DNA from: Centroscyllium fabricii
Lineage: Eukaryota
Assembly: GCA_051313645.2 (NCBI GenBank)
Contig: JBNRSN020000026.1
Span: forward strand, 65,038,001 to 65,102,000
Direction: 5' to 3'
DNA length: 64,000 nucleotides
A model generated the notes under the pieces. It worked only from the letters and a program-made list of their open reading frames with translations, was not told where the DNA came from and made no database searches. The translations under genes were made by a program, and so were the position numbers. Below are positions 1 to 64,000 of the stretch, in pieces. The stretch's first letter is position 1, and every line of letters starts with the position of its first letter.

Positions 1-500
1 AATAGCTTTGGAGAGGGTGCAGAGGAGATTCACCAGGATGCTGCCTGGGCTGGGGAGCCTCCGCTATGAAGAGAGACTGGAGAGGCTGGGGTTGTTTTCC
101 TTGGAGCAGAGGAGGCTGAGGGGGGTCCTGATTGAGGTGTACAAAATTATATGGGGAATAGATGAGGTGGATGGAGTGGAACTTTTTCCCTTGGTTGAGG
201 GGTCAATAACTAGAGGGCATAATTTTAGGGTAAGGGGCAGGAGGTATTGTGGGGATGTGAGGAAGAACTTTTTCACCCAGAGGGTGGTTGGAGTCTGGAA
301 CTCACTGCCTGAGAGGGTGGTAGAGGCGGGAACCCTCACAACATTCAAAAAGCATTTGGATGAGCACTTGAAATGCCACAGCATACAAGGCTACGGACCA
401 AATGCGGGAAAATGGGACCAGTATAGACTGGGATTGATGGGCGGCACGGACGCGATGGGCCGAAGGGCCTCTTTCTGTGCTGTATTACTCTATGACTCTG
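1..500 (+). mobile_element. CR1-clade LINE 3' fragment (end of ORF2 plus 3' UTR)
   Basis: ORF 8..565 begins ERVQRRFTRMLPGL...FFTQRVVGVWNSLP, the typical CR1 ORF2 C-terminus; ends in a ctatgactct-type tail. Confidence 0.9.
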
Positions 501-670
501 AGAATCTTGCAACACAGAAGCAGGCCATTCGGCCCATCGTTCCTGTGAAAGAGCTCTCCAATTAGTCCCATTCTTTCCCCATAGCCCTGCATTTTTTTCC
601 TTTTCAAGTATATATCCAATTCCCCTGTGAAAGTTACCATTGAATCTGTTTCTGCCACCCCATAAAATAC

Positions 671-937
671 TGATGCACGATCAATTATACTCAAGACGAA
701 GTTAAGAATACAACTGAGACTTTTATTAACTAAGAACTGGAGTACAGGTCTTGTCTTGTTACTAACTGGTCCTGGAATGCCACAAGGTTAGCAGGGCTGT
801 GACCTTTATACGGCAGCCTGTGGGTGGAGCCCGGAGGCGGAGCTGGCTGAAAGGCATCCCAGGTAGGTCTCAGGTGGACAAGAGGTGTTAGTGTCCAGAT
901 AACTATATACAATACAGTGGTGAACCGTATCACCACA
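671..937. mobile_element. Solo LTR
   Basis: TGATGCAC...CACCACA termini; flanks aatac/aatgc (5-bp TSD, 1 mismatch); termini resemble the LTR at 63260-63531. Confidence 0.7.
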
Positions 938-1029
938 AATGCTTTACCATTTCTTTTGATAAAATTTCCCCTCGTACTCCCTTTTATATTTTTTAAGGAC
1001 TTTTATAATTGCAACATAATTGCAAAATA

Positions 1030-1467
1030 CAGGTTGAGCACCGTTTATCCGGTAACCAAAAAGCCGGCAACCTCAGTCGTCCGGCACAAATCGCCCCGAC
1101 TGCCCTGCGTATGCGCAAAATGGTCGCCGCGATCGATACTTGTCGAATGATCTTTGTGTGCGCCGCCGAACGGCGCGCCCATGCACAGATCATTCAAAAT
1201 GGCCACCGGAAGTTTTGAGTGAACTGCGCATGCGCCGCCGAATGGTGAGCGCATGCGTAGACCATTCAAAACTTACGGTGGCCATTTCACATGCGCTTGC
1301 CGTTCGGCGCATGCACAGATCATTCAAAACTTCGCGGCAGCCATTTCCAATGTTATGCGCATGCGCGCGGCCATTTTGAATGGTGCCGCACTGGCTGGCT
1401 TCATTTTTTTTCGCTATACCGGCCCGGGCCTGGTCCTGCCCGGGCCGGTATAACATCGTTCAACCTG
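1030..1467. mobile_element. Tc1/mariner (Tigger-like) MITE
   Basis: TIRs CAGGTTGAGCACCG / TCGTTCAACCTG, TA on both sides, internal GCGCATGCGC palindromes; related to 21035-21565. Confidence 0.85.
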
Positions 1468-1471
1468 TATT

Positions 1472-2040
1472 GGGCTGGAAATTGTAGTCAGAGGCTTCCT
1501 GCGGGCGAATGCCTACGAACCGCAAGTAACTCCACACCTACCTGGTACCTCCGTATCTTCAAAGATTCGCGCTCCTGGGCCTGCAGGCGTAGGCCTGCGT
1601 AAAGGTCCACGTACTCCAGGGGCGCACGTGGTTCGCAAGCGTCCCTGGGATCATGTGGGCCAGCCCAACCAATGGCAAAGAGGGATTCCTATTTATGCTT
1701 ATGGAGATTTATGTACAGAATCCCCATAAGCATAATAGGAATCCCCTAACAAAACACATTTTTGCAACAGTGAAATAATAATAAATAATCACATGGTCAA
1801 AATTAATTAAAATACAGTTTAATTAAACATTGGAAACAAAAATTACATTTTTTGAAAAATAAATAACATTTTTCAAGGGGCCAAAAAATAACCTAAACTA
1901 ATTTTAAAGGTTTTTGTATGGTTAAATCATTAAAAAAAAAAAAATCATATTTATTTAAACCCTTACGCTGGTAAAAGAAGGCCTTAGGCCCACTTTTACC
2001 AGGCGTAAGTGTTTTGTGGGCATTTGCTGGGCAATGCTCT
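1472..2040. mobile_element. Truncated PIF/Harbinger-type MITE
   Basis: Begins GGGCTGGAAATT; body similar to 19817-20864 and, inverted, to 55770-56444. Confidence 0.6.
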
Positions 2041-2099
2041 TCAATTACACAATAGTATATTATAAACGTGCATCTCATAAAATAGTTATGAAGGCACAG

Positions 2100-2927
2100 T
2101 ACTGCCCCCCGATTATCAAAATGCACGACCAGGCCTTGGACAGCGTGGACCACGTTCCATACATCGGGAGCCTACTGTCAACAAGGGCAGACGTCGATGA
2201 CGAAGTACAACATGGCCTTCAGTGTGCCAGTGCAGCCTTCGGTCGCTTGAGGAAGAGAGTGTTTGAAGACGAGGACCTCAAACCCGGCACCAAGCTCATG
2301 GTCTACAGAGCAGCAGTGATACCCGCCCTGCTGTATGTCTCAGAGACACGGACCATGTACAGCAGGCACCTCAAAGCACTGGAGAGCTACCACCAACGCT
2401 GCCTCTACAAGATCCTGAAAATCCATTGGCAGGATAGGCGCACCAACGTCTGTGTTCTTGCTCAGGCCAACATCCCCAGCATCAAAGCTTTGACCACGCT
2501 CGATCAGCTCCGCATGCCCGATATGAGACTCCCAAAATAAGCGCTCTACTCGGAGCTCCGACACGGCAAGAGAGCCCCGGGTGGGCAGAAGAAACGCTTC
2601 AAGGACACCCTCAAAGCCTCCTTGAAAAAGGGCAACATCTCCACCGACACCTGGGAATCCCTGGCCCAAGACCGCACAAAGTGGAGGAGACGCATCCGGG
2701 AAAGCGCCAAACACCTCGAGTCTCTTTGCCGGGAGCAAGCGGAAGCCAAGCAGTCAAGGCGCGCAAGTCAACCCAAGCATCCCCCCCCTCCACCCGCCCC
2801 TTCAACCACCGTCTGCCCCACCTGTGACAGACTGTAGGTCCCGCATTGGACTCATCAGTCACCTGAGAACTCATTTTTAGTGTGGAAGCAAGTCATCCTC
2901 GGTTCCGAGGAACTGCCTAAGAGAGAC
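2100..2927 (+). mobile_element. RTE-clade LINE 3' fragment
   Basis: ORFs 2016..2540 and 2622..2837 (ASAAFGRLRKRVF, LLYVSET, HQRCLYKILKIHWQDRRTN, WESLAQDRTKWR, CPTC) match the RTE RT C-terminus. Confidence 0.85.
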
Positions 2928-4057
2928 ATAAATGTAAAACATGTTCCTGATTCTTGCCCCCCTCAAAAAACACTCCTAAAAATCTCCTCCCAAATGTAAC
3001 CAGTGGAAAAATGCAACCTGCTTCTCTCAAGATCTGCACTTCACCGCCCTACTGGTTATTGAAAGTTCCCTTGACACGCACTTCCTCTTCTCCTTTCCGA
3101 AACATCCATAGGTAATTTCCAATCCTCCCAATCCCCAAGAATACTATGTCAGTTTCAGTCCGATATCAGTAAAGGTAACAATGGCCAGAGGTGGAATTTC
3201 AATGTTTCTCTCCTTGGTCTCCGATGCCTCAAGGATCACGTTCATCTGGCAGTGGCATTCACCAGAGCTGCTTCCAGAAACTCCGGGAGAGCTCGCTTGG
3301 AATTATATAGTGCGAGCATTTATATATGTCTCTTTACTTCAGTCTGTAATTCAGAGACATTCCATTAACAAATAAACCAGTTTAGCTGGAGAACTGAAAA
3401 TGGCCAGCTACCGGATCATCGTTGCGGGGGGTGGTCCGAGAAGGCGATTGGAGGCTTCGTGAGGGTGTCTCTGACCGCGGGGGCTGAGTTAGGCAGGATC
3501 CAGGAGGTAGGTGCAACGGCACTCACCTCCTGGGTGCAGCAATACTTGCCTTGCTGTAACTGCCAGGTTTTCTGAGAACCTGTCCAGCTGCCGTTAAAAA
3601 CAAAATGGAGGTCCGGGCGCAACAAAACCGCTTGCCCGGGGCAAGCAAAATGCGCCGTTGGGCAAGCAGAAGAAAATTTCACCTGCCCGACTGGACAAGC
3701 GATGTGCGGACATGACCCGAGTTGCCGGGTCTGGAAATAGCGCTGAGGGTGTGCGCACGCAGCCAGGCGGCGAGCGCCGATGGAGAGGCTACAGGGCGCA
3801 ACAAAACCGCGAGGCCACGGGAACGGGTGGTTGGGTCCCGCCCTGGAGGCGGCTGCGGATGAGCCGGGCGTGCTTCGGCCGATGGGTTTTGAAATCTGCC
3901 CCGCTCGAGCTCGGCCAATCACAGCCCAGCAGTTTTCTCGCGCGCCGGCGGTTTTGAAGCACTGCCCCCTGCCCGTGCTCGGCCAATCATAGCTCGCTCC
4001 GGCCGCCCGCCTGGCGCTCGGCGCCACAGCAGCTCGAACCGAGCAGGAAAGCGAGGG

Positions 4058-4157
4058 CGATAGTAAAATACTGCAGATGCTGGAAATCCGAAATAACAAC
4101 AGAAAATGCTGGAAAAACTCAGCAGGCCAGGCAGCATCCATGGAGAGAAATATAGAA
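4058..4157 (-). mobile_element. Penelope terminal-repeat fragment
   Basis: Reverse complement of 28005-28101, the 3' end of the GIY-YIG-bearing Penelope copy. Confidence 0.75.
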
Positions 4158-4158
4158 A

Positions 4159-4378
4159 GACCGAATCCTGGGACACTGACACCCAGAGACCGAATCCTGG
4201 GACACTGACACCCAGAGACCGAATCCAGGGACACTGACACCCAGAGACCGAATCCAGGGACACTGACACCCAGAGACCGAATCCAGGGACACTGACACCC
4301 AGAGACCGAATCCAGGGACACTGAAACCCAGAGACCGAATCCAGGGACACTGACACCCGGAGACCGAATCCTGGGACA
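4159..4378. repeat. 29-bp minisatellite, about 7.5 copies
   Basis: Unit GACCGAATCCAGGGACACTGACACCCAGA. Confidence 0.95.
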
Positions 4379-4954
4379 GTCCCGCGTGCGACAAAACCGC
4401 TTGCCCGCTCGATGATCGAGGGAACGGGTGGGTCGATCCCGCCCTGGAGGCCGGTGCGGATTGGCCGGCGGGGCCGGGTGGCGCGTCGGGGATTGGAGGA
4501 GACGGCAACGTGTCAATCAGTTGATGGGGCAACAGTCGGGTTAGGTGGAGCGGGCTGGTGGCGCGCGGCAAGAGTGGGTCGGTGCCGTCGACCCGCTGAG
4601 GGGGGGGAGAGAAAAAACCGGAGCGGCTGCTGGACGAAGATAGGCGGGGAGAGAGAGTGAGGGAGCCCGCGGTCTGCGGAGGCTTCACCGAAAGTTTGGT
4701 AAATGAGGGAAGAATGTTCAGAGTAGCGAGAGAGAGACCCTGGCAGAGAGGGGCAGAAACCGGGCCAATGCAACTAAAGGCACAATCACAATCTATGGCT
4801 TTATTTTGAAGCATTTTAATAAAAATATAAAGTCTTTATTTATTTCCTTAAAAATTTCGGGCGGGCAAGTGAAATTTGTGTTCGGGCAAGTGTTTCAGAA
4901 ATCCACTTGTCCGACTGGGCAAGTGGGGAAAACATTTTTTTTTGTAGCACCCTG

Positions 4955-5192
4955 GAAGTTAAAGAAGAGGCTTCCAGTCTCATTAAAATATTTAAATTGA
5001 GGTCCCGCCTCCTGGCAGCGGGTTGGCTGCCCGCCCCATCCCACACCACCAACCCTACCATCTCCCCCTGTCCCATCCCGCCTCCGTTAAAACCGGAAGT
5101 GGGCGGGTTTAGGTTGAGATTTTGATTTTTAACAATTTCACTAACCCCACACTCCAAACCCACCTGGTTTTTTTTAGGTTAAAATTCTCCCC
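4955..5192. mobile_element. Harbinger-related terminal fragment
   Basis: Similar to 36421-36620, which adjoins a Myb/SANT relic; ends GTTAAAATTCTCCCC. Confidence 0.5.
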
Positions 5193-5914
5193 ATGGTGTC
5201 TAAATTGGACCTTTATATCCCTGGGCACTCTACCTCAAATCAAAAAGTATATTTCTCTTTGTCTGTAAAGTTGAAGAAAAATTATATTGTTAACTGGATG
5301 CCACTAATCCACTGCTTCACCTTCTCTCACCCTCTTGATGCTGTTATAGGCAGGTTGTTCAGTGTGGCCTCCTTCAAGGAAGTCGAGGGCTTATCCTTTT
5401 TCAGGCCTGCTCATTTATTTTTAAGTGCCATCTTGTCATGCAAGAAGTAGTTTTGATGTGTTGTAAGTTGATTGAAGCGCATACACTGTGACCAACATGT
5501 GCCAATGTTGGCAGCCCATTGTGATTGTTGTTAAATGAGGATGCAACAAGCAGCTAAGTTGTTTAGTGCGTGAAACCCTTTAAAGATGCGCCAAGGCTTT
5601 CAGTTGTAATTTATGGCTGTAATGTGTACCTTATATGAATGAAAGAACTGCACTGCATGCTTGTGTGAGAGCTTGGCATTGGCCAATAATAAATGTTCAA
5701 CAGGTTGCTTGACATGGGCCATGTGCATGGTAAATGGAACCGTTGGATAGGCTTACCTCGGCAGCTGTGTTCCCATTGAGCCTGGCCAGCCATTGGTAGA
5801 ATGGCCATCAGGGTGGCTCTCCTCGCACCCACTTCATACAGCAGCACCTGCACTTTGCCAGCCATCGAGCATGGAGTTTCGACTGTTGCATTACTAGCTC
5901 GCAGACTCTGTTTC

Positions 5915-6610
5915 ACAGAATCATAGACGTTTACGGCATAGAAGGAGGCCATTCGACCCATCCTGTCTGTGCCGACCAAAAAAGAACAATCCAGCCTAAC
6001 CCCACTTTCCAGCTCTTGGTCCATAGCCTTGCAGGCTACGGCACCTCAAGTACATATCCAAGTAGGGGTTCTGCCTCTACCACCCTTTCAGGCAGTGAGT
6101 TCCAGACCCCCACCACCTTCTGGGTGAAAAAAAATGTCTCCTAAACTCCCCTCTAGTCCTACCAATTACTTTAAATCTATGCCCCCTGGTTATTGGCCTC
6201 TCTGCTAAGGGAAATAGGTCCTTCCTATCCACTCTATCAAGGCCCCATATAATTTTATACACCTCAATAAAATCTCCCCTCAGCCTCCTCTGTTCCAAAG
6301 AAAACAACCCCAGCCTCTCCAATCTTTCCTCATAGCTAAAATTCTCCAGTCCTGGCAACATCCTTGTAAATCTCCTCTGTACCCTCTCCTCGTAAATCTC
6401 CTCTGTACCCTCTCCTCATAAATCTCCTCTGTACCCTCTCCTCATAAATCTCCTCTGTACCCTCTCTAGTGCAATCACACCTTTCCTGTAATGTGGTGAC
6501 CTGAACTATACACAGTATTCTAGCTGTGGCCTAACCAGTGTTGTATACAGTTCTAGCAGAACCTCCCTCTTATGCTTAATATTCTATGCCTTGGCTAATG
6601 AAGGAAAATA
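5915..6610 (-). mobile_element. CR1 LINE 3' fragment
   Basis: ORF 6077..6361 LPGLENFSYEERLERLGLFSLEQRRLRGD; tail at about 5915. Confidence 0.9.
6363..6466. repeat. 26-bp tandem repeat, about 4 copies, inside CR1
   Basis: Unit CTCRTAAATCTCCTCTGTACCCTCTC. Confidence 0.9.
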
Positions 6611-7092
6611 AACAGTTTCCTGACAGCTCTTTTATTGTGCCAATCAGTGGGTTTTGCTGGACACTTTATGTCCCACGTTTTAGAAGGGCATTGGGCAGAT
6701 TGAAACATGCAGGTGCTGTACATGAAAAGAGTTGGCAGGGGGTTGTACTATTTAGGCTCCTACTGAACTAGGTAACGCTGATCAGGGGAGTGCTGGGAAT
6801 TGTAGCGTGCAGCCTAATGGGCAATGATTGGAAGCTAGAGTAAAATAAAAAAAATTGTGGGCAGGAGGCAACAGTTAATGACAATAATAGTCTCTGCACT
6901 GCATAACTGTGAGGTGACAGTAAAGTCCATTACCTTGCCACCCCTGTGTAGTGAACAGTTAGCAGTTACCATTCAGCCTCTGGGTGGAACCGAATATACA
7001 TAACTCGAGTTCAGGACCTATTTGTCAGAACGGAGAGTAACAGTTTCCTGGCCACGGACACCTTTCTGGGGGTATTGATACACTAAGTATCA

Positions 7093-7402
7093 TCATAGAA
7101 TCCCTACAGTGCAGATAGAGGCCATTTCGGCCCGTCGAGCCTGCACCGACACATATCCCACCCTATCCCCGTAACCCCACATATTCAATCCCCCTAACAC
7201 TAAGGGTCAATTTATCCTGGCCAATCAACCTAACCCGCACATCTTTGGACTGTGGGAGGAAACCGGAGCACCCGGAGGAAACCCACGCAGACACGGGGAG
7301 AATGTGCAAACTCCACACACATAGTCACTCGAGGCTGGATTTGAATCCAGGCCCCTGGCGCTGTGAGGCAACAGTGCTAACCACTGTGCCACCGTACTGC
7401 CC
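7093..7402 (-). mobile_element. HE1-like V-SINE, short-tail form
   Basis: tRNA-like head, V domain (GTGGAGTTTGCACATTCTCCCCGTGTCTGCGTGGGTTTCC), CR1-type tail. Confidence 0.9.
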
Positions 7403-7841
7403 TATACCAGTTCCCGGTAAACAAGGAAAATAATTGGGGAAAAAAACCTAATGGAAACCAATTGGCAAGTTTCTCACTACTGTCCTGTCACTCAACAGTG
7501 GAAGATTTTCTTCCTCTCCAGCCCATTTTTTTTTCGGTAATGTCCGTCCACTGTAGAAAAAATCCTGCATTAAATAAGTCCCAGAGCCAGAATACACACT
7601 AACATAGTACAGGTATACAGATAGATGCAGTATCTGAGAATTGATTCATGGGCAATCCTGTATGGGCAATAGAATTTCTCCAATCTCGGTTATTAAAGGA
7701 CACCAAATATAATCAATATTTAACGTTTATGACGGTTCGTCAGAGTTGCACCACCTTGCTGTTATCCCACGGTGAACATTATATTCCTCCCCCTCCCATG
7801 CCGCAGCATTTCTTGCATATTGAAGGAGGAGAAGGGTACTA

Positions 7842-8170
7842 CAGGTACAGAATCCCTTATACGAAACCCGCGGGACTGGACGAGTCTCGGTTTTCGGGAT
7901 TTTCTGGTTTTCCGATGGTGCCCAGTGCGCATGCGCATTGCCGTGTTGGCGGCCCAGTGCGCAGGCTGAAACGGTAGGAGATTGTGGGCTCGGGGAGGAA
8001 TTGGACCCGTGGGTCCATTTTTTTACATTGGTAAGCTCTACTTTCTTGTTAATTTTACCTTTATCACTGGATTATATTGAATTGGCTTTCAAAACGGGTG
8101 AGTTTTGGCGCAACTCGGGTTTTCGGAGCTTTTCGGTTTGCGGATGTGCGTTTAAGGGATTGTGTACCTG
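7842..8170. mobile_element. Tc1/mariner-type MITE
   Basis: TIRs CAGGTACAGAATCCCTTA / TAAGGGATTGTGTACCTG, flanked by TA. Confidence 0.85.
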
Positions 8171-8589
8171 TAGTATGCAGTTTTACTTTATGAATGTGAA
8201 TTCTGTCAGAGTTTAATGAAGCTGCAGTCATCTCTGGTTTGAATGAGCTATTTGTTCCTGTTTTGTGATCTATTTTAAGAAAGTATTGCAGCAAAATATA
8301 GATCAGAAATCTTGGCCAAGCATCCATCCATTTTATGGGAGTTCTGCTGCATTTGTAATTGCAAAGCCTTCAATTTATGTAGACCAACGTGCCATTCTCG
8401 CTATTGTCGATGCCACCATGGTAGTTGATATTCAAGTGTTCAGAAGGTTGTGTATTCAAGTCCTGCTCCAGAACTTGTGCATATAAGTCGACAGTTAAGC
8501 AATACACAGCAATGATATTTCAATCTGATTTTTAGTTTACAAATGAATCACTTTTTAATATTAATGGAATTTTTATGTGTCAGTTAAAG

Positions 8590-11500
8590 CTATGTTAAAG
8601 CGGCAGAGTACTTTAATCAGAGCAGGAGCGGAGAGTCAGAGCGGCAGAGAGACAGAAACACCGCAGGGGAGAGAGAGAGAGTCAAATCGAGAGAAGGACA
8701 CATTGAGAGAGAAATTTTTTAGGGCGTGTTTTGGTTTTGAAAGTTTCTATGGGCGTATTTTGTTTTGTTTTTTTGACTTTTTCTGTGGGTGTGGTTTATT
8801 TTTGAAGGTTTCTGTGGGCAGTGGTTTAGTTGGCTACAGACTTCCGGTTCGTTGGCTGCAGACAGTTGGGTCAGTTCGGTAAGCTCTGTTCCCAGCTCCG
8901 AGGTCGAGGATGCAACGGGACTAGTATATTTAAAAATTAAAAATAATAATAATAAATTTAATAAAGTAAATAGAATGGCAGAGCGGATGATGTGTTACTG
9001 CTGCAATATGTGGGAGCTGGTGGACGCCATTGATGTTCACGGTGATCACATTTGCAGTATGTGTTGGTTGCTTGAGGAACTCCAGCTCCGTGTTGATGAG
9101 CTGGAGTCTGAGCTTCAAACACTGCAACACATCAGGGAAGGGGAGAATTACCTGGACAGGAACAGGGACTGCAGGGAGGATGAGCAACCTGGCCACAGCA
9201 CCAAGAACAAGGGGCCATTCAAATGGGGGGAGTAAAAAGAAATGTTGTAGTGGTAGGGGATGGTATCATTAAGGGGATAGATAGGGTTCTTTGCAGCTGA
9301 TGCGAGAGTCCCGAAGGCTGTGTTGCCTACCCGGTGCCTGGGTTAAGGACATCTCCTCTCGGCCAGAGAGAAAGTGGGAGGGGGAGGATCCAGTTGTCGT
9401 GGTCCATGTTGGTTCCAACGACACAGATAGGACGAAGAAAGAGGTTCTGCTGAGAGAGTATGAGCAGCTAGGGGCCAAATTAAAAAACAGAACCACAAGG
9501 GTAATAATCTCTGGATTACTACCTGAGCCATGAGGAAATTTGGCTAGGATAAATAAAATCAGAGAGTTAAATGCGTGGCTCAAAGACCGGTGTGGGAGAA
9601 ATGGGTTTTGCTTCTTGCGACACTGGCACCAGCACTGGGACGAGAGAGAGCTGTTCCGTCAGAACGGACTTCAGTTGACCAGTGCTGGGACTAAAATCCT
9701 GGCGAATCAAATAACTAGGACTGTAGAGAGGGCTTTAAACTAATTAGTGGGGGAGAGGTTTCAAGAGAGCGAACAATAAAAATGTCAGGTAAGAAGGCAA
9801 TTAAGCAAAGTAGCAGTGGGGGAATTAAAAACCAGAGCATCTCAGGAAGGGACAAAATGTATAAAGATAAAGGCAAAGTATTAAAGGGAGTAAAAGCAGG
9901 AATAAATTGTTACAAAACATATTTAAAAGTTCTTTATCTGAATGCATGCAGCATTCGTAACAAAATAGATGAGTTGACGGCACAAATAACTACACATGGG
10001 TATGATCTGGTGGCCATTACAGAAACATGGCTGCAAGGTGACCATGACTGGGAACTAAACATCCAGGGGTATTTGACAATTGGGAAGGACAGACAGGAAA
10101 GAAAGGGAGGTGGGGTAGCTATGTTAATAAAAGATGGAATCACTGCAATAGTGAGAAATGATATTGGGTCAAACGATCAGGATAGTGAAACAGTTTGGGT
10201 AGAGATAAGGAATAAGAAAGGGAAAAGGTCACTAGTGGGTGTAGTCTATAGGCCTCCTAAAAGTTGCAACTCTGTTGGTCAGAGTATAAATCAGGAAATA
10301 ATTGGGGCTTGTAATAAGGGAACAGCTATAATCATGGGGGATTTTAACTTTCATATTGACTGGACAAATCAAATTGGACAGGGCAGCCTTGAGGAAGAGT
10401 TCATAGAGTGCATTAGGGATGGGTTCCTTGAGCAGTATGTAACCAAACTGACCAGAGGGCAGACAATCTTAGATCTGGTCCTGTGTTATGAGACAGGATT
10501 AATAAAAAATGTCCTAGTAAAGGATCCCCTTGGTATGAGTGACCATAACATGGTTGAATTCCAAATTCAGTTGGAGGTTGAGAGAGTTGGATCTCAAACC
10601 AGCGTACTAAGCTTAAATAAAGGAGACTATGATGGTATTAGAGCAGAGTTAACTAAAGTGGACTGGGAAAATAGATTAAAATGTAGGACAGTACATGAGC
10701 AGTGGTGTACATTCAAGGAGATATTTCAGAACTTTCAAGAAAAATATATTCCAGTAAGGAAAAAGGGTCATGAAAGAAAAAACAGCCATCCGTGGCTAAG
10801 TAAAGTAATAATGGATAGTATCCGACTGAAAACATCGGCATATAAAATAGCCAAATCTAGTGGGAAGATAGAAGATTGGGAAGCATTTAAAATCCAGCAA
10901 AGAATAACTAAAAGATTAATTAAGAAAGGGAAGATAGATTATGAAAGTAAACTAGCAAAAAAATATAAAAACAGATAGCAAGAGTTTCTACAGTTACATA
11001 AAAAGAAAAACGATGGCTAAAGTGAATGTTGGTCCTTTAGAGGACGAGACCGGGAAGTTAGTGGTAGAGAACATGGAGATGGCAAAAACGCTGAACAAGT
11101 ATTTTGTATCAGTTTTTACAGTAGAGGACACTAAAAATATCCCAACACTGGACAAACAGGGGACTATAAAGGAGAAGGAGCTAAACACGATTAAGATTAC
11201 TAAGGAGGTGGTACTCGATAAGATAATAGGACTAAAGGCGGATAAATCCCCTGGACCTGATGGCTTGCATCCTAGGGTCCTGAAAGAAGTAACGGTAGGG
11301 ATTGTGGATGCATTGGTGGTAATTTTCCAAAACTCCCTGGATTCAGGAAAGATCCCAGCAGATTGGAAAACTGCTAATGTAACGCCCTTATTTAAAAAGA
11401 GAGACAGACAAAAGGCTGGAAACTATAGACCGGTTAGCCTAACATCTGTGGTTGGTGAAATGTTGGAGTCCATTATTAAGGAAGCAGTAACAGGACATTT

Positions 11501-11821
11501 GGATAAGCATAGTTTTGTAGCGGTACGCCGGCTGGCGAATCCGCCTCGGGAGTACTGCGGGGCATAGCCCCGCCCACCGGGTGACTCGATGACGTCACCA
11601 TGTCTCTCGGTGTGATGAGGTCAGCGGCGAGCGGGCAGTTTAAATGAGCCCGCTCCTCGTGGCTCAGTCTCTTTCTCATGTAGTTCATTGATTAAACTAG
11701 TGTTAACTGTCTCTCCGGCTCCTGTGTGGTCCTTGGGTCCTGTAAGCGCTACAGTTTAATCTGACAGAGTCAGCATGGTTTTACGAAAGGGAAGTCATAT
11801 TTGACAAATTTGCTCGAATTC
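8590..11821 (+). mobile_element. CR1 LINE with 5' UTR, ORF1 and 5' half of ORF2; decayed and 3'-truncated
   Basis: ORF1 Cys-rich/coiled-coil part (8789..9235) and SGNH esterase pieces (VHVGSND, 9291..9743); ORF2 AP endonuclease (LYLNA, ITETW, YRPP, MGDFN, SDH; 9782..10978) and RT start (KSPGPDG, NYRPVSLTS; 11013..). Confidence 0.92.
11516..11753. mobile_element. Solo LTR inserted in CR1 ORF2
   Basis: TGTAGCG...CGCTACA inverted termini; perfect 4-bp TSD gttt; CR1 sequence resumes after it. Confidence 0.9.
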
Positions 11822-14800
11822 GCGGGGGGTGGGGAGGGAGGCCGATATCGTGGGGGGAGTCCGATATCGCGGTGGGGAATCAGATATCACGGGGGGTGGG
11901 GAGGGTTTCAGATACCGTGGGGGGAGTCGGATATCGCGGGGGGGGGAGGGTAGTCGGATATCGCGGGGGGGGGGTAGTCGGATATCGCGGGGGGGGGTAG
12001 TCGGATATTGCGGGGGGAGTCGGATATCGCGGGGGGGAGTCGGATATCGCGAGGGGGAGTCGGATATCGCGAGGGGGAGTCGGATATCGCGGGGGGGAGT
12101 CGGATATCGCGGGGGGGAGTCGGATATCGCGGGGGGGAGTCGGATATCGCGGGGGGGAGTCGGATATCGCGGGGGGGAGTCGGATATCGCGGGGGGGAGT
12201 CGGATATCGCGGGGGGGAGTCGGATATCGCGGGGGGGAGTCGGATATCGCGGGGGGGAGTCGGATATCGCGGGGGGGAGTCGGATATCGCGCGGGGGGTG
12301 TCGGATATCGCGCGGGGGGTGGGAGGAGTCGGATATCGCGCGGGGGGTGGGAGGAGTCGGATATCGCGCGGGGGGTGGGAGGAGTCGGATATCGCGCGGG
12401 GGGTGGGAGGAGTCGGATATCGCGGGGGGGTGGGAGGAGTCGGATATCGCGGGGGGGTGGGAGGAGTCGGATATCGCGGGGGGGTGGGAGGAGTCGGATA
12501 TCGCGGGGGGGTGGGAGGAGTCGGATATCGCGGGGGGGTGGGAGGAGTCGGATATCGCGGGGGGGTGGGAGGAGTCGGATATCGCGGGGGGGTGGGAGGA
12601 GTCGGATATCGCGGGGGGGTGGGAGGAGTCGGATATCGCGGGGGGGTGGGGGGAGTCGGATATCGCGGGGGGGTGGGGGGAGTCGGATATCGCGGGGGGT
12701 GGGGGGAGTCGGATATCGCGGGGGGGTGGGGGGAGTCGGATATCGCGCGGGGGGTGGGGGGAGTCGGATATCGCGGGGGGGTGGGAGGAGTCGGATATCG
12801 CGGGGGGGTGGGGGGAGTCGGATATCGCGGGGGGTGGGGGGAGTCGGATATCGCGGGGGGGTGGGGGGAGTCGGATATCGCGCGGGGGGTGGGGGGAGTC
12901 GGATATCGCGCGGGGGGTGGGGGGAGTCGGATATCGCGCGGGGGGTGGGAGGAGTCGGATATCGCCGGGGCGGTGGGAGGAGTCGGATATCGCGGGGGGG
13001 TGGGAGGAGTCGGATATCGCGGGGGGGTGGGAGGAGTCGGATATCGCGGGGGGGTGGGAGGAGTCGGATATCGCGGGGGGGTGGGAGGAGTCGGATATCG
13101 CGGGGGGGTGGGAGGAGTCGGATATCGCGGGGGGGTGGGAGGAGTCGGATATCGCGGGGGGGTGGGAGGAGTCGGATATCGCGGGGGGGTGGGAGGAGTC
13201 GGATATCGCGGGGGGGTGGGAGGAGTCGGATATCGCGGGGGGGTGGGAGGAGTCGGATATCGCGGGGGGGTGGGAGGAGTCGGATATCGCGGGGGGGTGG
13301 GAGGAGTCGGATATCGCGGGGGGGTGGGGGGAGTCGGATATCGCGGGGGGGTGGGGGGAGTCGGATATCGCGGGGGGGTGGGGGGAGTCGGATATCGCGG
13401 GGGAGTGGGGGGAGTCGGATATCGCGGGGGGGTGGGGGGAGTCGGATATCGCGGGGGGTGGGGGGAGTCGGATATCGCGGGGGGAGTCGGATATCGCGGG
13501 GGGAGTCGGATATCGCGGGGGGAGTCGGATATCGCGGGGGGAGTCGGATATCGCGGGGGGAGTCGGATATCGCGGGGGGAGTCGGATATCGCGGGGGGAG
13601 TCGGATATCGCGGGGGGAGTCGGATATCGCGGGGGGAGTCGGATATCGCGGGGGGAGTCTGATATCGCGGGGGGAGTCTGATATCGCGGGGGGAGTCGGA
13701 TATCGCGGGGGGAGTCGGATATCGCGGGGGGTGGGGGGAGTCGGATATCGCGGGGGGTGGGGGGAGTCGGATATCGCGGGGGGTGGGGGGAGTCGGATAT
13801 CGCGGGGGGTGGGGGGAGTCGGATATCGCGGGGGGTGGGGGGAGTCGGATATCGCGGGGGGTGGGGGGAGTCGGATATCGCGGAGGGGTGAGGGGAGTCG
13901 GATATCGCGGGGGGTGGGGGGAGTCGGATATCGCGGAGGGGTGGGGGGAGTCGGATATCGCGGAGGGGTGGGGGGAGTCGGATATCGCGGGGCGGGGGGG
14001 GAGTCGGATATCGCGGGGGGTGGTGGGAGTCGGATATCGCGGGGGGTGGTGGGAGTCGGATATCGCGAGGGGTGGGGGGATCGGATATCGCGAGGGGTGG
14101 GGGGATCGGATATCGCGGGGGGTGGGGGGAGTCGGATATCGCGGAGGGGTGACGGAAATCGGATATCGCGGGGGGTGGGGGGAGTCGGATATCGCGGAGG
14201 GGTGAGGGAAATCGGATATCGCGGGAGGTGGGGTGAGTCGGATATCGCGGAGGGGTGACGGAAGTCGGATATCGCGGAGGGGTGGGGGGAGTCGGATATC
14301 GCGGGGGGTGGGGGGAGTCGGATATCGCGGGGGGTGGGGGGAGTCGGATATCGCGGGGGGTGGGGGGAGTCTGATATCGCGGTGGGGGGGAGTCGGATAT
14401 CGCGGTGGGGGGGAGTCGGATATCGCGGTGGGGGGGGAGTCGGATATCGCGGTGGGGGAGTCGGATATCGTGGGGGGAGTCGGATATCGTGGGGGGAGTC
14501 GGATATCGTGGGGGGAGTCGGATATCGTGTGTGGAGTCGGATATCGCGGAGGGGTGAGGGAAATCGGATATCGCGGGGGGTGGGGGGAGTCGGATATGGC
14601 GGGGGGTGGGGGGAGTCGGATATGGCGGGGGGTGGGGGGAGTCGGATATCGCGGGGGGTGGGGGGAGTCGGATATCGCGAGGGGTGGGGGGGAGTCGGAT
14701 ATCGCGGGGGGTGGGGGGAGTCGGATATCGCGGAGTGGTGAGGGAAATCGGATATCGCGGGGGGTGGGGGAGTCGGATATCGCGGAGGGGTGACGGAAAT

Positions 14801-15157
14801 CGGATATCGCGGGGGGTTGGGGGAGTCGGATATCGCGAGGGGTGGGGGGAGTCTGATATCGTGGGGGGAGTCTGATATCGTGGGGGGAGTCTGATATCGT
14901 GGGGGGAGTCGGATATCGCAGGTGGGAGTCCGATATCGTGGGGGGAGTCGGATATCGCGGGGGGGTGGGGGAGTCGGATATCGCGGAGGGGTGAGGGAAA
15001 TCGGATATCGCGGGGGGTGGGGGGGGAGTCAGATATCGAGGGGAGGTGGGGGAGTCGGATATCGCAGGGGGGTGGAGGGAGTCTGATATCGCGGGGGGTC
15101 GGGGGAGTCGAATATCGCGGGGGTGGGAGGAGTCGGATATCGCGGGGGGTGGGGGAG
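11822..15157. repeat. G-rich, CpG-rich satellite of about 3.3 kb
   Basis: Over 100 copies of core GAGTCGGATATCGCG separated by G-rich linkers; unit about 19-30 bp. Confidence 0.97.
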
Positions 15158-16762
15158 ATTGGCCTCCAACAACCACAACCATCTTCCTTTGTGCTGGGCA
15201 TGACTCCAGCCAGTGGAGAGTTTTCCCCCCCTGATTCCCGTTGACTTCAATTTTACTCTTGCTCCTTGATGCCGCACTGGGTCAAAGACTGCCTTGATGT
15301 CGAGGGCAGTCACTCTCGCCTCACCTCTGGAATTCAGCTCCTTTGTCTGTGCTTGCACCAAGGCTGAAATGTGGTCTGGAGCCGAGTGGTCCTGGCAGAA
15401 CCCAAACTGAGCATCAGTGAGCGGATTATTGGTGAGTAAGTACCGCTTGATAGCACTGTCGACAACACCTTCCAGCAGTTTGCTGATGATTGAGAGCAGA
15501 CTGATGGGGTGCAAATTGGCCGGATTGGATTTGTCCTGATTTTTGTGGCCATAACATAGCTGGGCAGTTTTCCACATTGCTGGGTAGATGCCAGTGTTGT
15601 CGCTGTACTGGAACAGCTTGACTAGAGGCACGACTAGTTCTGGAGCCCAAGTCTTCAGCACGATAGCCGGGATGTTGTTGGGGTCCATAGCCTTTGCTGT
15701 ATCCAGTGTGCTGAGCCTTTTCTTGATATCACGCAGAGTGAATCGAATTGGCTGAAGACTGGCTCTGTGATGACGGGGGCCTCAGGAGGAGGCCGAGATG
15801 GATCATCCAATCGGCACTTCTGGCTGAAGATGGTTGCACATGCTTCAGCCTTGTCTTTTGCACTTGTGTGCTGGGCTCCCTCATCATTGAGGATGGGGAT
15901 ATTCACTGAGCCGCCTCCTCCTCCCGTTAGTTGTTTAATTGTCCACCACCATTCATGACTGGATGTGGCAGGACTGCTGATCCGTTGATTGTGGGATCAG
16001 TTAGCCCTGTCTGCAGCATGCTGCTTCCCCTTTTCAGCATGCATGTAGTCCTGTGTTGCAGCGTCCCCAGGTTGGCATCTCATTTTTAGGTACGCCTGGT
16101 GCTGCTCCTGGCATGCTCTTCTACACTCCTTATTGAACCAGGGCTGGTCCCCTGGCTTGGTGGTAATGGTAGAGTGAGGGATATGTCGGGCCATGAGTTA
16201 CAGATTGTGGTGGAATACAATTCTGCTGCTGCTGATGGCCCACAGTGCCTCATGATTGCCCAGTTTTGAGCTGCTAGATCTGTTCTGAATCTATCCCATT
16301 TAGCACGGTGGTGGTGCCACACAACACGATGGAGGTTGTCCTAAGTGTGAAGATGGGACTTCGACTGTGCGGTGGTCACTGCTACCAATGCTGTCATGGA
16401 CAAATGCATCTGCGACAGGTAGATTGGTGAGGACGAGGTCAAGTAGGTTCTCCCATCAGCTGTCGCAGGCCCAGACTGGCAGTTATGTCCTTCAGGACTC
16501 GGCTCGGTCAGTAGTGGTGCTACCGAGCCACTCTTGGTGATGGACATTGATGTCCCCCACCCAGAGTATATTCTGTGCCCTTGCTACTCTCAGTGCATCT
16601 TCCAAGTGGTATTCAACATGGAGGAGCACTGATTCATCAGCTGAGGGAGGGCGGTAGGTGGTAATCAGCAGGAGGTTTCCTTGCCCATGCTTGACCTGAA
16701 GCCGTGAGACTTCATGGGGTCCGGAGTCAATGTTGAGGATTCCCAGGGCCTCTCCCTCCTGA
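15158..16762 (-). mobile_element. Decayed CR1-group LINE of a second family (EN to mid-RT)
   Basis: ORF pieces YRPPSADES/VGDINVH (16492..16812), QPWFNKEC, and RT HPISLLSIISK...QFGF...ALDIKAVFD (15029..15688). Confidence 0.85.
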
Positions 16763-16764
16763 CT

Positions 16765-17404
16765 GGGGGCTAACATATGACGAGAGGCTGAGTAGATTGG
16801 GCCTCTACTCATTGGAGTTCAGAAGAATGAGAGGCGATCTTATTGAAATATATAAGATTGTGAGAGGGCTTGATCGGGTGGATGCGGTGAGGATGTTGCC
16901 AATGGTGGGTGAGACTAGGACTAGGGGGCATAATCTTAAAATAAGGGGCTGCCATTTCAAAACTGAGATGAGGGGGAACTTCTTTACTCAGATGGTGGTG
17001 CGGCTGTGGAATTTGCTGCCCCAGAGAGCTGTAGAAGCTACTACGTTGAATAAATTTAAAACTGAGATAGAAAGTTTCCTGGAATTAAAGGGAATTAGGG
17101 GTTATGGTGAACGGGCTGGTAAGTGGACGTGAGGCTAGGTTCAGATCGGCCATGTGATCTCCTGGACCAGTTTTCGATCGCCTAGATGGGTCGGAGAGGA
17201 ATTTTCCTGATTTTTTTTTTCTCCCAAATTGGCTACTGGGTTTTTTAATCTGGTTTTTCGCCTCTCCCAGGTGATCACATTGGTCTGGGCGGGGTGGAGA
17301 GTAAAAATAAAATTGAGGTTAGGATCAGATCAGCCGTGATCTTGTTGAATGGTGGAGCGGGCTTGAGGGGCCGATTGGCCTACTCCTGCTCCTATTTCTT
17401 ATGT
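16765..17404 (+). mobile_element. CR1 LINE 3' fragment with extended 3' UTR
   Basis: ORF 16797..17132; near-identical inverted copy at 53291-53870. Confidence 0.9.
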
Positions 17405-17836
17405 AACATCAAATCTCATTTAGGTTTTAAAAAAAATCCTCACCTCGACAGTCTGGAAAAAAAAGTTAGGTTGAAGATTTGCAGTTATTAACAATTATGA
17501 GCTAATCTTAATTCTTCTATCCCCCATAAGAACATCGTAATGTTGAAGTGATTCCCCACTACCAACTGTTCTTATGTTATGCAGCACTCCCGCCCAGAGT
17601 GTCAATCTAGATTTCATGCTCAAATCTGTACTGAGGCTTGAACCTTGCGACTCAGCGACAAGTGTGCTGTCCAACAGGTCTGTACTTAATAAATTCAAGG
17701 AATACAATGACTGAAGTAACCTTTCCACAGCGTGGAAGGTAGGATGAGGGAAGATGGCCGGGAGCGAGCAGGGAGCCCGGAGGACTCGGGCTGTGGAGAG
17801 AGATGCTTGGGCACAGGTAACCCGGGGAAGCATTGA

Positions 17837-18783
17837 AGGAGCTACTGGGAAAACATCGAGAGGAGCTACTGGGAAAACATCGAGAGAGGAGCTACAGGGA
17901 AACATCGAGAGAGGAGCTACTGGGAAAACATCGAGAGAGGAGCTACTGGGAAAACATCGAGAGAGGAGCTACTGGGAAAACATCGAGAGAGGAGTTACTG
18001 GGAAAACATCGAGAGAGGAGTTACTGGGAAAACATCGAGAGAGGAGTTACTGGGAAAACATCGAGAGAGGAGTTACTGGGAAAACATCGAGAGAGGAGTT
18101 ACTGGGAAAACATCGAGAGAGGAGTTACTGGGAAAACATCGAGAGAGGAGTTACTGGGAAAACATCGAGAGAGGAGTTACTGGGAAAACATCGAGAGAGG
18201 AGTTACTGGGAAAACATCGAGAGAGGAGCTTCAGGGAAAACATCGAGAGAGGAGCTACTGGGAAAACATCGAGAGAGGAGCTACTGGGAAAACATCGAGA
18301 GAGGAGCTACTGGGAAAACATCGAGAGAGGAGCTACTGGGAAAACATCGAGAGAGGAGCTACTGGGAAAACATCGAGAGAGGAGCTACTGGGAAAACATC
18401 GAGAGAGGAGTTACTGGGAAAACATCGAGAGAGGAGTTACTGGGAAAACATCGAGAGAGGAGTTACTGGGAAAACATCGAGAGAGGAGTTACTGGGAAAA
18501 CATCGAGAGAGGAGCTACAGGGAAACATCGAGAGAGGAGCTACTGGGAAAACATCGAGAGAGGAGCTACTGGGAAAACATCGAGAGAGGAGCTACTGGGA
18601 AAACATCGAGAGAGGAGTTACTGGGAAAACATCGAGAGAGGAGCTACAGGGAAAACATCGAGAGAGGAGCTACTGGGAAAACATCGAGAGAGGAGCTACT
18701 GGGAAAACATCGAGAGAGGAGCTACAGGGAAACATCGAGAGAGGAGCTACGGGGAAAACATCGAGAGAGGAGCTACAGGGAAA
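17837..18783. repeat. 26-bp minisatellite, about 36 copies
   Basis: Unit GAGAGAGGAGYTACTGGGAAAACATC. Confidence 0.97.
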
Positions 18784-19816
18784 TTATCGGCATGGCGTCG
18801 GACCAGGGTCGGCCCAGGTCTTCGTACGTGGCAAGAAGGTTGGCAAATGAAACAACAGAAAGGACTTTAAGAACTTGCGTACAGGAGAGGCCGGATCGGT
18901 ACAAGAACGGTACTTGTGATTGATGGCGCTGGTGAGGTGGCTGCCGTCTCACGGGCTCCGGGCGTGTCGGGCAGCTTATTGTTCTTTGTTGCGCGGTGCG
19001 TTCGAACCGTGAAAAAAGCATTTCACTGTCTAGATTACACTTGTTGTATTTAGTACATGTGACAAATAGAATTGAAATTGAAATTGAAATGAACAAGTCA
19101 TCATGCAGAAAAATAACACCGACCAGGCCAGTTAGCAAGATGATCTTGTAAACCAGTAGAAATAACTTCTAAAATGTTCTTTGACTTGCTGAAAACACAG
19201 GCCAGGAAGCCAGACTCCAGATTTAGTGAGCAGAAACTCTGGTTTTCCTACCCTTAGTTTACACCACAAATGTTGTGGCTAATGCCATCAAATGTTAAAT
19301 ATCACTTTGATGAGTTGCATGTCGTGCTATTGGTGTCGGAGATTCTTTGCGCTGTAAGCGAGTGATACTCGGAGATAAATGTGGCCCATATAATACGTTT
19401 AAAAATTACAAACACATGCTTGCCAGGGAATGGGGTTAGATCACAAACCAGAAGTTAAAACCTCTCGTTTAACTGCAAAAAATTTGAAATAACAAGATGA
19501 TTGATTGCATGTTAAACTGGCTTTATGGTTCACTATAATCCAACACCGAATGATAATCAAATAGATTGACTTTAGTTAAAAAAAGTCACATTCATAGAAT
19601 CTTCACCTCCACGCTTTAATTTTTCCAGAACTGCTTCGAGCTGCTTTTACCCATTTCATACATTGTCAGAAACTGATTGTGAAGAGAATGTCTCTAAATA
19701 TAAACACACTCAAAATGATGTTAGAAGGTCAATAAATGTTCATTCATCATCATTACAATGCCTACATCAATACCCACTACTGAGAACTAAAGACAGCTGC
19801 TGTTTTCTGTGACATA

Positions 19817-20864
19817 GGGCCGGGAATTTTGCAGTCGGAGGCGTAGCTCCGTCATACGCCACCGGCCCGAAAACAAATAGGAACCGACGGGCCGGCTCTC
19901 CGGCTTCGAAGACTTCAGGTCCTGGGCCTGCAGCCATACGCCTGCGTAATGGCCCACGGATCCCAGGGACACAGGCGGTTTGGAAGCGTTCCTGGGATTA
20001 CATGGACCAGGTCCTCCCATCAGAAAGGAGGATTCCATTGCAGTAATTTCCAAACAGAATTGCCAAATGACAAGCAGTGGAATCCCCAACTAATTAAAGG
20101 ATTTGCACAATTCTAATAAAAATAAATGCTCCCATTTTCACATTTAATTAAAAGACCCTTTAATGAAGCATTTACAATAAAAAATTAATTTATTGAAAAA
20201 TAATTTTAAACACAGGTTGAGCACCGTTCAAGGGCATCGGACCCAGGCCGGTGCCGGGCCACTGAAAATTCCGAGCCACTGAAGGTTCTTGGGGAGCGCG
20301 CGGTAGAACACTCCCCGGGAGGGAGCCCGGGGATAGAACAAAGCCTAAAAAAAAAGAAACCTAAACGCCCGACGCCTTCGGCGCTCGCCCACCCTTCACT
20401 GGAAACGGTGGCGCCGCCGAGCGGCTGCTCCGCAAAATGAAGAGCGCCGGTTTCCAATCGTGCCGGACCACTGAAGCTGCCGGACCATCGGGTGCCGGAT
20501 CACCGGTGCTCAACCTGTAGTTTAATCCAGACCAAAATTTACGTAAACTAATTTAAAATGATTGTGGATGATTTTTAATTTAACATTTACGTTAACTCTT
20601 ACCCTGGTAAAAGCAGGCCCTAAACCTGCTTTTACCAGGCGTAAGGGTTTTGTGAGCATTTGCTGGGCAGTAGTTGGGCAAATAGTCCAAATTTGCACCA
20701 GCGAGAGTGAGTTTGCTCTCAGTTCAGAGGATTTGTAAAGGCGAACCCTTGACATCACAAGTTCCGGGTTTTCGCGCATGCGGAAACCTGGAACTTTCGG
20801 GGCCTTTTACAAAGCTTACGATGGCGTGTGCGGAGGCCGTCATCAGCCCCGCAAAATCCAGGCC
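19817..20864. mobile_element. PIF/Harbinger-type MITE
   Basis: Termini GGGCCGGGAATTTTGC / GCAAAATCCAGGCC, 3-bp flanks ata/ata. Confidence 0.7.
20213..20517. mobile_element. Tc1/mariner-type MITE nested in the Harbinger MITE
   Basis: TIRs CAGGTTGAGCACCG / CGGTGCTCAACCTG; flanks ca/ta. Confidence 0.85.
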
Positions 20865-21034
20865 ATAAATTCGGGTCTGTTTTAGGTATCCACTCAAGCT
20901 CAGTGATACGGGAATGGTAGCATAGTGGTCATGTTGCTGGATTAGTAATCCAGAGACGTGAGTTCAAATCCCACCACAGCAGCTGGGGAATTTAAATTCA
21001 GTTAATTAAATAAATCTGGAATAAAAAGCTAGTA

Positions 21035-21565
21035 CAGGTTGAGCACCGTTAATCCGCGTCCCGAATAGCCGGCAGCTTCAGTCTGCCGGCACAAATTGCC
21101 CCGACTGCACTGCGCATGCGCAAAATGGCAGCCCCCATCGTGGCTTCAGCGAATGATCTGCGCATGCGCCGAGCGCATGCGCAGATCATTCAAAACAGCT
21201 GCGGGTGTTTTGAATGATCTGCGCATGCGTCACCGGACAGTTAGCGCATGCGCAGATAATTCAATACGGCCGCCGGTTATTTTCCCGACAGCTGAGCCCC
21301 GTGACTGAGGCGGACAGTCACTAGGCAACAGCTGTCAGCCTGAGTCCGGCTCGGCGGCAGCAGAAACCCGAAAGGCGATGGAGAGGGAACGCGGACCCGT
21401 GCCCGATCTGCGCATGCGCGCGCCAGCCAATCGCAATGCTGCGCGCATGCGCGTGGCCATTTTGAATGGCGCGCATGCGCAGTGTCCAGACTCGTTCTCC
21501 CGTTTTTTTCCATTTCCCGGCACGGGCCTGGTCCCGCCCGTGGCGGATTAACGCTGCTCAACCTG
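21035..21565. mobile_element. Tc1/mariner-type MITE
   Basis: TIRs CAGGTTGAGCA / TGCTCAACCTG with TA TSD; homologous to 1030-1467. Confidence 0.88.
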
Positions 21566-21850
21566 TATCCATAATGGTGACCATGAAAGTACCGGATTGC
21601 CGAAAAACCCATCTGGTTCACTAATGTCCTTACCCAGTCTGGCCTTTATGTGACTCCAAACCCGCAGCAATGTGGTTGACTCTTAACCACACTCTGAAAT
21701 AGCTGAGCAAGTCGCTCAGTTGTAACAAGCCGCTACAAGAAACAATAATAATTTAAAAAACCGACAGACCACCCGGCATCAACCTCGGCACCAGCTTTGG
21801 ACACGACAAAGGCATACCCAGCCCAGTCGACCCAGAAAAGTCCTCCTCAC

Positions 21851-22230
21851 GGTCAGAAGCTTGTGGGTTCAAGTCCCACGCCAGAGACTTGAGCACAGAA
21901 ATCTGGGCTGACACTCCCAGTGCAGTACTGAGAATGTGCTGCACTGTCGGAGGTGCCGCCTTTCGGATGAGACGTTGAACCGAGGCCCCGTCTGCTCTCT
22001 CAGGTGGCACTATTTCGAAGAAGAGCAGGGGAGTTATCCCCGGTGTCCTGGCCAATATTTATCACTAAAACAGATTACCTGGTCATTGCTGTTTGTGGGA
22101 GCTTGCTGTGCTCAAATTGGTTGCCGCGTTTCCTGCAGTGGCTACACTTCAAAAAGTATTTCATTGGCCGTGATGGGCTTTGAGACGTCTGGTGGCCACG
22201 AAAGGCGCTATGTAAATGCAAGTCTTTCTT
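21851..22230 (+). mobile_element. Deu-domain SINE (SacSINE1/AmnSINE-like)
   Basis: GGTTCAAGTCCC B-box, then GCACTGTCGGAGGTGCCGCCTTTCGGATGAGACGTT...CCGAGGCCCC Deu-like core; TCTT tail. Confidence 0.75.
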
Positions 22231-22633
22231 TCACTAACATCTGGGGACTTGTGCCAAAATTGGGAGAGCTGTCGCACAGACTACTCAAGCAACAGCCCGA
22301 CATTGTCATACTCACAGAATCATACCATTCAGCCAACGTCCCAAACTCCTCCATCACCATCCCTGGGTATGTCCTGTCCCACCGGCAGGACAGACCCACT
22401 AGGGGTGGCGGCACAGTGCTATACATAAGAACATAATGATCATTCTCTCAATCCTCCTCCTTGGTGCCAGGAGGTGTGGGGAGTGTCTAAGTGTGGCATG
22501 GGACTGGCACATGAAATTGTCTATTTGCAACATCTGGCAATTTTCTTCTCGAGCAGCTTTCAAGCATGTAAATCTACTGATTTTTAATTAATATCAACAC
22601 CGCGCTTGGTATCCATCAAACATTCTGCATGAA

Positions 22634-23030
22634 GGGGCAGCACGGTGGCATAGTGGTTAGCACTGTTGCCTCACCGCGCCGGGGGCCCGGGTTCAAATCC
22701 AGCCTCGGGTGACTATCTGTGTGGAGTTTGCACATTCTTCCCGTGTCTGCGTGGGTTTCCTCCGGGTGCTCCGGTTTCCTCCCACAGTCCAAAGATGTGC
22801 GGGTTAGGTTGATTTGCCAGGATAAATTGACCCTTAGCGTTTGGGGGATTGAATATGTGGGGTTACAGGGATAGGGTGAGATATGTGTCGGTGCAGGCTC
22901 GATAGGGATATGGGGGGAGGGTAGGGGCGGGGTACTGGGTTTGGATGATCAGCCATGATCTCATTGAATGGCGGAGCAGGCTCGAAGGGCCGAATGGCCT
23001 ACTCCTGCTCCTATCTTCTATGTTTCTAAG
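22634..23030 (+). mobile_element. HE1-like V-SINE, long-tail form
   Basis: tRNA head, V domain, extended CR1 3' tail. Confidence 0.9.
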
Positions 23031-23138
23031 TAAACCTTCAGCACTGCCATCATTGAGATACCCAGTACCAGATGCCATCAACTCTTGTGATGCAGGATCT
23101 GGTGATTTCTAGCCTCAACTACAAACTGGTGTTTGGGT

Positions 23139-23628
23139 GCAGCGGTGGCGTAGTGGTTATGTCACTAGACTAGTAAGCCAGAGGTTCAGTCAAATGCTCT
23201 GAGGATATGGGTTCAAATCCCACCACGGCAGCTGGTGGAATTTAAATTCAATTCAATGTAATTCTGGAATTAAATGTTAGTCTTAGTAATGGCGACCATG
23301 GTACCATTGTCGATTGTTGCAATAACCCATCTGGTTCACTAATGTCCTTTAGGGAAGGAAATCTGCCGTCCTTACCTGGTCTGGCCTACATGTGACTCCA
23401 GACCCACAGCAATGTGGTTGACTCTTAATGCCCTCTGAAATGGCCTAGCAAGCCACTCGGTTGTAAACAACTGCTACGCAACATTGTGGGTGTATCTGCA
23501 CCATATGGGCTGCAGTGGTTCAAGAAGGCGGCTCACCACCATCTTCTCAAGGGCAATTAGGGATGGGCACTAAATGCAGGCCTCGCCAGCCAGCGACACC
23601 CACATCCCATCAACAAATTTAAAAAAAA
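23139..23628 (+). mobile_element. tRNA-headed SINE with LINE-type tail and A-rich end
   Basis: A/B boxes; near-identical copy at 58206-58699. Confidence 0.85.
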
Positions 23629-23759
23629 GCTATAACATTGACAGGTATCTGAGGGCAATTTGACCAGCACTTGGAACACTGTGACGTTACCCTCAATAAT
23701 GTATTAATTGCCCAACTGTTAACCCCAGATTCTGAGTGAGTCTTCAATCCATCAGTTCA

Positions 23760-23910
23760 TTATGCCCCTACTAGCTTTAAAATCTACCCCCCCTCCTGGC
23801 TTCTCCAGTTCTGAAGAAATGTCATCGACCTGAAACGTTAACTCTGTTTCTCTCCCCACCGATGCTGCCTGGCCTGCTGAGTTTCTCCAGTGTTTTCTGT
23901 TGTTATTTAA
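23760..23910 (+). mobile_element. Penelope terminal fragment with hammerhead-like motif at 23807-23843
   Basis: AGTT CTGAAGA ... GAAACGT T AACT; homologous to 53955-54197. Confidence 0.7.
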
Positions 23911-24849
23911 GTTCATTTTGTAAGTTTGTCGCAGTTGATGCCCCACACTAATGTGACTACTTAAAACTCAAGGGTCAAAATCACTACGGACACGGTAGCT
24001 TCCATTTCCCCAGCATCTTCTAAATCAGGACTGACCTTTATAGCAAGATAGTGAATGTCTTGGCTCAGGGACTGGCAGAGTATATTACTCTCTTTCTACT
24101 ATTCTTGGGGCCTCAGAAAATCTACAGTCTTTGCTGTGGCGGTTTAGTTGTAAAACCCCAGAGACTGAGGATGCGAAGCACCCCCCCCTTCCTTTCAAAG
24201 CCTCTACTGGATTCCCAAATTCAGCTCCTTGACCTTTTCAAGTCCAACATGGACTGGAACTTGATGATCCTGGTTCCAGAGGGTTCCTCAAACTTTCAGC
24301 TTTTGGGTATTTGTCCTGCTGCCCTCCAAGTACATTGTCAGAAAGAGAGGTACAGGGTAAAGACCTCTTGCAACAGCAAGCCACCGACTCCTCAGTTTTG
24401 TTTCAAGTCCAGCACCGCATCATGATGCATCATCTCTACAGAGCAAGAAGTCTGGACCTCAGGGAAAAAAATCCAAAGGTCTGGATATGCACACGGAGCT
24501 AAATTGTCAGCTTTCAGTTAGCTTTGTGGATTTTAAAAGAACGCAACTGGGAAAAATATGCTGAAAGTCCAGACGCATTCAACTTAGGGCTGTCAGATTA
24601 TTTTTAAAAATTAATCGCGACCAATCTTTCGATTAATTTTTTTAATCTGTTAAACTTGCTTTTAATCGCATGTTTAAATAATACAGTTACTGCATGCATC
24701 TCATTCAAGTTTGTTTTATTACCGATATTATTACATGGAGTTAAATAGAAAAATGTGGATGTAATATTAGCAGCTATGGCGGGAGAGACACAAAATATGT
24801 AATATATTACCACGGTTTGCAGAGAAATATCAGTTCTATTCAACCAATA

Positions 24850-25244
24850 GGGCGGCACGGTGGCATAGTGGTTAGCACTGTTGCCTTACAGCACTAGAGA
24901 CCCGGGTTCAAATCCGGCCTCGGGTACTATCTGTGGAGTTTGCACATTCTCCCCGTGTCTGCGTGGGTTTCCTCCGGGTGCTCCGGTTTCCTCCCACAGT
25001 CCAAAGATGTGCGGGTTAGGTTGATTGGCCATGATAAATTGACCCTTAGTGTTAGGGGGATTGAATATGTGGGGTTACGGGGATAGGGTGGGATATGTGT
25101 GTCGGTGCAGGCTCGATAGGGATCGAGGGATATAGGGACAAGGCAGGGACAGGGTGCTGGGTTTGGATGATCAGCCATGATCTCATTGAATGGTGGAGCA
25201 GGCTCGAAGGGCCGAATGGCCGACTCCTGCTCCTAGTTTCTATG
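24850..25244 (+). mobile_element. HE1-like V-SINE, long-tail form
   Basis: Same head, V domain and tail as 22634. Confidence 0.9.
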
Positions 25245-25415
25245 CAGGAGTCTTGGAACCTTGCAGTCATGAGCAGCAGAACGTTTACAACAATTTTTAC
25301 ATTCAGTTGGAACAGAAGAAAACACAAATTGAGAGAGTGTGAATTTTAATGATGTATCTTTTATGAAAAACTGTCTTCGTTTCTAAACGCTACAAATTTT
25401 TTTTTGCTTCCACAG

Positions 25416-25484
25416 CTTGGCATGGAGGATGAAGACGTGGTTGAAGTTTATCAGGAACAGACAGGAGGATGGTTGAGAGTCTAA
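25416..25484 (+). CDS. SUMO1: Last coding exon of SUMO1 or a SUMO1-like gene
   Basis: Polypyrimidine tract plus CAG acceptor (ttttttttgcttccacag), phase 0; translates LGMEDEDVVEVYQEQTGGWLRV*, matching the SUMO1 C-terminus LGMEEEDVIEVYQEQTGG with the diglycine motif and the known last-intron position. Confidence 0.93.
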   Translation, partial: LGMEDEDVVEVYQEQTGGWLRV

Positions 25485-27245
25485 CTCCTGGTCACTGTAT
25501 CAGAATCCCGATCATCTGTATAATTTCTTTATTGTTTCTTGTTGGCTGTAATCACTGATTTTATATAAAAAAAAAGAAAAAAAATCAAGCAACTTTCTTT
25601 CATATGGTTTGTATGACACGTTGATGCCCAGCTGGAAGTTCTTATTTTCAGTATATACTATAATACAACCAATTCCGTATATTTAGCATAAATGGCCAAA
25701 AAAAAAAGGCCAACTGAGGTTTTTTTTAAATAGAAGTTTGTGACTTGAGTACCTTGGCTTTATAAATTCATATTTTTCATTACATAAATAGAGATCGTTT
25801 TGGAAGTGCTTTTTTTTTTCAAACTGTAGGACAAAATGGATTTAAGAATGCTGTGTAAAGGTTTCTTACATATAAAGATATGTTCTAAAAGATACATTCC
25901 CAAATGCCAGACTGAAATTTTAAGTTCAAAGCAGCAAATTATCCTGCTTTGTTGTTCTTAATTATTTGGCCAAACGAAATTTTAACGTTTTCTATTCAGA
26001 AACTTTTAGGGAGGGGAAAAAAAGCACCAACACTGCGCCATGTATAAGGTGGTGATGAACTCACGAGCTGTTTTTAAGAATGTGGTACAACGGCAGTGAC
26101 CATACAGTACTGCCTTTGTATTGCACATGACAACATCCCTGTGAAAAACAGAGTGACTGTGCCAGGATCATTGTTTATCACGCTGCTCCCTGTTGGTTTA
26201 ACCCTTTCAACCGCTTCAACCCATTTGTCTATTGGAGCGAAATGCTTCCGCGACACTGAAACCTTACAATTAACTTTGCACGGGTATCTTTTTCCCTTTT
26301 GTGAAATTAACGCGGTTAGTTTGTGTAATAGACACAAAAAAGCTGTTCAGTTCAAAACCTACTTCAAGGCAAACTGTACGGCAGACAGACTGTATCTGCC
26401 ACACTAGACTTTTCAGTGAAATCAGTCGGTGAAGGGGTTATGTAGAGATTATTTGTAGAAGGAAGTGGCTAGAAATAATTCAGATTTACTTGGTCTTGTT
26501 CATTTGTAGATACCAATCGATCTAGTTTAATTTCAGGAGAGGGTTTCTTTTAAGTGAATACCTCACAATTTACTTGCAATCTTTCACTGCTTCTTCATTT
26601 GCTGCCGTATAACTATCATAGCTGTTGCAACCTTTTAAAGAAATGAACACAAAAATTTAATTATTTGTATGTACCTCATATCCATTAGGCGTTTAAGTCC
26701 ACAAAATTACACACTGTTGGAAAGAAACAGTTTTGAGAATTTTCGAGAGAGCAGATATCGATAGCTGTACACTGATTTTAGGACGCTGTACTTGATAAAA
26801 TATGGGAGACATTTTTGACTACTCCTACATGGGTGTGATTCAGTCAGACTGGATTCGCTGGATGTGGTACAGAAAGGGGGAGGATGCTGTCTTTTAATTA
26901 GCTGTATGCAGACTATACCAGTGCAGTTCTTTGCCATTACAACCATGCCATCAGAAGAATTGTAATCATTTGCATAAACATGCTTGAAGCGTCTAGTTTA
27001 ACCCCAAGGAACCAACGAATATAATGTTGTAAGAGCAGTTTTAATTAAAAAAATAATTGTTGAAAAATCCTTTTGGTCATTTGATCTAAACCGTTAAGCG
27101 ACCCAGTTTTTATTTGTGTTTCCTTATGCTCATGGAATCCCCAAAATTTCTTACACCGTTCTTAAGAAGCTATGAATGAGGGTTGTTCAACTTTGTACAT
27201 AATCTTATGTTAAGATGCTGAATAAAAACATGTTGAGAAAATAAG
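25485..27245 (+). other. Probable SUMO1 3' UTR
   Basis: AT-rich, no recognisable transposons for about 1.9 kb after the stop; ends at AATAAA with upstream TGTA and downstream GT-rich tract. Confidence 0.65.
27221..27226 (+). terminator. Polyadenylation signal (alternative at 27331-27336)
   Basis: AATAAA preceded by TGTACATA (27194) and followed by TTTGTGTGTGTTT (about 27278). Confidence 0.6.
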
Positions 27246-27466
27246 CGACCAGAACACTTATTGAGAAAATGCTAGTCTTTGTGTGTGTTTAACAACACCC
27301 TCGCACTGAAACGTGTAAGTTATTTTCAGTAATAAAAGGCTGTTAGGTGGTAACTAATAAGTAGTGAGTTTGAGCTCTTTCCTTTCACTTCAAGGGCCCA
27401 AGTTAAAATTCAGCCCAGACTGATACGGTCAAAACCTTTGCCTGTTAGCTGACAGGGTTCTAAATG

Positions 27467-28102
27467 CTCACGATGCGGTCTCCTCTACATTGGGGAGACC
27501 AAATGCAGATTGGGCGACCGCTTTGCAGAACACCTCCGTTCAGTCCGTAAGGGGGACCCCGAGCTCCTGGTCGCCTGCCACTTTAATTCTCCGCTTCACT
27601 CCCACTCTGATCTCTCTGTCCTCGGCCTATTACACTGTTCCTCGGACGCTCAGTGTAAACTCGAACAACACCTCATCTTCGGATTAGGCACTTTACAGCC
27701 CTCCGGACTCAATATCGAGTTCAACAATTTCAGATCATAACTTCAGCTCCCATTATTTTTATCCGCGACCTTTTTTTTTTCTTCTTGTCTCTCTCTCTCG
27801 TAGCAGCCCCCTCCCATTCTGCTAGTGCTTTTCACACCTAATCTACATCTGTCTCCTGTCCACAGCCGCATCTGCATTGAATACCTCTTAACGTCTTTTC
27901 CTTTTGTTCTCTCTTCTCTTTGTTTTCTGTTCCCTCCCCGGCCTTCCTACCTCTTTCATTTCCTGGCTTTAGTCTTGACAAAGGGTTCGAACCCGAAACG
28001 TCGACTCTATATTTCTCTCCACGGATGTTGCCTGACCTGAGTTTTTTCAGCATTTTCTGCTGTTATTTCGGATTTCCAGCATCTGCAGTATTTTGCTATC
28101 GT
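27467..28102 (+). mobile_element. Penelope-like element, 5'-truncated: GIY-YIG endonuclease end plus terminal repeat
   Basis: CSRCGLLYIGET then, after a frameshift, LGDRFAEHLRSV...VACHFN...GTLQPSGLN; 15-bp direct repeat ACAGGGTTCTAAATG at 27452 and 28103. Confidence 0.9.
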
Positions 28103-28259
28103 ACAGGGTTCTAAATGAAATGAGTTTAGAACAATCTCAGCCTAGTTTGCTAATGAGTATTGAGTTTACAGCACAATACTTTCCATAATATGGAAATATA
28201 TTGACCACAATCATACAAGTGGCTGGTGTACACCCCTGTCACATCATACAAATCCCTGT

Positions 28260-28490
28260 CTCTGTAACCTCCAGCTATACAATCCTCCAAGATATTTGCG
28301 CTCCTCTAATACTGGCCTCTTTCGCATCCCTGATTTTAATCACTCCACCATTGGCGGCCGTGCCTTCAGCTGCTTAGGCCCTAAGCTGTGGAATTCCCTC
28401 CCTCAACCTCTCCGCCTCTCCTCATTTAAGATGCACCTTAAAACCTACCTCTTCTGACCAAACGCTTGGTCACCTGTCCTTATTTTGCTC
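28260..28490 (+). mobile_element. L2-like LINE 3' fragment
   Basis: GGCCGTGCCTTCAGC...CTGTGGAATTCCCTCCC (GRAFS...LWNSLP) and TTAAAACCTACCTC motifs. Confidence 0.65.
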
Positions 28491-28686
28491 GGTAGAAGAA
28501 AGACCGACTTGCATTTATACAGCACCTTTCATGACCTCCGGACGTCCCAAAGCGCTTTGCAGCCAATGAAGTACTTTGTGAAGTGTAGTCACTGTTGTAA
28601 TGTAGTTGATGTCAAATTTTCGTTTGGTAATGCCCCTCTGAAGCACCTTGGGACATTTTACTATGTTGAATGCGCTATATAAATGC

Positions 28687-28847
28687 CATGATGTGGAGAT
28701 GCCGGTGTTGGACTGGGGTGGACAAATGCAAGAAGTCACACAACACCAGGTTAAAGCTTCTCTTTCATCTGACGAAGGGGCCGAAGCTCCGAAAGCTTGT
28801 GATTTAAAATAAAACTGTTGGACTATAACCTGGTGTTGTGTGACTTC
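28687..28847. mobile_element. Penelope-derived partly fold-back mini-element
   Basis: Inverted arms GAAGTCACACAACACCAGGTTA / TAACCTGGTGTTGTGTGACTTC; 12-bp TSD CTATATAAATGC. Confidence 0.8.
28765..28802 (+). ncRNA. Minimal type I hammerhead ribozyme motif
   Basis: TCAT CTGACGA A GGGGC-CGAA-GCTCC GAAAGCT T GTGA. Confidence 0.7.
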
Positions 28848-31194
28848 CTATATAAATGCAAGTGGGAAATGGAAGATTCACAGTTTGTAGGAGTCGGTCT
28901 TCCGAATTTGCAGGATAAAGCACATTACTGACCAGAGTACAGGGAGGTGGACCCTGTACCTACCCAATGTTATCCCTTATCTAGGAATGCTCGATACTGG
29001 GACCCGGTGCTCACAGTGGAAAAGCATTCTACTCTTTGGCAAATCCTCCCACTCTCCAAAAATTGACATGTTTGAAGTATGTAAAGATTAATTGTACAAT
29101 AAATGCTATGGATGGTCCATTCCTTGCTTATTTCACTTAATGTTTTCACTGCTACAAATAAAGTGCATGGTTTTAATTTCAGAACTGAACTTTACATTTC
29201 ATACAGGTGTGGAAAATAAATGAAGGGCAAAGCTCAGTTTTCAGTGGCTGTATCAAATAACAAACATTTAAAAAAGGTCTCGCTCATTAGTGATCTCGGT
29301 GGCTTAATAATTGATCTTTGGAGGCTGGCATTTTCATGGGGTTCTGCCAAACCTGATCTAATTTAGCGCGGTAATGCAACATTACACCGTTTCTGGAAGT
29401 TGAATTGCCACCACCTTCGGCTGCTTTAAAAGCTCACTAGTGTGGATTAGCGTAAATTGCAATAGACAATTATAATAAAACACTGACCTGAAATTTGTAA
29501 TCCAAAAGAGAATGTCTAAGCTCTTCAAAAACACAGCGAACTAAAATGGTCCTGGATTATTTCTTTATCACCAAAGTAAGTTTCCAACAAAATATATTTC
29601 AGATCTGAAGAAAACCAATAAAATAAACTTTAATGTAATGTCACCAAAGCTGATGCATAATGAGAGAAATAGGAAAAAAAACGGAATCAACAGTTTTTTT
29701 AGGTGTACTCTGAACATCTGTATGTGTGCCAGGTAACACTTTCTGTACAGCATTTAATCTATTTTGGAGGTGGTATTACCAAGAGTTAGGAAATAGTGTG
29801 CAAGCTCAGCCAATGGCTGTGGCCTGGAAATTGGAACCTTCAGCACCGGCCGGTTTTGAAGAAGAAAATGGCGGCCGGCCCACTTCCAGCGAGGAACGCG
29901 GTGGCCGCCATATTGGGCAGCGCTGCCGTTGCCTGCGCTCACCGCAAGTATTTTAATGACAAGGAGCATGACGTCAGTCGCCGTGCAACGCTGCAGAGTT
30001 ATGTCCAGTCCAGTGAGACGGCTCATGGTGATTGCTGCAGAAACGCATCAGCAAATTGAATATAATAGCAAAGTACTGCGGATGCGGCCTGGCCGCTGAG
30101 TTTTTCCAGCATTTTCTGTTATTTCAGCAAATTGAATGCCTGTTCTATACATGTTAGATGCCAGTACTCAAACCGGAGCAGGTCAATGAGTTCTGGCACG
30201 TAATCTGTACCGAACATCATATGGTTACATACAGTCTGGGGAGCTTGTGCTGCATCAAAAGGTCTGATCCATTACTGTCGCTTGCAGTTGCGTCAGTAAA
30301 CTGGAAATGAAATGATAATTGGGCTTTGGAAATGTTTACTGTTACTGTTCCAAACATCCGTATTGAACAAGCATTCTGTTCCTCTGAAGTAACAGGTGTG
30401 TGCTTATTTTTCAATGAAAGGCGATCAAAGACTTTCCCCTATTTCTGAAGGAATTTGTACATCTGCATTTACTCTTACCGATACTCAGGTGTTCGGGTTA
30501 TCCAGTAAACCTTTCACATCTCCTGCTGTCTTCAGGGAAGAATGGATCACCTATGCTGACTGACATCCAGTATTGCAAACAAATCGCCCAATTCCAGTAC
30601 GCCATTGCCCTTTCAAGATGGTTATCCGAATATTTTCTAGAGAGATACACTCCTGAAAAGACTTAGGCCGGAATTTTCCAGGGGGTCAGCAGGTCGGATG
30701 GGAAATTTGATTTTTTTGACAGCGGGCCGGGACCCTGCTGTCAACCCACCGCAACGCGCCTTTCCCAATGTCGGGTCTGTCAGCACTGAGCAGACCCGAC
30801 GGGCAGCAGTGAGCGACCCAATTAAACTCATTAGAATTTAGTTGACATCATTAACAGGCTTTTTTAACTTACCTTTTCACTTTAACTGCATAGCCACAGG
30901 AATCACACTGTTCGGGGATCACGGCTGTCAACCTGAGGCGGGAGTTCAGTGGCCATTGCTCCGGCTGTCTCACCCGGGTCCTCAAAATCTGACCACGATC
31001 AGCTTCAACACCAGCAGCACCAACAACCTTCTCCGCAATCACTTGATGCTGCACAGGACACAGGGCATCAACACCTGAGCACATTGCTTCCCGGGAGTCC
31101 AGGGATGGCCTCACCATAGCCAGATTTACTTCACTTGATGCTGTCACATGATGTGCCAGGTTGACACCACCTCACATAAACACCATCAACAGGA

Positions 31195-31778
31195 ACATAG
31201 AAACAGGAGGAGGCCATTCAGTCCCTCGAACCTGTTCCACCATTTAATGAGATAGAATCCCTACAGTGCAGATAGAGGCCATTTCGGCCCATCGAGCCTG
31301 CACCGACACATATCCCATCCTATCCCCGTAACCCCACATATTTAATCCCCCTAACACTAAGGGTCAATTTATCCTGGCCAATCAACCTAACCCGCACATC
31401 TTTGGACTGTGGGAGGAAACCGGAGCACCTGGAGGAAACCCACGCAGACACGGGGAGAATGTGCAAACTCCACGCAGATAGTCACCCGAGGCCGGATTTG
31501 AACCCGTGCCCCTGGCGCTGTGAGGCAACAGTGCTAACCACGATGCCACCGTGCTGCCCATGGCTGATCTGCGCTCCAATTCCATACACCTGCCTTTGGC
31601 CCATATCCCTTAATACCTTTGGTTAACAAAAACCTATCAATCTCCGATTTAGAATTAACAATTGATCTCGCATCAATGGCTGTTTGCGGAAGAGAGTTCC
31701 AAAGTTCTACCACCCTATGTGTGTAGAAGTGTTTCCTAATTTCACTCCGGAAAGGTCTGGCTCTAATTTTTAGACTAT
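31195..31778 (-). mobile_element. CR1 3' fragment carrying a short-tail HE1 SINE (31253-31559)
   Basis: HSLKIRARPFRSEIRKHFYTHRVVELWNSLP; the SINE interrupts the 3' UTR. Confidence 0.85.
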
Positions 31779-34233
31779 GAACATAAGAACATAAGAAATA
31801 GCAGGAGTAGGTAATTTGGTCTCTTGAGTCTGCTCCGCCATTCAATAAGATCATGGCTGATCTACCTCAACTCCACTTTCCTGCACTATCCCCATATCGC
31901 TTGATTCGCGTAATATCCAAAAATCTATCTATCTCTGTCTTGAATATACTCAACGACTGAGCCTCCACAGCCCTCTGGGGTAGAGAATTCCAAAGATTCA
32001 CCACACTCTGAGTGAAGAAATTTCTCCTCATCTCAGTCCTTAATAGCCGATCCCTTATTCTGAGACTGTGACCCCTGGTTCTGGACTCCCCAGCCAGGGG
32101 AAACACCCTCCCTGCATCTACCCTGTCAAGCCCTGTAAGAATTTTGAATGTTTCAATGAGATCACCCCTCATTCTTCTAAACTCGAGAGAATATAGGCCT
32201 AGTCTACTCAATCTCTCCTCATAGGACAATCCCCTCATCCCAGGAATCAGTCTGGTGAACCTTCGTTGCACTCCCTCTATGGCAAGTATATCCTTCCTTA
32301 GGTAAGGAGACCAAAACTGTACACAATAGTCCAGGTGTAGTCTCACCAGGGCCCTATATAATTGCAATAAGATGTCTTTACTCTTATACTCAAATCCTCT
32401 TGTTATAAAGGCCAACATACCATTTGCTTTCCTAATTGCTGTACCTGCACATTAACTTTCAGTGATTCGTGTACAAGGACACCCAGGTCCCTCTGAACAC
32501 CAACATTTCCCAATCTCTCACCATTTAAAAAATACTCTGCTTTTCTATTTTTTCTACCAAAGTCGATAACCTCACATTTCTCCACATTATATTCAATTTG
32601 CCATGTTCTTGCCCACTCACTTAGCCTGTCTATCTCCCCTTGCAGCCTCTTTGCACCCTCCTTATAACTTACATGTCCACCAAGCTTTGCATCATCAGCA
32701 AATTTGGATATATTACATTTGGTCCCTTCATCCAAATCATTGATGTAGATTGTGAATAGCTGAGGCCCACACACTGATCCTTGTGGTACCCCACTAGTTA
32801 GAGCCTGCCAACCCGAAAATGACCCGTTTATTCCTACTCTCTGTTTTCTGTCCGTTAACCAATCCTCAGTTCATGCTAATATATTATCCCCAATCCCATG
32901 AGCCATAACTTTGTTGAATAAGCTCTTGTGTGGCACCTTATCGAATGCCTTCTGAAATTCCAAATGCACCACATCCACTGGTTTCCCCTTATCTATTCTG
33001 TTAGTCACAACCTCAGATTCGTCAAACATGATTTCCCTTTCATAAATCCGTGTTGACTCTGCCCAATCCGATTATTATTTTCTAAGTGCCCTGTTATCAC
33101 GTCCTTAATAATAGATTTTCCCTACTACTGATGTCAGGCTAACTAGTCTGTAGTTCTCTGTTTTATCTCTCCCTCCTTTCTTAAATAGTGGTGTTCACAT
33201 TTGCTACCTTCCAATCCGTGGGAACCATTCTAGAATCTATGGAATTTGGGAAGATGACAACCAGTGCATCCCTTATCTCTATAGCCACCTCTTTAAAAAC
33301 CCGAGGATGTAGGCCATCAGCTCCAGGGGATTTATCGGCTTTCAGTCCCATTAATTTCTCCAGTACTGTCTTTTTGCTAATACTAATTTCTTTCAGTTCC
33401 TTATTCTCACTAGACCCTTGGTTCTCCACTATTTCCGGGAGTTTTTTTGTGCCTTCTTCCGTGAAGATACAAAGTATTTGTTTAATTTCTCTGCCATTTC
33501 TTTATTCCCCATTATGTAATGTAAGGGACCCACATTTACTTTTGCTAATATTTTGCTTTTTACATACTGTAAAAAGGTATAGAAGCTTTTACAGTCTAGT
33601 TTTGTGTCTCAGTTTACTCTCATTCTATTTTCCCTTTTTAAAAATCAATTTCTTGGTCATCCTTTGCTGAATTCTTAAGTCCTTCCAATCCTCAGGCTTA
33701 CTACTCCTTCTGGCAACATTATAAGCTGCTTCCTTTAATACTATCTTAAATTTCTCTTGTTAGCCATGGTTGGACCATTTTTCCCGTGCTGTTTTTATTC
33801 CTTAAGGGAATGTATATTCGTTGCGAATTATTAATTATTTCTTTAAATGTCTGCCATTGCTTTTCTACTGTCATATCTTTTAATCCAGTTTTCCAACCTA
33901 CATTAGCCAACTTGCCTCTCATACGTACGTAGTTTGCTTTATTCAGGTTTAGGACCCGTGTTTCGGACCTAACTAAATCACTCTCAAACTCAACATAAAA
34001 TTATATCATATTATGATCACTGCTCCCCAGAGGCTCCTTTACTACAAGGTTATTAATTAACATTGTCTCATTGCACAGTACTAGATCTAAAATAGCCAAT
34101 TCCCTCTTAGGTTCCTTGACATACTGATCTAGAAAACTATCTTGAATGCATTCCATGAACTCTTTCTCTGCACTATTTCTGCAAATTTGGTTTGCCCAGT
34201 CTATATGAAAATTAAAGTCTCCCATGATTACTA
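31779..34233 (-). mobile_element. Decayed CR1 LINE ORF2
   Basis: ORF pieces 34001..34225 (MGDFN, SDH), 33181..33429, 32403..32774 (FADD), 31867..32418. Confidence 0.92.
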
Positions 34234-35790
34234 TGTGCCCCAGTCATAGAATCCCCAACCAGCGGAAATAATTTATCTTTATTTAACCTATTTGTTCCTC
34301 TTATTATCCTGAAAACGTTGATCAGATTACCCCATAACCTTCTAAATTCTAGGGAATATAACCCTGATTTGTGTAATCTCTCCTCGTAACTTAACCCTTG
34401 AAGAACGGGTATCATTCTGGTAAACCTACGCTGCACTCCCTCCAAGGCCAATATATCCTTCCTAACGTGTGGTGCCCAGAACTGCTCCCAGTGCTCCAGG
34501 TGCGGTCTAACCAGGGTTTTGTACAGCTGCAGCATAACCTCTACCCCCTTGTATTCTAGTCCTCTAGATATAAAGGCCACCATTCCATTAGTCCTTTTGA
34601 TTATTTTCTGTACCTGTTCATGATCTTTGTATCTGAACCCCCAAGTCTCTTTGGACATCCACTGTTATTAGCTTGTTACCATTTAGAAAGTACCCCGTTT
34701 TATCCCTTTTAGGTCCAAAGTGGATGACCTCACATTTGCTTACATTGAAATCCATTTGCCACAGTTTTGCCCATTCACTTAATCTATCAATATCCCGTTG
34801 AAATGTTATGCTTTCATCTACACTGCCTACAATGCCACCTATCTTTGTGTCATTTGCAAATTTGAATATATGACTTTCTATGCCATCAACTAAGTCGTTA
34901 ATAAATATTGTGAATAGTTGAGGCCCCAACACAGATCCCTGTGGGGCACCACTCGTCACTTCCTGACAATTTGAGTACCTGCCCATTATCCCCACTCTCT
35001 GTCTCCTGCCGCTCAACAAATTTCCTAACCAGGTCAATAATTTGCCCTCAATTCCAAGGGCTTCTACCTTAGTTAACAGTCTCTTATGTGGGACTTTATC
35101 AGATGCCTTCTGGAAATCCATATAAATAAAATCCACAGACATTCCCCTGTCCACTACTATAGTCACCTCTTCAAAAAATTCAATCAGGTTTGTCAGGCAT
35201 GACCGGCCTTTCATAAATCCATGCTGATTCTCTCTGATCAACTGAAAATTTGCGAGGTGTTCAGTCACCCTATCCTTAATTATAGACTCTAGCAATTTCT
35301 CCACAACAGATGTTAGGCTAACTGGTCTATAATTCCTTGGTTTCCCTCTCTCGCCATTCTTAAAAAGCAGAGTGACATGCGCAATTCTACAATTTAAAGG
35401 GACGGTTCCTGAATCGAGAGAACTTTGGAAGATTATAGTTAAGGCATCTGTAATGTGCTCACCTACTTCCTTTTAATCCCTGAGATGGAAACCATCTGGC
35501 CCTGGGGATTTGTCACTCTATGGGACCATTATTTTCTTCATTACTGTTAATTTACTTATGTTAATTTTATTGAGTCCCTGTCCCTGATTCAATATTAGTT
35601 TCTTTGGGATTTCTGGCATGCTATCCTCTTGCTCTACTGTAAATACTGACGCAAAGTCATTATTCAAGATGTCCGCCATTTCTCCATTGTCATTGACAAT
35701 ATCACCACTTTCAGTTTTGAAGGGACCAACATTGCTCCTGACCACCCTCTTTTTCCTCATGTAACTGTAAAAATTCTTCGTATTGATTTT
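34234..35790 (-). mobile_element. Decayed CR1 LINE RT region, separate copy
   Basis: ORFs 34618..35304 (QHGF, PQGSVLGP, FAND), 34212..34658, 35518..35880. Confidence 0.9.
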
Positions 35791-35899
35791 GGTAAGTATC
35801 CCTACAATGTCCAAGCCGTTCCTTTCACACTCACCACCATTGCGGGGAGGGGGGCGGGGGGGGGGACCATTATGTCTCACAATTCACTGCAACTCACTA

Positions 35900-36620
35900 A
35901 ACCACTTCCAAAGGTGCACACAAATCTGTCTAAGAACACAACGTGTTGAAAATAAAGGTTTCAATGCTTAACACCACATGAACAGAAACTTTACATGAAC
36001 ATTGGATAAAACACCCAAATGTCGATAGTTGATATGCTTGTACTAGGATGAGGGTGAGTGTGATGGGTGGCTAGTGAGATGGGGATGTGATAATGTAGAT
36101 AGATAGAGAGGGATGGGTGGAGGTGCAAGATAAGTAGGTGTGATTAAGGATGTGCAGGAGTAGGGTAGGGAAAGCAGAGTTATGGGGATGTGATGAGAGG
36201 CACAGCAGGAAGGTGAGTGTGGCTTTGTACTAACGTTTCGTGACTTACTGAGATCATTGAAAGGTTTGCGCCACTGCACCCAGGTCCTCCTGACCACATC
36301 CCTGCTTGTGACCTCCTCTGCAATGTGCAATCAGTCTGTGTGTTGGTCTCCTGGGGAGGTCTCTTCCGCCCATTGGAAGGGAAGAGGACCTCCCTGCGTG
36401 CCAGGGGTAAACCTGCAAGGGAAGTTAAATGTGAGGCTCCCAGCCTCATTATAAGATTTAAATGGACAACCTCCCTCCTGGGAACGGGTTGGCTGCTCGT
36501 CTCTTTCCCGCCTCTGTTATACCCGGAAGTGGGCAAGTTGGAGGCTGGTCGGGGTCAGGTTTGAGAATTATTGCATCTCACCCGACCCCAACCCACCCAT
36601 TTCTGGTGGTTAAAATTCAC
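35900..36620 (-). mobile_element. PIF/Harbinger relic with Myb/SANT-like DNA-binding ORF remnant
   Basis: ARREVLFPSNGRKRPP then IAEEVTSRDVVRRTWVQWRKPFNDL, a trihelix Myb/SANT motif; frameshifted. Confidence 0.7.
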
Positions 36621-37095
36621 AGAATCCACAGCACAGAAATGAGTCCATCGCAACGTTAATACACGGACGAGTCACCTCCCACTCTAATTGCCTCTTTCCA
36701 CCCTGCCCCCATTTCCCTCTATTCCCTTCTCCCTGTGTATACATTAAGTCTGCCCTTAAATGTGTCAATGCTCTCTGCTTCAAGCACTCCAGGTAGCAGC
36801 AAGTGCCAGATGCTTTTGTTGAAACAAGAATGAATTATCAATCAAATAGTATTAGTTCTTTTTTTTGCTGGAAAATTACTTTAAATTATTGGCTGTCCAT
36901 ATAAATCACAGCTAACCCTTTCCCTTCTAGCTCCAAATTTAGTTAAAAAAAATCTCTCTTCTGAGAAAGATTGCATAACACATTTGCTTAAACTTTGAAT
37001 AAAATCTTGGAAACTATTTACTGAACTTCTGTACGTTTCAATAAGGTAACTTTTGTTTGTTTATTAAAAGTTGCATATGTTGACAAATACACTAA

Positions 37096-38037
37096 GGGGG
37101 AAAAATTGGGTAGTGGGGCGCTAACCTCGGCGGGGTGCGCCATTTAGCGCCCCGAAAAAGTTAGCGCCAGTCCGCCGGAAATTGGGTTTTAGTGCCTCAA
37201 GTAGGAGGTGGGGCGCTACTGCAGGCGCCCCACCTCGTTTTTTGGGCGCTACCACTCAATTTCGGGTGACTGCTTGCCACTGCGCTACGCTCTGCAGAGT
37301 GCCGCGGTACTGCAAGCCTTCCTCCCCTGATTAAAAGGGAGTGTCCTAGCGCGGCGCGGCCCGGAGCCCCGTTGGACCGCCGGGGATCAGAGTGCCGCCA
37401 AAGGAGCCCGGCACTCGAGGGAAGTGCCGGGCTCACGGAGCACAGCCAGCACTCCGCGAGGGGGCATTGGGGAAGGCTGGGGAACGGCAGAGGGGGCAGG
37501 TGCTGGCAGTCAGCCAGCAAGAAAAATGGGAGCCCGGCACCCCCCCTTTAAATAGCGCTTCCCCGGCTGCAAGTAAGTCCCCCTGACCCTGTTGGTGACA
37601 GCGTCCGGCGGTATGGCAGCGGGCGCGACTGAAGTCTGCGGCCGGGGCGCGAGCAGGGTGCTGCACACAGCGATGACGCCATCATCAGCGGCACGGCACC
37701 ATGGGGTGCTACCGGTTGCCGCCCCCGCCAGCACCCCACTGAATATCGCGGGAGGTGCCAGCCCAGGCGCTCGGTGTAATGATATCAGCAAACAGTGATC
37801 ATGTTTGCCTGTTTGATTATCTATGCCTGACCAGCAGAGGGCATGTGACAAGAAGCCAGTGCTGTATAAGAGGATCTCGAAGATGGAGTCTCTCTGTAAG
37901 CCTCATGTAAATAAGTAAGTTGCTTGTACATACTTTAGTTTAAACAACATTCTCCTTCATCAATGTGTCATCTTGGAACCCACATACAGCCCTCTTAGGG
38001 CGCTAACGGCTGGCGCAAGCAATCGAATTTTTCCCCC
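37096..38037. mobile_element. PIF/Harbinger MITE, GC-rich
   Basis: TIRs GGGGGAAAAATT / AATTTTTCCCCC with TAA TSD. Confidence 0.85.
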
Positions 38038-38560
38038 TAAGTGCTTTAAGACAGGAACGGAAAGGCATGAATCGGCTGGTAATAGAGAAAACAATGGAGG
38101 GTGCGTAACAGAGCAAGAGGAGCCGTGGACCAATCGGGAGAGTTGGAAATGTTGTGGAGCAACGACTGAAAATGAGTCAAGGCCAGTTTGGGCCTCATAC
38201 TCCGGGGTCCTCTGTCCCTCAAGGCTGCCAGATCCATTCCCTGTCCCAGTAATGTCAAACCCCAGCAACCCACTATACTGCCAATGTGAGACCTTGGCTG
38301 ACCCAATGTTCCAAGACCTTTCCCCATCCTTTCCTGGACCCCAGGACTGCCATCCCCACAATGACCAGATATTGTGATCCCCTCTCTGTGTGCGCACATC
38401 TGTAGACCACCCTGCCAGCATTCTGTGATCTCAGGACCACCCCCAGTGGCCCCAGTTCCCATGTACTCTGAGTGATACCCAATCCCAGGACCTGCCCCAT
38501 TACACCCCAAACTCCTGTATAACTGCCTCTAGACCCTAAGACCCTCCTCAATGTATTGTT

Positions 38561-39258
38561 ATAGAAACATAGAAGATAGGAGCAGGAGTAGGCCATTCGG
38601 CCCCTCAAGCCTGCTCTGCCATTCAACGTGACCATGATTGATCATTCAATTTCAGTACCCTGTCCCTGCCTTCTCCCCATATCCCTTGATCCCTTCAGCC
38701 TTAAGAACTATATCTAACTCCTTCTTCAATATATTTAATGATTTGGCCTTTACTGCCTTCTGTGGTAGAGAATTCCACAGGTTCACCACTCTCTGGGTGA
38801 AGAATTTCCTCCTCATCTCTGTCCTAAATGGCTTACCCCTTATCCTTAGACTGTGACCCCGGTTCTGGACTCCCCACCATCGGGAACATCCTTCCTGCAT
38901 CTAGTCTGTCTAGTCCTGTTAGAATTTTATAAGTTTCAATGAGATCCCCTCTCAATCTTCTAAGCTCCAACGAGTATAAGCCTAATCGACCCAATCTCTC
39001 TTCATACATCGTCCCTGCCATCCCAGGTATCAGTCTGGTGAATCTTTGCTGCACTCCCTCCATGGCAAGAACATCCTTCCTCAGATAAGGAGACCAAAAC
39101 TGCACACAATACTCAAGGTGTGGTCTCACCAAGGCTCTGTACAACTGCAGCAAGACCTCCTTATTACTGTACTCGAAACCTCTTGCTACGAAGGCCAACA
39201 TACCATTTGCCTTCTTAACCGCCTGCTGCACCTGCATGCTTACCTTCAGCGACTGAAC
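38561..39258 (-). mobile_element. CR1 LINE 3' fragment
   Basis: ORFs 38833..39297 and 38652..38900 (LVRPHLEYCVQFWSP). Confidence 0.9.
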
Positions 39259-39903
39259 CATACACTGAAACACCAATGTAGTAGTCCCAGGCCCCATTCC
39301 AGTCTCCCAGATCTTAGGGTCACATTCAGTGTTGATAAATCAGTGTGCCTGGTAATACCACTTTGTAGAGGCATGCAGGGCCGAAGAACCACACTGGACA
39401 CAGAAGATTCGGAAAGTTATCATTTATTGTTAACTCAGCTAGGGCCAGGTGGAGAAAGAGACTGAACCACCTGGAGCCCAGGTATTTAAAGGTCCCGCGG
39501 TTGGTGACGTCACTGCCGGGTGTCCACCTGGCGACGTCATCACGCCGGAAGTCGCGGTGACGTCATCACGCCGCCCGGCGGGTGGGGCCGTCTCGCAGCA
39601 CTCCCGAGGCGGATTCGATGGTTCTGGTGGGCGTGTCGCCACACAGCTCCCCCCCAGAATCCGTGAGGGAGAGCGAAGCTGGACATAGAGGAGAAGGGAG
39701 CATAAAGAAAAATATAAAAATGGAGCAAAAAAATTAGAGTCTCAGGCGGGGTGCCGAGGCGGCCTGATGATGTGGCCCGCACGTGTCGTCTGAGGCGAGG
39801 CATTGAGGTGGCCTGATGATGCGGCCAGGACGTGTCGTGCGCTGCTCCTTGTTGTGAAATCTGATGTTGAGGCGGCCTGATGATGTGGCCCGCACGTGTT
39901 GTC

Positions 39904-40707
39904 TCAGGCGAGGCGTTGAGGTGGCCTGACGATGCGGCCAGCCTGTGTCGTGCGCTGTTCCTTGTTCTGCGTAGGAGTGTGGGCGGGGTTTGGTGCGGTA
40001 GGGCGTCCGCGCTTTGGTGGCTGCGCGGGGACTGTTGTCTCACCCGCCATTACGTGTGCCGGTTTGAGCCGGTCAATTGAGACAGTCTCAGCTCTGTTGC
40101 CCATTTTAATTTGGAACGTTTTAGGTCCCGCCCGAAGCACTCTGTACGGTCCGTCGTACGGTGGTTGTAGTGGTGTTCGATGTGCGTCATGGCGGACAAA
40201 CACATACTTTGCATTTTCGATGCTGTCTGGAACACGTGCTGCCGGCTCTCCATGCCGGGCCACCGGAAGTGGTTTGAACACCGCTGCCTGGTTGTTAAAG
40301 TCTTTGAGGCAGCGTTCGGCTGACCAGGGTTCGTTGGTTTCTGCCACAAACTCGCCCGGTATGGTTAGGGGTTGGCCATAGACCAGTACAGCTGCTGAGG
40401 CGTGCAGGTCTTCCTTGGCCGCTGAACGCAGGCCGAGCATTACCCAGGGCAGGCGGTCGGTCCAGGTCGCGTCTTGGAGGCTGGCCCGCAAGGAAGCTTT
40501 GAAGGAGCGGTGGAACCGTTCGCAGAGGCCATTGGCCTGTGGGTGGTAGGCGGTGGTTCGGTACAGGGTTGCCCCGAGGTCGTGGGCGATGGTTGCCCAT
40601 AGGGTTGAGGTAAATTGGGGGCCCCTGTCTGATGTGATGTCGGTGGGGACGACAAAACGTGCGACCCAGGTGGCAATGAAGGCCCTGGCCAGGTCCGCGG
40701 TGGTGGT
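39904..40707 (-). pseudogene. Gypsy integrase C-terminal part, cut off by the CR1 insertion
   Basis: Open frame TTTADLARAFIATWVARF...SDRGPQF...AYHPQANGLCERFHR...PPYDGPYRV (GPY motif). Confidence 0.92.
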
Positions 40708-43535
40708 ATAGAATCATAGCATCATAGAATCATAGAAGATAGGAGCAGGAGTAGGCCATTCAGCCCTTCGAGCCTGCTCCGCCATTCGATGAGATCATGG
40801 CTGATCTTTAGCAAGCTAGTACCCCATCCCCGCCTTTTCTCCATAACCTTTAATCCCTTTAGCTTGAAGAAATATATCCAATTCCCTCTTGAATATGTTT
40901 AATGAACTGGCCTCCACCGCCCTCTGTGGCAGGGAATTCCACAGGCCCACCACTCTCTGAGTGAAGAAATTCTTCCTCATGTCTGTCCTAAATGGTTTAC
41001 CCCTTATCCTTAGACTGTGGCCCCTGGTTCTGGACTCACCCGCCATTAGAAACATTCTCTCTGAATCTAACCTGTCCAGACCTTTCAGAATTTTATACGT
41101 CTCAATGAGATCGCCTCTCAATCTTCTAAACTCCAACGAGTACAAGCCCAGACTACACAATCTCTCCTCGTAGGTCATTCCTTCCATTCCAGGAATCAGC
41201 CTGGTGAAACGCCGCTGCACTCCTTCCATGGCAAGAACATCCTTCCTCAGGCGAGGCGACCAGAACTGTACACAATACTCGAGGTGTGGTCTCACCAGTG
41301 CCTTGTACAGCTGCAGTAAGGTATCCTTATTCCGATACTCGAACCCTCTTGATATGAAGGCCAACATACCATTTGCCTTCCTAACCGCCTGCTGCACCTG
41401 CGTGCTCGCCTTCAGCGACTGGTGCACAAGAACACCCAGGTCTCTCTGCACCTCCCCATCTCCCAATCTATTGCCATTTAAGTAGTAATCTGCCCTCCTG
41501 TTTTTGCCCCCAAAGTGGATAACCTCACATTTATCCACATTGTAGTGCATCTGCCATCTATCTGCCCAGTCCCCCAACTTATCCAAATCGCCCTGTAACT
41601 TCCTGACACCCTCTTCTGAGCCTGCCCCCTCTCCTAGTTTGGTGTCGTCCGCGAATTTGGAGATATTACATTCAATTCCCTGATCCAGATCATTAATATA
41701 TATTGTAAACAGCTGAGGTCCCAGGACAGACCCCTGCGGTACTCCACTAGTCACCGGCTGCCACCCAGAAAACGAGCCGTTAATTCCAACTCTCTGTTTT
41801 CTGTCTGCCAACCAGTTCTCTATCCACATCAAAACTTTGCCCCCAATCCCATGAGCCTTAATTTTACATGCTAATCTTTTATGTGGAACCTTATCGAAAG
41901 CTTTCTGGAAGTCAAGGTACACCACATCTACTGGCTCTCCCCCATCTATTTTCCGAGTTACTTCCTCAAAGAATTCCAATAGATTAGTTAAACATGATTT
42001 ACCTTTTGTAAACCCATGTTGACTCTGTCCGATCTCATCCCTACTTGTCAAATGTTCCGAGATTACATCCTTGATGATGGACTCGAGCATTTTGCCCACT
42101 ACTGATGTAAGGCTTACTGGTCTATAGTTCCCTGCTTTCTCTCTGCCCCCCTTTTTAAATAGTGGGGTAACATTAGCCACCCTCCAATCCATGGGTACTG
42201 ATCAAGAGTCTATTGAGTTCTGGAAAATGATCCTTAATGCACCCTCTATTTCCGGGGCTACCTCTTTAAGTACCCTAGGATGTAGATTATCAGGCCCTGG
42301 GGATTTGTCGGCCTTCAATCCCTTCAACTTCCCCAAAACCATCTCCCTAGAAATACTGATATCTGTCAGCTCCTCCCTTGCATTGGACCCTATGTTCGCT
42401 GCTATCCCTGGGAGGTTGCTTGTGTCCTCCTTTGTGAAGACAGTACCAAAATATGAATTTAGTTGGTCTGCCATTTCTTTATTCCCCAATATATATTCCC
42501 CTGAATCGGACTGCAAGGGACCGACTTGGGATTTTACCAATCTTTTCCTCTTGATGTACCTATAAAAGCTTTTGCAGTCAGTTTTTATGTTTGCCGCAAG
42601 CTTCCCTTCATAATCTATCTTCCCCTTCCTGATTAATCCCTTTGTCTTCCTTTGCTGTATCCTGAACTGCTCCCAATCTTCCGGCCTAGTACTTTTTTTG
42701 GCCAATTGATATGCCCATTTTTTGGATTTAATGTTGTCCCTTATTTCCCTTGTTATCCACGGTTGAGTCACCTTTCTAGGTTTATTCTTATGCCAAACCG
42801 GTATGAACGAGTTCTTTATTTCTTCCATCCTATACTTGAATGCTTGCCATTGTCTATCCACATTCAATCCCCCAGGAACACTGCCCAATCTATCTTGCTT
42901 AATTCCCTTCTCATACCTTCATAATTCCCTTTATTTAAATTCAGGACCTTAGTCTCCGAGTTGATCTTTTCACTTTCCATCTCAACTGAGAATTCGATCA
43001 TATTATGATCGCTCCGACCCAAGGGGCCTCGTACAACGAGATTGTTAATTAGTCCCTTCTCATTGCACAATACCCAGTCTAAGATGGCCTGATCCCGAGT
43101 TGGTTCCTCGACATATTGGTCCAGATACCCATCCCGTAGACATTCTAGGAATTCCTCCTCCTCAGTATTTTTACTAACTTGGCTAGTCCAATCAATATGT
43201 AGATTAAAGTCGCCCATGACGACAGCTGTGCCCTTATCGCAAGCTTCTCTAATTTCCCTTTTTATGCCGTCCCCCACCTCCATATTACTATTTGGAGGCC
43301 TGTATATAACTCCCACTAATGTTTTCCGCCCTTTACTATTTCTTAGTTCTACCCATATAGATTCCGTATCATCTGAGTTAATATCCTTCCTTTCAATTGC
43401 ATTTATCCCCTCTTTCACCAGCAATGCCACCCCACCTCCCTTTCTTTTGTGCCGATCCTTTCTGAATGTTGTATACCCCGGGATGTTGAGTTCCCAGCCT
43501 TGCCCCCCCTGCAGCCATGTTTCCGTAATTCCAAT
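40708..43535 (-). mobile_element. Young 5'-truncated CR1 LINE inserted in the Gypsy integrase
   Basis: EN from IGITETW to the 3' tail; ORF pieces 42864..43430, 42202..42888 and an uninterrupted RT 40816..42192 (FADD). Confidence 0.95.
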
Positions 43536-46530
43536 CTGGCCAGCGGGTGCTGCGGTCGACCATTGTCAGGATGTGTGAATGTCCCCGTGATGGTGGTAGT
43601 GGTCCGACCAGGTCGATGTGGACATGGCTGAAACGTCTAGCTGGGATGGCGATCATTTCCAGCGGTGCCTTGATGTGCTTGTGCACCTTGGCGCGCTGGC
43701 AGGCATTGCAGGAGTTGGTCCAGGCGCGGACATCCTTGCGCAGGCCGCGCCAAACGAATCGCGCAGAGATGAGCTTTGTGGACGCGCGGACACCGGGGTG
43801 GGACAGGTCATGGAGGGTCTGGAAGATGTGTCGCCTCCATGCGTGGGGGACGACGGGTCTGGGCTGCGGGAGGGAGACGTCGCAGCGGACCGCCGTGGCT
43901 GTGGGCCCGTGTGCTACGGTGGCCAGGAGCAGGCCGGGGAGGTTGGTAGCTGGGTTGAGCAGATCGGGGTCGGTTAGTTGGTCAGCCGCCATTTTGGTGT
44001 AGTCGACGGCCGTTTGAACAGAGTTGATGGTGGGGCGTGAGAGGCAGTCAGTGACCACGTTGTCGCGGCCGGCGATGTGCTGGATGTCGGTAGTGAATTC
44101 CGACACAGCCGCGAGCTGGCGCTGCTGCCTGGCCGACCAGGGTTCAGAGATCTTAGCCATTGCAGACACGAGTGGCTTGTGATCTACGAAGGCTGTAAAG
44201 TGGCGGCCCTCTAGGAGGAAGCGGAAGTGGCACACCGCGAGGTAGAGAGCGAGTAGCTCCCTATCGAAGGCGCTGTACTTGACCTCCGGGGGCCGGAGTT
44301 GTCGGCTGAAAAAGGCCAGGGGTTGCCAGGAGTCGCCTGTCCACTGCTCAAAGGCTGCTCCGACAGCGCGGTCGGAGGCGTCGGTGGTGAGGGCTACTCT
44401 GGCATTGGGCCTAGGGTGGCTGAGGAGCGTGGCGTTGGCCAGGGCGGTTTTGGTTGCGGTGAAGGCGGTGGAGGCTTCGGCCGTCCACTCGACCGCAGCA
44501 TTGTTGGACTGCCCGCGGGTGGCGTGGTAGAGGGGGGCCATGAGAGCGGCTGCTCCTGGGATGAAGCGGTTGTAGAAATTAACCATCCCAAGGAATTCCT
44601 GCAGCCCCTTGATGGAGTGCGGGCGGGGGAATTCCTGGACCGCCTGCACCTTGGAGGGCAGGGGTATGGCCCCGGTCTGGGAGATGTGGTGGCCGAGGAA
44701 GTCGATCGTCTCGAGGCCGAATCGACACTTGGAGGGGCTTAATATAAGGCCGTGCTCGGCCAGATGGTTGAAAAGGGCCCTGAGATGGAGGAGGTGTTCC
44801 TGGGGGGAGGTGCTGGCCACGAGGATGTCGTCGAGATAGACGAACGTGAACTGCAAGTCCCGCAGGACTGAGTCCATGAGGCGCTGGAAGGCCTGGGCCG
44901 CGTTTTTGAGTCCGAAGGGCATTCGGAGAAATTCGAATAAGCCAAATGGGGTAATGACGGCTGTCTTAGGGACGTCCACCGGGTGCACTGGTACCTGGTG
45001 GTAGCCCCGAACCAGGTCGATCTTAGAAAAGACCGTGCAGCCGGCTAGCCTGGCTGAGAAATCTTGGATGTGGGGGACGGGGTACCTGTCTGGGGTGGTG
45101 GCGTTGTTGAGGCGGCGGTAGTCTCCGCAGGGGCGCCAGCCGCTGCCGGGTTTGGGGGCAATGTGGAGGGGGGAGGCCCAGGGGCTGCTGGAGCGGCGGA
45201 TTATGCCGAGTTGTTCCATGATGTGGAACTCGGCGCGCGCGATCTCCAGCTTGGCCGGGTCCAGCCTGCGTGCGTGGGCATGGACTGGGGGGCCTGTGGT
45301 GGTGATGTGATGCTCCACCCCATGCTTGGCCGTACGGGCTGTGAAGGTGGGGTTGGTTAGGGCTGGGAACACCGCGAGCAGCGTGGCGTACGTGTTGGAG
45401 TTCCGGGCTCGGCAATGGGACGCTGCGTGGGTCTGGTGTGCCGGCCTTGTGGAGCATGGGATGGTCGACATGTTGTGGATGTCGACCAGGCGGCGTCGGA
45501 TAACGTCGACCAGTAGGCCGTGGGCGCACAGAAAGTCGGCCCCGAGTAGGGATATTTTGACTTGTGCTGTGATGAAGTCCCACTTGTACATGTGGCCTGC
45601 TAGCTTGATGGTAAGCTGGCGGGTGCCGAACGTAACTATCTCGGAGCCGTTTGCGGCTTCGAGCGGTGGGCCTTGGGTGCCTTGCTTGGTTTCCGCGGGG
45701 GAGGCTGGCACAATGCTGTGCTGCGTGCCTGTGTCGCAGAGGAAGCGGAGGCCTGAGCCACTGTCTGTGACGAAGAGCAGTGCTCCGGAGCGGCCTACGG
45801 ACATGGTGGGGCTTGGGCTGGTTTGGGGTTTGAAGGTGCAGGGCTGGACGCAGCGCTGCGCTTTGGCTTCAAACCTGGTGTGGTAGTAGCACCAGCCTGG
45901 GCCCGTAGTGCGTGGTTTTTTGTGGGTCCGCACCGCTCTGGGTTGGGATCTGGGCCTGGGGTGCGCGTAGTACTGCTCCGGTGGAGCGGCGGTGGTTTGG
46001 CGCGTGGCGGCTCGGGTGCGCTCGGCCCTCATCAGCTTGTCGGCCTCCTGAGCCAGTTGCGTGTTGGAGTAGTGCTCCAGGACCGTCAGAGCCGGTCTGA
46101 CGGAGGGGGGCAGTTTAAGGAGGTACAAGGCGCGCTTAATGGTGGCCGGGTCGCAGTTAAGCGCTTCAAATTGGGCCCAAAGGTCGGATGGGTCTGCGTC
46201 CCCTAGGTCGGGGAGGTTTATGAGCTGGCAGTCGCGCTCAAAGATGGTGGGGGTAAATTTTTCTAGCAGCGCGGCCTTAAGCGTTTCATACCTGCCAGCA
46301 GTTTGTTCTTGCTGGATGGAGCCCCACATTCGGTCGATTGTAGGCTGCGAAAGGGCCGCGAAGAGCAGGCTGTAACGATCGTCCCCCTGCACGCCATAGA
46401 TGCGGTAGGTGTTCTCCGTGTTGAGGAACCAGGCCGCTGGACGGAGTTCCCAGAACTCAGGTAGGTTTGGGATTTGGCCGAAGTGCTGGCCCCGTCTGTG
46501 GTGGCGTGCTGTTTCGATCCCTGCTGGCAT
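43536..46530 (-). CDS. Gypsy gag-pol polyprotein, single ORF, truncated in the integrase
   Basis: Gag Cx2Hx9Cx3C (CYYHTRFEAKAQRCVQPC), protease DTG, RT YLDD, RNase H TDAS/DRELLA, integrase HHCC and HIDLVGP. Confidence 0.95.
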
Positions 46531-47654
46531 GGTGGTTGCGATTCAACTGAGGCAGCTTGGCCCTCAGTCCTGCAGCGACTGCTTCATTGTTCCCTTGGAA
46601 TTCGTTCCAAGTATCGAGGTCACCACTGTAGAGGCATGCAGGGCCGAAGAACCACACTGGACACAGAAGATTCGGAAAGTTATCATTTATTGTTAACTCA
46701 GCTAGGGCCAGGTGGAGAAAGAGACTGAACCACCTGGAGCCCAGGTATTTAAAGGTCCCGCGGTTGGTGACGTCACTGCCGGGTGTCCACCTGGCGACGT
46801 CATCACGCCGGAAGTCGCGGTGACGTCATCACGCGCCCGGCGTGCGGGGCCGTCTCGCAGCACTCCCGAGGCGGATTCGATGGTTCTGGTGGGCGTGTCG
46901 CCACAACTTGCGATAACGCTCCTATATTTAAATCTCTGGCTCACTGTGAGCAACGCCATGGGACAGTGGCTAGTTGTTAATACAAAAAAACATATTGATT
47001 ATCTTTTACTATTTAAGAAGACGCCAGATGCTGATTAGATTCATATATATTATTTATTCTTAATTCAAGTCGAAAGTGGATAAAAGAGAACATTCAAATG
47101 TGAAAGGGTGTAGTGGCACTCAGAATACAGCAGAGGGTGCTCTATTCCAACACATGCATTTAATTCCACAATAATCATTTGAAATAATATTTTAATCTTC
47201 ACCATATTGAATTACCTTTTTCATGTGATCCCCTCTTTGATGCCTCAATGGGTAAATGCATATTGTATGACATATTGATTCAATCTCCAGCCTGCATTGT
47301 GTTACCCATTGTCATCTGGGACGGTAGTGTGGCCATCTTTAGAATATCAGTGCCATGAGACGATATTAAAGTGACCAACAAGGATGAATCTGGGTATCAG
47401 GACCTTGAGCTTATAGTACTGGACTAGCAGCCCAGGGGCTGCAAGTTCAAATCCCATCAGAGCAAGTTGTGAAATTGAATGCAATAAGTCTGGTAATTTG
47501 TCAGCTCGCAACAGTAAAAATAATCTTGAAAGGTTCCAAATTGTCTAAAAAAAATCACCTCGTTCACTCATTTCTTTCAGCCTGTCACTGACATCCTTAC
47601 CCGGTCCGATCTATGTTTGACTTCATTCAGTCCCACACTATGAGGTTGCCTAAA

Positions 47655-47757
47655 TCCAGGCTGACACTCCAATGCAGTACTGAGTGAGTGCTGCACTGTC
47701 GGAGGTGTCGTCTTTCGGAAGAGACGATAAACCAAGGCCCCCTCTGCCCTCTCAGGT
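47655..47757 (+). mobile_element. Deu-domain SINE fragment
   Basis: Homologous to about 21900-22003. Confidence 0.65.
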
Positions 47758-47809
47758 TCTTTGATGGCTCTTACCCCTTCAGAGTTACTACCTCCCATTG
47801 TTACTTTAC

Positions 47810-48190
47810 AATTGTAAGAAGTCACACAACACCAGGTTATAGTCCAACAGTTTTATTTGAAATCCCAAGCTTTCGGAGCGCAGCTCCTTCCTCAGGTGAA
47901 GTGACGAGATTCATTTAAACACAGCATATATATATAGAGGGAGAGAACAATGTTCCAGTAAGAAAAATCCTCTTTTTTAAAAATCATTCTGTGGGTTTTT
48001 CACACAGACAGCAGACTGTAACATTTGACCCTTTGTGACTGCACCCTTTGATCTCAGGCTGACTGATATGTTAGAACACCTTTGACTGCTTTGATGTCTC
48101 TCTGCTGAGGTGTGATGTGGAACAGTTGGAGAAACCACATTGTTCTCTCTCTATTGTCCACCCCAGTCCAACACTGGCACCTCCACATCA
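47810..48190. mobile_element. Penelope-derived mini-element with hammerhead motif (47863-47899, minus strand)
   Basis: Same ends as 52848-53203; direct repeat CATTGTTACTTTAC at 47796 and 48189. Confidence 0.75.
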
Positions 48191-48722
48191 TTGTTACTTT
48201 ACGACATGGTCCACGACAATATTGAGCAGGACGGGTGCCGACAAGATGCAGCTTGATTGACTTCTCTTTTCATTTTGAACCATTTTAAATTTTTTCCTTC
48301 AATCTTCAAATGAGGAAGTCTGTTTTTTTCCTAGCTATTCCATAAACTTTCAAGAACTCCCTGACACTATCCCTCCACTCTGAATTATACACCTGCTTGA
48401 AGTCTTTGAAGCTCGCCCGCAGATCTTTTTCATACTCCCGTTGCTTTTCAGTCGTCTGGTTTCAGCGTCATCCTTATGATAAATGTTTACAGAAATGTAT
48501 CGAGCCCATATGGTGACTCACTGAATGTTACTGTTTGTAAGTGTCCAGGCCTTAACTGAAACATACAGCAAATTATGTTTTGATGATCCGATTTAGATTA
48601 TTGATGGACTGACGCTATGTGGTCCATATAGACAGATGGGTTCTTACTGCATTAAACGGTTACAACTCAGAATAGATTTCTTTATTGCTAAATCTATGTA
48701 CATTCCTGCGTATTCATATATT

Positions 48723-49481
48723 GGCCCAGAAATTCCAGTCAGCGCATATCGGGTTTAAGCTCTGTGAGCGCAACAGAGCTTAAACCCGCAGGAAGCAGCC
48801 GGAACGCACGTTTCGGGATTTCTTGTGCCGCCCAGCGGGGGGGGTCGCTGCTTCCTACGAGGTCCAGCGCAGGAAGCAGCGAACTATGGGAGCGCCCAGA
48901 CTTCCCGATGTTTTTTATTACTTTTTCTACGGACCAAGAGAAGAAAATTCAATGCTGGAAAAAAGGAGTCGTTAACACCCGTTTTTATCTGGTGTGTATT
49001 TTATTGATTTTAATTGTTGTTTTTTCAGGTTTTTAATTGTTGCTAACTTTAAAGACAGGTAAGTATTTTTTTAGACCTGTTGGAAGTGAAAACATTTTTC
49101 TGCAAATTTTTATTTTTTTCTTTAAAATAGGTTATTTGTGTTAGTTGGGGTAATGTTTAAAAAATGTGGTGTTTGTAAAATTTTATTTTTGTGTTTAGAT
49201 GTCTTTTGGGAATCTCTCTTTTCAAAACTCGCACAGATTTCTCTGTGGAAGTTTTGAACGGAGAATTGCTTCCACTGATTGGCTCCCTGCCAATCACGTG
49301 GTCTCAAAAGCCACCTCGCACTAATTACGCCCTTCAGATGCCCATGAAACTTGCACGGAGCTCTGACAGGCTGGGCTAATGGGAATTTCTCAGTGCAAAA
49401 AAGCAAAACTGAATATGGGCAATTAAAGTGCGTTAAGCAGGTTCTGCACCCGCACGAAGGCTCCACTGCAATTTCTGGGCC
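48723..49481. mobile_element. PIF/Harbinger-type MITE
   Basis: TIRs GGCCCAGAAATT / AATTTCTGGGCC; 3-bp flanks att/att. Confidence 0.8.
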
Positions 49482-49810
49482 ATTATGTAGTTCTGCCTGG
49501 ATTCAATGGAATGCTTCAGTGCCAATGGCATGGGCTGAATCTCAGGAATGTACCTTGCTTTATCTGCTCCATCTATTGCATTAGAATAGAGGGGAGCACC
49601 ATAAATCTGCCTACTGAGCACTTGGTTTAATAAGAGGTCGATTAGTTAACCATGTTATAAATATGTGCTGTTAGACTAAAAATTTACTTTGAGGTAAAAT
49701 TCACTGAATTTTGTTGTATTGTTTATTTTGTAAAATGTATCAGTGTGCTGGAACACTTTTCCATCGTATGTGTCTAGTATCAGCTACACGTACTCCCATA
49801 TCACCTATAA

Positions 49811-50128
49811 CAGCGGTCCCCAACCTTTTTTGCACCACGGACCAGTTTCATGCAGGACAATTTTTCCACGGACCGGGGTGGGGGGGGAAGAATTAGCTTG
49901 TGGGCTTAATTTATCGGTGCATGGAAAAAAACTGCGACTGAGACAAGTGCGGAAAAGAGGCACAGACGGAAGTGGTCATTTTTCAAAATAAAACACCCTG
50001 CAGGCTGCGATAGTCAATAAAATGGAAATAAAATAAAAATTAAAACGTTTTTATTCTTTCTGTGCGGCCCGGTACCAAATGATCCACAGCCCGGTACCGG
50101 TCCGCGGCCCGGTGGTTGGGGACCGCTG
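49811..50128. mobile_element. hAT-Charlie (MER1-like) MITE
   Basis: TIRs CAGCGGTCCCCAACC / GGTTGGGGACCGCTG; perfect 8-bp TSD ACCTATAA. Confidence 0.93.
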
Positions 50129-51220
50129 ACCTATAACATGGGTTATATGTTAAGTACAGCTCCCTCGACCGTCTCCCAGTAATGTGCCTAATGACTAAGT
50201 TTAGATGATCACCCACTACTACACAGTTTACAACCAATTATTACCAAATTATGATTAATTTTCTGGTGCAGACAGGCAACCATTAGAAGCCGAATTGAGA
50301 CAGTTCAAAATTTATTACCCATAGGTGCAGAGAGAGGAAACTTTCATTCCATAAGTCTGGACTGAGTTCAAACCCAGGGTCCCAGAGGTGAAGGGACAGA
50401 GTTCTAACTGTACAATACCACCGAGCCCCTGGTGGCTGTATAAGCCAAGACAAACATAAGCGCGACGCAGCCAGAATAAGCTGCACTTTTTGTATCGTAG
50501 GATAAAGATAAAATTCATGTTCATTAACATTTACTAAATTACACAGAAAAAGAATCAAGTTCGCAGAATCATTCCCTTCTGAAGACGGAACTTCTGTGTC
50601 AATAGAAGCGGCCATCTTGCAGCCACACCAGTCTCTACCTTAATTCAATTAGTGCAGCCAAAATCAGAATTGAATCCTGAAAGGGTTAAGGAATACACTG
50701 ATAATACAGTCTCATAAATGTTGTGATTTACATAGCAAACCTCTGCTGAAATAGGAAACCTCAGAGTTCTGATTAAAGGCATTTGGTACTTTGTCTTGCA
50801 TTCCCTTGATACCATTAGTCAACACAAATCTGTTTATTGTGCTTAATTTATACAATACACTGTCTTCACCTTCATCTCCATCGTGGTTTTTATGTACGAG
50901 AAAACAATTTTTAAATTATTGGCAGCAACAATGTGCCTCCAGCTATGTACAGTATAACTCTCAGTATTGTAAAGATTTCCCAGGAGTACCATTACTATAC
51001 CACTAGGGGGTGCTCACAGCTCTTAGGCGGCGATGAAGCTGGAAGCCCTGGTGGTTGCGAGAGCCCAGAGTGGTCATTCCTGGGAAAGTGCCTTCGACAG
51101 CAAAACTGGAGAACAGGAGCATTCTTTCCTGGTATATGTAACATTGTGGCAGGTTCACCATCCGTTGTATATAAATGTATATGATATCCATGTATATAAT
51201 TCCCTCTAACAGACTCCTAA

Positions 51221-51572
51221 CAGCCTCGGGTACTATCTGTGTGGAGTTTGCACATTCTCCCCGTGTCTGCGTGGGTTTCCTCCGGGTGCTCCGGTTTCCT
51301 CCCACAGTCCAAAGATGTGCGGGTTAGGTTGATTGACCATGATAAATTGAGCCTTAGTGTTAGGGGGACTAAATATGTGGGGTTACGGGGATAGGGTGGG
51401 ATATGTGTCGGTGCAGGCTCGGTAGGGATCGAGGGATATGGGGAGAAGGCAGGGACAGGGTACTGGGTTTGGATGATCAGCCATGATCTCATTGAATGGC
51501 GGAGCAGGCTCGAAGGGCCGAATGGCCTACTCCTGCTCCTACCTTCTATGTTTCTATGTTTTTATGTTTCTA
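51221..51572 (+). mobile_element. HE1-like V-SINE, 5'-truncated long-tail form
   Basis: V domain plus extended CR1 tail. Confidence 0.88.
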
Positions 51573-51616
51573 ACACCATTCGGACATTCAGCCATGGTGT
51601 TTGGCACAAATGTAAC

Positions 51617-51828
51617 TGTTATTGTATCTTTCATATGTACGGGGCGTGTCCCCTTTAAGGGCGCAGGAAACGCGGACCCACGTGATGACACGTGATGACG
51701 TCATCACGTTGGGCGCGGGATTGTACAGCCAGTATCTTTGACGACTGCTTTGAGTAAAGACCTGCTGTTTATTGTTCCTCTGTGTGGACCTCGATTCTTT
51801 AGCTAAGAATCTGCCGATTCCTACAACA
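51617..51828 (+). mobile_element. Probable solo LTR
   Basis: TGTT...AACA ends, CCCCTTTAAG, TGACGTCA, AGTAAA; no clear TSD. Confidence 0.5.
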
Positions 51829-52467
51829 TTGTCGCACCATCTGCAGCCAATCCATAATGGTACAAGCTGACAAGAACTTGAGCCAAACAGCCACCTTAAC
51901 TTGTAAATACACAGAAGTAATCTCTCCCAGTGAGTTCCCTTATTTCTCCTTTTGTTAACTTTATCCATTTTAATTCAGTAATATTCTTTCATCTCTGTTA
52001 TCCCACTTTGGTTTCTCTGTTTTACTCCTGAATGAATGTCACAGGGAGATCCTTTGTTAAAAAAGAGCTTCGCGTATTTATATTTACCCCATTTCTGTTA
52101 TTTTTGGGTTTAAAATTCACAAGAGTCGAATGAGACTGAGATTAGAAGCAATATTTTATTCCCACGGAGTAGCGGATATTTACAACAAACTTCAAGCAAA
52201 AGCAGAAGAGGTTTAACTCATTTAAATGGAATTGATAAATATCAGTTTGGGAACAGGATTGGTGGTTGGAGGGAAGATGTAGGCTGAGATGGGCAAAAAG
52301 TCCATGGGACTCCTGTGTTATTGTGGCATGGGTAGGGAGAATGCTGTTTCTAGAGGGCAGCAGACCAGGGTTGAATGAAGGATGTTGTGAGGATGAATAA
52401 ATATACTGCTATTTTATTTCCTGACCTTGGGGGGATCTGAGAGTATTTATACTGAGCTTTCCTTCAG

Positions 52468-52783
52468 GGGGCACACAGTGGCATAGTGGTTAGCACTGTT
52501 GCCTCACAGTGCCAGGGGCCGGGTTCAAATCCGGCCTCGGGTGACTATCTGTGTGGAGTTTGCACATTCTCCCCGTGTCTGCGTGGGTTTCCTCCGGGTG
52601 CTCTGGTTTCCTCCCACAGTCCAAAGATGTGCGGGTTAGGTTGATTGGCCAGGATAAATTGACCCTTAGTGTTAGGGGGATTAAATATGTGGGGTTACGG
52701 AGATAGGGTGAGATGTGTGTCGGTGCAGGTTCGATGGGCCGAAATGGCCTCTATCTGCACTGTAGGGATTCTAGGATTCTATG
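52468..52783 (+). mobile_element. HE1-like V-SINE, short-tail form
   Basis: tRNA head, V domain, tail CTGCACTGTAGGGATTCTA. Confidence 0.9.
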
Positions 52784-52897
52784 ATATCAAATGGGTGGAG
52801 TGGAGTCCGAGATAGTGTCTATTGAAGGGATAGCCTTGGTGAACTGATGTAAGAAGTCACACAACACCAGGTTACAGTCCAACAGCTTTATTTGAAA

Positions 52898-52934
52898 TCA
52901 CAAGCTTTCGGAGCGCTGCTCCTTCGTCAGGTGA
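52898..52934 (-). ncRNA. Minimal type I hammerhead ribozyme motif, intact consensus
   Basis: Minus strand TCAC CTGACGA A GGAGC-AGC-GCTCC GAAAGCT T GTGA: stem I TCAC/GTGA, CUGANGA and GAAA cores, palindromic AAGCTT in place of stem III. Confidence 0.78.
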
Positions 52935-53080
52935 AGTGAAGAGATGCATATAAACACAGCATATATAGTCAGAGAACACTGCCAGATGATTACAGGTAAT
53001 CTTTCCAACTGCCCTTTACCTGTAATCATCTGGCATTGTTCTCTGACTATATATGCTGTGTTTATATGCATCTCTTCACT

Positions 53081-53117
53081 TCACCTGACGAAGGAGCAGC
53101 GCTCCGAAAACTTGTGA
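53081..53117 (+). ncRNA. Hammerhead motif, mirror copy with one stem III substitution
   Basis: TCAC CTGACGA AGGAGCAGCGCTCC GAAAACT T GTGA. Confidence 0.6.
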
Positions 53118-53290
53118 TTTCAAATAAAACTGTTGGACAAAAACCTGGTGTTGTGTGACTTCTTACATTTGTCCACCCCAGTCCAACACCGGCATCGCCA
53201 CATCTTGGTGAACTGAAGCAACATTCCCCAGCTGAGAGTACAGGAAGGCAATTTGGTCACAGGTTTTTTACCCATGCTAATTGTCCACTA

Positions 53291-53870
53291 CATAAGAACA
53301 TAAGAACATAAGAAATAGGAGCAGGAGTAGGCCAATCGGCCCCTCGAGCCTGCTCCACCATTCAACAAGATCATGGCTGATCTGATCCTAACCTCAATTT
53401 TATTTTTACTCTCCACCCCGCCCAGACCAATGTGATCACCTGGGAGAGGTGAAAAACCAGATTTAAAAAAACAGTAGCCAATTTGGGAGAAAAAAAATCA
53501 GGAAAATTCCTCTCCGACCCATCTAGGCGATCGAAAACTGGTCCAGGAGATCACATGGCCGATCTGAACCTAGCCTCACATCCACTTACCTGCCCGCTCA
53601 CCATAACCCCTAATTCCCTTTAATTCCAGGAAACTGTCTATCTCCGTTTTAAATTTATTCAACGTAGTAGCTTCTACAGCTCTCTGGGGCAGCAAATTCC
53701 ACAGCCGCACCACCCTCTGAGTAAAGAGGTTCCCCCTCATTTCAGTTTTGAAATGGCAGCCCCTTATTTTAAGATTATGCCCCCTAGTCCTAGTCTCACC
53801 CACCATTGGGAACATCCTCACCGCATCCACCCGATCAAGCCCTCTCACAATCTTATATATTTCAATAAGA
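53291..53870 (-). mobile_element. CR1 3' fragment with extended 3' UTR
   Basis: ORF 53576..53848; near-identical to 16830-17404. Confidence 0.9.
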
Positions 53871-53954
53871 TAGAAGGTGCAAAGACTAGTCCAGGGTCAT
53901 CCAGAGCCATCCTGTGTTCCTTGAATTTCTCGTAATGTCTCTCAATGTCTCTTA

Positions 53955-54197
53955 ATCTCCCCGCCTTCTATCCCATCGCTGACCTTCCCTTTGTTCTTTC
54001 ACCCCCTCCCCCTTTCCCCAGCCCCTACTTGCTTTAAAATCTCTCCCCTCTCCTGTTTTCTCCAGTTCTGACGAAAGGTCGTCGATCTGAAACGTTGACT
54101 CTGTTTCTCTCTCCACCGATGCTGCCTGGCCTGCTGAGTTTTTCCAGCGTTTTCTGTTGTTATTTCGGATTTCCGGCATCCGCAGCATTTTGCTATC
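53955..54197 (+). mobile_element. Penelope terminal fragment with hammerhead motif at 54064-54100
   Basis: AGTT CTGACGA A AGGTC-GTC-GATCT GAAACGT T GACT; 3' part homologous to 28005-28100. Confidence 0.75.
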
Positions 54198-54668
54198 ACA
54201 CTGGCTTGCTCTTGCACGACACCTGGCAGTTGATTTTTATGCTGCCTCGACATGAGGAAACACAATGGCCCAGAAATTCCGTTCGCAGCCCTGCCTCGAT
54301 TTGCGGTGGGCTGCGATTTGGAAAAATTTCCGCCTGGACCGGAGCTCCGTTGCTGGGCCTCTTCAAACTGCCAGTGTGCAGGGCACACGTATCCCAGGGG
54401 CGCAGCTAATTTGCAGCGTCCCCATGGAACACGTGGGCCATGGGGAGCCAATCAGAGCAGGGAATCGCCATTCATAGATTTGACAGGAAGACCTGGGAAT
54501 CTATGAATAGAGGTCGGCCCCAAAACATAAGTAAAACTTCAAATACATTTTTTTATCACATTTTTAAAATGACTGTAAATTACATAAATTAACTATTTTA
54601 GACAATTGTTAAAGTTTTTAACGGGGCTAAAAATAAACTTACCTTGCTTCCTTGACAGATCAGAAACT

Positions 54669-55692
54669 CAATTCAATTCAATTAAATTCAATTCAATTTT
54701 ATTGTCATTAAGAACATAAGAAATAGGAGCAGGAGTAGGCCAATCGGCCCCTCGAGCCTGCTCCGCCATTCAACAAGATCATGGCTGATCTGATCCCAAC
54801 CTCAATTTTATTTTAACTCTCCACCCCGCCCAAACCCATGTGATCACCCGGGAGAGGCGAAAAACCAGATAAAAAACCCAGTAGTTAAAAAACCCAGTAG
54901 AAAAACATTGCAGTGTACTGGTACAATACAACAAAACGAAGACTCGCCGCTCCTGAGAGTAGTGCAAATAAGTTACATACAATAAAGTACATTTCAGGTG
55001 TGCAGATACTGGAGTTTTTTGTTAGAGTTCAGGAGGCTGACAGCCCTGGGGAAGAAGCTGTTCTTGAATCTGGTCATGCGGGTGCGAATTGTCTCCCGGA
55101 GGGCAGGGGGGCGAACAGACTATGGCTGGGGTGTGTGGGGTCTTTAATAATGTTCTGAGACCTCCGTAGGCAGTGTTTGAGGTAGGTGCATTCAATTGAT
55201 GGCAGCTGGGTGCCGGTGATTCGTTGGGCAGTTTTGACTACCCGCTGCAGGGCCTTCCGGTCCGAGATGGTGCAGTTTCCATACCAGACTGTGATGCAGT
55301 TTGTCAGTATGCTTTCGATTGTGCAGCGGTAGAAGTTGGTGAGGATGCCAGCTGTCAGCTTGGCCTTTTTCAGCTTCCTTAGGAAGTACAGGCGCTGTTG
55401 GGCCTTCTTTATCAGAGAGGAGGTGTTTAGTGACCAGGAGAGGTCTTCCTAGATGGGGACCCCGAGGAACTTGAAGCTGGACACCCTTTCCACCTCAGCC
55501 CCTTGGATGAGGATGGGGGTGTGTCTTCTGCTTTTAGTCTTCCGGAAGTCCACTATTATCTCCTTGGTTTTCTTGGTGTTCAGTGCCAGGTTGTTGTCGG
55601 CACACCATCCCACAAGGCGCTGAATCTCATCCCTGTAGGCGGACTCATCGTTGTTGGTGATCTGGCCAACCACCGTGGTGTCGTCCGCACAA
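54669..55692 (-). mobile_element. Rex1/Babar-like LINE 3' fragment with a CR1 3' UTR piece inserted at about 54710-54900
   Basis: ADDTTVVGQITNNDESAYRDEI...LNTKKTKEIIVDFRK...VSSFKFLGV; (ATTGA)n tail on the minus strand. Confidence 0.85.
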
Positions 55693-55769
55693 GTGATGCG
55701 CAGTGCATGTCTGAAACCGGCATTTCTGTTGGCCCTACGGCTGAGTACACAACGCGTACACACCCGTAG

Positions 55770-56444
55770 GGGCCAGAATTTCTGCCTCAATGGCCTGTAT
55801 ATGGCAAGCGCATGTGCTGAAAACTGACATTTCCGATCTGTCAAAAATCCCCTTGACAGATCACACACCTGCCCGAGAGGAGGGCCTCCGCGGGCAGAGA
55901 GTTCTGCTTTCTGCAGACCCTCCGCCCGCTGAACTCACTTAAAAATCTTACGCCTGGTAAAAGCAGTTTAAAAAAGTAAAAAAAAATGTTTTCACTCATT
56001 TATAATTTTAAAATATTTGTTAAAAAGCTAAGTTTATTTTTAGTCCTGTAAAAACTTTAATTATTTTTTTGAAAAAATTAAAAAAAAAATTAAATATTTA
56101 ATTTAATGTATTTTGAACTAATTTTAAAATCGTGATGGTTTAAAAAATGTATTTAATGTTTTGATGTCTTTTTTCAATGATCCCCATTCATATATTTGAC
56201 AGGTCGATCTGTCAAAAGTATGAAGGGAGATTCCCTTCTTTCATTGGCCGGCCTGGCTCACGTGATCCCAGAGACGCTTGCAAACTGCCTGCGCCCCTGG
56301 GATACCTGGGCCCTGCACATTTCGTCATGGTGCAGCCCAGGATCGGAAATGGCCGAACCTCAGGAGCCCTCAGGTAAGGGTGTAGGTTCTTTTCTGCTAG
56401 GAGGCCTCCACACACAGGAAGCATCCGATCGGAAAATACGGCCC
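55770..56444. mobile_element. PIF/Harbinger-type MITE
   Basis: GGGCCAGAATTTC / GGAAAATACGGCCC ends; inverted homolog of 19817-20864. Confidence 0.65.
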
Positions 56445-56705
56445 ATAGTGTCCTGGTATCCCCACAAACCACTTACCCAAGGCTGACACTTGCTATATAG
56501 AAATTACAGTGAACCGATATTTACAAACTTGCTGTGCAATTGGGTTGCTAACAGGCAGGAATCTATGTTGAGGCATTGCACTGAGGCATGAGAAATATCC
56601 TTTTTCTCAATATTTTTTATATTTTTCTCGGGATGTGCCCGGCGATGGAAAAGCCATATTTGATGCCCATTCCTATATGTCCTGAGAAAGTGTGGTGGGC
56701 CTTTT

Positions 56706-58165
56706 CATAGCATCATAGAAGTTTACGGGAAAGAAGGAGACCATTCGGCCCATCGTGTCTGTGCCAGCTGAAATAGAGCTCTCCAGCCTCATCCCACTTT
56801 CCAGCTCTTGGTCCGTAGCCCTGTAGGTTACGGCCCCTCTAGTGCATATCCAAGTACTTTTTAAATGTGATGAGGGTTTCTGGCTCTACCACCCTTTCAG
56901 GCAGTGAGTTCCAGACCCCCACCACCCTCTTGGTGAAACTTTATTTCCTCAACTCCCCCTAATCCTTCTACCAATTACTTTAAATCTGTGCCCCCTGGTT
57001 ATTGACCCTTCTGCTAAGGGAAATAGGTCATAGAATCATAGAATCATAGAAGATAGGAGCAGGAGTAGGCCATTCAGCCCTTCGAGCCTGCTCCGCCATT
57101 CAATGAGATCATGGCTGATCTTTAGCAAGCTAGTACCCCGTCCCCGCCTTTTCTCCGTAACCTTTAATCCCTTTAGCTTGAAGAAATATATCTAATTCCC
57201 TCTTGAATATGTTTAATGAACTGGCCTCCACCGCCCTCTGTGGCAGGGAATTCCACAGGCCCACCACTCTCTGAGTGAAGAAATTCTTCCTCATGTCTGT
57301 CCTAAATGGTTTACCCCTTATCCTTAGACTGTGGCCCCTGGTTCTGGACTCCCCCGCCATTGGAAACATTCTCTCTGAATCTAACCTGTCCAGACCTTTC
57401 AGAATTTTATACGTCTCAATGAGATCGCCTCTCAATCTTCTAAACTCCAACGAGTACAAGCCCAGACTACATAATCTCTCCTCGTAGGTCATTCCTGCCA
57501 TTCCAGGAATCAGCCTGGTGAAACGCCGCTGCACTCCTTCCATGGCAAGAACATCCTTCCTCAGGCGAGGCGACCAGAACTGTACACAATACTCAAGGTG
57601 TGGTCTCACCAGTGCCTTGTACAGCTGCAGTAAGGTATCCTTATTCCTATACTCGAACCCTCTTGATAGGTCCTTTCTATCCACTCTATCAAGGCCCCTT
57701 ATAATTTTATACACCTCAATAAGATCTCCCCTCAGCCTCCTCTGATCCAAAGAAAACAACCCCAGCCAATCCAATCTTACCTCATAGCTAAAATTCTCCA
57801 ACCCTGGCAGCATCCTCGTAAATCTCCTCTGCAGCCTCTCTAGTGCAATCACATCTTTCCTGTAATGTGGTGACCTGAACTGCACACAGTACTCTAGCTG
57901 TGACCTAGCTAGTGTTTTATACAGTTGAGGCATAACCCCCCCTGCTCTTGTATTCTATGCCTCGGGCAATAAAGGAAAGTATCCCGTATGCTGGCAACCA
58001 CCTTATCTACCTGTCCTGCTACCTTCAGGGATCTGTGGACGTGCACTCCAAGGTCCCTCTGTTCCTCTGCACTTCTCAGTATTCTATCATTTATTGTGTA
58101 TTCCCTTGCCTTGTTAACCCTCCCCAAATGCATTACCTCACACTTCTCTGGACTGAATTCCATTT
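56706..58165 (-). mobile_element. Older CR1 3' fragment hosting a younger CR1
   Basis: ORFs 57909..58163 and the 5' part of 57130..57933; tail at about 56706. Confidence 0.88.
57030..57665 (-). mobile_element. Young CR1 3' fragment
   Basis: Nearly identical to 40708-41352; 7-bp TSD ATAGGTC (57023, 57666). Confidence 0.92.
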
Positions 58166-58205
58166 TTCCTTGAATCCCTGCAGTGCCTATAGCGATAGTG
58201 CTAGC

Positions 58206-58699
58206 GGGGAGGTGGTGGCGTAGTGGTTATGTCACTCGACTAGTAAGCCAGAGGCTCAGTCAAATGCTCTGATGATATGGGTTCAAATCCCACCACGGCA
58301 GCTGGTGGAATTTAAATTCAATTCAATTTAATTCTGGAATTAAATGTTAGTCTTAGTAATGGCGACCATGATACCATTGTCGATTGTTGCAAAAACCCAT
58401 CTGGTTCACTAATGTCCTTTAGGGAAGGAAATCTGCCGTCCTTACCTGGTCTGGCCTACATGTGACTCCAGACCGACTGCAATGTGGTTGACTCTTAATG
58501 CCCTCTGAAATGGCCTAGCAAGCCACTCAGTTGTAAACAACCGCTACGCAACATTGTGGGTGTACCTACACCATATGGACTGCAGCGGTTCAAGAAGGTG
58601 GCTCATCACCATCTTCTCAAGGGCAATTAGGGATGGGCACCAAATGCAGGCCTAGCCAGCCAGCGACGCCCACATCCCATCAACGACTTAAAAAAAAAG
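58206..58699 (+). mobile_element. tRNA-headed SINE, copy of 23139-23628
   Basis: Direct sequence similarity along its whole length. Confidence 0.85.
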
Positions 58700-58719
58700 T
58701 GCTCCCACATTGAGTTAAA

Positions 58720-59830
58720 TAGGGTATTCCAGAATAGTGACCAGTGATGATGAAAGAACACTGATATTTGGCCAAGTCAGTGTATGAATTAGTGGGGGAA
58801 CTTGGGAGGTGCTGGTGTTCCCATGATAGGCTGCTGCTCTTTCTGGCGGTAGATGTCATAGATATGTTGAAGTAACTTTGGTGGATATTGAGCCCAGTGG
58901 CAGGGACACCGATCAAGAGAACTGCTTTGTCCTGGCTGGTGTTGAACTTCTTGAGTATGTGTGGCTGCATTCAGCCAGATGAGTGATAAGTATTCCCTCA
59001 CACGCCTGACTTGTGCTTTGGAGAGGCTTTGCGGGGTGAGCAGGTGAGCCACTCGTAACAGAGTGCCCAGCTTCTGCCCGACTCTTGTAGCCACAGTGTT
59101 AATATGGCTCGTTCAGTTCAGCTACTGGTCAATGATGACCCTCCACGATGTTGTTGATAGGGGATTAATGTTTCCTCTATTCTTATTTTTGTCCGCGGTC
59201 CTTTTCCATTTGTTGCATGGCCGCGCATGCACAGTATCTTCCAGCGACAACAGCTTGTGAGCGGCCTACGTGGGACCTCCGGATTGATGCGCGGTCACGC
59301 GCCCATGCACCTTAGGGGGAACGTTGCAGGGGGCTCGGCAATGGTGGTTCCATTGACGGACAAGAGAACTGCTCTGTCCTGGCTGGACTTCCTCTTGTTC
59401 AAGATGGTCATCAACTGCCACTTATGGGGTGTAAATGTTATCTGCCACGTTTCAGCCCAAGCCAGGATGTTATCCAGGTCCTGCTGTCGGCTGGCATGGG
59501 CTGCTTCATTATCGCAGGAGTTATGAATGGTGTTAATATTGTGGAATCATCAGCCAGCAGCCCTAATCCTGGCTTTATGATGAGGGAAGATCATTGGCGA
59601 AGCAGCCGAAGATGGTTGGGCAGAGGACACCTCCCCGAGGAACGCCTGCGGCGATGTGCTGGGACTGTGATGACTCGTCCCCGACATCAACAGCCAACTT
59701 TCTTTGTGTCGGGTATGACTCCAGCCATTGGAGGGTTTTCCCTTTAACCCTCACTGAGTTCAGTTTTGCTAGGGTTCCTTGGTGCCATAATCTGTTGAAC
59801 ACTGATGACGTTGAGGGCGGTTATTCTTAC
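58720..59830 (-). mobile_element. Highly decayed LINE RT region of the 15158-16762 family
   Basis: FNRLWHQGTLAKLNSVRVKGKTLQWLESY...GVPRGGVLCP; possible small hAT MITE inside at 59166-59326. Confidence 0.7.
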
Positions 59831-59942
59831 CTCCCTTCTGTGGGTTTGCAACGACTGTGTTACATAAAATGCATTAAATTCTTTGAGACAGCAATTTAAA
59901 TTATTCAGAGAACATTTCGGGTCCTTTATCGCTACTCCCTTA

Positions 59943-60671
59943 TGCCCTAGTTTCACTGGAGGCTACGAATTCCCGAATCGTGCCGATTGTGAAATTTGGC
60001 CGATTCGTGGGTCATTCTTGCAATTCGTAGTGAATTCGTAGTAGATTCGTAGCGGAATCGTAGAGTTCGCGGTAGTTCGCGGGAGTTCTTTGAGTTTTAA
60101 AGAAAGTTTTTGTTTGTCAAAAAATTTCGTAGGAGGGTTCACGAATGTCCAATTCGTGATAGATTCGTAAACAATTCGTGACCCATTCTTACCGTTCGTG
60201 ACCCTTTCTTACCGTTCGTAACTGATTCGTAGTGGATTCGTGGTGCATTCTTGGCTATTCTTGGGCATTCTTGATTTTCTCAAATTCGTGGAAAAATGCC
60301 GAATTCACCACGAATGCCCACGAATGTCCACGAATGTCCACGAATGCACTACGAATGCACTACGAATGCAATTCGTAGATAATTCGTAGCTAATTCGTAG
60401 AATTCGTAACTTATTCGTGGAGTTCGTAGTGGATTCTTAATTAATTCTTGCAATTCGTGGTGGATTCGTGAGTGATTCGTACCTCATTCGTAAAATAATT
60501 CGTGATAGATTCGTAACCTTGTCCAGAATCGCCAAGAATTCACCAAGAATCGCCAAGAATCAACCAAGATTTTTTGCATTTCTTGCAGAATCCCCAAGAA
60601 TCGCCAAGAATTTCGATTCTTGACGATTCTTGGGATACTTGGCATTCTTAGCCTCCAGTGAAACTAGGGCA
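59943..60671. mobile_element. PIF/Harbinger MITE with internal repeat array
   Basis: Perfect 23-bp TIR TGCCCTAGTTTCACTGGAGGCTA; TTA TSD; dozens of ATTCGT/ATTCTT motifs. Confidence 0.9.
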
Positions 60672-62118
60672 TTATGTCAAATGTCATTCAAAGAGCTTAT
60701 TCTGTAAAGAAATGAGGCTGAGATAGTTAGGATCAAGGGCTTGTCCGTGAACCCCGAAATTGGATTACGCTCTTAACGTCACTGAGACACATCTGGCAAT
60801 ATTTACAATGTGCAGTGATTTTTTTATATAATTCATATATAATAAGGTTTATATTTCAGTGAAGGTCATAAAGCAAAAGACAGGTGTGTTTTCATTGGCC
60901 ATAATACCATTGATGAAGCCTGATTTAAAGCAATGCTGCCTGCTGTAAAACCTCACCGACTGAGCTTGTAATGTAGTACCTCTCAAACGCTTCGGTTTGT
61001 GTAGCATTACTTGGTTACTTTTGAGCAAAGAATTACAGAAAATTTATTATCTGCTCTACAGCTTGTTGGTATTCTTTATCATATTATTTAGTGCTTAGCA
61101 CATTAAAGGGGAAGGAAAGGCTGTGGGGAATAATTCCTGGCCGAAGCACTCCTTTATCTTTCTCCGTTTCTCTTTAAAGCAATCTCTTTGAATCAACAAT
61201 GTTAAAAAAAACTTGGCAACCAGCAGCAATTTGAAAACCAGGGTGGGCTAGTGAAAGACTGACCAGGTGGCAGCATTACTCTTCAGCAATATCTTCTGTT
61301 TTTTACATCCATTTATGGACTCGGGGACTAGTCATTAATTGATCTCTGCTCTGCTTCAGCAATGCTGGTTACCGGAGTGGCCCACGTTTATCATGGAACC
61401 TGGGGAGGAAGGGGGCTGATCTGACGCCGTCTTGCCCTCTTAAAGAAAACACTTCCAGTTGAGTATCCGAGGACCTCCGGATTGTTCTGAAGTGCCAGCT
61501 CCCAATAAAATCAGCAGAACTGCACCAGTCAACCCTGTGATCTACATCACCAGAGAAACTCGGGGCGGGGTGGGGGGGGGGGGGGGAGCACAGACCCAAA
61601 ATGGTGAGTCTCCGTCAGCCCAAAATAGACCAGGAAAAAAAATGGATGGTATCCCTAAAATATAAGAGATATTGGCCTAGAAATTTGGTTGTGCAGTGCC
61701 TGCTTTTAGGGCACCAGATGGATTCCTAAACCTCAAATATGACTTGTATGAAGCGCACGCTCATTACGAGCTGGAAGTGTGCCACCCGCCATTTTGGTAA
61801 AAGCCAAACAAACGGCGTCCAGGGCACATGCTTGAAACAGGCGTTAGGCTCTTTGCGTATGCAAATAAGGGGCCTAACAACTGTCGGGAGCCCCCTCGGC
61901 AAGATTGGTTTGCCCTGAAGCCCTCAGGAAAACCAGATGTACATGCTGCCTAACAGGCGGTCTCTTTAAGAGACCGCCTGTTAGGCTGCAACCAACAAGG
62001 TAAGATTTTAAAATATACTTACCCAAATGTGGAGCACATTCAAAGCACAGATCACAGGCATAAACGGGAGGTATGTTTACACTCAAAGTTGGCCTACCTT
62101 ACCTGCCCTCACCTGGAC

Positions 62119-62698
62119 TGTAACGGGTGTAGGTTGGGCCCAAATGCAATACACCGAAACAGCATATGTAGAAGTAAACTACTTTATTTCTGGGCAGTAG
62201 AAAACACTGGTAACAGTGGGTCGATATATAGGCAGAAAGTTCACGGAGGTAACAAGTCCCAAAACAGAGGTCAGGCAGAAAAGAATCCAAATACCAAAAA
62301 CAGATCAATACCGGGTAGTCAGTCCATGAAAGCGACAAATCCAAAACGGGGTCAGGCAGAAGAGAATCCAAATACCAAAAACAGATCAATACCGGGTAGT
62401 CAGTCCACGAAAGCGACAAATCCAAAACGGGGTCAGGCAGAAGAGAATCCAAATTCCAGAAAGCAGGTCAGTATCTCGAACAGGCAGGATAAGAACAAAA
62501 CACAGGTTACCTCAGTCAGAAAGCACAAAATGATCTGGCAACCACTGGGTAGAAAACTGGGGTTTAAATACAGCTCCTGATTGTCACTGGTGACTCTGGG
62601 CTGTTCAATCAGGTGCGAGCAGTAGAGCTAACGAGGTGGTTGCCAAGCAGAGCTAATAAGGTAGTTGCCAGTTAAAGAGGAAGAGCCAACCTATGACA
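62119..62698. mobile_element. Solo LTR with internal 81-bp tandem repeat
   Basis: TGTAAC...TGACA ends; perfect 5-bp TSD TGGAC; 81-bp unit, about 2.3 copies, at 62269-62454. Confidence 0.88.
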
Positions 62699-63156
62699 TG
62701 GACACTGGTGTCTATGGACCTAAGGCACAACTACATAGCTATGGCTGAGGAGAACTGCCTTCGCTGCTTACACTTCACTGGGGAATCAGTCACGGAGAAA
62801 TGCAATCTCCTTCAGCTGGACCTTCAGACAACTTTCATAATAGGCTGTTGTTCCAAAATGGAGATGGCTGTACAAGTGGTTGTCAGGGTGGCCACAGCCT
62901 AAAACATCTATGGTCTCAATAAAACTACATCTGTGGCAAATCAGAGTTGGCCTTACCTAGTCTGGATGAAGAGTTGCACGTGAAATGTTAACTTGTCTGC
63001 CCTGGCCCGCTAAGTGTTTCCAGCAGTATTTATTTTTAGTGCCTTTATACACACTGGGCCGATTCCACAGTACAATTGAGAGAGAAAGGTGCTGGCGTAC
63101 TAAAAATAAAGGTAGTTAACAACTGCTGAGTATCCATATAGAAATCTCCAGTTTTA

Positions 63157-63838
63157 CATAGAAACACAGAAAATAGGAGCAGGAGTAGGCCATTCGGCCC
63201 TTCGAGCCTGCTCCGCCATTCAATGAGATCATGGCTGATCATCCAAACCCAGTACCCCGTGATGCACAATCAATTACGCCAGTCGATGGTGAGATGTAAT
63301 CGAGGCTTTTATTCACATAGAACAGGACACAGGTCCGACGATCTTCCAAGCCAAAGTGAGAGCACTCAGGTGTGCTCTCACTTTTATACCCAGTGGGCGG
63401 AGCCTGGGGAGGAAGCCGAGGAGCGGCGTCCTCCCAGGTGAGTCCTCCCTGGCAGGGAGACGTTACATGCAGTTACAGGAAGGGGACATAAGGGGGAGAC
63501 ATATATATACAACATACAGTGGTTTACCACATTCCGCCCCTGTCCTCTCCCCATATCCCTCGATCCCCATCGAGCCGGCACCAACACATATCCCACCCTA
63601 TCCCCGTAACCCCCACATACTCAATCCCCCTAACACTAAGGGTCAATTTATCATGGCCAATCAACCTAACCCCACACATCTTTGGACTGTGGGAGGAAAC
63701 CGGAGCACCCGGAGGAAACCCACGCAGACACGGGGAGAATGTGCAAACTCCGCACAGATAGTACCCGAGGCTGGATTTGAACCCGGGTCTCTTGTGCTGT
63801 GAGGCAACAGTGCTAACCACTGTGCCACCGTGCCACCC
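63157..63838 (-). mobile_element. HE1-like V-SINE, long-tail form, interrupted by a solo LTR
   Basis: Head at 63838, V domain, CR1 tail to about 63157. Confidence 0.9.
63260..63531. mobile_element. Solo LTR inside the SINE
   Basis: TGATGCAC...TACCACA; degenerate 5-bp TSD ccccg/ttccg; SINE is continuous across it. Confidence 0.75.
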
Positions 63839-64000
63839 ATGTTGTAGTGGAAAGTGGAATGTTTTTTCCTACTTGTAACGTTAATAAATAAGGAACATGA
63901 GGGGAATAGTGCAAGGTTTTATCTGTTAATACAGGTATCTGTACTACAGTTGTATTAACAGCGCAAGCTGTAAAAATTGGAGGGGATATTTAATATCCAT

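Follow-up and report, generated by a model that had tools for sequence, protein, structure and literature searches.

Published accounts of insertions by endonuclease-bearing Penelope-like elements describe a layout in which an inverted, 5'-truncated pLTR is accompanied by a one-sided tail of 30-40 bp and a target-site duplication (TSD) (PMC3846280; PMC8557442). Both the Pen2/Pen2a elements of Adineta vaga (PMC3846280) and the insertions described by Craig et al. (2021; PMC8557442) have head-to-head pLTRs with a short junction overlap and carry the tail on a single arm next to a TSD, an arrangement that has been read as self-priming on an antisense template (PMC3846280). The Poseidon_Ac (PAc) element of the green anole extends both strands of its target in vitro, from two start sites that bound its tail, and inserts without the need for hammerhead cleavage; the accessible text of that account offers no explanation of inverted arms (Frangieh et al., 2024; PMC11167929). 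Dual hammerhead motifs on opposite strands, about 100-700 bp apart, have also been reported (PMC4209133). A further related system, the non-LTR retrozymes, comprises non-coding, pLTR-derived units with type I hammerheads arranged on the same strand in head-to-tail repeats (bioRxiv 10.64898/2026.07.22.740005).

We examined an element at positions 52848-53203 of a 64,000-nucleotide stretch of the Centroscyllium fabricii genome (assembly GCA_051313645.2, contig JBNRSN020000026.1, positions 65,038,001 to 65,102,000), hereafter the window. Its layout is already in the literature (PMC3846280; PMC8557442, Fig. 2; PMC4209133): two head-to-head pLTR arms with a short overlap, a tail on one of them and a TSD. 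Unlike Pen2/Pen2a, it is truncated to the point that no open reading frame (ORF) remains, and TSDs of the fold-backs sampled here are mostly 11-14 bp, compared to 8-10 bp in the rotifer (PMC3846280). The two arms also carry different family alleles, a feature that the accessible text of the published accounts does not address (PMC3846280; PMC8557442). The family has in common with PAc a hammerhead inside the pLTR, but PAc belongs to a different clade and its ORF begins within the hammerhead, whereas here the ATG follows the tail (PMC11167929). The element resembles the retrozymes in being non-coding, pLTR-derived and equipped with type I hammerheads, yet it is a single head-to-head pair, with one hammerhead per strand in inverted orientation, rather than a tandem array.

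Anatomy of the insertion and its parent element

A first, sequence-only reading of the window had described a 356-bp insertion with a 13-bp TSD and inverted arms of ~150 bp, all of which were confirmed. The TSD, CTTGGTGAACTGA, occupies positions 52835-52847 and 53204-53216 of the forward strand, although its outermost bases (first and last) are ambiguous and perhaps element-derived, which leaves a duplication of 11-13 bp. Repeat detection returned inverted arms of 162 nt with 94% identity around a 16-nt spacer; counted within the element bounds, the arms are 152 nt long with 6 mismatches. Measured from the 3' end of the parent, the left, tail-less arm (52848-53018, minus strand, 171 nt) covers about 210 to 39 nt and the right, sense arm (53016-53203, plus strand, 188 nt) covers 191 to about 2 nt. 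They meet head to head on a 3-nt TTA microhomology (53016-53018), where the arm overlap is -3. Two features had escaped the sequence-only reading: the apparent 16-nt loop is, in fact, additional parent sequence belonging to the left arm, which contains 19 nt absent from the right arm; the tail of ~37 nt (53168-53204, plus strand) is, conversely, restricted to the right arm. No ORF is present within the element, and its predicted fold is exceptionally stable (-268.5 kcal/mol, z -33.9; 0 of 100 shuffles equally stable). Contigs from runs X1 and X2, two samples of a single study and one of them possibly the source of the assembly, span both outer boundaries with 0 differences, and none of the contigs listed bridged the central junction. 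We rejected an assembly artefact on the basis of the TSD, the differences between the arms and the contig support at both boundaries.

The proposal of a Penelope-like origin was also borne out, because both arms match the pLTRs of a pLTR-ORF-pLTR copy (L054) whose repeats (532 nt, 93.8% alike) flank a reverse transcriptase domain (RVT_1, E 5.6e-10). Identity to both L054 pLTRs is 93-95% over the 188 nt of the right arm and 92-93% over the 171 nt of the left arm. Both arms are thus recognizable as pLTR sequence, from the 3' end of a Penelope-like retrotransposon that is abundant in the genome, and they are joined head to head. In full-length copies the tail ends at the ATG of the ORF, and a genome search recovered 508 exact tail-ATG matches. 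Related subfamilies retain open frames of 916-919 aa in 7 of 123 matches, and the 916-aa frames show RVT_1, a CX4CxxC linker and a GIY-YIG-like end in translation; Pfam at E 0.1 did not detect a GIY-YIG endonuclease in the parent or related ORFs. A CX2-5CxxC linker upstream of GIY-YIG characterizes Neptune/Nematis-type PLEs (PMC8557442). The linker matches in the L171 ORF and in L054, though the endonuclease went undetected by Pfam, and by the published criteria these motifs fit Neptune/Nematis, a clade assignment made from motifs. The label 'Poseidon' was dropped once the CX4CxxC linker was seen. We treat the open-frame copies as relatives rather than the source because their pLTRs are only about 84-92% alike to the window arm over the last 120-145 nt. 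In L170-L176, the 916-919-aa open frames lie between pLTR pairs that are 97-99% identical, which suggests recent activity in these related subfamilies.

Hammerhead motifs and their predicted folding

The sequence-only reading had reported a CUGACGA/GAAA motif on each strand, with a palindromic AAGCTT in place of stem III in the minus copy, and had identified the motifs as minimal type I hammerheads; each point held. The CTGACGA..GAAA cores lie at 53085-53109 (plus) and 52930-52906 (minus), within motifs spanning 53081-53117 on the plus strand and 52898-52934 on the minus strand. Both copies contain the CUGANGA and GAAA core, stems I and II and UH site of the published minimal descriptor (PMC4209133). 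In the minus copy, stem I (UCAC/GUGA) is followed by CUGACGA plus an extra A, stem II (GGAGC/GCUCC), GAAA and the palindrome AAGCUU (AAGCTT at 52902-52907), and the predicted cut falls after CUU. The plus copy carries AAACTT instead, which is not self-complementary and, as AAACUU, is a non-palindromic allele present in 8 of 127 other arms. Like the published minimal hammerheads (PMC4209133), the motifs of this element combine a short helix I, an extra base between positions 9 and 10.1, a G10.1-C11.1 pair and palindromic 15.2-16.2 positions. They differ in a helix II of 5 bp, compared to 7-8 bp in Schistosoma, and in the loss of the palindrome from the plus copy. Rfam returned no hammerhead match at the element, by E-value or by gathering score, and the motif call therefore rests on the published descriptor; an Rfam match to MIR399 scored under its gathering threshold, reflects the hairpin only and was rejected. 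Because many loci of the arm set were chosen by the hammerhead motif, we did not count conservation of the core in that set as evidence.

Fold predictions differ sharply between the isolated motifs and the complete element. As 60-mers, both form stems I and II, with a stem II probability of 0.98 or more; in the whole element, that probability drops to ~1e-18 and forcing the hammerhead fold costs 62.2 (plus) or 66.4 (minus) kcal/mol. Each strand provides only one sense hammerhead, transcribed downstream of its own complement, and both are predicted to be trapped in the full element RNA. For the helix that would join two RNAs in a dimer, a 7-mer duplex model gave -4.9 kcal/mol for the minus copy versus +2.9 kcal/mol for the plus copy, by which measure the AAACUU of the plus copy cannot form the dimer helix. 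An orientation-independent cleavage module, as had been proposed, does not survive these results: the lone sense hammerhead of each strand is predicted to be sequestered and the plus copy is without the dimer palindrome. The models do support the companion suggestion of a long hairpin, predicted for any read-through transcript.

Other repeats in the window carry related features. Another family member, at 47808-48191, has a 14-bp duplication (CATTGTTACTTTAC) and a tail on the right, and has lost the hammerhead region from its right arm. At 28688-28853, a small head-to-head pLTR fragment retains AAGCTT in its hammerhead and a variant stem II (GGGGC/GCTCC) with one G-U pair. A second repeat family (23811-23835 and 54068-54092) contains a different minimal hammerhead: its palindrome is AACGTT, and its stems I and II, although different in sequence, remain paired on visual inspection, which suggests that the hammerhead structure is kept between the two families. 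The region at 11800-15280 is a G-rich tandem repeat with a strong GC skew (0.64), in which open frames exceed 1,000 codons.

Copy number and junction diversity

Searches of the 7.2-Gb genome used exact matches, so that all counts are lower bounds. The 34-nt hammerhead core had at least 43,079 matches and the subfamily marker at least 9,836. By contrast, the junction of the window element was found 3 times as an exact 40-mer and 6 times as a degenerate 30-mer. There was no sister copy of the element among the five other junction matches, which were a fold-back of opposite tail polarity, a partial fold-back, two short copy-backs (L221 and L223) and a copy distinguished by its alleles and by an additional insert. 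The copy-backs of L221 and L223 (at about 1500-1545) are about 12-20 nt long and turn at the same TAA/TTA as the window junction; the sequence of L223 then switches to the endonuclease region. In related subfamilies, three fold-backs (L087, L091 and L168) are centred on symmetric palindromes with almost no spacer, located just upstream of the hammerhead. To judge from their sequence, these copy-backs and palindromic centres may be true snap-back products.

The spacing between inverted cores is flat between 137 and 167 nt (chi-square p 0.375) in the 50 of 87 loci listed, which belong to several subfamilies, and the 152-nt spacing of the window element occurs once among them. Similarly, 54 distinct fold-backs yielded 51 different polarised breakpoint pairs, and the 3 coinciding pairs are 5-10 nt per arm apart in sequence. 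Exactly one arm is tailed in 42 of the 54, and 24 of these 42 have duplications of 11-14 bp. When 47 distinct copies were drawn by position, an inverted piece adjoined 24 of them, which makes inversion a routine outcome of insertion. The sequence-only reading had envisaged a propagating, retrozyme-like unit and proposed a genome-wide search for copies with shared breakpoints. Such a search retrieved only the 3-6 junction matches, none of them a copy of this element, and inversion points are essentially unique, the outcome that the sequence-only reading had itself named as refuting; the propagating unit was not borne out. The element is almost certainly a one-off Penelope stump and, as modelled, in all likelihood does not cleave and will not transpose further. 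One unusual Penelope junction occurs twice, at L205 and L206, 2.2 kb apart, and is probably a local tandem duplication.

Origin of the inverted arms

The sequence evidence favours two separately primed cDNAs over a self-primed fold-back as the source of the arms. Copying by a single fold-back can yield only sequence that the copied strand already contains. Neither arm nests in the other in the window element or in 25 of the 42 fold-backs with a single tail (15 of 26 once query-biased loci are set aside), from which we infer two cDNAs. Allele composition is consistent with this origin. The window arms differ from each other at 6 of 151 sites, while the left arm differs from the nearest other loci at 4 of 149-170; at all six sites the alleles are recurrent ones within the family, and a comparison to 127 other arms left no allele private to either arm. 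Across loci, 92 of 506 non-CpG diagnostic sites (18%) are discordant between the two arms, as are 17 of 95 in a separate sample with one locus in common. Arm discordance at other non-CpG sites is 3.2% (180/5,547), and discordance between loci, set against the 18%, is 32%. Several of the diagnostic sites are strongly linked and so represent inherited haplotypes; because of this linkage, and because the sites were defined on a sample that included these arms, the binomial p of 4e-39 makes the case look stronger than it is. In a direct-repeat control, discordance was 0 of 30, with the control drawn from younger, different subfamilies; the same-subfamily direct pair of L054 differs at one recurrent haplotype, and no same-subfamily direct-repeat pair qualified among 50 sampled loci.

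We propose that the element's enzyme would cut both strands of the target about 12 bp apart and that a separate cDNA would begin from each end of the cut, one with its start at the end of the tail and the other with a start ~37 nt inward. These two start points match the two reverse-transcription start sites reported in vitro for the anole element. Both cDNAs would halt after about 190-210 nt, their 3' ends would anneal via TTA/TAA, and repair would close the gaps. The hammerheads would be passengers inherited from the parent pLTR, locked within the 152-bp duplex in any read-through RNA. Overall, the best explanation is probably a one-off, head-to-head stump of two separately primed pLTR 3' ends. 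That two templates were primed from two ends is a component we hold with modest confidence, and we lean, if only slightly, towards the more general proposition that inverted repeats of this type are built by two-ended priming, with each strand copied from its own RNA and from a different start site.

An unlikely alternative, which resembles the self-priming interpretation of Arkhipova et al. (2013; PMC3846280), is a stump made from one template, with the cDNA priming itself by folding on TAA/TTA, an endonuclease removing one of the tails and the arm differences arising later through mutation or gene conversion. The junction is what a snap-back across a 16-nt loop would leave, and short copy-backs exist at the same TAA/TTA site. 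Furthermore, arms of the same locus are closer than random pairs: their diagnostic discordance is 0.177 versus 0.281, lower than in any of 2,000 permutations, and both arms of a locus carry the same rare allele about 14-fold more often than random pairs do. A TT allele with a frequency of about 12% in other arms is present in both window arms. Of five long inverted arms from young elements, two are nearly the same sequence as the body they belong to, with 3 differences in 1,957 nt in L178 (compared to 17-18 to the nearest other locus) and 0 in 436 nt in L179. Later gene conversion or template switching could also yield the same mosaic. However, the loop lies on the tail-less arm, and the tailed arm cannot be its copy unless a tail was later removed; the non-nested form is the commoner (25 vs 16); and the six arm differences are all recurrent rather than private alleles. 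Discordance is also the same in both geometric classes (30/150 nested vs 49/245 non-nested, both 20%; Fisher p 1.0), which counts against self-priming and led us to reject an equation of nested arms with a single template and non-nested arms with two.

The two remaining explanations concern what the element would do rather than how it was assembled. That it is a non-autonomous, retrozyme- or MITE-like fold-back unit copied whole, as first suggested, would suit its own TSD and lack of an ORF, the recurrence of the same turn point at up to six loci and the agreement of L010 and L131 in junction and polarity. We consider it very improbable, given that the junction matches include no sister copy, core spacing is flat, coinciding junctions fall on microhomologies and have arms as divergent as unrelated copies, and the head-to-tail hammerhead repeats that define retrozymes are missing. 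Selection at this site for a host-used source of dsRNA or small RNA, or for an RNA cleavage module, is less credible still and approaches the negligible: the predicted hairpin is very stable and small RNAs derive from Penelope copies in rotifers (PMC3846280), but the hammerheads are predicted to be trapped, an inverted piece in about half of the sampled copies makes the site nothing special, and the window's long open frames resemble repeats by eye. RNA runs cover shares of only 0.05-0.06 of the window, and run X12, tentatively taken as RNA, leaves the flanks of the element uncovered.

The locus itself is an ordinary Penelope stump of known layout. In a literature search on twin or both-strand priming in Penelope, with subscription papers and supplements outside its reach, the two-ended model appeared in none of the papers listed, and because supplements lay beyond that search its novelty may be provisional. 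The value of the element is as a data point on the insertion of Penelope-like elements, a process that the literature still calls undefined. Two-ended priming, if true, would give a common explanation for the TSD, the inverted head-to-head arms and the tail on one side. If the arms routinely derive from two RNAs, an inverted pLTR with a one-sided tail would need no antisense template and would follow from the reported ability of the enzyme to extend both strands from two start sites. The genome offers thousands of cases for testing a two-RNA origin of the arms, and the mismatched family alleles on the arms of these stumps would then be a genomic record of two-ended priming.
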